From: an uncultured Christensenella sp.
GTDB taxonomy: Bacteria > Bacillota > Clostridia > Christensenellales > UBA1242
Length of the DNA stretch: 58,121 nt
Direction: 5' to 3'
Assembly (NCBI GenBank): GCA_964439345.1
Contig: CAYTNS010000001.1
Location: forward strand, 13,001 to 71,121
The notes below the pieces were generated by a model. It was given only the letters and a program-made list of their open reading frames with translations, had not been told where the DNA came from and made no database searches. Every line of letters starts with the position of its first letter. Positions within the stretch are counted from its first letter, which is position 1. Position numbers and translations under genes: made by a program. Below are positions 1-58,121 of the stretch, piece after piece.

Positions 1-326
1 CTATTAACCTCGTCATCAATGCTATCATAATATTTTTCAGCCATTAGATATGTGCTAACCATATTAGGCCTAGCCTCGTCTAATTTTTCTATAATATCTG
101 GATTATCCAATTTATAAGATTTGCTCTTTACGATACTTTTATTTTGGGTATGCGAAATATCTTGAGAAGCATATCCACAATGTGGGCACTGCTCCACAAA
201 ATAATGCCATAGATTAAAGTATCCTGTAGCACCATTATTCTTTTTGGATATATATAAATTTGTCCTTAATTCGTTATCAAAAGCAAATTCATATCCACAT
301 ATACAACACTTTTTAGTTATCATCAT
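1..326 (-). CDS. Zinc-ribbon protein, DUF2225-like (N-terminal part only; gene runs off the left edge)
   Basis: Absent from the ORF track because it is truncated by the window edge. My reverse-complement translation from ATG at 326 reads MMITKKCCICGYEFAFDNELRTNLYISKKNNGATGYFNLWHYFVEQCPHCGYASQDISH... and stays open to position 1. An AGGTGG Shine-Dalgarno lies ~8 nt upstream. The two CxxCGY pairs resemble the zinc ribbon at the start of DUF2225 proteins. Confidence 0.6.
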   Translation of the reverse strand, partial: MMITKKCCICGYEFAFDNELRTNLYISKKNNGATGYFNLWHYFVEQCPHCGYASQDISHTQNKSIVKSKSYKLDNPDIIEKLDEARPNMVSTYLMAEKYYDSIDDEVN

Positions 327-856
327 AGCACCTGCACCACCTTTATTTATTAATTTCATTATAACAAATATTTTTTTCAATTTCAATAAGTTTAGTTTCC
401 TTTGTTTAAAAAGATTTACCCTTTTATATTATATTTTTGTATCATATTCCTAAGTTGTGCATACATAGATGCTATTCGCCATAGCTCTACCACATTATTT
501 TAAAAAGAAAAAACACATTATTTTAAAAGGAAAAAGGCACTTTATTTTAAAGGGATATACTTATAGTATAAGCCCAAACAAAGCGCCTGATATTTAAAAC
601 AATTTACCCCTTTAAGAGTCTTTTCCTCTAAGTGTAAATTGATAAGTCCTTTAATGAGGAAAGACAATCTTTTTCTATCCCCACTTCATACTATTCGTGG
701 GAATACGATTGTGTGACTAACTAATAAATTTAGAAAAAGTTTTAGATAAAACCAATTTAAAATATAACACTCCAAAACACTTTTATTTCTAGATTTACAA
801 TAGCTAATCTCATATTATGGCAAATCATAAAAAAGAGGTTATGCTGTAGCATCATA

Positions 857-1168
857 TTATCTACGATTTTTAGCATAATCCTCAGTTACTTTAAGTAACA
901 TATCAAAGTTGTCATCGTCTGCCGATTTATTCCTCTTTATTTCGCCACACTTAGCACATTTAAAGGATATTATATAACCTTTCTTTGCACTAGGTTCGAC
1001 CATTATAGGTTTCATTAGTCCCAAACAGGTATTTGCCCTATCCCCTGGGATATTATCTATATGAATGGAATGCAAACAATATGGGCAGTGATTTCTACTA
1101 GTGTATTTAAGTGGTGGCACTTCCCTGCCACAATTTCTACATACAAAGGAATTATCATTTTTTATCAT
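857..1168 (-). CDS. RNHCP domain protein (small zinc-ribbon protein)
   Basis: The literal RNHCP motif is present (TSRNHCPYCLHS), with flanking CxxC pairs (CRNCG, CAKCG). The start overlaps the radC-like stop by 14 nt. Confidence 0.85.
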   Translation of the reverse strand: MIKNDNSFVCRNCGREVPPLKYTSRNHCPYCLHSIHIDNIPGDRANTCLGLMKPIMVEPSAKKGYIISFKCAKCGEIKRNKSADDDNFDMLLKVTEDYAKNRR

Positions 1169-1937
1169 AGTTCACCTCGTATCTTGCCTCAGGCTGAGCA
1201 ACAGTCCTACTCTCTAGTAAGTACGCAACCTCTTCCTTGTATTTATCAATCATTCCCTTTTCTCTATAAGAATAGAATTTATCTCCAGCAAGGATTATAT
1301 GGTCGAGCAGGTGACAACCATTAATACTTAAGGTCGTAACTAGTGCCTTAGTGAATTTATTATCTGCCTCCGATGGAGTGGCTTCGCCATCGGGGTGATT
1401 GTGAGCAATTATGATATTAGCGACCTTTAGGGACGACATAATATCCGATATATCTCTAATAGTTACTTTAGCCTCGGTATTGCTACCCGAAGAAACCCTC
1501 TGCACTTTCAATATCTTTGACTTAGGGCTCAATGCCACTATATATAATTCTTCCACAAGTTTGCCTTTAAAGAGCCCCTTGAAATAATCAAAAGTCTGCA
1601 AAGGTGTAACCAGTTCTGTTCTTTTGGCAAGTTTACATCTTTCGTATCTATTGTATATTTTAAGAAAATCGGATATAAATCTAGCCGAGACCTCACCCAT
1701 TCCCTTGACGGTCATTAGTTCTTCGACCGATGACTCAAATACTCCCGATAGTGAACCGAATTTATCTATAAGTTCGTGAGCCAAATCATTGGTATCTTTG
1801 TATGGTATAACAAAAGAAAGTACATATTCTAGTACTTGATAATCGTGAAAATATTCTAGCCCCTCTTTGGCTACTCTATCCCTTAATCTAGACCTATGGC
1901 CATAATGATTATGTTCAGCCACACTTACTCCTTGCAT
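1155..1937 (-). CDS. radC: RadC-like JAB/MPN domain protein (UPF0758)
   Basis: The N-terminus GHRSRLRDRV...FGSLSGVF has the RadC helix-hairpin-helix pattern. The C-terminus carries the JAMM motif IIAHNHPDGEATPSEAD. Confidence 0.9.
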   Translation of the reverse strand: MQGVSVAEHNHYGHRSRLRDRVAKEGLEYFHDYQVLEYVLSFVIPYKDTNDLAHELIDKFGSLSGVFESSVEELMTVKGMGEVSARFISDFLKIYNRYERCKLAKRTELVTPLQTFDYFKGLFKGKLVEELYIVALSPKSKILKVQRVSSGSNTEAKVTIRDISDIMSSLKVANIIIAHNHPDGEATPSEADNKFTKALVTTLSINGCHLLDHIILAGDKFYSYREKGMIDKYKEEVAYLLESRTVAQPEARYEVNYDKK

Positions 1938-2184
1938 ACAATATAGTAATGTAAATATTTAAAATACTAAGCCTATTATTTATCTACTATAAAAGCAAAT
2001 GACCTAATTACCTAGTCAATATTTGCATTATTAAAACACTATAATATTTATTATGTTACACCAAATCCACCCTTTTTGCAAGTAAAGTTATTTGTTTGAT
2101 TGACGATAAAAACTTTTTACTTTATACTAATTAAGTAATGTGATTAATACATACTATGTGTATTATATAAGTAAGGAGTAAAAT

Positions 2185-3033
2185 ATGGCTTTTAGAATAA
2201 CTTGCGAGAGCAGTGCCGACCTGAGTGCTGAAATGTACAAAAAATACGATATCCCTGTCCTTCCCTTCGCTATATCTATAGGAGAAAAAGAATACAGAGA
2301 TTTCGATTTAACCAACGAAGAACTATTTGAGCAGGTAAATAAAACTGGTACTTTGCCAAAGACATCGGCTTTTAATGAGTATGACTATGAAGAATTTTTC
2401 AAAAAAGAAAATAAAGGCGATGGCATAATCCACTTCTGCATTAGTAGCAAAATATCCTCTACATACAATAATGCCAAAAGGGCTGCCGAGAAGATGGAAA
2501 ATGTATATGTAATAGATAGTATGTCGCTATCCTCCGGTACTGGATTACAGGTAATGTATGCTATTAAACTAAGAGACCAAGGAGTGCCTATTGAAAAGGC
2601 TGTAGAACTTATCAATAATAGAAGGTCAGCTGTACAAATTAGCTTTGTGGTAGATACACTTAAATACTTGCACAAGGGTGGCAGATGTTCGGCTCTAGCA
2701 CTACTAGGTTCAAACCTACTTAGCATCAAACCTAGCATTGTACTTAAAGACGGCAAAATGCTTGTTGGCAAAAAGTATGTAGGCAAAATACATAAATGCC
2801 TAGAAAAATATGTATCAGACACTCTAGCAGAATTTAATAATCCCGACCCAGAACTATGCTTCATAACATACAGTTCGGCAACTGAAGAGATGAAAAATAT
2901 CACCCACGATATTTTAAATAAAAATGGTAAATTTAAAAACATTATAGAGACCACTGCCGGTTGCACAGTTGCAACACATTGTGGACCTAATACACTAGGC
3001 ATAATATACTACAATGATGGTGGAGAAAAATAA
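2185..3033 (+). CDS. DegV family fatty-acid-binding protein
   Basis: Length is typical (282 aa). Matching segments include ITCESSADL, the VIDSMSLSSGTG motif and the C-terminal CGPNTLGI. A GGAG Shine-Dalgarno precedes the ATG. Confidence 0.9.
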   Translation: MAFRITCESSADLSAEMYKKYDIPVLPFAISIGEKEYRDFDLTNEELFEQVNKTGTLPKTSAFNEYDYEEFFKKENKGDGIIHFCISSKISSTYNNAKRAAEKMENVYVIDSMSLSSGTGLQVMYAIKLRDQGVPIEKAVELINNRRSAVQISFVVDTLKYLHKGGRCSALALLGSNLLSIKPSIVLKDGKMLVGKKYVGKIHKCLEKYVSDTLAEFNNPDPELCFITYSSATEEMKNITHDILNKNGKFKNIIETTAGCTVATHCGPNTLGIIYYNDGGEK

Positions 3034-3171
3034 TTTACTCACATCTAATGTAGCAATGTGTAATTGTGAATATCCCAAAATCTTATTTATAAATAAATTA
3101 CCCTATTTACTAATAGCATTTATGCCCCAAAAATAAGATTTTAATAAAACCAATAGAATAAAATTGAATAC

Positions 3172-3213
3172 AAAAAAAGATAAGGTTAGTTACTTACGGC
3201 CTTATCTTTTTTA
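3172..3213. terminator. Bidirectional intrinsic terminator between convergent degV and the transglutaminase gene
   Basis: The stem agataagg / ccttatct is flanked by an A-run upstream and a T-run downstream. Confidence 0.6.
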
Positions 3214-3305
3214 TTTGTATTTTTACTAAATGTGTTTCTAAAAATGTGTGTTTACTAAGTTAACTTTAATCTTCCCCATATCATTACACTTTAATAGAAC
3301 CTCAC

Positions 3306-5762
3306 TTACTCATTTGTCGATATAGTCATCGAATAGACGGTTGCATATAGTAGGTCGTTATCGGTCTCATCGTAAACACAATATGTTTCAGCCACTTCAA
3401 ACGATAGAGATATATTTGCGTCCTCAAGAGCTGAGGCAAATAAATGATTTATCATCTTGATATAATCGCTAATATAATCTACGCCATTACCCCTCTTTAA
3501 GACTTCGTTATCCACATAAATATTTACAGTTCCCGTAATACCCTTTTCGCTTAGAGCATTTACTAGATGGGTAATGTCATCATCTCCATCTATTAGATAA
3601 TTATGTGTAAATGTGTAAACTAGTCCCAAAGAGCCATCGTTATCATATACTATGGCATCGGTTGAGTATGCCATAAATATATATTGCTCGGCAAATTTAT
3701 TTTCCTTTAACACTGGGATAATATTGCTTTTGAGCAGAGTATAGCCGATATCTCCCTTTGTGGTATATTCCTTGCCTGTAGATTCTCTATATTTAGCCTT
3801 TAGATAGTCTAGGTCGAATATCATTTCCACGGTATCCAAAGAATTTAACATCATATAATCAAATAATGCTGATATATCGTCATCATTATCGATTACTGCA
3901 TCGTACTTTTGACCATTATATTCAAATTGTCTACATCTATAATACTCGTACATATCGGGAGCTGGTAGACTTTTAAATTCTTCCCTATATGGATAATCGG
4001 TGTGGGTATCCTCTACCATTGCATCATCTACTAAGAAGTATTTATGCGATAGTATTTCATTTGTATATGAACTATATATCTCCGTCCAAGTAATATCTAC
4101 TATATAATACTGAGCAGGGATATTATCGCTAGGGTCTTTATCTAGTAGAACTTTATTCCACGCGTGACCACCCTCGCTACCATCGGATACAGCTGTACCC
4201 ACTATCCTAATAGCATCAATATCTAGCATATTACACATTAGACTAAATGCCTTTGAGAACCCATCGCACACTGCTGTACCCTTATCAAATACTCCCTCTA
4301 GGTAATAACAAGGGTACTCGGTAGGAATGGTATTGTCATCGGAGTAAGCGCTATAATCGTATACTGTATTTATACATATCCAATCGAATATGGATAGTAC
4401 CTTTTCAAAATCGGACATCTCGGTGGAAATAATATCACCCAAAACATCTTTAGCCTCGTTATAAATCCTATAGGCTCTAGAGGTAGTATTTTTAAATACT
4501 GGGGTTACCTTATTTTCTACTGCCCAATACAATTCCTCGGTGGTTGTAACCTCGGTTTCTAAAAACCAATTATCACTGGCAAACACGTAATCTTCCGACA
4601 TATCGGATAGCATAGTGTAATCAACTGTATCGTAATATCCTACCGACCTTTCTTGGGTCATAACATATTCTTGTGCCACTTTTTTATTTAGGTCACATTC
4701 GTAAACACCTAGGTAGCTTACTTTAATATTATATGTCATATCTTTGGAGGAAATCGCTTTAGCAAAGTATCTATCTTCACCTACCACATTACCAGCCATA
4801 TATGCCATAGTTTCAGAGAACGAACCGAAGCCATATTGATAAATAAGTAAGTCTAGACATTCCTCAAAATTGCCACCGTCAAATAGCATTGCCATATCAT
4901 AGATTTCTTTGGAAATCTTGATATTAAAATCTTCCTCTCTATAGATAAAAGAGTGGTAAATCAAAGTTTGCAATTCATCTAGGGTATTGATGTAATGATC
5001 ATAAATTTTGCCATCAAAGGTATAGATATTGTCATTACCTGTATATCCAGAAAAATTATCTGGGTTGTAGTATAGATAGTCGCTAACTATGCGTTTCTCG
5101 CCATCAACTGGGGCAACTATCCTAATAACACTTATTTCTTTTTTAAATCTAACACCCGTCAAAGGTACGATAAATTTATTTGAAGCCTCATTATAATAGG
5201 TCTCGGATATTGGGTACTCCCTATAGCCTAAATCATTGGAATATATGGCTAGGCTATAATCGGAAAGTTGAACCTCCGAAACAGGCATAAACATCACCCT
5301 ATTAGTATCATCATAAAAAAGTCTAACTTTTCCATCACTCTCACCAAAAGTGGGTGCAGATACTATATCTTCCTTATCGCTATCATTGTGATATGTTGCT
5401 ACCTGATTAACCGAATACATACTAGTATACGAGCCCGAAGACCTACGGGCTTCTACCCTAAACTTATAATCTCCGGCATCTTCTAGTAAGTATCCAAATT
5501 TGTAGATACACTCATCGCTATCAACGGTATCTACCAATTCATCATTACAGTATATATTGTATGATTTAGCATTCTTGACTCCCTGCCAAGAGAATGCCTT
5601 GCTATCCTCGTATATGGTGAGGGCATACTCATCGTCATCGCCCGAGCAATTAAAGGTAGCGTCCAGTAGTCCACAGCCACCCAAGATAGGAAAAGCCATA
5701 CATAGCACTAATGCTAGTACAACTAATATCTTTTTAGTCTTCTTCAATATTTTCCCTCCCAT
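3306..5762 (-). CDS. Transglutaminase-core (Cys-His-Asp) lipoprotein, 818 aa; last gene of the fibre operon
   Basis: Lipobox signal peptide (FPILGGC). The transglutaminase-like core reads GTAVCDGFSKAFSLMCNMLDIDAIRIVG...GGHAWNKVLLD...YYIVDITW. The N-terminal module AFSWQGVKNAKSYNIY matches the W-x2-V-x2-A-x2-Y modules of the giant protein. The true start may be TTG at 5747, 6 nt after a GGAGGG. Confidence 0.8.
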   Translation of the reverse strand: MGGKILKKTKKILVVLALVLCMAFPILGGCGLLDATFNCSGDDDEYALTIYEDSKAFSWQGVKNAKSYNIYCNDELVDTVDSDECIYKFGYLLEDAGDYKFRVEARRSSGSYTSMYSVNQVATYHNDSDKEDIVSAPTFGESDGKVRLFYDDTNRVMFMPVSEVQLSDYSLAIYSNDLGYREYPISETYYNEASNKFIVPLTGVRFKKEISVIRIVAPVDGEKRIVSDYLYYNPDNFSGYTGNDNIYTFDGKIYDHYINTLDELQTLIYHSFIYREEDFNIKISKEIYDMAMLFDGGNFEECLDLLIYQYGFGSFSETMAYMAGNVVGEDRYFAKAISSKDMTYNIKVSYLGVYECDLNKKVAQEYVMTQERSVGYYDTVDYTMLSDMSEDYVFASDNWFLETEVTTTEELYWAVENKVTPVFKNTTSRAYRIYNEAKDVLGDIISTEMSDFEKVLSIFDWICINTVYDYSAYSDDNTIPTEYPCYYLEGVFDKGTAVCDGFSKAFSLMCNMLDIDAIRIVGTAVSDGSEGGHAWNKVLLDKDPSDNIPAQYYIVDITWTEIYSSYTNEILSHKYFLVDDAMVEDTHTDYPYREEFKSLPAPDMYEYYRCRQFEYNGQKYDAVIDNDDDISALFDYMMLNSLDTVEMIFDLDYLKAKYRESTGKEYTTKGDIGYTLLKSNIIPVLKENKFAEQYIFMAYSTDAIVYDNDGSLGLVYTFTHNYLIDGDDDITHLVNALSEKGITGTVNIYVDNEVLKRGNGVDYISDYIKMINHLFASALEDANISLSFEVAETYCVYDETDNDLLYATVYSMTISTNE

Positions 5763-5783
5763 ATAATTATATGCTTTTATCTA

Positions 5784-6734
5784 CTATTTAGTAATCTCCA
5801 TAACCCAGTACTTAGGTGCAGTTGGCCAAGCCTTGCCGGTAGCCACATTCTCCTGTACTGCCTCTATCGACTCCACAATTACCTGTATCTGTCCGTACTT
5901 GCCACCATCATCACAACTAATATTATCCCCAACAAATTCCAGTTCAGTGAATAATTCCACCCTCTGCTGGAATGCAAGGGAGCCTCTGTAATAATAATAT
6001 CCATCGTCAAATTGTGCACCATTGGTGATAGTCTCTTCATCTTCTAGATTGTATCTATACCACATCTCACCCACATTAGGACTCAAGATGTCGTATCTTT
6101 CCTCGTAACCTAGTACTAGAACTAATTTAAACCTAACATAAGTATTAGGTGGGGTATTACCTATATTATTTAGTGAGTCACCCCTATAGTCATTGGAATT
6201 TCGGGCATAAGCTCTTAGTGGGATTTTATCCCCTGGGTTTATTTCCCTCAAGACCTCTTGACCAGTCTCGGTAACCAGTGTCAGTGCCGACTTATTCTCT
6301 ATCTTCATACTGACTCTAATATCATAAGCCTCTTCCTGACCCGTACTATTACGGCCTAGGAATATTACAAATACTGCTAGTAGGGCTATAACCACAAGTA
6401 CTAGGAGTAAGGCTATAATTCCCTTGATTTTCTTACTAGCCTCACCCCTATCCCTTTTAGGTTTTGCCTTGGCAGATGCAGTAGGAGTAGTTGTGCTACC
6501 ACCTCCGGTAGCCCTATTTCTAAGCCTCTCTAAGGCTTCTCTCTCCCTCTCGGCATCGGTAGGAACATATTCCACCTCGTCCACTATATCCGGCCTATTA
6601 TTCCTATCATAAGTAGGTCTAGGCTTAGTAACATCTATGGGGTTATTATAATCGGGAGGCTTAGGTGTGGACGGCTGATTATTAGGCGAACTATTTGAGC
6701 CCGACTGATTATATTTATTTCTATCATCTTCCAT
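5784..6734 (-). CDS. Membrane-anchored paralog of the TasA-like proteins, with a Pro/Asn-rich N-terminal tail and a single TM
   Basis: About 105 aa of low-complexity, basic tail are followed by the TM IIALLLVLVVIALLAVFVIFL. The ectodomain shares motifs with the three upstream proteins: YVRFKLVL (cf. YVRVKLSV, YVRVRFTS), GYYYYRG (cf. FYYYIGY), VESIEAVQEN (cf. VEAIQTKN, FESIQRQYG) and WPTAPKYW (cf. WQTAPQIF). An AGGAGG Shine-Dalgarno is present. Confidence 0.6.
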   Translation of the reverse strand: MEDDRNKYNQSGSNSSPNNQPSTPKPPDYNNPIDVTKPRPTYDRNNRPDIVDEVEYVPTDAEREREALERLRNRATGGGSTTTPTASAKAKPKRDRGEASKKIKGIIALLLVLVVIALLAVFVIFLGRNSTGQEEAYDIRVSMKIENKSALTLVTETGQEVLREINPGDKIPLRAYARNSNDYRGDSLNNIGNTPPNTYVRFKLVLVLGYEERYDILSPNVGEMWYRYNLEDEETITNGAQFDDGYYYYRGSLAFQQRVELFTELEFVGDNISCDDGGKYGQIQVIVESIEAVQENVATGKAWPTAPKYWVMEITK

Positions 6735-6902
6735 ACTGTATTACCTCCTTCATTTTTCACCTTTATAAATATTTTAAATTCTATGCTATATAAATAATAA
6801 CATTATATTTTAATAATAACTTTATACTATGGCAGATAACTAATTTGAGATACATCTATTATATTTTAGATATCCACCATTTCAATCTTATCTATTCTTA
6901 AT

Positions 6903-7733
6903 TTATTCACCAGTAACTGGTTCCAAATCTTCTATATCGCCAAGGGCAAAATTCCACCAAGGACCATAACCTGGGTTGGTTAGTGGGTCGGGAACGTTTT
7001 TGGTCTGTATTGCCTCAACGGTATAATTGATATGTATTTTGCAATTAGCTTGAGCATTGGTGATATTAAATTTGCTTAGCATAATGTAGCCATCAATGAA
7101 TACGAATTGCTCCATATCATAAGCCACTCTAGCCGAAATATTTCCACCCAAATCGGTAGACTTTAGCACATACCAATAATCGGCAGGTTTTTCACTAGCC
7201 TCGCCCTCGTATTCGGCATATCTATTAAAGTCCACCCTTTGCCAAAGGCTATCGCTAGGAGTATCTACATACTCTATCTGTCCCTTATCTGCCAAATCTT
7301 GCAATTCACTTACTTCGCCAGTATAGATATTCTCATAACTTACAGATAATTTAACTCTAACATAAGCAGGAGAAGAGGCTGTAATGCCATCACCAATCTG
7401 CATACCTAGTCTTAGCTTTAGCCTATCCCCTGGGTATACTCTAGTATTGTATTCCTCTAGAATATCAGTCTTCATAGTATGTTTCAATACGGGATTGCCG
7501 TCCGAACCTATGACATTATTACCCTCTTTGTCCACAACATTTTCAAATTCAGTAATATAGATATTAACTGGATTGGAAAGGATAATATCGGCTGTATCTG
7601 ACCTAGTCCTAATATACCACGCAGCAGTTGACGAAACAATCATTAGCACCACTATCAGTATTGCTAATGCAAGTATTATCATATTCTGCGTTTGTATTCG
7701 TTTTTTATATTCTTGAACATCTCTTTTAGGCAT
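6903..7733 (-). CDS. TasA/camelysin-like secreted protein with SipW-cognate-type signal peptide (paralog 3)
   Basis: The N-terminus has a basic region, a TM, then SSTAAWYIRTRSD. C-terminal motifs are YVRVKLSV and YTVEAIQTKN (cf. TasA FEATQ). Confidence 0.65.
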   Translation of the reverse strand: MPKRDVQEYKKRIQTQNMIILALAILIVVLMIVSSTAAWYIRTRSDTADIILSNPVNIYITEFENVVDKEGNNVIGSDGNPVLKHTMKTDILEEYNTRVYPGDRLKLRLGMQIGDGITASSPAYVRVKLSVSYENIYTGEVSELQDLADKGQIEYVDTPSDSLWQRVDFNRYAEYEGEASEKPADYWYVLKSTDLGGNISARVAYDMEQFVFIDGYIMLSKFNITNAQANCKIHINYTVEAIQTKNVPDPLTNPGYGPWWNFALGDIEDLEPVTGE

Positions 7734-7761
7734 AAGTGCTTCGTCCTTTTATTTTAAGAGT

Positions 7762-8430
7762 TTAATCATTTGGGTCGTGTTTAATTTCGCCATCTTTTTC
7801 TACAAAGTCTTTGAATATCTGTGGTGCAGTCTGCCATGATTCGTCACTAGCAGATGCTCCATATTGCCTCTGGATACTCTCGAAATATAGAGTAATCTTG
7901 CAGGGCTCTCCAGCCTTAGAATTATTAAGAGTATTATCCACATAATAACCGGCATTAAATTGCGTATCATTATCGTCTATATATCCTATATAGTAATAAA
8001 AATCATCACTGGCATTGTAGAACCATTTATTTTCGGTAGCCGAAGTATAAGCATTGGTTGTAGTATAATTACCAGCAAAATGCAAGGTAAGTTCGGGTCT
8101 AGTAGATGTAAATCTAACCCTAACATACGCACCATCTATATTGTGCTCTTCACTAGTCTTTATATATGTGCCTATATCTTTATTATTTTTATCTAATAGA
8201 TAAGTAGTATCGGGAGCTAAAACTAAATTTCTAAAATCAAAATTGGTGGTGATGTCTAAATCTAGAGTACCTATTACAGCCACCGAAGACTCGGGGTTTG
8301 ATGTAGTACTTTCGTCCTCAAACCACGAAGTAGTTACCCTAACCACTCCCCACACAAAAGCCACCAGTATCAGTGCTACTAGTATTATGTAATAACCATA
8401 ATCAAACTTTGACTTTTGTCCTAGTTTCAT
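7762..8430 (-). CDS. TasA/camelysin-like secreted protein with SipW-cognate-type signal peptide (paralog 2)
   Basis: After the TM comes VTTSWFEDESTTSNPESSVAVIGTLDLDI, which compares with B. subtilis TasA GGGTWAAFND...SGTLDL as I recall it. The C-terminal FESIQRQYG compares with TasA FEATQWNG. Confidence 0.7.
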   Translation of the reverse strand: MKLGQKSKFDYGYYIILVALILVAFVWGVVRVTTSWFEDESTTSNPESSVAVIGTLDLDITTNFDFRNLVLAPDTTYLLDKNNKDIGTYIKTSEEHNIDGAYVRVRFTSTRPELTLHFAGNYTTTNAYTSATENKWFYNASDDFYYYIGYIDDNDTQFNAGYYVDNTLNNSKAGEPCKITLYFESIQRQYGASASDESWQTAPQIFKDFVEKDGEIKHDPND

Positions 8431-8489
8431 ATTTCCTCCCTCTACTATTTTTTATTTCCTATCGTGTCGCAACAACGGAAAATTTAATC

Positions 8490-9353
8490 TTATAACCAAC
8501 CCAACCAGCCAGTATTTTCACTACCCGACAAATCACAAGGAATGGTCGAACCAAATGGGAATGCTGGAACTGGAATTAAATTGGTCTCTCCATTAGGATA
8601 CAAGTCCTTCATATAACTATCCGGAACTGTAAACTTGGAATATTTTCTAGTATCGCCCTCCATAGTAACGGTCGTTACATTAGATGGGCTATTTTCGTAA
8701 ACTTTTTTGTAAATATTACCAGAATACGCTACAGCATCTACCGTAACGGATACTAGTATTTCTTTACTCTCGTACCCAGTAGGTATGGTTATATCGGTTA
8801 TAATAGGTATTTCTCTGGTTTTGGAAGACACACCATTTAATACGTATGGCTCTAGCCTCTCATTTAAGTACAAGTCGCCTGTAGCCACACCATTATTTGC
8901 ACCTAGCGACTGATACCAACCAGTAGTATTCATATTTATTTTAACTGCACCAGTCGTCATAACCTCGGGTGAACCTAGCAAATACACAATATTATTATTG
9001 TTATCTACCGAGTACACTCTGATAGTTGCTCTAACTAGTATATCCACTGTACCGGTATTTCTAATCTTTAGGCTTAGCCTACGAGAAGTAGAACCGGTAG
9101 GAATGGAATATGGGGAAGCACAACTCCAAGACGAGCCATTTTCGTGAGAGGTAGTATGGGTGACATTATTGCCATCGGCATATATCTCCACAGCCACTGT
9201 ACCAATCTCTAAGTTATCATCTACACTATCGTAAGAATAATCTTTCTTTAACCACGCAAGAACAGAGCCAACTAGGACACATACTACCAGTACTAGTGTC
9301 ACTAGGATTATTATGAATTGTTCTTTGTGCCTTTTACTACTATATGTATCCAC
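8490..9353 (-). CDS. TasA/camelysin-like secreted protein with SipW-cognate-type signal peptide (paralog 1)
   Basis: GTG start 4 nt after a GGAGG. The N-terminus has a basic region, a TM, then VLAWLKKDYSYDSVDDNLEIGTVAVEIY. LKIRNTGTVDILVRATIRV has the TasA-like beta pattern. It starts 17 nt downstream of sipW. Confidence 0.65.
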   Translation of the reverse strand: MDTYSSKRHKEQFIIILVTLVLVVCVLVGSVLAWLKKDYSYDSVDDNLEIGTVAVEIYADGNNVTHTTSHENGSSWSCASPYSIPTGSTSRRLSLKIRNTGTVDILVRATIRVYSVDNNNNIVYLLGSPEVMTTGAVKINMNTTGWYQSLGANNGVATGDLYLNERLEPYVLNGVSSKTREIPIITDITIPTGYESKEILVSVTVDAVAYSGNIYKKVYENSPSNVTTVTMEGDTRKYSKFTVPDSYMKDLYPNGETNLIPVPAFPFGSTIPCDLSGSENTGWLGWL

Positions 9354-9370
9354 AGCCCCTCCTTTATTTA

Positions 9371-9967
9371 TTATTCTTCGTCGTCATTTTCATAGCATTC
9401 TATATCATCGGGATACATATGGTCTTTTACCCAGAATATTACCCATACAAATGCTACCAATATAATGCCGTATACTACTAGCATCATCATATTAGCCTTT
9501 ACATACATAATTAGGTCGCCTAGCCAAGTAAAGCAATGTGCCTCATATACAACACCTACTACTTCCTCTTCGCTTAGTATTCCATCGGGAGTATTACTAT
9601 TATCACCCTGTGTATACCAAAAACCATTTTCCCAAGCACTCTCGCTAAATCCCTCTTCATCAGGATTTTTAAGAATGTTATTATTAAAATCTTTTTTGCC
9701 AACTATTCTGTGGGTTAAATATATTCCACCCTTATTCATAGTAACAATATCGCCTAATTCTAGGTCGTCATATTCAGTTGGCGTTACCATAATCAAACTA
9801 CCTACAGGTAATGTCGGTGACATTGAGCCTGACGATACTATCATAAATTTGTAACCTAGAACGGTCGCAAATATTATAGAAATCAGCAAAGAATAGCAAA
9901 AAGCCTTGAATATTTTGCCAAGCAAACCCTTAAATATGCTATTTTTTTCTAGTCTATAAAATCTCAT
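9371..9967 (-). CDS. sipW: Signal peptidase I, archaeal/ER type (SipW-like)
   Basis: Catalytic-Ser box VSSGSMSPTLPVGS, His box LTHRIVG, the GDNSNTPDG box, and a C-terminal TM typical of SipW. Confidence 0.85.
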   Translation of the reverse strand: MRFYRLEKNSIFKGLLGKIFKAFCYSLLISIIFATVLGYKFMIVSSGSMSPTLPVGSLIMVTPTEYDDLELGDIVTMNKGGIYLTHRIVGKKDFNNNILKNPDEEGFSESAWENGFWYTQGDNSNTPDGILSEEEVVGVVYEAHCFTWLGDLIMYVKANMMMLVVYGIILVAFVWVIFWVKDHMYPDDIECYENDDEE

Positions 9968-10094
9968 CTTTTTTCCCTTGATATTTGTAATTGTATTATT
10001 TTATTTCCCTATCCACTCACTCCCAAAGACTGTACCTTTGAAAGTGAGTAAAATTAGGAATATTTTTTAAAATTTCTTTAATATTAATTAGGCT

Positions 10095-13000
10095 TTATTT
10101 AATAGTAGGATAATCTCCACTTACATCGTAACCTAGTGCAGACATCTTATCTTTTAGGTCATCTACATCATTAGCTTCAGTACCTATACCACTCATTAGT
10201 GTAACTCTATTTGAGCCTGCATAATCTTGGATAAAGTATACACCAGATAGATTGTATCCAGTAGAACTAGAACCATTTATACCGTAAGCATAGATATTTG
10301 TATTGCCCGAACCACTAGCATAAGTGTATCTAGCATAAGCGTAAGAATTAGAAAGTGTTACATTAGTATAAGTTGTATTCTTATCTCCTACTAAGCCTCC
10401 GATAGATATCTGTTTTACACCCGATGACCTAGCATCTACTATTACATGAGCTAAGCTATAGCAGGTATCGATAGTTACATTAGATACTTTAATAGAATCT
10501 ACTATGCCACCTACCTGACCACCTCTATAAACTCCATTGTTTGCATCGGCACTCCTATCGGTTACATATAGAGTTACATTGTAATCAACATAACACTTAG
10601 ATATAGTAGTAGCACCCTCGACGGTATCTACTATACCACCGATATTATTAGCAGTGAATGTTCCCGAGAACATATTGCCATCGCTATCTTTTTCGCCTAA
10701 GATTTTACAATTTGTAATAGTTGAGCTATCTCCCGAAGTCTTTCTAGCAATACCACCGATAACGGTTGATTTATTAGTAGCACCATCGTCTAATACTGTG
10801 ATATTAGCTGTGACGGAGGAATTAGTGATAGTTCCCTTATTATCTAGTACTAAGCCACCCACATAGATGCCGTCTGTTGTAATAGCCTTGATATCTATTA
10901 CAGATGGTTGAGAAGAATTGTAATCGATTGTACTATCTTCGTTATAAGTAGTCTTGGTTACAATATTTACATTGCTTAGAGTACCAGTATTATTGATAAC
11001 AACACCGGCTATCTGGTATTCACCCTTGCTACTAGTATCCTCTATCTCGTACTGGATTTGGAAGTCGATATTTTTGATAGTTCCCTTGTTATTTAGGATA
11101 AATGCTACATAAGTAGTCTTATCGTTATTAGCCTTTGGCTCTACAGATAGATTAGAAATAGTATGTTTGCCAAGGCCAAGTAGTCCACTACCATTGATAG
11201 TACCAGTAAAGGTATCTATCATCTCCCATTTTTCACTCATTACGATATCTGATTTTAATGCGTAATGACTATCAGGGTAATTTCTAATATTATTTAATTG
11301 AGTCTCATTATGTATTACATAAGGAATCTTTGGACTACCATTACCACTATAGAATAGACTGAATGAACCTCTAGGGCTAAAGTTATAAGTGCTAGACTTA
11401 TAAGAATTAGAAGATGTATTGACTGAATCGTAAGCAGTAGCAACTAATGCAAAGCTATAATTACTTGCAACCGATTTAACCTTGTAACTAGTAGGAGTCA
11501 TTATACGCTCTGTACCATTTTTATCTGTACCCCTATAAGCCATAACTAGCACTGTATCTCTAACAAATAGTGTATACGATTGGCTCCAACTCTGATAGTA
11601 ACTAACTATCTGTCTTTCCTTAATCTCATCGTAGTATAGATATTCTTCATCGAAGTCAGCATTTGTAGCAGTTCCTGCAAAATTAGCACTTTCCTCAGCA
11701 ACTGTGCCTGTCTTGTGAGCAGACTTAAACCAATCGTCCTTTTGTGAAGATGTTACATCACTAATCTTATATTCAATATTGATAACTATATTGTATCCAA
11801 CATATATATCTTCAACATTGGTCATTGACCATGTTAATGTACCTGTGCTAGGGTCATACTGACCATTGGCTGGTTTAGATGGAATAGCTACAACTAATCT
11901 ATCACTATAGCTACTGCTAATAGTTGCTCTGTAGTCGTCTTGGCTACCAATCTCGATAACCTTGCTATCATCGCTTGGGTCAACCTTGCTAATAGTTTCC
12001 CATAGTCCCGTCTCGGCATTATATGAACCAGTCTTTATATTACCAATTGCTTGAACAAAGGCATATACCTTAAGTCCACTATCGGTATCACTAACATTAA
12101 TATTTTTAAGTAGTGCATTCAATTTGAATTTAATCTCGTCCTCATTTGCTTCGAAATAATCGTTATTTGAGCCATCTAAGTCATTAAATACAACATCGCC
12201 TACTAGGTTAGGGTCGCTAATTCTAATGCTATAATTATTTTCACTATTTTTAATAATAGTATAAACATACTCAACATCTGCTAAGAAGAACTTTAATCTA
12301 TATGCACTAGCATCGCTAATAGTATTCCACGAAATCCTATTTTCTTCATTTGCATTTTTATTAATTACATTCTGTAGAACAGGAGTACTTAATTTAGTTA
12401 CATAGAATTTCTTCTGCTCGGAAGCTAGATAGAATTGTTTGCCAATATTTTCGGCATCATCGCTACTACCCTGTGTACCCTTGTACATAATGGTAATATC
12501 GTGTTTACCTACTTTATAAGTTTGCTCGTCAATCTCTGCACTATATCCCTCTTGATTCTCTAGAGTAATATCGGTAAAGTATGAATAAGATAGTATAGTA
12601 TTATCTGCCAAATCTACCTTGTTGCCATCAATTGTAAGTACACTAGCAGTAACCGATTGTCCTGCCTGTTCGTCACCCTCGGTACCCCACTCAAATACAC
12701 CTTCATTTACTCTAGGTACTGGTGGAGCAATCTTAGTAACACCGATAGGAGTAGAATAACTACTATTAATGTATCCACAATCAGCTACAGCAATAGCCTT
12801 AACCTCGATGCTAATACTACCTAAAACGGTATTTAGTATAGCGATTGATGGAGTATTATCGGTAGTTGCACTGATAGCACTCTTGCCTGAGAATTGATAT
12901 GCTATAGCATAGTTATTGATAATGTTATTGTATACAATGCCCTTGTTCCAAGCAATCTTGCCTGTATCATCTATTACAATGCTGGTTGGAATATCTAATC

Positions 13001-16000
13001 TATAATATCTACCAGTAGTAATAGTGGTGGTCTCAGTTGCATCGGTTGGGCTAATAAACATTGTCTTTTTATCGGTTGCTGTAGTATCGGAATCAAAGTA
13101 TCCCTTAGATATCTCATAATTAGGAACATCGTTTGAACCTACATTTTCTACATTTGTAGCAACTATATCTAGGCTATACTTATAGCCTTTTTTATTAAGT
13201 TCTACATCGCTATCTGGCTCGTAATAGGTTTGTCCTACTACTAATATATCTCTCTTAACAACCTCAGCTATTGCATTTTCCTCGCCGTCAACATCTACAT
13301 TAGTTGCCTTAAGAGTTAATTTATAAGCATTAGCATAAGGTACTGGTTTCCAAACAAATACACCTGCCAAATCGTTTTGACCTAGCCAGTAATCAACTTT
13401 CTTTACGTAGCTAGAGCCATTATCAAATTCGATTCTCTGGTCTATCTGTCTAGTAGCACTAGTTGTGCCTAATTTATAAGCATATATTTTATCCGATTCT
13501 GGGCTATCTATTACACCCCTATTATCACCTATTTCTTGCTTATAAATCGCATATCCTCCCGTTGGGAAAGATGCGTTATCGGTAAATGTATATTGATTAG
13601 CTCTAGCACCGTCTTGACTAGACAAATCAACTACTTTTATCCTCTTTTCGTATTGTAATCTATTGGATTCCACCTCAGATATAAGAGTTGCTTTTCTGCT
13701 AGGACTAATACCCTTAAAGGCATCTTCCTCAGCAACACCATCTAGGTATCTTAATTTTGCTAGTTCCTCGGTAACTATAGTTTGCTTAGACCATTCTCCA
13801 GCAGTCTCGTCCTCTTTTAATTCACCATCTTGGATATTAAGTGGACCATAGATTCTTAATTTTGTGCTGGTGGAATTAGTATTGTAATCCCAAGTCAATT
13901 GTCCATTTGTAACCTCTGGAACATCGGTTGTAAGGATAGTCATAGTATCACTAAACATATAGTTATTACTATTTAGGAATGCAACCTCTCCTTCCTCTTG
14001 AAGAGTGCTATCCTTGGTACCATTAGCTAGTATAAATAATCTGTATCTAGTATCTAGAGCAACTCTATTATTCTCGTCCTCGCCGTAGAATAATTCCTTG
14101 ATATCCCTAGAATATTTGTAATTATCATACACATTAGGGTCTTTATCTGCACCAGTTAAGTCGCCTACTGTTACACTAGCACTCACTCTAGTCTCGCTAT
14201 CCTTTGTAACAGCCCTTAATGTATAATCTTTGTGATAAGGCGAGGTTTCACCATCGTCTACTGCATTGATTACAGATAGTTCCCATAGTGCTTTACCTCT
14301 AGCAATATCATTTTTAGATGTAATGGTATCATATAATTGATTGCCATCGTCATCTAATTCTGGATTGCCCTCTTCATCTACTCTAGGTACTTGAGTAGTA
14401 ACACTATCGTACCAGCTCTTTGGAGTAGATAATTTATATGCAGTAAGTATGCCAGTCTTAGCACCATCTAGGACACTTTTTGAGTCTCCTACTGGGCTAA
14501 CATAAATTTCGTAGTAACCAGCATTATATTCGATACCTGCCGAATTGGTAACCGATGTAACCATATCATCTGGGTCGGCATCTGCATCGGTATTAAAATC
14601 GGTGTGGATAGATACATCATAAGTAAATTCCACCCTGTCGCCCGATTTGTAATCCTGTACAACTTCGCCTCTAGAATTTAGAACAACAGCATCGGTTGGT
14701 TTATCAATAGTATCGATGCCATTGATATTTAATTTAACCTTGTAGAAATGCTCTAGGGAAATGCTACCATAAGTTTCCTCATAAGCAGACTCACCTTTTG
14801 TAGCCATATCAATTAAATATGGAACAAATGTGGAAATATCTATCGCTGCTTTTTCACTAGCAGGAGCAATATCATCTTCATCTCCCTCATCTGGTGAAGG
14901 CTCTGGTAATTCTACTCCAGCCATATATGTCATAAGCTCGGTATATGAAATAGTCCAGCTAAGCATTCCGTCTTTTACTTTGTAATTGCCTAAAGCATTA
15001 GGTCTAAATACTTTAAGTGTATCGGAGTGAACGGCATCAGCGTCTTCCGATACTATGCCAATCTTAGGGTCGGTAACAGCTAAAACCTTAACTGTCCAGT
15101 AACCATTGCCTAGTTTATCGGTTAGTATGCCAGATAATGTGCCATCATTTAGGTCTAATTCTGTGCCATTTTTGTATACCTCGTACGAAGCTCCTAGTGC
15201 ATTAGAAAATCTAATCTTATAGGAATAAGCCGATGGTAAACTAGACCAAGTAAGTTTGCCTTGAGTAACCTCAGGGGCTGTCATATTAGCAATAAAATTA
15301 ATCTTTGCCTCATTACCAATATCGGATAAATCGGAACTTAATAATCCAAATACAGCATTGGTATTTCCAATTACCTGCATTCTAATATTGTATGAACCAA
15401 CTGGAATATTAGAAGACAATTCAAAGTATTGTTTTTCGCTAGATGGGAATGGCTCAACACTAGTCTCTATACTGCCATCTTCCTTTTCGTAATTAACCTG
15501 CAATTCTGCACTCTCTAGGTTAGGGTTTTCCCAATACAAAGCAGGTACACCCATAGAAACTACTGTACCGTCATCTCTAATAATAGAATCAGTTCTGCTG
15601 ATAGTTAAGTTCTTTAGGGCTTTTAATTTCTTAAATGAGAATGCTCCCGACCATTTGCTATTTAAAGCACCAGTCTTTCTAGACATAACTCTAACAGAGT
15701 AAATCTCATCACAAATATATGTAAATGTAGTAGAAGCATCTAGACCTTGGGTCTCAATATCTTCGTTATCGTCTGGGTCTACGGGCTCTGGAGTAACCTC
15801 GGTAGATAATACCTTTAGATTGGATATTCCTCCCTCACCCTCGGTGATAGTAGATGGGATAGAAACTTCTGCCCCACTCAATGTATAATCAAAGGTAGCA
15901 ACGATTGTACCGGTAGAATCTTTTACTTCTACGCTATATTTTTCGGCAGTCTCGACATTTACCCAAGTAAGTGCTCCCGACTTAGAAGAAACTGCAGTAG

Positions 16001-19000
16001 TAGTAGGTAATTTATCAAAAGTGTATACAGTAGACGCCTCACTACTCATTACACTGCCACCATTTCCAACAAATTGAATGGTTGTGCCATATACACCATC
16101 TTCATCAAATGATGCAATGCCTAGGGTGGAAATATCTATTGTATAATTGCCCTCACTAGTAAGTGATGCATATTCGGAGAATGCCATAGTAATAGTATGA
16201 ACATCTGCTCCAAATTCGTAACCCTCACTAGCACTAGGATTTTCTTCTCCCTCTTCTGGAGTAACTACTGTAACCTTGCCAACTTTAATTACAACTTGAC
16301 TAGGTTCGTTATTTTCTATTGCCTCATAAGCACCATACTCAAATACTCCACTTTCTCCTACATCTATGGTTACTAGATTGTGTAATTTAGTAACCTTGGT
16401 TGAAACGGAATTACTATTTAAGTATCCAGTAGTTGATATAATTGCTGTAATCTTATATTCATACTGACCAGCCTCGGTGATAGCATCTGGCTTAAATTTG
16501 AATACACCATCTACAAAATCAAATAGGTCAGCACTAGCAGGAGTATCGCCTCCCGAAATTAATCCCCCATCGTCTATTAGAATGTAGCAAACATAGTCTG
16601 AGCCATTCTTAGAAACCTTTAGGGAAGTCTTGTAATTATTATCTAGTAAAATCTCATATCCAGTAGCATAGATGGAACCTATCTCTACTGGTTTCCATTG
16701 TAGGTAATCGCCAACTTTAGCAAATTCTGAAACATTGGATAATTTATTGAGAGTATAAGCGTCACTAATATCGCTATCTACCGAACCTAAGAATGTTACA
16801 CCTATGGCAATCTGAACTTCACCACTAGATAATCCAAATAGATTGATTAAGTGATTACCCTCATTTACGGTATCGCTATATAGGCTAGATGGAATTAATG
16901 TTCTATCTTCGCCACTAACACTATACAATTGGATAGAATAATCTTTATCGGTAGCATAAGGGAATTTTAATAATCCACTAGCAGTTGTAATACTAGAGTA
17001 CTCAACCGATGCTAATTTAGTAATAGAAGATAGGCTTCCTGCCTCTTTTAGTATCACTCCACTACCCACAAAGTCTACAGTAGGAGTAATCTCAATAGTA
17101 TATTTACCTGCATCTTTACCTGCAAATGAAATATATTTTTTATCTAAATTTGTAAGAGTTAGGATATCCTCTGAAGCAACAGTCTTCCAAGAAGTATCAC
17201 TACCCTCATCTTTGTGATATCTAACCACGTAATCTGCTCCTGCTATGATATTCCAAGTAACCTTGTCGTCCATAGCACTAGCCATCAATTTACCGTTAAC
17301 TACAGTAATGAATATATTAGGGTCATTACCCTCAGCACTTTCAACTGAAGCACTACTAATAATATATGGATTATCTTCGCTGTATCCAGCAGTAGTACTA
17401 TTAGTACCGTATGCGATTAGGCAGAAATTATATTGTCCCTCTGCTAGGTCGGAAGGGATTAAATATTGCAATGAACCACTTGCTGGAATATCTAGAGTTT
17501 CGTTTGAATTAAAGATACTCTTATCACAAGTTAGTCTATATCCAGTAGCACGAGTAATTGCCTCCCACTTAAGGATTGGCTCACCACTCAAGGTTGTGCC
17601 TCTTTGTAAACTAGCAGTATCTAATTGAGTAGTATAGAATCTAGCACTAGCTTTACCTGCAAATTTAGAAGAAACTAATTCTAAGATTTCTATGCCAATG
17701 ATTTTGCCCTTGTACTTATATAAAATACTAGAGATATCATAGGAATATGAATATCTATCTGCCGATGGAGTACCTTTGGATTGTTCGGTAAACTTGGTAT
17801 CTACTGCGCTAAGCACTCCATCAATATAGAATGTCAATTGATATGTTGCATCGTCAGTGCCTACTGGCTCTGAATCGGTTCTACCAGTCGTAGATAACCA
17901 GCTAAGTATGCCATTAGCATTCATACTAATACCTGTAGGAATTGCCGAACACTGGAAGTAAATTTCGGTCTCAATAGAATCTATCTTGCCTAGTATTCCT
18001 GTGCTACCAGTAGCACCTACAGCATAGATTTTGAATCCAACATTTCCCTCATCGCCAACATAATCTAGTATGCTATCGCCACTGCCGTCATTTACTTTTA
18101 GACTAGCTAGATTGATAGTAACATACTCACCCTCAAGTGAACCTTGAGTTTCCTCCGATACTTTATCTCCATCTGGAGTAATAATCTTGACTACATATTT
18201 ATCGCTAACGCTTACAAATTTTAAGCTATTTGAGCCTAGTAATTGAATATCAGCAATATTTGCTACTCTAGTGAAATTAACACTAGCAGTAGATGGAGAA
18301 GATATAGTAACCTTTGCACCCTTTACATTGCTATTTGCAACTAGTTTAAAGGAGTAATTACCCTCAGCCTCTAGATAAGCATTTATCATAGCATCGGTTA
18401 TATCGCTAGGAACTCTAGTATCTATCCTACATAGTATTACCCTGATAACATTATAAAGGCTAAATGTTCTATAGCCATTAGAATCGCTATCACCTAGTGG
18501 AACGATGTAATCGCCATCAACTACATCATCTAGGTTTGCCCCCTTTTTCAATGTAACCGATTGAGTAGCATTATCTTTAGTTAAATAAATGGTGTAATTA
18601 TTAATTTCGGTATTTTCTTTATCAGACGCATCTTCATAAACGGTTTTAAATTTAATTACACCCTTAGAAGAAACCGAACTATCTGATGGAGTAGAAAGTA
18701 CATTACAGTAAGATAGTGGATTATTGGATATCTTGCCAGTCAATGTCTTAACCCCTAAAGTGTATTCACCCACTAATCTAGCATAAATCTTATAAGAACC
18801 CGGTACTAATTGAGCATTGGTAATATCATAAGAAGTATTCTCTACTATTACACTTTTTGATAGAGTAGCATCTTCGATATTTACAAAGTAAAATTCTACA
18901 CAACCTGCGTTATCTGCAACAATTGAAATGATATTGTCGGAGATTGACCAAGTTGGGATATCAAAGCCCTCTTCGCCCGTCTCGGTTATGCCGGTAATTT

Positions 19001-25384: not shown

Positions 25385-27337
25385 ATGAAGAAAAAATGGA
25401 AAGTTGCAATGCTCCTAACGGGAGTACTTGCCCTAGGCACACCTATTATATGTGAAAACAATTATTTTAATATTACACCTACTAATACTATCAGTACTAT
25501 AGATAGATATAGTTTTAATGAGTCCTATACTAATGTACTCCGTGGCGAAACTGACACGGTAACGATTGTAAATCCCGTACTTGAGGCAAGGCTAAGAACC
25601 ATACTAGGCATAGAATCGGACGAGCCATTGAGGGTAAATAGTATGATTACTAGTGCCAAATTTCAAGGCAAAAATTGTCTAGACCTTAGCAACACCGGCA
25701 TAGTAGATATACGAGAACTCTGCCAATTTATGTGGCCAGATACCCTAGTCGCTATAAACCTAGCTAGTAATGGCATTACCAATAGTGATTTAGGTAATAT
25801 TAGTTCATTTATGTCAGCAACGACCGGCACAACATTTACTATAGGTACGGGAGAAAACGCAAAAACCATCACCTCACCTAGCGACATATCCTCCACCCTA
25901 TTGCAAGTAAACCTTTGCTTTAATAATTTTGACCTAAGTGCACTTAGTTCATCAGACCTAAATAACGAAAAATATCTATGGGGTGTACAAAGATTATCCT
26001 ACCTAGATAGCACAAAACTAATACTAAATAATGAGTTATCTGCAAATAAAGTATTATATTACTTTAGGGATAGCGATTATAATTATTTATCTACAGTATA
26101 CGTTAAAAATGGCATCAATAAGGGAAGCTTTAAAAATAAAACTCTAGAAGGCTTTACCGATGACGGAATACTAGGAGAGATAGATATAAAAATAGGTGGA
26201 GTTACCACATCGGCTACCGGTTACTATAATGGCTGGAGTGTAAGCGAAAATTTCTCAGTATTCACCATATCACTAAAAAATACTCTTACAGTCGAAAGGA
26301 AAGACCCATTCCCAAATATCTCGGATAAAGTATTACTAAGCCCAGAGATAAATGCCAGTGTAAAAATAATAGGCAATCCAAATACCAAAGAGATAGGTGT
26401 AAATACTGTAAATGTTAGGGTTACTGCTAGTAACGGACTTACTAGAGTAGTTCCATTACAATACACAGTAGTAGATACCACCGCCCCAGTACTAAAACTA
26501 GTTGGTCCACAAACCATATACTGGAGTAGAAATACCAATTTTGACGATAGCAAATACAATTGCATAGCAATAGACAGTGGAGACGAAATACCTTTTAGCG
26601 AAATTACCGTTACCACCAATCTAGATGTAAAAGTTCTCAGTGGCAAAAACCCATACAAGATTACATACTCCTACACCGACAAGGGTGGCAATGAGGCTAA
26701 ACCAATAACAAGGCTAGTATATGTCCAAGAACAAGCACTAGATACTATAATCCTAAGATGTAATACTAAGCAAACACTATCGGGCAGAGAAATAGAACTG
26801 GAAGTTAAGCCAGATAGCAATATCCCTATGAATGAATATACTGGATTTACCTACGAATACAAGTGGTATGTAAATGGAGTATTGCAAGGAACAACTACGG
26901 GCGACAACAATGCAAAAAGCATAAAGACCATGATATTCGATAGCATTGGCTTAAAAGAAGTAAAAGCAGTGCTTGTAGCAAAGAATGGTTCACAAGTAAT
27001 CGAGGTTACCAGCGAAACCCTATACCTAGATGTAGAGAGTGGAGTAGATAATACTCAGATAATAATTATATCGTGTTCAATTGCTATACTACTAATAATT
27101 GCATTCTTTGCAATTAGAGTAATAATAAAAGCCAAGAGAGCTAGAAAAGGTGTGGCTAAAAAATCCAAGCCATCTAAGAAAAACGACCCAACCAAAGTAT
27201 CCAGACCACAGATAACTATAGTTAGTGGAGAAAATCCAAATAATTATGGTGGCAGTAGCTCGGGTGGAGGCAATACTATGAATAGATTGCCGGAAAACAA
27301 TGGCAATAATGACGACGACCAAATGAACCAATGGTAA
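25385..27337 (+). CDS. Surface protein with leucine-rich repeats, Ig-like (DUF5011/HYR-like) domain and C-terminal TM anchor
   Basis: Signal peptide, then LRR segments (LDLSNTGIVDIRELC, INLASNGITNSDLGNI). The Ig-like domain reads TTAPVLKLVGPQTIYW...YKITYSYTDKGGNEA. A C-terminal TM is followed by a basic, Gly/Asn-rich tail. Confidence 0.8.
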   Translation: MKKKWKVAMLLTGVLALGTPIICENNYFNITPTNTISTIDRYSFNESYTNVLRGETDTVTIVNPVLEARLRTILGIESDEPLRVNSMITSAKFQGKNCLDLSNTGIVDIRELCQFMWPDTLVAINLASNGITNSDLGNISSFMSATTGTTFTIGTGENAKTITSPSDISSTLLQVNLCFNNFDLSALSSSDLNNEKYLWGVQRLSYLDSTKLILNNELSANKVLYYFRDSDYNYLSTVYVKNGINKGSFKNKTLEGFTDDGILGEIDIKIGGVTTSATGYYNGWSVSENFSVFTISLKNTLTVERKDPFPNISDKVLLSPEINASVKIIGNPNTKEIGVNTVNVRVTASNGLTRVVPLQYTVVDTTAPVLKLVGPQTIYWSRNTNFDDSKYNCIAIDSGDEIPFSEITVTTNLDVKVLSGKNPYKITYSYTDKGGNEAKPITRLVYVQEQALDTIILRCNTKQTLSGREIELEVKPDSNIPMNEYTGFTYEYKWYVNGVLQGTTTGDNNAKSIKTMIFDSIGLKEVKAVLVAKNGSQVIEVTSETLYLDVESGVDNTQIIIISCSIAILLIIAFFAIRVIIKAKRARKGVAKKSKPSKKNDPTKVSRPQITIVSGENPNNYGGSSSGGGNTMNRLPENNGNNDDDQMNQW

Positions 27338-27361
27338 ACCCAAAATAAACACACAAAACAT

Positions 27362-27395
27362 AAAAAGAGAGGCAAATTAATGTCTCTCTTTTTTC
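27362..27395. terminator. Bidirectional terminator between convergent genes
   Basis: The stem agagag / ctctct is flanked by an A-run and a T-run. Confidence 0.5.
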
Positions 27396-27556
27396 TGTAT
27401 TATTACTTTATAAATTTCTGTATTATTACTTTATAAAGTTTTACTGTAAATCTTATAATGCTTTACTTTTAAAGTATTTTTTACTAATAGTTTATAACGA
27501 GTCGTATAGCCCCAATATTAGCCTATTCCATATTAATCCACTATGCTTAATTATGA

Positions 27557-29326
27557 CTATTTTGTAAGAGTATCATCTAGACTTTGGGCTCTATAATAAA
27601 AGTTTTCTTCCTGCTTCTTTTCCTCTTGAGCTCTAACTTTAGAAAGATTTTTAGTATTAGCACCAATTGCTAGATTTTCCTTGTTTATGTCAAAATCTGC
27701 TAGAGTTTTGTCAATAAACCAGCTATCTATTGTCAAATTATCCACATTGCTCTGCAAAGATGGAAGCAAATTAATTATCTCTTCATTGATATTTGAATCT
27801 AGAGACAATTTAACATCGTCTATGTAAAGTTCTACATTTTCGGAAGCATCGGTAGATAATATCCTCACATAATCGGCGATACATTTATCTAGATATTCCC
27901 TGCCATCATCGCTATCGTTTAGAATATTTTTTAGTATTGCTCTTAACCTTAATATCTGCTTTTGTTTTAGATTACTAAGAATGGAGCTTTGCTTAATTTC
28001 TTTTAATTCTCCCATCTTATCATCTATAACACCTTGCAATACGGTAGCCACCTCTAGCCTAAAATATTCTTGCAAAAATTCTTGCACATTTACTCCGTCA
28101 AGTTCGTCGCTCGTTCTAAATAGCACTCGAGATATTACACCCTTTTTACTATCCAAATCTTTCTTTTGGTATGCTCTATCTTCTTCCGAAGTAAATAGCC
28201 TATATAGTTTGGATACAAAGTCATAATTACTAATGCCGATATCGGTTAGACTCAATTGATATTCACCATTTCTAGTGATACATTTTTTTAATTTCTTAAC
28301 CTCTTCGGCTATCTCAATTTCTTTCTCTACACTTTCTCTTAGTTTATATAGTTTAAATAGCTCACCCTTATCGGCTTTGCTATCCTCTTCCATCTTGCCT
28401 ATTTTATCTTCTATTAAATTGATAGCCACTTTTTCCACTAGGAACATTAGGTACTCGGTAGGGGTATAACTCCTGCCATCACTTCTAAATACTACCGATT
28501 GTTCTTTGGCAATAATATTATCTTTAAGAACAGAGGTAATAGCCGAACTATCTATAGCAGATATAGCATCAGTTCTGGATTTAAAGTAAGTATCGCCCTT
28601 GCTTGGTTTCTCGCCAAAGCCAATATAATCATTCACTCTAGCTAGTAATGGGTTAACCCCACCAACCCCCTCAAACCTAGTAGGATAATCTTCCTTTATA
28701 CTCTCTATCTCTTTTACTATAGTAGATACACTAGAATAATCGGTATATATAATTACAGTATCACACCTATCATCGGTATTTAAAAATTTGATAGATGCAG
28801 GATATTCCGAAAGATATGCCCTATCTATAAATTCCTTTACAAAAGGCACTACCTTATCGCTAGGAAGATTGATATATAGTCTAGCCGTAGTATCATTTTT
28901 TACCTTTTGATTGTATAGCTTATTGATATCAATATAAATAAAATACTTATCCTCTAATTTATTTACATATTGAAATTCTATAGGTAGTATTCCTGTAAAC
29001 TTGCCACCCTTTATATATTCGTAGCACTCTCTGCCAGATAGATTACTAGGTGAATATATTTTCCCGTGTGTAACTCTATATACGGCACTAGTAGTACTAT
29101 TTTGATTTAAGCAATACCAATCGGCATATTTGCCTAGTAAAAACTCATACAAAACCTTGTCATCAATGCTACCAGTATTATGTGCACCCATAGTAATAAA
29201 GTAGGTGTAGAGGTCCAATTTCTCGCTATTATCACGGGTCAACTCTATTACACTTTTGTCAACACCCTCTATCCCACTCAAAAATTTTTCTTTTTCCTTG
29301 ATACTGCCTAGTCTAGACATATCCAC
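27557..29326 (-). CDS. Hypothetical 589-aa cytoplasmic protein (orphan; N-terminal globular domain plus C-terminal coiled coil)
   Basis: Long ORF with no TM. The pattern RLYINLPSDKVVPFVKEF...IKFLNTDDRCDTVIIYT loosely recalls HopA1 and the LanKC N-terminal lyase-like fold. That resemblance is from memory only. Confidence 0.7.
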   Translation of the reverse strand: MDMSRLGSIKEKEKFLSGIEGVDKSVIELTRDNSEKLDLYTYFITMGAHNTGSIDDKVLYEFLLGKYADWYCLNQNSTTSAVYRVTHGKIYSPSNLSGRECYEYIKGGKFTGILPIEFQYVNKLEDKYFIYIDINKLYNQKVKNDTTARLYINLPSDKVVPFVKEFIDRAYLSEYPASIKFLNTDDRCDTVIIYTDYSSVSTIVKEIESIKEDYPTRFEGVGGVNPLLARVNDYIGFGEKPSKGDTYFKSRTDAISAIDSSAITSVLKDNIIAKEQSVVFRSDGRSYTPTEYLMFLVEKVAINLIEDKIGKMEEDSKADKGELFKLYKLRESVEKEIEIAEEVKKLKKCITRNGEYQLSLTDIGISNYDFVSKLYRLFTSEEDRAYQKKDLDSKKGVISRVLFRTSDELDGVNVQEFLQEYFRLEVATVLQGVIDDKMGELKEIKQSSILSNLKQKQILRLRAILKNILNDSDDGREYLDKCIADYVRILSTDASENVELYIDDVKLSLDSNINEEIINLLPSLQSNVDNLTIDSWFIDKTLADFDINKENLAIGANTKNLSKVRAQEEKKQEENFYYRAQSLDDTLTK

Positions 29327-29472
29327 CCTCCAATGTATCTTATATGTAAAATACTTCTTTAGTCTTATAAAAAAGGAAAACCCCTATAGAAAATATTCTA
29401 TATCAGATTTCCCTTTTTCACATTTATAGTCGATTACAATTCTACTATATTCTCAATTAAATTTCAAGCGAT

Positions 29473-32040
29473 TTACAATAATTCGCTATCGTCCATATTA
29501 GGTGCTACTGCCTCTACCTCGACTGGTTCAGCCACCTCAGGCACTACAGGTTCGCTCTCCTCGATAGTCTCGGCCAGTTTTTCCTCCGATGCTTCCGATG
29601 GAGTAACTGCTACAGATACTATCTTTGCATTCCCCTTCATCTTCATTATTCTTACGCCCTTGGTATTTCTACCTATCTTATTTATCTCTTTTGCACCCAC
29701 TCTAATAACTACACCGTCATCGGCAATTAGCATAATATCATCGTCTTCGGTTACTTGTTTTAGGTTAACTAGTTTACCAGTTTCTTCGTTAAAGATACCA
29801 GCCTTGATACCTTTACCATTTCTACCCTGCAATCTATATTCACCCTCGCCCGACCTCTTGCCGTAGCCATTCTCGGTGATTGTTAACATATCGCTATTTG
29901 GGTTAACTAGAGTCATATCTACTATAGTCTCGCCCTCCGACATCTTCATAGCTTTAACACCCATAGTGTCTCTGCCTAGTGGTCTAACTGTATTTTCATT
30001 GAATCTAATACACTTGCCCTCGCTACTGCAGATAAGTACTTCGTCGTTGCCACTAGTTAGGAAGACAGATATTAGCTCGTCACCCTCAGCTAGTTTAATA
30101 GCAATCTTGCCCCCCTTACGGATAGACAAGAATTCTTCGCTCTTAGTCTTCTTGATTAGACCAAACTTGGTAGCCATCATTAGATAGCCCTCGTCTTCTG
30201 GGTGGATAGGTATGATAGTAGTAATTCTCTCATCATTATCTACCTGAAGCAAGTTAACCATCGCTCTACCCTTACTATTCTTCATAGCCTCTGGTACTTC
30301 GTAAGCTTTTAGGATATACACTCTACCCTTGCTACTGAAGCACATTAGGTTATCGTGAGATGATGTAACATATATCTTCTCTACAAAGTCGGTATCCTTG
30401 GTTTTGTGTCCTACAACACCCATTCCACCTCTATGCTGACTCTTGTACTCCGATACAGGCATTCTCTTGATATATCCACTATGAGTTAGGGATAATACTA
30501 CAGTCTCTCTAGGGATTAGGTCGGCAATATCTAGTCCAGTATAGTCTAGACGGATTTCGGTCTTTCTAGGTACACCATACTTAGTCTTAATCTCAATTAG
30601 GTCGCCCTTGATTATCTCTAGTACTCTAGCCTCACTAGCTAGGATTTCTTTGTACTCTTTAATTAATCTCTCTACTTCTTCTAGTTCTGCTTTTAGCTTC
30701 TCAACCTCTAGACCAGTAAGCTTTTGAAGTCTCATATCTAGAATTGCATTAGCTTGTTTTTCGTCTAGATTAAATAGTCTAGTTAATCTCTCTACAGCAT
30801 CATTTTTATCGGTAGATAATTTAATCTGTCTAATAACCTCGTCGATATTAGCCTGAGCAATTACTAAGCCTCTTAAAATATGTGCTCTAGCCTCTGCCTT
30901 GTCTAATTCAAACTTGGTTCTCCTAGTGATAACCTCTTTTTGGAATTTAACATAGTGCTCTAAAATTTCCTTTAGAGGCAATGTCTTAGGAGTGCCATCC
31001 ACTAGGGCTAGATTGATAGCACCGAATGATACTTGCAATTGAGTGTGTTTGAATAGATTATTTAGAACGACTTGTGCATTTGCGTCCCTCTTTACATCTA
31101 CTACTATTCTCATACCCTCTCTATCACTTTCTTCCTTGATATCGGATATGCCCTCAATTCTCTTTGACTTAACCATATCGGCTATTTGAATAATAAGTTT
31201 TGCTTTGTTTACCTGATAAGGTATCTCGGTTATTACTATTCTCTCTCTGCCATTTTCCTCTTCTATCTCGGTCTTGGCTCTAATAATAAATGCACCCTTA
31301 CCAGTCTCATACATTTCTCTAATACCCTTGCCACCTACAACTATACCCTTGGTTGGGAAGTCTGGTGCTGGGATATATTTCATAAGTTCATCTAGTGTAA
31401 TCTCGGGATTATCAATTAGGGCGATAACGCCATTGATAACCTCGCATAGATTGTGTGGAGGGATATTGGTTGCCATACCTACGGCAATACCATCACTACC
31501 ATTTACTAGCAAATTTGGAAATCTACTAGGTAGTACGGTAGGTTGCATCTCTCTACCATCAAAGTTTGGATAAAAATCAACTGTCTCTTGGTTTATGCCA
31601 TTAAGCATTTCACTAGCGATTTTACTTAGTCTTGCCTCGGTATAACGCTGAGCTGCTGGAGGGTCTCCATCGACCGAACCGAAGTTTCCGTGTCCCTCTA
31701 CTAGTGGGCAATTGATTGTAAAGTCTTGCGCTAGTCTAACTAGGGCATCATAGATAGCCGAGTCACCGTGTGGGTGAAATTTACCCATAACCTCACCGAC
31801 AATAGTAGCACATTTTCTAAATGGCTTATCATTGTAAAGTCCTAGGTTTGCACCCATTGCATATATAATTCTTCTGTGAACGGGTTTTAGACCGTCTCTT
31901 ACATCGGGAATAGCACGGCTAACGTTTACTGCCATAGCATAGGCAATAAATGATTTTTCTAGTTCCTCTTTAACTTTGACATCTAAGATTTTACTAGCAT
32001 CTATTTTATCTAAAATCTTTTCTATTTCATCTCTTTCCAT
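29473..32040 (-). CDS. gyrA: DNA gyrase subunit A
   Basis: AMAVNVSRAIPDVRDGLKPVHRRIIYAM, the QRDR-type HPHGDSAIYDALVRLAQ, and C-terminal beta-pinwheel repeats. AGGAG Shine-Dalgarno. Confidence 0.98.
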   Translation of the reverse strand: MERDEIEKILDKIDASKILDVKVKEELEKSFIAYAMAVNVSRAIPDVRDGLKPVHRRIIYAMGANLGLYNDKPFRKCATIVGEVMGKFHPHGDSAIYDALVRLAQDFTINCPLVEGHGNFGSVDGDPPAAQRYTEARLSKIASEMLNGINQETVDFYPNFDGREMQPTVLPSRFPNLLVNGSDGIAVGMATNIPPHNLCEVINGVIALIDNPEITLDELMKYIPAPDFPTKGIVVGGKGIREMYETGKGAFIIRAKTEIEEENGRERIVITEIPYQVNKAKLIIQIADMVKSKRIEGISDIKEESDREGMRIVVDVKRDANAQVVLNNLFKHTQLQVSFGAINLALVDGTPKTLPLKEILEHYVKFQKEVITRRTKFELDKAEARAHILRGLVIAQANIDEVIRQIKLSTDKNDAVERLTRLFNLDEKQANAILDMRLQKLTGLEVEKLKAELEEVERLIKEYKEILASEARVLEIIKGDLIEIKTKYGVPRKTEIRLDYTGLDIADLIPRETVVLSLTHSGYIKRMPVSEYKSQHRGGMGVVGHKTKDTDFVEKIYVTSSHDNLMCFSSKGRVYILKAYEVPEAMKNSKGRAMVNLLQVDNDERITTIIPIHPEDEGYLMMATKFGLIKKTKSEEFLSIRKGGKIAIKLAEGDELISVFLTSGNDEVLICSSEGKCIRFNENTVRPLGRDTMGVKAMKMSEGETIVDMTLVNPNSDMLTITENGYGKRSGEGEYRLQGRNGKGIKAGIFNEETGKLVNLKQVTEDDDIMLIADDGVVIRVGAKEINKIGRNTKGVRIMKMKGNAKIVSVAVTPSEASEEKLAETIEESEPVVPEVAEPVEVEAVAPNMDDSELL

Positions 32041-32059
32041 AGTTTACTCCTAATTTACC

Positions 32060-34015
<1,956 letters not shown>

Positions 34016-34288
34016 TTAAATACAGCATAAATAATATTTTTAGATATCAAAATTATATCACAAATTTACCACTTTTACAATTATTTTATGATATATTATA
34101 ATATTATTTACTATATTATATTAATATATAGCCAAAATTCGCTCAATTTTGCCCCGTAAAGAGGCGATACTAGACATCTTATCGCTAAATAGTAGACAAT
34201 GTTTCCTAGCCGTACAGCGATGACACTGCCACCATTACTACACCCTATTCCATACATCAATTTACCCCATTTTACGAAAAATTCACTA

Positions 34289-34318
34289 TTGACATTGAAA
34301 TATATAGGGTGATATAAT
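34289..34318 (+). promoter_or_regulatory. Sigma-70-type promoter with extended -10
   Basis: TTGACA-18 nt-(TGA)TATAAT, about 100 nt upstream of the 34422 start. Confidence 0.55.
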
Positions 34319-34421
34319 TATTAAAATTAGAAATGTGGGCAATTCCCGTGGAAAAATAGTTTTAAAAAATTTTGCCCCTAAAAATTAATTCCAACTAAAA
34401 TACATAATGGGGGGTGTATTT

Positions 34422-35132
34422 ATGAGATTAACAGATGGAGAAACTAACGCATTAACACTAGTTATAGCTAGTATGCTAAAGGGTGTATCGGTACAGATGA
34501 TACAGATGCCTAATTTTAATCCTGACATCGATAAAAGCGAATTTACCGTATTTGGAATATCTTCCAAAGATAAGAAATTAGATATAACTATCAATCCTGA
34601 CGAAAAAGATATCGAAAAGTGTAGAGCAAATTTTGCTAGTAGCCTAGCACAATTATATAATTACACACACCCTGGCTCTGATATTAAACCCGAAAAAATA
34701 AAAAATGATAATATAGCACAGTCCACTATGCTACTAAACCTAATATCTACTAGCAAAGATATCGCACTTACAAGTCCAATAGAGAGTGGAGATAGAATAT
34801 CTAGAGCAAAAGCTAATCGTCAACATTTCCGTTCAATGATGATGAAGTGTGACCCTATCGGCAATGAAAACGGCATACTATTCTTTGCGCAGACATATAT
34901 CCACGAAATATATGAGAACTTGCGTCCTGTAACTGGAGTGATGGTAAATAATGCCATAGAACAAAATAGAGTAGCTTATGTAGAATATCTAACTATGATG
35001 AATGATATCCTATCCGACATTAGTAAGTCTATAGATAATGACGACTTTCGTGCCTTCCCTCACCCAGATAACGATAGTGACTGGGACGATATGGATTATC
35101 CCGATGACGAAGGCGATGGAATGGATTATTAA
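34422..35132 (+). CDS. Hypothetical protein with strongly acidic C-terminus
   Basis: The track ORF begins at 34407, but a GGGGGGTG Shine-Dalgarno sits inside it and fits the ATG at 34422 (MRLTDGETN...). No family recognised. The tail reads DNDSDWDDMDYPDDEGDGMDY. Confidence 0.65.
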   Translation: MRLTDGETNALTLVIASMLKGVSVQMIQMPNFNPDIDKSEFTVFGISSKDKKLDITINPDEKDIEKCRANFASSLAQLYNYTHPGSDIKPEKIKNDNIAQSTMLLNLISTSKDIALTSPIESGDRISRAKANRQHFRSMMMKCDPIGNENGILFFAQTYIHEIYENLRPVTGVMVNNAIEQNRVAYVEYLTMMNDILSDISKSIDNDDFRAFPHPDNDSDWDDMDYPDDEGDGMDY

Positions 35133-35230
35133 GATATAAATAATTTATCTAATACTATTAGCAATAACTATGATTTTATAACTATTTTAAAAAATGTTTT
35201 TTAGCAAATAATTTAAAACGATTAACATTT

Positions 35231-35262
35231 AAAAATCCCCTAGATTTAGGGGATTTTATTTG
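35231..35262 (+). terminator. Intrinsic terminator
   Basis: The stem aaatcccc / ggggattt with a T-run. Confidence 0.65.
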
Positions 35263-35406
35263 TATGCACACTCTAATTTTACGATAAAATTTATTTAACT
35301 AAAAATAATTTTTTATACATAATTTTCGCTAGTATACCGTCTTTTATTTGCAAAGAATTTATCCTAAATGTTATAATTCAATTAGTTTATTTTTTAGGAG
35401 ATGAAA

Positions 35407-36609
35407 ATGGATTTATTTAATAAATGTAACAATGAATTTATGCAGATGGTCAATGGACTAAAAGAGGATAATATATATCCATACTTTACTGCCCTAACAT
35501 CTGGTCAAGATACCGAAGTTATGATGAACGACAGAAAAACTGTAATGATAGGCTCTAATAATTATCTAGGACTAACTAGCCACCCCGATGTAATTAGTGC
35601 CGGAGTAGAGGCACTAAAAAAATACGGTTCGGGCTGTAGTGGTAGCAGATTTTTAAATGGCACACTAGATGAGCATATTAAATTAGAGGAAGAACTAGCC
35701 GACTTTTTACACAAAGAAGCAGTAGTTACTTTCTCCACTGGCTTTCAATCCAATCTAGGAATCATAAGTGCACTATGTGGTAGAAATGATGTAATAGTAG
35801 GAGATAAGGAAAATCACGCTAGTATATATGACGCTTGTAGATTAAGCTATGCAAAGTTACTTAGATATGAGCATAGCGATATGGCAGACCTAGAGAGACA
35901 ACTAAAATCTATCCCCGAAGACAAAGGTATACTAATAGTAACCGATGGACTATTCTCGATGGGTGGAGATATAGCTAATTTGCCAGAGATAGTAAGACTA
36001 GCTAAAAAATACGGTGCTAGAATAATGGTAGACGATGCCCACGGACTAGGAGTACTAGGAGAGCACGGTAGAGGCACTGCAGAGTACTGGGGACTAGAAA
36101 ATGAGGTAGATATCTATATGGGAACATTTAGCAAGTCCCTTGCCTCCCTAGGTGGCTATATGGCTGGTAAAAAAGAGGTTGTAGACTTCGTAAGACACAC
36201 TAGCCGTCCATTTATATTCTCAGCCTCTATAACCCCTGCCAGTGTCGCTTGTGCTAGAGCAGCATTAAAAATCCTTAGAGAAAACCCCGATAGAGTGGCA
36301 AAACTAAGAGAAGTGAGCGATTATATGCGTAAAGGTCTAAAGGAGAATGGAGTAGCCATAATAGAGGCAACCACCCCTATTATCCCTATATACACCTACA
36401 CCAATGAAAGAACCTTTATGGCTTGTAGAATGCTTCAAGATAGAGGGGTATATGTAAACCCTGTAGTTTCTCCAGCAGTGCCTGTAGGTCAATGCTTACT
36501 AAGAACCAGCTACACTGCCACTCACACAAAAGAGCAATTAGATAGAGCAATAAAAGCAATCGCAGAGGTTATGAAGGAACTCCCTCCATACAACCCAGAG
36601 GAGAAATAA
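35407..36609 (+). CDS. PLP-dependent alpha-oxoamine synthase family enzyme, serine palmitoyltransferase-like
   Basis: The fold-type I AOS pattern is present (NNYLGL, DDAHGLGVLG). The PLP-lysine motif is GTFSKSLASLGGY. The ATG at 35407 is better spaced from the AGGAG than the track start at 35401. Confidence 0.85.
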   Translation: MDLFNKCNNEFMQMVNGLKEDNIYPYFTALTSGQDTEVMMNDRKTVMIGSNNYLGLTSHPDVISAGVEALKKYGSGCSGSRFLNGTLDEHIKLEEELADFLHKEAVVTFSTGFQSNLGIISALCGRNDVIVGDKENHASIYDACRLSYAKLLRYEHSDMADLERQLKSIPEDKGILIVTDGLFSMGGDIANLPEIVRLAKKYGARIMVDDAHGLGVLGEHGRGTAEYWGLENEVDIYMGTFSKSLASLGGYMAGKKEVVDFVRHTSRPFIFSASITPASVACARAALKILRENPDRVAKLREVSDYMRKGLKENGVAIIEATTPIIPIYTYTNERTFMACRMLQDRGVYVNPVVSPAVPVGQCLLRTSYTATHTKEQLDRAIKAIAEVMKELPPYNPEEK

Positions 36610-36758
36610 GTAAATATAATTTGAATTTTTTGTAGCAACTATCAATGCGACAATAAATTTAGATAAAAATACAAAAATATATATTGCATATATGCTCTAC
36701 CAAATTATCTAGAGCCCATGCTCTCAAATATACAAAAAAAATACTATCTATAGATAGC

Positions 36759-36796
36759 AAAAAACATCTTACAAAAATGTAAGATGTTTTTATTTT
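36759..36796. terminator. Bidirectional terminator between convergent genes
   Basis: An 11-bp perfect stem aacatcttaca / tgtaagatgtt with an aaaa loop, flanked by A- and T-runs. Confidence 0.65.
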
Positions 36797-36842
36797 ACTT
36801 AAAGTTTTATTGAAACCTTCTCTATAAAGTCTATAATAATCC

Positions 36843-37601
36843 CTACGCAACAGGAGCATCAAGACTCAAGCAATTACTAACTTGACTTGCTAAAACTCCC
36901 GTCCTCTCCAACATATATTGTTTTCTTGCTACAGCCACATCTGACTGTCCTTGAAGTGGTTGGTAAGAATCAATAATCTCAGGAAGTTTTTGTGAAAGAT
37001 TTTCCCTTGTGATACCCTTGTGTTTTAACGATGAATCACTAAGCCTAGCATACATACTAGCCACTTCTTCTGTTGGAACAAATTGACCCCAAGGCTGTTG
37101 CTCCATCTTTCCCACATCAATTCCTAGCTCTTCTAATATTGGAGCAAGGAACATCAAATCTTTTGCAACTTCGTCTATTCCTATCATTTGGATTGGCAAA
37201 TGTTGAAATAATCTCTTATCCTGTTTTTCTGCATCTCTATTATATTTTTTAGCATTATTCGTCACCCATGTATCATGGATTTCTTTTAAAATAGTCATAA
37301 CCGATGTCATAACCTGCTCTCTAGACATATCTTGAGATATTTGCCTTCCTAAATTTTCAAAATAGCCCTCTGGAGCGCTCTCTTCTCCAGTAAGATATTC
37401 CGTTTTAATCATTTTCCCATTTAATATATGCTTTTCTATACCCCATTTTGCTGCCATAATAGAACTAGAAGCATACGATTGCTGATCTAATTCCTCACAT
37501 GTTGATGAATTTGCCAACTCTAGTGCTTGATTATAATCCATACCATTCCAAGACATCAAGGCACTTACATGTGCTCTTTTTGCTGCTGATAAATTTGACA
37601 T
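36843..37601 (-). CDS. Hypothetical 252-aa soluble protein (orphan), adjacent to the tRNA-linked repeat array
   Basis: Clean ORF with a GAGGAGG Shine-Dalgarno. No family recognised. By eye its codon style is less CTA/ATA-rich than the neighbouring genes. Confidence 0.65.
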   Translation of the reverse strand: MSNLSAAKRAHVSALMSWNGMDYNQALELANSSTCEELDQQSYASSSIMAAKWGIEKHILNGKMIKTEYLTGEESAPEGYFENLGRQISQDMSREQVMTSVMTILKEIHDTWVTNNAKKYNRDAEKQDKRLFQHLPIQMIGIDEVAKDLMFLAPILEELGIDVGKMEQQPWGQFVPTEEVASMYARLSDSSLKHKGITRENLSQKLPEIIDSYQPLQGQSDVAVARKQYMLERTGVLASQVSNCLSLDAPVA

Positions 37602-37863
37602 AAACTCCTCCTCAAATATACTTATATTAATATTATATCAAATTATCCATTAAAAATCAATTACCTATAAAAAAATAAATACTATAATGTAATTGCCTCA
37701 TTTTACTATCGAGTGATTACTGAAGTTCGCAATCGCGATAGCGATTTCTCGTGGTTTCATAATATCATATGAAAACACGAGCTTGTAAAAAAAGCAACCG
37801 TGTGCAGGGCACACCTCCTCGGGAGTAAATATAAAAAATGCACCCAGCAGGGTGCTAATTTTT

Positions 37864-38037
37864 TGGTACTCCCGTACATAGTAGATTATCCATAGCTTAG
37901 GCCGATTGGAGAATCGTCTATGCCGTCGCCAAGACGGTATATCTCACGAGCAAAATGTCTTGCATTTTATTAGCGAGTGAGTACAAGTTCGATGGTTGCT
38001 AAAAGCAACCGTGTGCAAGGCACACCTCCTCGGGAGT
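37864..38037 (-). ncRNA. Candidate structured RNA, unit 2 (174 nt) closed by a tRNA acceptor-stem mimic plus ACCA
   Basis: The 5' ACUCCCG pairs with the 3' CGGGAGU, followed by ACCA. The internal hairpins are the same as in unit 1, with differences confined to loops. The terminator hairpin at 37827-37863 has a different stem sequence that still pairs (gcaccc/gggtgc). Confidence 0.4.
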
Positions 38038-38076
38038 AAACACAAAAAATACACCTCATTGAGGTGTATAATTTTT

Positions 38077-38250
38077 TGGTACTCCCGTACACAGTAGATT
38101 ATCCATAGCATAAGCCAATTGGAGAATCGTCTATGCCGTCGCCAGACGGTATATCTCACGAGCAAAATGTCTTGCATTTTATTAGCGAGTGAGTACTAGA
38201 GTTCGGTGGTTGCTAATGCAACCGTGTGCAAGGCACACCTCCTCGGGAGT
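38077..38250 (-). ncRNA. Candidate structured RNA, unit 1 (174 nt) closed by a tRNA acceptor-stem mimic plus ACCA
   Basis: The minus strand reads ACUCCCG-AGGAG-[GUGUG/CACAC]-[GGUUGC/GCAACC]-...-[CUCAC..GUGAG with inner AAAAUG/CAUUUU]-[CCGUC/GACGG]-[CAUAG/CUAUG]-...-CGGGAGU-ACCA. A terminator hairpin follows at 38038-38076. Confidence 0.4.
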
Positions 38251-38289
38251 AAAAACAAAAAATACACCTCGATGAGGTGTATAATTTTT
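38251..38289 (-). terminator. Intrinsic terminator hairpin directly after tRNA-Glu
   Basis: The minus strand reads AAAAAAUUAUACACCUC-AUC-GAGGUGUAUUUUUUGUUUUU. Confidence 0.6.
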
Positions 38290-38364
38290 TGGTACTCCCG
38301 AGGAGAATCGAACTCCTGATTCCGCCGTGAGAGGGCGACGTCTTAACCGCTTGACCACGGGAGC
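38290..38364 (-). tRNA. tRNA-Glu (anticodon CUC), CCA encoded
   Basis: Hand-folded cloverleaf. Acceptor GCUCCCG/CGGGAGU (G1-U72 wobble); D-arm GGUCAAGCGGUUAAGAC, as in Bacillus tRNA-Glu; anticodon stem UCGCC/GGCGG with loop CU-CUC-AC; 4-nt variable loop; T-arm AGGAG-UUCGAUU-CUCCU; discriminator A plus CCA. Confidence 0.92.
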
Positions 38365-38383
38365 AAACTCTTTCAACTATATA

Positions 38384-38412
38384 AGTATACTACAAATCCG
38401 ACCGAAATGCAA
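38384..38412 (-). promoter_or_regulatory. Sigma-70-type promoter for tRNA-Glu
   Basis: The minus strand reads TTGCAT-17 nt-TATACT, ending ~20 nt upstream of tRNA position 1. Confidence 0.5.
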
Positions 38413-38683
38413 GTAGTTTTTATGTTTTTTTGCCAAATTTGAGCTTTTGAGGGGCTGTGACAAAGATATTTGCCCAATTAAAGGGATTTTTACGAGAAAA
38501 TAAATTTAATAAATTTTATAAAAACCACATAAAATTTGCAAGTTTTACATAATTTTAACACTTGTGGGCACAAATCCACACAAAAGATATTTGCAAAAAA
38601 AATATTACTGTGCTAAACTTATAATAGGTATTGGCTATAAAAATGTAGTCCATATCCTGTATTTTAATTAAGGACAAAATCTA

Positions 38684-39730
38684 ATGAAATACCACGATTT
38701 AAAAATAGGAATTGTGGGAACGGGTAGTCTAGGTCCAGTACTGGCTGTAGAACTAGCATCTAATGGTTATGATGTAGAGCTGGTTTCTAGTAGCAAAGGA
38801 ATGTACATAGACGACTCTAAAGCCTTTCACATAATGGGAGATTTTGGGGATAAAACCTACCTAGTTCCTACTGTAAAGACGATAGCAGATTTCACTACCA
38901 AAAAAGACTTTATAATACTTGCAACCAAGGCATTTCAAACGGTCAAGATTGTAGAAGAAGCACTAGAGCATCTAACACCCGTAGGTGCTATTGTCACGGT
39001 GCAAAATGTCTTTTCATTAGACAGAATATTCAAATTAGTCCCACCGGAAAAATCTATTTGCCTATATCTAGATATCTTCACGCTATCTAGACCTTATGGC
39101 AGATTGGTAGTAGACTCGGGTGGAATAACTATGGGAGTATATGATAAAGATGTATTCCCTATGATGCAAGTACTAGAAAAGATTATGAGGGAAATGTGCG
39201 ATACACACATTACCAATAATGTCTGGGGATATCTACTTAGTAGGAATATAATGAATGCCACCATATCTGCCCTAGGCGCTATATCTGGATTGCCTCTAGG
39301 AGATATCTTAGGCAATTACAATGGCTGTTATCTATTCAATAGACTGATAGAAGAGGGCTACTCCCTACTAAAGAAATTTAGAGTAGGAATACTGCCTTAT
39401 GCCGGTAAACTGGATTACGAATTATTCACCAGCAAGACCATAAAAGGCAAGATTTACAATCGTAAGATGACTAAGATTATGAGGAAAAATAACCCACATA
39501 TTAGGTCATCTATACTAGACGACCTAGAACAAGGCAGAGAGACCGAGATTGAGTATGTACTAGGTAGCTTTATAAAGTATGGCGATAGATTAAAATTTAA
39601 AATACCATACACCAGAGCAATATACCAAATGATTAAGGAAATAGAAGCTGGGACAAGAAGAATTACCCCAAAAGCATTCTATGACCCAATGCTTGTTAAT
39701 ATAGATAAAAAGAGAGGATATAAAAAATGA
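38684..39730 (+). CDS. Ketopantoate reductase (ApbA/PanE) family oxidoreductase
   Basis: N-terminal Rossmann motif KIGIVGTGSLGPVLA. The C-terminal domain has the ...GRETEIEYVLG... pattern typical of the family. Confidence 0.65.
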   Translation: MKYHDLKIGIVGTGSLGPVLAVELASNGYDVELVSSSKGMYIDDSKAFHIMGDFGDKTYLVPTVKTIADFTTKKDFIILATKAFQTVKIVEEALEHLTPVGAIVTVQNVFSLDRIFKLVPPEKSICLYLDIFTLSRPYGRLVVDSGGITMGVYDKDVFPMMQVLEKIMREMCDTHITNNVWGYLLSRNIMNATISALGAISGLPLGDILGNYNGCYLFNRLIEEGYSLLKKFRVGILPYAGKLDYELFTSKTIKGKIYNRKMTKIMRKNNPHIRSSILDDLEQGRETEIEYVLGSFIKYGDRLKFKIPYTRAIYQMIKEIEAGTRRITPKAFYDPMLVNIDKKRGYKK

Positions 39731-40149
39731 TTATAGAAGAGATTAAAAAAGCAAATGTTCAAGCACTAAAAGATAAGGATAGCCAAGCTAGAGTAATATA
39801 TGGCATTATAATAAATAAACACCTACTAGCCACTGTAGACGCTAGAACTACTGGCAAAGAGGTAGAAGATGCAGATATGGTTAGAATTATCCAAAAAACT
39901 ATTAAAGAACTAGAAGAAGAGAGAGACAACTACAAAAAAGTTGGCAACGAAGAAGAGGCTAAAAATATCGACTACCAAAAGTCTTTGATTGAAAAATATT
40001 TGCCCGAGCTTCTTAGCGAAGAGGAAATCAAGGCTATCATAATGACCCTAGAGGATAAAACCGTTCCTAGTGTTATGAGACACTTCAAAACTAACTACAA
40101 TGGCAAATGCGATATGAAAGTAGTTAGCAATGTTCTAAAAAGCCTATAA
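39727..40149 (+). CDS. yqeY: GatB/YqeY domain protein
   Basis: 140 aa with the YqeY-like pattern IKKANVQALKDKDSQARVIYG...IEKYLPELLSEEEI. There is a 4-nt overlap with the upstream gene. Confidence 0.85.
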   Translation: MIIEEIKKANVQALKDKDSQARVIYGIIINKHLLATVDARTTGKEVEDADMVRIIQKTIKELEEERDNYKKVGNEEEAKNIDYQKSLIEKYLPELLSEEEIKAIIMTLEDKTVPSVMRHFKTNYNGKCDMKVVSNVLKSL

Positions 40150-40171
40150 TATGTAAAATTAATAAACACAC

Positions 40172-40218
40172 AAAAAACACCACTCAATGGAATCCAATCC
40201 ACTATGTGGTGTTTTTTA
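40172..40218. terminator. Bidirectional terminator between convergent yqeY and thyX
   Basis: The stem acaccac / gtggtgt is flanked by an A-run and a T-run. The loop is rather long (~22 nt). Confidence 0.5.
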
Positions 40219-40347
40219 TTTATGAGGTTATCAGTAAACGAACCCGACTACATAATAAAATGTTATCACAAAACTACTCTTTTAAATTATAAAACAGTAA
40301 TTTATATGTTTTATCGGTTTATTTGTTTCTCAGTTTACTTATTTCAC

Positions 40348-41688
40348 TTACTTGGCAAGGTTATCAAATTTGTCCCTCATCTCCATCTGTTTGCCACAGC
40401 ACATTCTGCCCTCGGGACAAACTCCATAAGTATAGCAACTAGGGCCATAGCCCTCAAACATCTTGCTATCTACCGACTTTAATTGCCTTAGCATCTCGAT
40501 AGATAAATCTCTAATTACCCATTGTGCTCTAGAGCAATTCCTTAGGTTGCAGAAATGCAAAAGTTCTCTAGCATTCATAGTGCTTACTAGGTCTACACCT
40601 GCTCCATGTGGGATTAAGTAAACTAGGTCTCTAGGGTCTAGAGCCCCTCTAAGTTCATTATATAGTTTTCTATTTTCTCTTATGCACTTTTTGAAGTCTT
40701 TGGTTAGTTCTTCCCTCTCTAATATCGTTTTAGGAATTACAAATTTACTAGCATCAACCATTTTAACTAGTGGTGGGGTGGCTAGGGATTGCATTCTATG
40801 ACGAGTTAGGTGCTTTAGGATAATTAGGGCGAAATTATGCACCTTAAAGGTGTAATTAAAGTGCTCTAGTAATTTAGCCTGTTTATCGTCCTTTAGTGCC
40901 GTCTTTAAATCAAATTTCTCATATCCTGTACTCAAGGCAAACTCATCTAAAGTCTCCCTTGCATTATTTGGATAAGAAATTAGTTCTACATCTTGATATA
41001 CAAATTCTACCTTATCTACCGGCTTTGGATTAACATCTAGTACGCTATCCAATTGGTCGGTATAGGCATTTTTGCTACTCTCTATTAGATTTGGATAACG
41101 GCTATCGAATTGCTCCTTTAATTGCAATCCAAGCGCTTTAATCTCACTATACTTAGAGCCTCTGCCATATATCATTGTGCAAATAATATGTATTAGTTCC
41201 CTAGCATTGACACTCATATAAATATTGGTCTTTAGTCCATAAGGCAAGATAAACCTTGCGTCCTCTACTGGGATACCAGCACTTACAAATTTATCGTAGT
41301 ATTTAAACATACGCTTGTAATGAGCCTTAACCTTTGCTTTTTGCTCCAATGTAAAGGTATCTGGCAAATTAAATCCAGCACTGCTAAAATTAACATATCT
41401 ACCCGATTTAATAGTAAATGATGCTAGTCTAAATTCTATCAAAAATTGCTCTACAAAAATAGAAACATTATTAAAAGCTAGATTAAAATAATGATGTTCC
41501 AAAACAGTCTTGTGACCGGAGGACACCACCTTGGATATTAGGTTTAGATTTTTATCTTTATCGGTAGCACCCCTATATAATTCTATAGCCGTACCCGGCC
41601 TAGTAGATATCCTACCTCCACAAGAAACTATCCTCTGTCCATCTTTAGTTTCGCTAAGTATTAGCACTCCACTTTCATTTTTTTTCAT
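40348..41688 (-). CDS. thyX: FAD-dependent thymidylate synthase ThyX, fused tandem (double-domain) form
   Basis: Two ThyX-like halves. Half 1 reads SGHKTVLEHHYFNLAF...EFRLASFTIKSGRYV...ARFILPYGLKTNIYMSVNARELIHI. Half 2 reads LTRHRMQS...MNARELLHFCNLRNCSRAQWVIRDLS. The C-terminus is Cys-rich (GPSCYTYGVCPEGRMCCGK). Confidence 0.85.
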   Translation of the reverse strand: MKKNESGVLILSETKDGQRIVSCGGRISTRPGTAIELYRGATDKDKNLNLISKVVSSGHKTVLEHHYFNLAFNNVSIFVEQFLIEFRLASFTIKSGRYVNFSSAGFNLPDTFTLEQKAKVKAHYKRMFKYYDKFVSAGIPVEDARFILPYGLKTNIYMSVNARELIHIICTMIYGRGSKYSEIKALGLQLKEQFDSRYPNLIESSKNAYTDQLDSVLDVNPKPVDKVEFVYQDVELISYPNNARETLDEFALSTGYEKFDLKTALKDDKQAKLLEHFNYTFKVHNFALIILKHLTRHRMQSLATPPLVKMVDASKFVIPKTILEREELTKDFKKCIRENRKLYNELRGALDPRDLVYLIPHGAGVDLVSTMNARELLHFCNLRNCSRAQWVIRDLSIEMLRQLKSVDSKMFEGYGPSCYTYGVCPEGRMCCGKQMEMRDKFDNLAK

Positions 41689-41920
41689 TGCAAAAACTCC
41701 TAAAATTACTTACTACATCTAGTTTAAACTATATGCCATCTAGAGTCAAATTAATAGACAACAAAAAAATTTTAATTATTATATATAATAATTAATGTTA
41801 GCAAAAAACTCTGATTTGTACTCACTTAGTAACACCTATTAAATACTAATACTATCTATTTTAACTAACGCTATTTTTTACAAATTTACTCTACTTATTT
41901 AAGAATAAAAAAGTATATAA

Positions 41921-41964
41921 AATAAAAAAATAACCCCACTTGCTCAATTTGCTTATGGGGTTAT
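41921..41964 (-). terminator. Intrinsic terminator after the cls-like gene
   Basis: The stem ataacccca / tggggttat with a U-run on the minus strand. Confidence 0.6.
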
Positions 41965-41968
41965 ATTA

Positions 41969-43492
41969 TTATCTAAATATGGATATTACCTTGCTCCAAC
42001 TAGCAGATATTTTTTCTCCAAATCTTCTCTTTTGGATTTCCTTTAGAGTTACCTGCTCGGCATTGGATATAATATCGCTCATATCTTTAACTATATCTTT
42101 CATAACATCGCCGTACATATATACTCCACAATTGAAGTGCTTGTATGTACTAAAGCAATCTAGGTTATTAGTAGATATAACTGCCGAATTATTATCGGCT
42201 ATTATTAATCTTGTGGTCATCTTTCTATTATTAATCTCGTAGATTTGTATGCCCTCTTTAATAAGTTCGGCAAAGAACGACCTAGCAAGGACTTTTACCC
42301 TAGGGGCTTCTGCCTCACCCGAATATACTATCTTTACATCGACTCCCGATTTTGCCGACATAATTAGGGCATTTTTTAATTCATCATTTAGGGAAATATA
42401 TGTAGTAGATATTATTATTGATTCCCTAGCATTATGTATCATACTAAGTATAACATTTTTATTGCTATGACCAATGGATACTGGATTGGTCGAATATGGC
42501 AAAATCCAGTTTTTAGATTTTGAAGGAGTAGCATCTACAAAGTACTCCTGCAATTTAATAACTTTCTTACTAGCATATTGATAGTCTTCAAAGAAACTAA
42601 CTATTAGATTTCTTACAGCATTGCCTGTAAATCTAATACCGGCATCTTTGGTAGCCACAGCACCTAGGTCTTCACTAAGATTTAGATATTCATCGGAGAT
42701 ATTAAATCCCGACATAAATCCCTTTTCACCATCGACTACCACTAATCTTTTAAAGTTCCTGCAATTTGAGAAACTATTGCCTAGTCCTGCCATTCTATTA
42801 AATGGCACAGTCTCTATGCCGTGATTACGCATTTTGATAAAGTCATCGTGAGAAATATACTTGGTGCATATTCCATCATCATAAACTAGTTTTACTTTGA
42901 CACCCTCTCTGGCTTTGACCCTGAGGATATCAAATAGCGACCACCAGACCTTACCTGGGACAATCTTGTAACATTCAATCAAAATATATTTTTTTGCATT
43001 GGTACAAGCATCGAATAAATCGGCAAAATAAGCATCGCCCGAACTATAATACTTTATATCAGATTTATCATAACAAGGCATTCCAATAGTCTCAACTAGA
43101 TAATTACAAGTCTTGTATGCCGAGATTGAACTATGTTTTAGAGAGTCTAATGACTCATCACTAGGAAGATTGGTTTTTCTATTACGATATAGAATATTCG
43201 CCCATTCTTTCTTAATTTTCTTGCTACCCTTACGCTCTTTATTAAGAACGGCATAGGTTATTCCATATATAGGAAGAACCAGTGTTAATAGAAAAACTGT
43301 AACCTTGTAGGTATCCTTTTCCTTTCTATTAGCAAGGAAAAATATAACTATACAGGCTGTAAGTATAGATACTATGTAATAAATGTATAGGTAATTAAAA
43401 AACCAACTTACGAAAACTAAAGCAGTATTTACCAAAAATGCCACAAGTAACCTAAGTTTATTAGATGCAAAAAATCTTTTTACCTTGTTCAC
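41969..43492 (-). CDS. Cardiolipin synthase-like PLD-superfamily membrane protein; both HKD motifs substituted
   Basis: Two N-terminal TMs and two PLD-like repeats with clear Cls context: NCRNFKRLVVVDGEKGFMSGFNISDEY and IQIYEINNRKMTTRLIIADNNSAVISTNNLD. The His and Lys positions read F/R and T/R. Confidence 0.8.
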   Translation of the reverse strand: MNKVKRFFASNKLRLLVAFLVNTALVFVSWFFNYLYIYYIVSILTACIVIFFLANRKEKDTYKVTVFLLTLVLPIYGITYAVLNKERKGSKKIKKEWANILYRNRKTNLPSDESLDSLKHSSISAYKTCNYLVETIGMPCYDKSDIKYYSSGDAYFADLFDACTNAKKYILIECYKIVPGKVWWSLFDILRVKAREGVKVKLVYDDGICTKYISHDDFIKMRNHGIETVPFNRMAGLGNSFSNCRNFKRLVVVDGEKGFMSGFNISDEYLNLSEDLGAVATKDAGIRFTGNAVRNLIVSFFEDYQYASKKVIKLQEYFVDATPSKSKNWILPYSTNPVSIGHSNKNVILSMIHNARESIIISTTYISLNDELKNALIMSAKSGVDVKIVYSGEAEAPRVKVLARSFFAELIKEGIQIYEINNRKMTTRLIIADNNSAVISTNNLDCFSTYKHFNCGVYMYGDVMKDIVKDMSDIISNAEQVTLKEIQKRRFGEKISASWSKVISIFR

Positions 43493-43662
43493 TCTATCTT
43501 TCTTCCTTTTAATTATACTCTTTTAAGTATGCTATTATTTTATCACATTACACACAAAAAAACAATTTTATACTTTAATTATTATAAAAATTATTTATGT
43601 AGAATGCAATAGTTATATGATAAATTCTTGAAATATTTTTGACATTTTTATATGAAAAAATA

Positions 43663-43693
43663 TAAGAAAAAGACTAGGAAATAAACCTAGTCT
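43663..43693 (-). terminator. Intrinsic terminator after the M20 peptidase gene
   Basis: The stem agactagg / cctagtct with a U-run on the minus strand. Confidence 0.55.
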
Positions 43694-43706
43694 AATGGGT
43701 ATTTAA

Positions 43707-44783
43707 TTAAAGACATTTGCTCTTTAATAATTTGCTGTATAGTTCTACTAGTGTATCATAGCTATATTTGCTAATAAATTCATTTTTCTCACCACTAGTT
43801 ACAGGGCCTGGGCCAAGAAGTACAACCGAACAATCTGGCAAGTAGTTACCATCAGAAACAACTGCTATAGAAGACCTCTGGTTGCCTGTCAAATTCTCCA
43901 TCTCTGCTATAAAAGACTCAGCAAATGTATTCATAGGAGGCACATCATCGATAATAGTTACATAGCCATTGTATTTCTCGGCTAGTTCTCTAATCTTATC
44001 TATTATCTGTCTATTGTGCTCAACCTTAATAGTTCTATACTCTAGATAAGCCGAACAATTACCTGGTACTCTATTTAAAGACACACCACCCTCGATTTTA
44101 CCTAAGTTAAAGGAAGTATAAGGCAATTCAAATGAAGCATTTTTGTCTTCTTTTAATCTATTATTAAATGTATAAACTTCACCTAAAAATCCAACTGCTT
44201 TTTCTACTGCATTTATACCTTTAGTTGGGTTAGAAGAGTGGGCCTCTTTGCCACTAATCATAACAGACATTTTTAGCAATCCCTTAGTTGCGATAACTGG
44301 GCATAAGCTAGTAGGAGTAGGAACGATAATATTCTGTGGAATATTAGGCTCTTTGGCAACAATAGTTTTGATACCAGTGAAGTTATTTTCCTCGTCAAAA
44401 GTAAAGAATAATTTTACTCCTTTCTTAGCACCCTTCCAATCAAATTTGCCTACAGCGTCTAGTACAGCTGCTAGACCACCTTTCATATCACTAATACCTA
44501 GGCCTACTAATTTATCTCCATCTACGGTCAAATCCATAGCATCGTAATCTTTCCAGTTTACTCCTAGTGGAACGGTATCGGTGTGGCATACAAAGCCAAG
44601 CTCTGGGTCTTTACCAGCAGTAGCTATTAAACACAATTTTTGACTATCGTCATCAACACAATACTTAGTTAAGAAACCTAATTTAGTAAGGTATCTATCG
44701 ATGTACTCCATAATAGATTTGTTTTGAGCATCAAATGCTGTATTGAATTGAATTAAATCTCTTAGAATTCCGTAATTTTCCAT
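43707..44783 (-). CDS. M20 family metallopeptidase (ArgE/DapE-type deacylase)
   Basis: Metal-ligand motifs GFVCHTDTVP, GISDMKGGLAA and FTFDEENNFTG, and a lid-domain-sized insert. Confidence 0.85.
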   Translation of the reverse strand: MENYGILRDLIQFNTAFDAQNKSIMEYIDRYLTKLGFLTKYCVDDDSQKLCLIATAGKDPELGFVCHTDTVPLGVNWKDYDAMDLTVDGDKLVGLGISDMKGGLAAVLDAVGKFDWKGAKKGVKLFFTFDEENNFTGIKTIVAKEPNIPQNIIVPTPTSLCPVIATKGLLKMSVMISGKEAHSSNPTKGINAVEKAVGFLGEVYTFNNRLKEDKNASFELPYTSFNLGKIEGGVSLNRVPGNCSAYLEYRTIKVEHNRQIIDKIRELAEKYNGYVTIIDDVPPMNTFAESFIAEMENLTGNQRSSIAVVSDGNYLPDCSVVLLGPGPVTSGEKNEFISKYSYDTLVELYSKLLKSKCL

Positions 44784-44877
44784 TTTATATCCCTCGATTT
44801 TTATTAATTACAAATTAATTTTAACACAATTTATATCTTTTTACAAATAATTATCTTTATTTATCCGATTGTAGTAG

Positions 44878-45147
44878 TTATTTTTTTTGGATATCACTAC
44901 TAGATAGTTTTAGTTTTTTATTCCTTTTTATGTAGCAAACTAGCCATATAATAAGTAGGGTAGTGAGCACGGCAAATAGTGCAAAGAAGGTAATGCTCAT
45001 AATATACATTCCCATAAAATTGGTATTTACTTCCCCATAAATTACGGGGTGCTTTGTCCCCAAAACTAGATAACCTATCCACGAATAAAGCAAATAAATA
45101 TCTACAAGTGATAATACACTAAATAATATCTTTTTAAATATCTTCAT
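44878..45147 (-). CDS. Small membrane protein (2-3 TM), unknown function
   Basis: 89-aa hydrophobic ORF, 10 nt downstream of the lipoprotein gene. Confidence 0.5.
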   Translation of the reverse strand: MKIFKKILFSVLSLVDIYLLYSWIGYLVLGTKHPVIYGEVNTNFMGMYIMSITFFALFAVLTTLLIIWLVCYIKRNKKLKLSSSDIQKK

Positions 45148-45157
45148 ATTCCCCCTC

Positions 45158-45838
45158 CTAAAAATTGTACTCTACAAAGTTTCCATCGCTATAGTAGCCA
45201 AAGGTTTCACCAGTACTAATAACTTTGTTTACTTCGTAAGTATCGAATTTTTTAATCTTAGAGGCAATATAACTAGGAGTGTAAATAAGTGGCAAGGCAA
45301 TGCTTTCACTTTCTTCTGCCACAATATCATATAAATTAAGAGCAAAATAAGAACAATTTTTAAGTACTCCCCAGTGGTCGTTATCTTCTATAAATTCATT
45401 GATTTTATCTACATCTTCTCTATCAATTCCTATAGTAATAGATACTCTGCCATCGTATTTATTGTAGAGTCTAGAGTAATTACTCTCTAGATTGTACCAC
45501 AAGCCAAAGTGAGATTTAATAGACCAAGCACCTAGTGCCATTTCTTCTCCACCACCTAGAGTCATTCCTCCTATAGTCACATCTTCTTCCGAAATATTTT
45601 CCATAGATAGATAAGTATGCCCTAGATTCATAAGTCCGAAGTGACTCTCGCCCTTGCCGTCGAAAGTAAATAGAGATAATTTAACTATATCTTCGCTACC
45701 CACACTGGCACTATATTTCTTTCTATCCCCACAACCCAGCAAGGTAAACGAACATAGCAGAAGTAGTAGAGTTATGGTTAGTATTCTTCTTATTCCCATA
45801 TCAGTCCTCGTTATATTTTTTCTTGAAAGTAATCCCAC
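45158..45838 (-). CDS. Lipoprotein, unknown function
   Basis: Signal peptide with lipobox (FTLLGCGD). No family recognised. Confidence 0.65.
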   Translation of the reverse strand: MGLLSRKNITRTDMGIRRILTITLLLLLCSFTLLGCGDRKKYSASVGSEDIVKLSLFTFDGKGESHFGLMNLGHTYLSMENISEEDVTIGGMTLGGGEEMALGAWSIKSHFGLWYNLESNYSRLYNKYDGRVSITIGIDREDVDKINEFIEDNDHWGVLKNCSYFALNLYDIVAEESESIALPLIYTPSYIASKIKKFDTYEVNKVISTGETFGYYSDGNFVEYNF

Positions 45839-46055
45839 TAGTTAGATTGTTTTTACAAAGAAACACAAATATTCAATGTCTCAAATAGCCCTATGCAATA
45901 TAAATAATCGCTTTAGTCTTTAAGTGGAATTTTACACTAGTTACTACTTATTATAATAATTTTTTTGAGGGGTTTTATCAAGCAAAATGCAAACAAAGGC
46001 GTATTTTGTTGCCATTTAAAAGAAAATTTATTACAATGAAAAAAAGGAGATTATT

Positions 46056-46775
46056 ATGGAAGAAATTTTTAGTCCGATACTGGACGATGACGAAAAGGTA
46101 ATTAAGGTTATCAAACCTAATAAATTTATGCAGTATGCTAGAGTAATGCTATCTACTCTGCTTTGGTATATCTTTATAGGTATATTCGTAGTGATAGGTG
46201 CACTAGCAGGAGTGGAAGAAGAGGGAGTAGAAACGGGAGGAGTTGCTGTAAATACTCAGATAGTAGAATTGGCAATAATTATATCTCTAGCAATAGTTGT
46301 AGGCTTACTAGTAATCACTCTACTAATCGAATGGTTATTTACTCACCTTTATTACAAAAATGTGTATTATGGCTACACCAATAAAAGGATTGTTATCCGT
46401 AAAGGAATATTTGGCGTAGATTACAAATCACTAGATATAAAGATGATAGGTGCTAGTACAGTCAATGTAAGTTTACTTGATAAAATATTTAGAAAGAATA
46501 CTGGTACTATAAATTTCGGCAGTATGGCTAGTCCAATTAATGGAATGAATGGAATTAATAATTACATTCTAGCTAATGTAACCGACCCTTATGGACTATA
46601 CAAAGAAATCAAAAGTTATATATCCAGTGCTAACCAAGTGGCAGAGGCTACTACAAGTGTAAAAGAAGTAGAGGTTGCCCCTGCAAGTACTAAAGAGGTA
46701 AAACCTAGAAGCACTAGAAAAGCTACTACTACAAAAAGTAAAGTTACAAAGAAAGAAACAAAAGAAGAAAAGTAG
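46056..46775 (+). CDS. Bacterial PH-domain (bPH_2/YdbS-like) membrane protein with Lys-rich tail
   Basis: Two TMs, then YYGYTNKRIVIRKGIFGVDYKSLDIKMIGASTVNVSLLDKIF...GTINF, which fits the bPH_2 pattern. AAGGAG Shine-Dalgarno. Confidence 0.65.
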   Translation: MEEIFSPILDDDEKVIKVIKPNKFMQYARVMLSTLLWYIFIGIFVVIGALAGVEEEGVETGGVAVNTQIVELAIIISLAIVVGLLVITLLIEWLFTHLYYKNVYYGYTNKRIVIRKGIFGVDYKSLDIKMIGASTVNVSLLDKIFRKNTGTINFGSMASPINGMNGINNYILANVTDPYGLYKEIKSYISSANQVAEATTSVKEVEVAPASTKEVKPRSTRKATTTKSKVTKKETKEEK

Positions 46776-46883
46776 TACCCTTTGCCAAATGGGAGACAAA
46801 GGAAATAAGATGTAGATGAGGGACTCACCCTCGTCTATACTCTACTACTACAAATACACGGGGAATAATAAGGTGGAAAAAAG

Positions 46884-47399
46884 ATGGGTAAAATATTTAA
46901 AATTATTTTGGCTATAGTACTTTTCCCTATAGCCATTTTTTATTACTTACTAAAATTTGTGTATAACCGACTATCCAAAAAGATTGCCAAGAAATACATA
47001 TCGGGACTTACAAAAGAAAAAATAGACGGACTGGACGGAGAAGAATTTGAAGACCTACTAGCCATATATTTCAAGGGTGTGGGACTAGGTGTTACAAAGA
47101 CCAAAAAATCTCACGACTATGGTGCCGACCTAATAGTAAAACACAAAAAGGATAGCATTGCCATACAGTGCAAACTATACTACAAACATAGCGTAGGTAA
47201 TTCAGCCGTACAAGAAATATCCACTGCTAGAGAATTTTACGGAGCAGATAGAGCAATGGTTATAACCAATAGCAAATTTACTCGCCCCTCCGAAATCCTC
47301 GCAGGGACTATAGGCGTACAATTAATCGATGGGGAGAAACTTATGAAAATGCTATCCATTGATAATAAAAAAGAACTTCTGCAATTCTTAAGTTTCTGA
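46884..47399 (+). CDS. TM-anchored Mrr-cat restriction-endonuclease-fold protein
   Basis: N-terminal TM. The PD-(D/E)xK-type core reads FEDLLAIYF...HDYGADLIVKHKKDSIAIQCKLY...VGNSAVQEI. Confidence 0.75.
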   Translation: MGKIFKIILAIVLFPIAIFYYLLKFVYNRLSKKIAKKYISGLTKEKIDGLDGEEFEDLLAIYFKGVGLGVTKTKKSHDYGADLIVKHKKDSIAIQCKLYYKHSVGNSAVQEISTAREFYGADRAMVITNSKFTRPSEILAGTIGVQLIDGEKLMKMLSIDNKKELLQFLSF

Positions 47400-47440
47400 C
47401 AATATCTCCACACATAATGACAAATGTCATTATCAACCTG

Positions 47441-47466
47441 CCACCATTTGGTGGTTTTTATTTTTG
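47441..47466 (+). terminator. Intrinsic terminator after the Mrr-like gene
   Basis: The stem ccacc / ggtgg with a T-run. Confidence 0.6.
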
Positions 47467-47610
47467 GAGTTATCCACATATCCACATAAGTTTTGGTGGA
47501 TAAATGCACACTCCTGTGGGTCTTTTTATAAACGCAAAAGGCAACACAAAACAATAAATCTATACTAAATTAATTCATAAAGCAGAAAATAAAATTACAA
47601 ATAAAGAACA

Positions 47611-47655
47611 AAAGAAAAAGGGCGAAGATTATCTTCTATGCCCTTTATTTTTTTA
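47611..47655. terminator. Bidirectional terminator downstream of the 117-aa lipoprotein gene
   Basis: Compound stem aaagggc-gaagat / atcttc-...-gcccttt, flanked by A- and T-runs. Confidence 0.6.
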
Positions 47656-47664
47656 ATTATTTTA

Positions 47665-48018
47665 TTAATTACTGTGTGAGTCTATCTCTATCCATTTAGC
47701 ATAAATAGTAGTAGTATCGTACACCTTGTCCTCATTAAATTTCCATGTAATAGTTAGTTCCTTATCCTTGTACCAACCGGCAAAATTGTAGCCCGACCTA
47801 GTAGGGTCTTTTGGACGAGTAACAGTGTGCCCGTGCATAACTATTTGTGTCTCGTAATTGAAACTATCGCTATCACTGCTATATGTATAGAACATAACCG
47901 AGTAGCTATTTAGTCCGTCTTCGTCGTAACCATTGCCCTTGCAATTACACCCATTAAAGAATACTACCATAGGTAGCATAAATAGCGCTATTAAGATTGC
48001 TTTCCATTTTTTCTTCAT
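47665..48018 (-). CDS. Small lipoprotein with one Listeria-Bacteroides (InlB B-repeat / Flg_new) repeat
   Basis: Lipobox (FFNGC) and TRPKDPTRSGYNFAGWYKDKELTITWKFNEDKVYDTTTIYAKW. Confidence 0.75.
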   Translation of the reverse strand: MKKKWKAILIALFMLPMVVFFNGCNCKGNGYDEDGLNSYSVMFYTYSSDSDSFNYETQIVMHGHTVTRPKDPTRSGYNFAGWYKDKELTITWKFNEDKVYDTTTIYAKWIEIDSHSN

Positions 48019-48245
48019 TCGGGTATTCCTTGCTAAAAATATTTACTTCTCTTACCTTATTATCTGTAACCACTGCAATAGTATACAATGTGGATATCAT
48101 AAGTTTTAGCACTCTCCACATAATAAGCAAATTAAAAAGCAAATATATTTTCTACTAATATTTTATTTAATAAATGGGAGTATGTCAAATCAAATACACA
48201 AAAAATGGTCTAAGATATTTAGACCATTTCATATTACTTAATTAT

Positions 48246-49493
48246 CTATTCTACTACAACCTTGATGTAATTTTTCTTACCCTTTCTAAGTAGAGCATAG
48301 CCATTCTCAAAGTCACTAGCTTTTAAGGTAGCACGGATATCGGTAACCTTCTCTTCGTTTAGATATACTCCACCACCCTCAATCATTCTCCTAGCATCGG
48401 ATTTTGATGAGCATAGTTTGGATAGAGTAACTACATCTATTACGCTGATATTATCTACATCGCTAGAAGCAATTGCGTACGATGGCACATTATCTAGATT
48501 CTGAGCACTGCCACCGAATAGTGATTTACTAGCCTCTTCGGCAATTCTAGCATCTTCCTCACCTCTTACAAACTTAGTTATCTCATAAGATAGTCTTTGT
48601 TTTGCCTTTACAATATCTCCCTTACAAATCTCCTTAACCTCGTCCATAGGGATATCGGTAAATAGAGCAAACATCATCTCTACACAAGCATCTGGTGTTT
48701 GGTATACCCCTTGATAAAAGTCGTAAGCAGATATTTTATCCTTGCTAATCCATATAGCACCCTTTTCGGTCTTACCCATTTTCTTTCCATCTGGAGTAAG
48801 TAAAAGGGGATTGGTAGCACCAATCAATTCAATATCTGTGCCATTTTGGAAATTTAGTTTTCTCTGCAATTCTACTCCTGCTACTATATTTCCCCACTGG
48901 TCAGCACCACCATACTGGATAGTACAACCCTTAGTCCTATTTAAGTGGATAAAGTCGTAGCTCTGCATGGGCATATAACCCATCTCAAAGAATGTAAGTC
49001 CACCACTTGATAGTCTATTATTATATATCTCGCTAGATAGCATTTTATTAATATTGAAGTGCACACCATAATCTCTCATAAAATCGATGTAGGTAAGTTT
49101 AGAGAACCAATCGGCATTATTGACTATCTCGGCCGGATTGTCTCCGTCAAAATCTAGGAAAACCTTTAGAGTCTCCTTAATCTTCTCGATATTATTATTA
49201 ATCTCCTCTTTGGTAAGCATCTTACGCATATCAGATTTGCCACTAGGGTCGCCAATACAAGCTGTAGCACCACCCATAAGCAAAAGCACCTTGTGACCAG
49301 CCTTTTGGAATCTACGAAGTATGCAGTAAGGCACACAGTGACCTATATGCAAACTATCGGCTGTAGGGTCGCTACCCTCATACACTACTAATGGCTCACC
49401 ACTCTCTAGTTTCTTTTTGAAAGCCTCTTCATCACTACATTGGTATAGTAATCCCCTTTCCTTAAGAGTTTTATATAAATTTGTATCTACCAT
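48246..49493 (-). CDS. tyrS: Tyrosyl-tRNA synthetase
   Basis: The HIGH motif (SLHIGHCVPY), a KMSKS variant (KKMGKTEKG) and a C-terminal S4 domain. The track ORF extends to 49550, but the ATG at 49493 (MVDTNLYKTLKERGLLYQ) follows a GAGGAG Shine-Dalgarno. Confidence 0.97.
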   Translation of the reverse strand: MVDTNLYKTLKERGLLYQCSDEEAFKKKLESGEPLVVYEGSDPTADSLHIGHCVPYCILRRFQKAGHKVLLLMGGATACIGDPSGKSDMRKMLTKEEINNNIEKIKETLKVFLDFDGDNPAEIVNNADWFSKLTYIDFMRDYGVHFNINKMLSSEIYNNRLSSGGLTFFEMGYMPMQSYDFIHLNRTKGCTIQYGGADQWGNIVAGVELQRKLNFQNGTDIELIGATNPLLLTPDGKKMGKTEKGAIWISKDKISAYDFYQGVYQTPDACVEMMFALFTDIPMDEVKEICKGDIVKAKQRLSYEITKFVRGEEDARIAEEASKSLFGGSAQNLDNVPSYAIASSDVDNISVIDVVTLSKLCSSKSDARRMIEGGGVYLNEEKVTDIRATLKASDFENGYALLRKGKKNYIKVVVE

Positions 49494-49587
49494 AATTATC
49501 TCCTCAATATTTTTTATATTAATATCGTGTAAGCCTTTTTTAAGCCTCACACTACATTTATATACATTTATTTTTAAGGGGTAGAGT

Positions 49588-49812
49588 TTTAAAAGAAAAA
49601 CACTCCCTCCTTGCTTAAAAGGACGAGAGTGTTATTATTCCCGTGGTACCACCTTTCTTCGGCTTATAAAGCCCTCATTTGCCCTATTTTAACCTAGGAC
49701 TAGGTTTTCACTCTTACTAGTGTAATTCACCGTATGTACCCCGTATACCTCTCACCAACCGGTATATCTCTGATTTTGCCTAGTACACTGGCTACTCTTC
49801 TAGTAGTCACTG
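49588..49812 (-). promoter_or_regulatory. T-box leader of tyrS
   Basis: The minus strand carries the T-box core AAAGGUGGUACCACGGG (complement of 49638-49654). A terminator aacactc.cgtcc...ggagggagtgtt plus U-run follows (49588-49631). Stem I has AGTGTA/TACACT pairing, and a UAC-A (Tyr) candidate specifier lies in gggGUACAuacgg. Confidence 0.8.
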
Positions 49813-49824
49813 CGAATATTTAAT

Positions 49825-50940
49825 TTATTTTACACTTGTTCCACAATTTGGGCAGAATTTAGCATTAGCTTTTACTTCTTCACCACAATTAGGACAATGT
49901 TTCTTTGTAGCCTTAGCTATTTTTTCGCCACAGTTTGGACAGAATTTAGCCCTAGCAGACACACTCTCCCCACACTTAGGACATACTGAGCCTTGCACTG
50001 CGCCACACTCCGGACAATGCTTAGCCTTTTCACTAATCTCAGCCCCACACTTGATACAAGCTCTGGTTTTTGCATTAGTTGCGCCCGATAGGGTATTATT
50101 AAATAGTGTACCCATAGAACCAGCAGCACCTAGGCCAACACCTAGTCCGGCTAGATTATTGCCATTAGGATTATTAGCAGCATCTCTAAGTGCACTAGCA
50201 GCCTGATACTGGGTATAAGTGCCTATCTTATCTTCCATTATACCTAGTTTACTTCTCTCGTCTAGAGCCTTTTCCACACTCTCTGGCAAAGAAATATTCT
50301 CTATCACTAATTTCTCTAGTTTCAAGCCATATTTCTCAAATTCTTGTATAGATGACTCGGTTACCTTTTCGCTAAACTCCCTATAGTTTGCAGCTAAGTC
50401 TAACATAGATATCTTGCTCTCAGCAATAGTATCGGTAATAGCCTGAATAATCATAGGTCTTATTTGCTCGGCAACATCTTGAGTAGTATAGATATTATTA
50501 GTTCCGAATACCTCGGTCATAAATACCTTAGCATCGGTTACTCTATATGAATAAATACCGTAGCCTCTGATTCTAACCATTCCGAAGTCTTTGTCTCTGA
50601 TGGTAATAGGATTCTGAGTACCCCACTTTTGACCAACGAATTGTTTGGTATTAACAAAGTATACCTCTGCCTTGATAGGAGAATTAAATCCCATAGGTAG
50701 AGATAGCATCTTAGTAATAAATGGTAGGTTATCGGTAGATAATTTATAAGTACCTGCCTCGAATACATCGGCAACCTTGCCCTTGTGAACAAATACGGCT
50801 ACTTGGCTCTCTCTAACAACTAGTGTAGAGCCTGTCATAATCTCGTATCTATCCTCTAGTGGGAAACGATAAACAACGGTAGTCTTGCTATCGTCCTTCC
50901 ATTCAATTACTTTTTGTAGGTTCTTTTTAATAAATCCCAT
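49825..50940 (-). CDS. SPFH/band-7 domain protein with four C-terminal zinc-ribbon repeats (YdjI-like)
   Basis: The N-terminal SPFH region is of the COG4260/YdjI type (VIEWKD...VVRESQVAVF...). The C-terminus has 4x C-x2-CG pairs (CIKCGAEI..CPECGA, CPKCGESV..CPNCGE, CPNCGEEV..CPNCGT). Confidence 0.85.
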   Translation of the reverse strand: MGFIKKNLQKVIEWKDDSKTTVVYRFPLEDRYEIMTGSTLVVRESQVAVFVHKGKVADVFEAGTYKLSTDNLPFITKMLSLPMGFNSPIKAEVYFVNTKQFVGQKWGTQNPITIRDKDFGMVRIRGYGIYSYRVTDAKVFMTEVFGTNNIYTTQDVAEQIRPMIIQAITDTIAESKISMLDLAANYREFSEKVTESSIQEFEKYGLKLEKLVIENISLPESVEKALDERSKLGIMEDKIGTYTQYQAASALRDAANNPNGNNLAGLGVGLGAAGSMGTLFNNTLSGATNAKTRACIKCGAEISEKAKHCPECGAVQGSVCPKCGESVSARAKFCPNCGEKIAKATKKHCPNCGEEVKANAKFCPNCGTSVK

Positions 50941-51176
50941 TGCAAACTCCTAAAAAGATTAGTTGGCCTCAGTACAGCCAATCTTTTTTACTACTATATA
51001 ATTTTTGGGTGGCTTTGTCAATTATTCTTTTATAGTTTATGTACATTTGTTTATTTTAGGTACTGGGCTTGAGTTTACCCATTTCCCCCTAAATTTAGGC
51101 TAAAACCCACAGGATTTTTACTCTAATTTCAATCAAAAAAAGAAACCACTACATAAAAAGTGATTTCCTTTTATTA

Positions 51177-52940
51177 TTAGAATTGTGCATTGTATAGACT
51201 AGCATACACTTTATTTAGTGCTAGTAATTCTTTGTGAGTACCCTGCTCTACTATTCTTCCGTCCTTCATAACTAGTATTAGGTCGGCATTAACGATAGTA
51301 GATAGTCTATGGGCAATTATTATACTAGTTCTACCCTTTAGTAGTTCGTCCATAGCCTTTTGGATAAGCACCTCAGTTCTAGTATCTACGCTACTAGTAG
51401 CCTCGTCTAAAATAAGCATTGGCGCATTATGAAGCATTGCTCTAGCTATAGTTAGCAATTGTTTTTCGCCCGAACTAAAGGTGGTTTCTTCATTTAGAAC
51501 CATATCATAGCCATTAGGCTGAGACATAATCAAGTGATGGATTCCTGCCGATTTACATACATTTATTATATCCTCATCGGTAGCCTTTTTATTGCCATAG
51601 GCGATATTTTCCTTGATAGTGCCCTCAAATAGCCATGTATCCTGCAAAACCATACCGAATAGTTTTCTTACATTCTTTCTCTTGATATCTCTGATATCCA
51701 CCCCGTCTATTAGTATCCTACCACTATCTACTTCGTAGAATCTCATAAGTAGGTTAACAAGGGTAGTCTTACCAGCTCCCGTAGGTCCAACTACGGCTAC
51801 TTTTTGACCGGGTTTAATATTTACCGTTAAATCGTGTAAGATTTGTTTATCCTCGCTGTATCCAAAGTTAACATTTTCAAATGTTAAAGCACCTTTTACA
51901 TCTTTAGCCTTTAGACTCTTAGTCTTACGACTCTCGTCCTCTTGCTCTGGCTCATTTAAAAATTCAAATATTCTCTCACTAGCAGCCATAGTAGTCTGGA
52001 TAGTACTACTGATAGATGCCACCTGTCCTACTTGATTATTAAACATTCTATAGTATATTACGAATGTAGTAACGGTAGCTAGGAATAGTGGATTATCTAG
52101 CGACATTATACAACCGATGATTATAATTAGTGCATAACCGATATTTCCGAAGAAATTCATAAGAGGGTGCATAATTCCACTGATTAAGTTACCTCTAACG
52201 GAAGAAGTGAATAAATCATTATTGATTTTATCAAATTTCTCGTTTGCGATATCTTGAGCATTGTAGATAGATACTACATTGTGACCGGAATAAATCTCCT
52301 CAATATGGCCATTTATATCACCTAAGGCATCTTGCTGAGCCTTAAAATACTTTTGGCTAACCTTAAATAGCGAACTAATAACCAAGCCACTAATAGGAAG
52401 AACTACTATTGCTATTAGAGTTAATTTCCACGAATACACAAACATCATTATAATGCTACCTATAAGAGTAGTGATGCAGGTAATCATAGAACTTAATGAA
52501 TTAGATAGAGTATCGGCTAGTAAATCTACGTCATTTGTTACTCTAGATAATACATCGCCATAAGGAGTACTATCTAGGTATCTAAGTGGTAAATTATTGA
52601 TTTTTACCGATATCTTGCCTCTGAAATCTTTGGCAATCCTTGCTGTAACACCATTTAAAATAAAGTTTTGGATAAATGAGAATAGGAAACTACTTACATA
52701 GATTATTACTAGCCCTATGCCTAATTTAGTTACCCCACTTAGTTCAATAGGTCTTTGTAGTAATAGTTTACTAATCTCTTGGATTTGGTTAGGTCCTACT
52801 ATGCCTAGTACTGTACTTACTACTGCGCATAGTAAACCTGTAATTATTTGCCAACCATACTTTTTTAGACTACCCATAAGTTCCTTAAAGGTCTTCTTAA
52901 AATTTTTGGCTTTATTTGTCTGTCTTGCTGGAGGATTCAT
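51177..52940 (-). CDS. ABC exporter subunit (TMD-NBD), canonical ATPase site
   Basis: Six-TM domain. Walker A GPTGAGKTT, signature SSGEKQ, Walker B plus catalytic Glu LILDEATS, and H-loop IIAHRL. Confidence 0.92.
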   Translation of the reverse strand: MNPPARQTNKAKNFKKTFKELMGSLKKYGWQIITGLLCAVVSTVLGIVGPNQIQEISKLLLQRPIELSGVTKLGIGLVIIYVSSFLFSFIQNFILNGVTARIAKDFRGKISVKINNLPLRYLDSTPYGDVLSRVTNDVDLLADTLSNSLSSMITCITTLIGSIIMMFVYSWKLTLIAIVVLPISGLVISSLFKVSQKYFKAQQDALGDINGHIEEIYSGHNVVSIYNAQDIANEKFDKINNDLFTSSVRGNLISGIMHPLMNFFGNIGYALIIIIGCIMSLDNPLFLATVTTFVIYYRMFNNQVGQVASISSTIQTTMAASERIFEFLNEPEQEDESRKTKSLKAKDVKGALTFENVNFGYSEDKQILHDLTVNIKPGQKVAVVGPTGAGKTTLVNLLMRFYEVDSGRILIDGVDIRDIKRKNVRKLFGMVLQDTWLFEGTIKENIAYGNKKATDEDIINVCKSAGIHHLIMSQPNGYDMVLNEETTFSSGEKQLLTIARAMLHNAPMLILDEATSSVDTRTEVLIQKAMDELLKGRTSIIIAHRLSTIVNADLILVMKDGRIVEQGTHKELLALNKVYASLYNAQF

Positions 52941-52941
52941 A

Positions 52942-54660
52942 CTACTTTACCTCCTTTTTTGTTTGAGAATCATATATCTCTTTGTATACTTTGTTATGTT
53001 TTAATAACTCTTCGTGAGTACCCATTCCTACCATCTTGCCATCGTCTAGTACTATTATCTTATCTGCTTGAGCAATAGTGCTAACCCTTTGGGCAACTAT
53101 TAGAGTGGTAGTATTTTTGGTATTCTTCTTTAGTTCGCCCCTTAGTGCCTTATCTGTCTTAAAGTCTAGGGCAGAGAAACTATCATCAAAGATGAATATT
53201 TCTGGGTTCTTGGCTACAGCTCTAGCTATAGATAATCTTTGTTTCTGACCACCAGAAAAATTCTTGCCACCTTGGGCAACTGTATGAGTGTATCCATCGT
53301 CCAATTTTTCAATAAACGAACATTGGGCTATATTTAGGGCTTTTTCTATCTCTTCATCGGTGATATCGTCTTTAGCAACCTGCATATTGCTAGTTATATC
53401 TCCACTGAATAAATTAGCCCTTTGAGGAACGTAGCCGATTTTATCGTGCAAAGACTCTAGGGTATAATCTTTTACATTTATACCGTCTACTAGTACCTCT
53501 CCCTCTGTTACATCGTAAAATCTAGGGATAAGATTGATAAGGGTACTCTTACCACTACCGGTCGAACCTATAAAGGCTACAGTCTCACCTTTACCTACGG
53601 TAAAAGATATATCCTCTAGCACTGGCTCTTCGGCATCTGGATATCTAAATGTAACATTTTTAAATTCGATAGTGCCTAATTTCTCACTATCACTAACATT
53701 ACCATCTTTGATACTATTATCGGTATCTAAGATTTCGTTGATTCTCCTTAAGGAAATAATTCCTCTAGGTATCATTACAAACATTAGGGTTATAAACATA
53801 AAGCTCATAATGATGTGCATACTAAACTGAGTAAAAGCAGTAACTTGGGCGTATTCTAGAGAGCCCATATCTATTAGATATGCACCCACCCAGTATATAG
53901 CTAGACTCATTCCGTTCATAATTAGGCTAAGTGACGGATTAAGTAGAGCCATTACCCTATCTACGAATAAGTTTACTTTAGTAAGTTTAGTATTTGCCTC
54001 GTCAAATTTCTTCTCTTGGTAAGCCTCACCATTGTATGCTCTAACTACTCTAATACCTGTTAAATTTTCTCTAGTAACTAGATTCAATCTATCGGTATTT
54101 TTTTGCATAACATTGAATTTAGGCAAGACAAAGAAAAGCATTGTTATGACTATTGCCAACATTACTACTAGGAATATAAGCGATGTCAAAGATAATTCTA
54201 GGCTACTCTCGGTAATTCTAAGAATAGCAAAAAGTGCCATAAATGGGGCTGTTATCATCATATTAAGCATCATTTGAATCATTCTTTGAACTTGGGTTAC
54301 GTCATTTGTCGTCCTAGTAATCAAACTACTGGTGCTAAATTTATTTATCTCTACATTTGAAAAATTATTTACTTTCTCAAAGACTTCTTTTCTTAGGTTT
54401 TTAGCGATTTTTCCCGATATCGAGGTTGCTAGTAACATCTTAATAAAAGCCGAAACAAATACAATTAGCGCTACAACTAACATCTTCCAACCTACTGCCC
54501 AAAAGTCACTAGCCGTTGCTCCCGTTTTTACTAGACTAACCATAGAAGCTGTGTAATCTATAAATTCCATCTCGTAATAGGTCTGAGCGATGACTGCGCC
54601 AATGGTAATAAGTATGAGAATGTAGTCGTAATATTTCAAGTTTTTAAATATTCTCTTCAT
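52942..54660 (-). CDS. ABC exporter subunit (TMD-NBD), degenerate catalytic base
   Basis: Walker A GSTGSGKST and signature SGGQKQ. Walker B is followed by Asp rather than Glu (IFIFDDSFS). A Gln sits at the H-loop position (LIVAQRV). The gap to the partner gene is 1 nt. Confidence 0.92.
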   Translation of the reverse strand: MKRIFKNLKYYDYILILITIGAVIAQTYYEMEFIDYTASMVSLVKTGATASDFWAVGWKMLVVALIVFVSAFIKMLLATSISGKIAKNLRKEVFEKVNNFSNVEINKFSTSSLITRTTNDVTQVQRMIQMMLNMMITAPFMALFAILRITESSLELSLTSLIFLVVMLAIVITMLFFVLPKFNVMQKNTDRLNLVTRENLTGIRVVRAYNGEAYQEKKFDEANTKLTKVNLFVDRVMALLNPSLSLIMNGMSLAIYWVGAYLIDMGSLEYAQVTAFTQFSMHIIMSFMFITLMFVMIPRGIISLRRINEILDTDNSIKDGNVSDSEKLGTIEFKNVTFRYPDAEEPVLEDISFTVGKGETVAFIGSTGSGKSTLINLIPRFYDVTEGEVLVDGINVKDYTLESLHDKIGYVPQRANLFSGDITSNMQVAKDDITDEEIEKALNIAQCSFIEKLDDGYTHTVAQGGKNFSGGQKQRLSIARAVAKNPEIFIFDDSFSALDFKTDKALRGELKKNTKNTTTLIVAQRVSTIAQADKIIVLDDGKMVGMGTHEELLKHNKVYKEIYDSQTKKEVK

Positions 54661-55033
54661 ATCTCTCCTTTTTCCATATTTTGAAATAATTAAAAATTGC
54701 TAAAATTAAGCCCATTCACAATTTTTAATATATGATTTTTCGTTATATCTTTGCCACTTTTCACTAAAAAAATTTCCATTTATAGAAAAAACGGCACTTT
54801 CTAGTCTACCCCAAAAAAAATTTTTAGTAAACTAAAATCCGATATAAACTCTACTAATCTATCAAAATTATGTTGCAAAGTCAACATTTTTTACAATATA
54901 ATTTGTAAAATTTTTCTATATTATATATATAAAATATAGAATAAATATTCGCCAGAGGTATTGAAATGGCCAGATTTGTGTGATAAAATACTTTTACAGA
55001 CGAGAAATAATTAAATTAAGGTGGGGATTAATT

Positions 55034-58121: not shown

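Follow-up and report, generated by a model that had tools for sequence, protein, structure and literature searches.

A probable array of tRNA-linked repeats behind tRNA-Glu(CUC) in an uncultured Christensenella

Introduction

Why would a tRNA gene be followed by tandem copies of a hairpin-rich element, each of which ends like the tRNA itself? The question is raised by a tRNA-Glu gene of an uncultured Christensenella sp., a low-GC bacterium, on a 58,121-nt stretch of a contig (GCA_964439345.1, CAYTNS010000001.1, positions 13,001-71,121), which we refer to as the window. The array had been pointed out in a description made from the letters of the DNA alone, here called the sequence-only reading.

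Repeats behind stable-RNA genes have precedent. The tRNA-linked repeats (TLRs; Egan & Landy 1978, Rudd 1999) have been known in Escherichia coli since 1978, and most of them are without an assigned function (PMC8144298). As defined in PMC8144298, they lie directly downstream of a tRNA or rRNA gene, with which they share operon and orientation, number one to five per locus, and have the same 3' end as the upstream gene, over 18-19 bp in E. coli. They are transcribed within the tRNA or rRNA primary transcript and then processed out, and their repeated 3' end has been proposed as a processing signal (PMC8144298). A stringent-response phenotype that had at first been attributed to rtT was later reassigned to a neighboring ORF (PMC8144298).

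Results

The tRNA-Glu gene and its surroundings

The sole tRNA that ARAGORN finds in the window is tRNA-Glu(ctc) at 38290-38364 on the minus strand, with an encoded CCA and a G1.U72 pair, and it scores 60.9 bits against the Rfam tRNA family RF00005. Read along the minus strand, the order is promoter, tRNA-Glu(CUC), terminator, unit 1, terminator, unit 2, terminator, and a decayed unit 3. By reading the sequence, we assigned a likely tRNA promoter to 38384-38412 (minus strand), composed of TTGCAT (38412-38407), a 17-nt spacer, and TATACT (38389-38384). Its TTGCAT misses the 4-of-6 rule that our scan applies to a -35 hexamer. The arrangement is conserved in that TTGCTT-17-TATAAT precedes the orthologous tRNA in the relative L007. 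The genes around the array, identified by Pfam scan, are gyrB, gyrA, an aminotransferase, PanE, YqeY, and ThyX. Downstream of the array is also a 252-aa ORF with its own promoter and no known domain. Its family comprises 61 metagenomic members with no Pfam domain, and neither in the relatives nor among these members did we find a link of the family to tRNA or to the units.

Anatomy of the array

Tandem Repeats Finder reports a repeat at 37790-38300 with a period of 213, 2.4 copies, 92% matches, and a score of 850. Together with the sequence and folding, this delimits two full units of 174 nt each on the minus strand, unit 1 at 38077-38250 and unit 2 at 37864-38037, which differ at 10 alignment columns (~94% identity). 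Unit 1 consists of a closing stem, the hairpins H1-H5, and the 3' copy CGGGAGT-ACCA at 38087-38077; unit 2 ends in CGGGAGT-ACCA at 37874-37864. Both start with ACTCCCG (ACUCCCG in the RNA), and the terminal CGGGAGTACCA of both is the last 11 nt of the tRNA. The gap between the CCA of tRNA-Glu and the start of unit 1 is 39 nt and holds only a terminator, and tRNA and units lie on the same strand. ARAGORN, Tandem Repeats Finder, and the sequence itself agree with the sequence-only reading on this layout, a tRNA-Glu gene and then tandem 213-bp units of ~174 nt with terminators between them. With two full units and one decayed unit, the array is within the TLR range of one to five per locus.

The repeated tRNA end carries part of the trailer with it. 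R1 and R2, the copies that stand after the tRNA and again after unit 1, are identical over 28 nt, made up of 11 nt of mature tRNA and 17 nt of trailer, and the identity among all three copies is 19 nt. A displaced CGATTCTCC (T-loop/T-stem) sits 32 nt upstream of the tRNA 3'-end copy in the units. The start of unit 1, ACTCCCGAGGAG (38239-38250, minus strand), was recognized by sequence and repeat comparison as the reverse complement of the last 12 nt of the tRNA body, i.e., of the T-stem 3' strand plus the acceptor 3' strand, and the motif recurs at the starts of units 2 and 3. The complementarity of the unit start to the tRNA 3' end, given as 7 nt in the sequence-only reading, is thus 12 nt long (CTCCTCGGGAGT). 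After a 32-nt insertion, the reverse-complement tRNA copy resumes with ATCGAACT, and the unit interior is collinear with the reverse-complement tRNA at nominal significance only (p = 0.012-0.03).

The third unit is a remnant at 37699-37826 (minus strand; sequence and repeat comparison) in which the first 33 nt are intact (37826-37794) and the rest has decayed. It had been taken to end after those 33 nt; the decayed copy goes on to 37699, with a U-run and an inserted hairpin (37748-37781) in place of H2, and its block 37729-37699 is 84% identical to the segment 38175-38205 of unit 1.

A promoter scan found no promoter-like site inside the units. The units contain no credible small ORF, including any analogue of tpr, and the translation of a spurious 77-aa ORF retrieved nothing in a search for gene-called copies elsewhere. 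The copy number of the array is that of a single metagenomic contig. It is conceivable that the assembler walked a "repeat-body-repeat" cycle twice over two strain variants, which would give 1.4 copies instead of 2.4 and leave the anatomy unchanged; units 1 and 2 diverge by ~6%, compared with 7% to a second strain (L005) in the adjacent intergenic DNA.

Terminators, palindrome, and predicted folds

The terminator scan places one terminator-like hairpin each after the tRNA, unit 1, and unit 2 on the minus strand, and all three score on both strands; in the region, 9 terminator-like sites are observed against 0.8 expected. Terminator 1 (38251-38282, hairpin 38262-38282) is bidirectional, with the stem AUACACCUC/GAGGUGUAU and a U-run, and terminator 2 (38049-38069) is of the same type. 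Terminator 3 (37840-37855) has the stem GCACCC/GGGTGC. Its stem had been called completely different, but GCACCC/GGGTGC and ACACCTC/GAGGTGT have a common CACC/GGTG core and differ by one compensated and one added pair. Terminator 3 is probably the ancestral type, since this type occurs directly behind the orthologous tRNA in both L007 and L008. Because all three terminators look efficient, read-through may be negligible.

Owing to the 12-nt complementarity between unit start and tRNA 3' end, a palindrome with 32-nt arms (38239-38305) runs from the tRNA end through terminator 1, at its center, into the unit start; its predicted fold has -38.8 kcal/mol. In the predicted fold of a read-through precursor, this palindrome captures the tRNA 3' strand. 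Taken singly, unit 1 has a predicted minimum free energy of -65.7 kcal/mol (z = -5.6) and unit 2 one of -63.4 kcal/mol (z = -5.9); a fold this stable was seen in 0 of 200 shuffles. The pairing of ACUCCCG with CGGGAGU closes the predicted fold in both units, and the five hairpins named in the sequence-only reading all appear in both minimum-free-energy folds. The loop differences that it listed between the units (AUUA/UUUUA and UGGC/UUGGC) are also real. Its argument that these patterns point to selection on RNA structure receives modest support: eight of the 10 differing columns lie outside helices, one turns a G.U pair into A-U, and the unit body is conserved in comparison with L008.

The locus in relatives

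By synteny via PanE, we reached the relatives L007, L008, L009, L005, L006, and L018. L007, the closest relative with a long contig (PanE 87% identical), has the palindrome and H1 and is without the unit body, which fits either loss or a body that was never gained. L008 and L009, which come from two samples and agree, have a homologous unit body in inverted orientation. Between the window and L008, the body is 71% identical (z = 5.8-7.0), whereas the adjacent intergenic DNA is not alignable (z near 0). The helices of H1 and H2 survive U-A to G-C and G-C to G.U changes, which pair only on the tRNA strand. The body is dispensable, because it is absent from L007 and the third unit in the window is decaying.

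The homologous full-length unit of L008 is without the 3' acceptor copy and hence without the closing stem. At its 5' end are 16 nt of reverse-complement tRNA, including the complement of CCA, then a 34-nt insertion and 9 nt more. The inverted acceptor copy follows the tRNA of each lineage, with CTCGGG/CCCGAG in the window, CTTGGG/CCTAAG in L007, and CTAGGG/CCCTAG in L008. L008 also has a "mini-unit," a 55-nt hairpin with a 10-bp stem of unrelated sequence, then UACCA and a terminator.

The short-read contigs of L005, L006, and L018, which are close strains or relatives, stop inside the tRNA at the anticodon loop, and none spans the array. The probable cause of these breaks is a second tRNA-Glu gene with a common 3' half, not the units. 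At the tRNA-Glu(UUC) of one relative, we observed a serine-recombinase/Rep element. In the more distant PanE relatives, there is no tRNA at the locus. An nhmmer profile of the unit found no further copies in all 359 kb of fetched DNA. The pattern TACTCCCNAGGAG..CACGGTTG gave six matches in genome contigs, all of them chance matches in coding DNA, and the body pattern gave none in metagenome and viral contigs. The palindrome pattern gave 24 matches in metagenome contigs, all by chance or at convergent tRNA-Glu pairs. RNAalifold on three sequences gave an uninformative consensus, and the body is known in two independent lineages only.

Database searches and known RNA classes

Rfam, searched at a permissive threshold on the locus (37400-38700) and at the gathering threshold on the whole window, returned only the tRNA; this was a check that the sequence-only reading had proposed. 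Below threshold were artefacts of the palindrome, mir-70 and CRISPR-DR63 among them. A tmRNA, with its tRNA-like domain including a T-arm and its tag reading frame, was rejected, as there is no ARAGORN tmRNA and no Rfam tmRNA match, and a T-box leader, which has a specifier loop and a T-box sequence that pairs with NCCA and precedes a gene related to aminoacyl-tRNA, was rejected with no Rfam T-box match at E<=10 on the locus. The RNAs of ToxI-type (type III toxin-antitoxin) systems are short tandem repeats of about 34-45 nt that immediately precede a toxin gene and share its transcript. Here, the units are 213 bp, each with a terminator, and the 252-aa ORF has its own promoter and is unlinked to the units in relatives; a ToxI-type array was rejected as well. 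That no known class was recognized in the sequence-only reading holds for Rfam families, tmRNA, T-box, and ToxI, but the architecture of the E. coli TLRs had been overlooked.

Neither 37400-38700, searched at E<=10, nor the whole window matches the RtT family RF00391 (gathering threshold 45 bits), while the positive control, the E. coli locus L020, gave four matches of 133-137 bits. In blastn searches of 50,697 phage and 72,556 plasmid records, the tRNA matched and the units did not. Scans of viral contigs were empty. Pfam found no recombinase domain in 30 of the 34 window ORFs of at least 130 aa; outside the scan were three ORFs, including one of 3476 aa, and one that overlaps the DegV gene.

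Discussion

Comparison with E. coli tRNA-linked repeats

We consider it probable that the array behind tRNA-Glu consists of tRNA-linked repeats of the same kind as RtT/rttR and rrA/B/F. It would then be a further example of an old, poorly understood kind and not a new RNA class. The likeness to RtT (RF00391, rttR) is one of architecture. In both systems, tandem units of ~180-210 bp lie directly behind a tRNA on the tRNA strand, with 3.1 copies at the E. coli tyrT-tyrV-rttR locus (178-bp period) and 2.4 here, and the last nucleotides of each unit repeat the tRNA 3' end, CCA included. The four E. coli RtT elements each end in the last 19 nt of the tRNA with its CCA. In the Rfam RtT consensus, the closing helix is formed by GGGGAAGG, which pairs with CCUUCCCC of the tRNA 3'-end copy, and in a stretch of 22 positions inside rttR, 19 agree with the reverse complement of tyrV (p<0.001). 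Thus, in E. coli as here, a reverse-complement fragment of the tRNA 3' region pairs with the direct copy and closes the structure, which is an architectural analogy and not homology, and a direct T-arm fragment lies inside each unit.

There are also differences. RtT has no sequence or covariance-model similarity to the units, and it follows tRNA-Tyr in an enterobacterium, in contrast to Glu(CUC) in an uncultured low-GC bacterium. The repeated tRNA end is identical over 18-19 nt of mature tRNA in E. coli and here over 11 nt plus trailer. Transcripts of tyrT end by Rho inside the repeats, while every unit here has its own intrinsic terminator, and the tpr ORF of E. coli has no counterpart.

The rrA/rrB/rrF RNAs (PMC8144298) are alike in other respects, being structured RNAs that lie promoterless between two intrinsic terminators behind a stable-RNA gene and repeat the 3' end of that upstream RNA. 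They differ in that they are located between T1 and T2 of the E. coli rrn operons, behind 5S rRNA and in one copy per operon, and they bind Hfq and CsrA through GGA motifs (PMC8144298). Their expression and processing have been demonstrated (PMC8144298); for the units, both are inferred.

Origin and possible operation of the units

The sequence suggests how such units may have arisen. The 3' region of tRNA-Glu would have been copied in inverted orientation across the bidirectional terminator, and the resulting reverse-complement pseudo-tRNA would have gained hairpin insertions, namely H1, H2, the inner hairpin of H3, and H4. The block "tRNA 3' end + terminator + body" would then have been amplified in tandem by unequal recombination, with a crossover at the CGGGAG microhomology that any acceptor stem offers when its 3' strand is set against the complement of its 5' strand. 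Such a crossover would account for the repeat boundary at the acceptor-stem edge and for units that start with ACUCCCG and end with CGGGAGU-ACCA. The "acceptor mimic" thus appears best explained as a product of descent from a reverse-complement copy of the tRNA 3' region with hairpin insertions; because the ability to pair with a direct copy of the tRNA 3' end is inherent in every reverse-complement tRNA copy, the acceptor-like stem needs no selected mimicry.

In operation, synthesis of the units would depend entirely on RNA polymerase passing the preceding terminator, as shown for E. coli rrA/B/F, and would therefore stay at a small, fixed share of tRNA-Glu transcription. The copied tRNA 3' end, trailer, and terminator would give the units the 3'-end maturation signals of the tRNA, and the predicted product is a structured RNA of ~174 nt ending in ACCA. 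That a copy of the tRNA 3' end may turn the units into substrates for tRNA-end processing has real precedent. Plant mitochondrial t-elements (PMC1920247) and other acceptor-stem mimics serve as processing signals, and a stem of this kind that terminates a transcript other than a tRNA could attract the enzymes that process tRNA ends; t-elements belong to another domain of life and are not homologous, and processing of the units is putative. What is conserved between species is the long palindrome formed by the tRNA 3' strand and the inverted copy downstream of it. When present in a read-through transcript, this palindrome would either compete with the cloverleaf or supply a long duplex as a processing substrate.

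A bolder proposal, which we regard as quite improbable, is that the array is an independent TLR-type origin outside Enterobacteria whose acceptor-stem/ACCA RNAs are cut by RNase P, trimmed like tRNA, and act on the tRNA machinery, for instance as decoys or sensors coupled to tRNA-Glu transcription. If this were true, it would hint at a general function for a repeat class that has lacked one since 1978.

Alternative explanations

The stem itself could be what is selected, in dedicated genes for tRNA-mimic small RNAs whose 7-bp acceptor-like stem, discriminator A, and CCA make them substrates or decoys for RNase P, the CCA-adding enzyme, or other tRNA-binding factors. Both units indeed carry a perfect stem and ACCA, the stem closes a very stable predicted fold, and E. 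coli RtT likewise ends in the CCA end of its tRNA; the mini-unit of L008 could even be an independent case of "stem + ACCA." Selection on the stem as an acceptor mimic, as the sequence-only reading had it, is nevertheless not required, given that descent from reverse-complement tRNA accounts for the stem, and the closing stem is not conserved in the full-length homologue of L008, which lacks the 3' acceptor copy. Moreover, no T-arm is stacked on the stem, and the 12-bp acceptor/T minihelix that RNase P usually recognizes is absent, while the palindrome with the upstream copy (28-32 nt arms) competes against a 7-bp stem and the units have no identifiable promoter. We consider selected mimicry unlikely. 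A small chance of the same order falls to a neutral by-product without RNA function, either a palindrome-prone terminator region duplicated by slippage or, for unit 2, partly a two-strain assembly artefact. The decay of the third unit and the absence of the body in L007 fit this account, as does the divergence of units 1 and 2, which resembles that of intergenic DNA between strains (7% vs L005); the contigs of L005, L006, and L018 end inside the tRNA and leave the array without an independent assembly. Yet the body is conserved against L008 where the neighboring intergenic DNA cannot be aligned, in three lineages the inverted acceptor copy changes along with the tRNA, the differences between units 1 and 2 avoid stems, and L008 and L009, from two samples, agree.

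Integrase att-site repeats at tRNA 3' ends accompany cis-mobilisable elements and tandem accretion, and like the array they are direct repeats of the tRNA 3' end after an intact tRNA gene. The units could then be nested att-site scars, the alternative that the sequence-only reading had entertained, or else miniature cis-mobilisable elements, in either case the residue of repeated integrase-mediated insertion at the tRNA-Glu 3' end. Each unit is flanked by direct repeats of the tRNA 3' end, and the distal terminator is of the ancestral type while the two proximal ones are of a second type, as expected for insertion between the tRNA and its old trailer. L007 is readable as an empty site, and the serine-recombinase/Rep element at tRNA-Glu(UUC) demonstrates that such elements exist in the lineage. 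Against this, there is no integrase, cargo, or foreign DNA: the 30 scanned ORFs encode no recombinase domain, phage and plasmid blastn matches are confined to the tRNA, and a 213-bp "element" would carry no cargo. The supposed inserts, units of 213 bp, are homologous over their full length to one another and to the native trailer of L008. Unlike att identity blocks, the similarity between copies runs past the terminator into the next 33 nt, and the counterpart architecture in E. coli is not integrase-derived. We regard an att origin as very unlikely and prefer the reading as tRNA-linked repeats.

Significance

If the array is read as tRNA-linked repeats, it adds an example that has no sequence relation to those of E. 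coli, follows another tRNA, and comes from a distant low-GC bacterium that is uncultured; it is composed of a reverse-complement tRNA fragment, a structured body, and a direct 3'-end copy. It also suggests a simple route by which acceptor-stem mimics can emerge with no mimicry being selected. Short-read assemblies break at arrays of the TLR type, which can also be misread as att sites or novel RNA classes. That the array has these three components in common with the E. coli repeats suggests that the TLR architecture arises repeatedly from tRNA genes themselves, and it may be widespread yet unannotated.

Anatomy of the array

ARAGORN identifies a single tRNA gene in the window, tRNA-Glu(CUC) (38290-38364, minus strand; Rfam 60.9 bits), with a promoter read from the sequence as TTGCAT-17-TATACT (38412-38384, minus strand). 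Behind it, Tandem Repeats Finder reports a tandem repeat at 37790-38300 with a period of 213 bp, 2.4 copies, and 92% matches. On the minus strand, the order is promoter, tRNA, terminator T1, unit 1, terminator T2, unit 2, terminator T3, and unit 3. Units 1 (38250-38077) and 2 (38037-37864), both on the minus strand, are 174 nt long, with ACTCCCG at the start and CGGGAGT-ACCA at the end. Each is predicted to fold into a closing stem plus five hairpins, H1 to H5 (z = -5.6 and -5.9). The tRNA end, terminator, and unit start together form a palindrome with 32-nt arms, and all three terminators score in both strand directions.

ARAGORN, Tandem Repeats Finder, and folding thus bear out the sequence-only reading in its description of the tRNA, tandem units, terminators, and hairpins, with some amendments. 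Complementarity between the unit start and the tRNA 3' end extends over 12 nt rather than 7 nt; T3, which had been called completely different, shares a CACC/GGTG core with both other terminators; and unit 3, taken to be a copy of 33 nt, does have its first 33 nt intact but runs on, decayed and with an inserted hairpin, down to ~37699 on the minus strand. Rfam, which that reading had named as a check, has no family that matches the units in searches of the locus and the whole window. There is no promoter-like site inside units 1 and 2, and none of the small ORFs inside the units resembles real coding sequence.

Units 1 and 2 differ at 10 columns, 8 of which are unpaired, though ~68% of positions are paired; of the other two, one turns a G.U pair into A-U and one disrupts an apical pair. 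In the predicted structure, the differences therefore avoid stems, an excess of roughly p = 0.003-0.02 by our binomial estimate; this test has some circularity, since these same sequences gave the predicted structure.

Conservation in relatives

The host lineage is uncultured, and relatives were located via the neighboring PanE protein. In L007 (PanE 87% identical), the tRNA recurs with a promoter kept as TTGCTT-17-TATAAT, a T3-type terminator, and an H1-like hairpin. Its inverted acceptor copy reads GTACTCCTAAG, compared with its own CTTGGGAGTAC, and the next gene follows directly after the hairpin, so there is no unit body. In L008 and L009, loci from two samples (PanE 81% identical), the orientation of the whole tRNA-unit module (L008 1-345, plus strand) with respect to PanE is inverted, and the order is tRNA 3' end, T3-type terminator, mini-unit, T1-type terminator, TGGTACTCCCTAGGAG, and a unit-like body. 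Here, TGGTACTCCCTAGGAG is a perfect 16-nt complement of the 3' end of the locus's own tRNA, CCA included. In L008 and L009, the mini-unit is 55 nt long, with a 10-bp closing stem (CUUUUGCGAG/CUCGCAAAAG) and a UACCA end, and lies between two terminators; it repeats the "stem + ACCA + terminator" design in a far shorter second element.

The L008/L009 body is homologous to the window unit but lacks the 3' acceptor copy. It shares 71% identity between the window and L008 (global alignment z 5.8-7.0, p<0.001), while the adjacent intergenic DNA of these two species is unalignable (z ~0). H1 and H2 survive substitutions of U-A by G-C and of G-C by G.U, which preserve pairing on the tRNA strand only. 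The base at the T-stem/acceptor junction is C, T, or A in the three lineages, and the inverted copy tracks each (G, A, T). The palindrome is conserved in three lineages and the body in two. Where PanE is more distantly related, no tRNA lies at the corresponding position, and pattern scans of genome, metagenome, and viral collections returned no further unit copies.

Short-read contigs of close strains and relatives (L005 1-60, L018 1-36) all break off precisely at this tRNA's anticodon loop, which suggests a second tRNA-Glu gene in the genome (probably UUC) that has the 3' half in common.

Origin of the acceptor-like stem

The unit opens with the reverse complement of 12 nt from the 3' strands of the tRNA's T-stem and acceptor stem. 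In the window unit, H1 and H2 come next as a 32-nt insertion, and then ATCGAACT, the next stretch of reverse-complement tRNA; in L008, reverse-complement pieces of 16 and 9 nt are split by a 34-nt insertion. Further inside the unit, CGTGAGA and GGCGACG are ordered as in the reverse-complement tRNA. Interior collinearity with the reverse-complement tRNA (p = 0.012-0.03 versus shuffles for unit 1, unit 2, and L008) is suggestive only.

The reverse-complement tRNA starts with ACTCCCG and ends with CGGGAG, and the direct tRNA 3' end also starts with CGGGAG. We infer that unequal recombination at this microhomology would yield exactly the repeat boundary seen, together with the closing stem and ACCA tail, and that selection for tRNA mimicry need not be invoked.

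On two unrelated, higher-GC metagenomic contigs (L034 14088-14240, L039 5627-5777), tRNA-Glu(CUC) and a tRNA-like sequence in reverse complement face each other, with a single bidirectional terminator shared between them. The partner, a putative tRNA, is cut by the contig end; the arrangement appears to be an intact version of the proposed ancestor of the palindrome. A GC-rich contig (L027, ~11950-12069) has a perfect palindrome of ~100 nt where the analyzed stretch ends. It came to light solely through its content of GGGAGTACCAA plus the complement, and may be either a true long inverted repeat or a hairpin artefact of assembly.

Comparison with tRNA-linked repeats of E. coli

E. coli K-12 has 22 tRNA-linked repeats (TLRs) at ten loci, one to five per locus, located directly behind a tRNA or rRNA gene whose 3' end they reproduce exactly in their own 3' 18-19 bp; processing occurs near the repeated 3' end, and the majority have no known function (PMC8144298). 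The MG1655 locus (L020, NC_000913.3 1286000-1288200) comprises tyrT, tyrV, the 171-nt ncRNA rttR, and the tpr ORF, with a 178-bp repeat in 3.1 copies and four Rfam RtT elements (133-137 bits). The final 19 nt of the tRNA, CCA included, form the end of every element, and in the Rfam consensus GGGGAAGG pairs with CCUUCCCC of the tRNA 3'-end copy to close the structure, parts of which are backed by covariation according to Rivas (PMC8250186). Inside rttR (L020 1067-1237, minus strand), a 22-nt stretch matches the reverse-complemented tyrV 3' region at 19/22 positions (p<0.001 versus shuffles), and there is also a direct T-arm-like copy; RtT therefore looks tRNA-derived, like the window units.

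The window array falls within the operational definition of TLRs and shares the finer anatomy of RtT. RF00391, the RtT family, gave no match to the array even at E<=10, which places the array outside that sequence family.

Genomic context

The locus is ordinary chromosome, with neighboring genes for gyrB, gyrA, an aminotransferase, PanE, YqeY, ThyX, SerRS, and TyrRS. ThyX (40348-41688, minus strand; 446 aa) has two Thy1 domain matches, which looks like internal duplication, and an ORF of 3476 aa lies at 10095-20525 (minus strand).

Directly downstream of the array is a 252-aa ORF (36843-37601, minus strand) without a Pfam domain. Its family is small (61 proteins, nearly all metagenome-derived; three NCBI-only), and in relatives its genomic context varies, unlinked to tRNA or units. 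In one relative located through the 252-aa protein (L002 264-3053), a Rep (REP_ORF2-G2P) and large serine recombinase module, probably a small integrated element, abuts the tRNA-Glu(UUC) 3' end, and the recombinase ORF as called covers the entire tRNA gene in antisense. The 252-aa gene's own promoter, TTGATT-17-TATAAT with TG (37632-37660, minus strand), is faced by a near-consensus TTGACA-16-TATACT (11/12; 37595-37622, plus strand) inside the start of the gene. The latter would yield a plus-strand RNA of ~235 nt across decayed unit 3, ending at the plus face of T3 (37840-37855), and may be a chance product of AT-rich DNA (7 promoter-like sites versus 5.7 expected). Upstream of the gene's promoter, decayed unit 3 has acquired a hairpin with 14-bp arms (CTCGTGTTTTCATA/TATGAAACCACGAG) and, overlapping it, a palindrome centred on TCGCGA (37727-37781, minus strand), perhaps an operator or a further small insertion.

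Interpretation of the array

The array is best explained as TLRs, a reading we hold to be reasonably probable. The sequence-only reading was right in what it observed and is partly supported in its interpretation; the array is of a known kind, not a new RNA type. Its view of the units as dedicated tRNA-mimic RNAs seems unlikely, given that the L008 unit lacks the closing stem and no T-arm is stacked on the stem. We consider its alternative, att-site scars, very improbable: the distal place of the ancestral-type terminator is the single observation in its favor, but a Pfam scan of 30 of the 34 ORFs of at least 130 aa in the window found no recombinase domain, only the tRNA has matches in phage and plasmid collections, and the units are homologous over their whole length to each other and to the native trailer.

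We also doubt that the array is a neutral by-product or partial assembly artefact. The copy number does come from one metagenomic contig, and unit 1/unit 2 divergence is near the between-strain divergence of nearby intergenic DNA; conservation in relatives contradicts this account, speaking against full neutrality while being silent on copy number.

If the array works as TLRs, units would arise solely when transcription reads through the terminator ahead of them, which would hold their abundance to a small fraction of tRNA-Glu transcription. The repeats of the tRNA 3' end, its trailer, and its terminator would direct 3' maturation as in the tRNA itself, giving RNAs of ~174 nt with an ACCA end. 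In read-through transcripts, the palindrome (-38.8 kcal/mol) may compete with the cloverleaf for the tRNA 3' strand and would offer a duplex of ~30 bp.

A targeted but limited literature search found no earlier report of TLRs in this lineage or behind tRNA-Glu(CUC). The array supplies a clean explanation for apparent tRNA mimicry and is a useful comparative handle on the old, unsolved TLR class.
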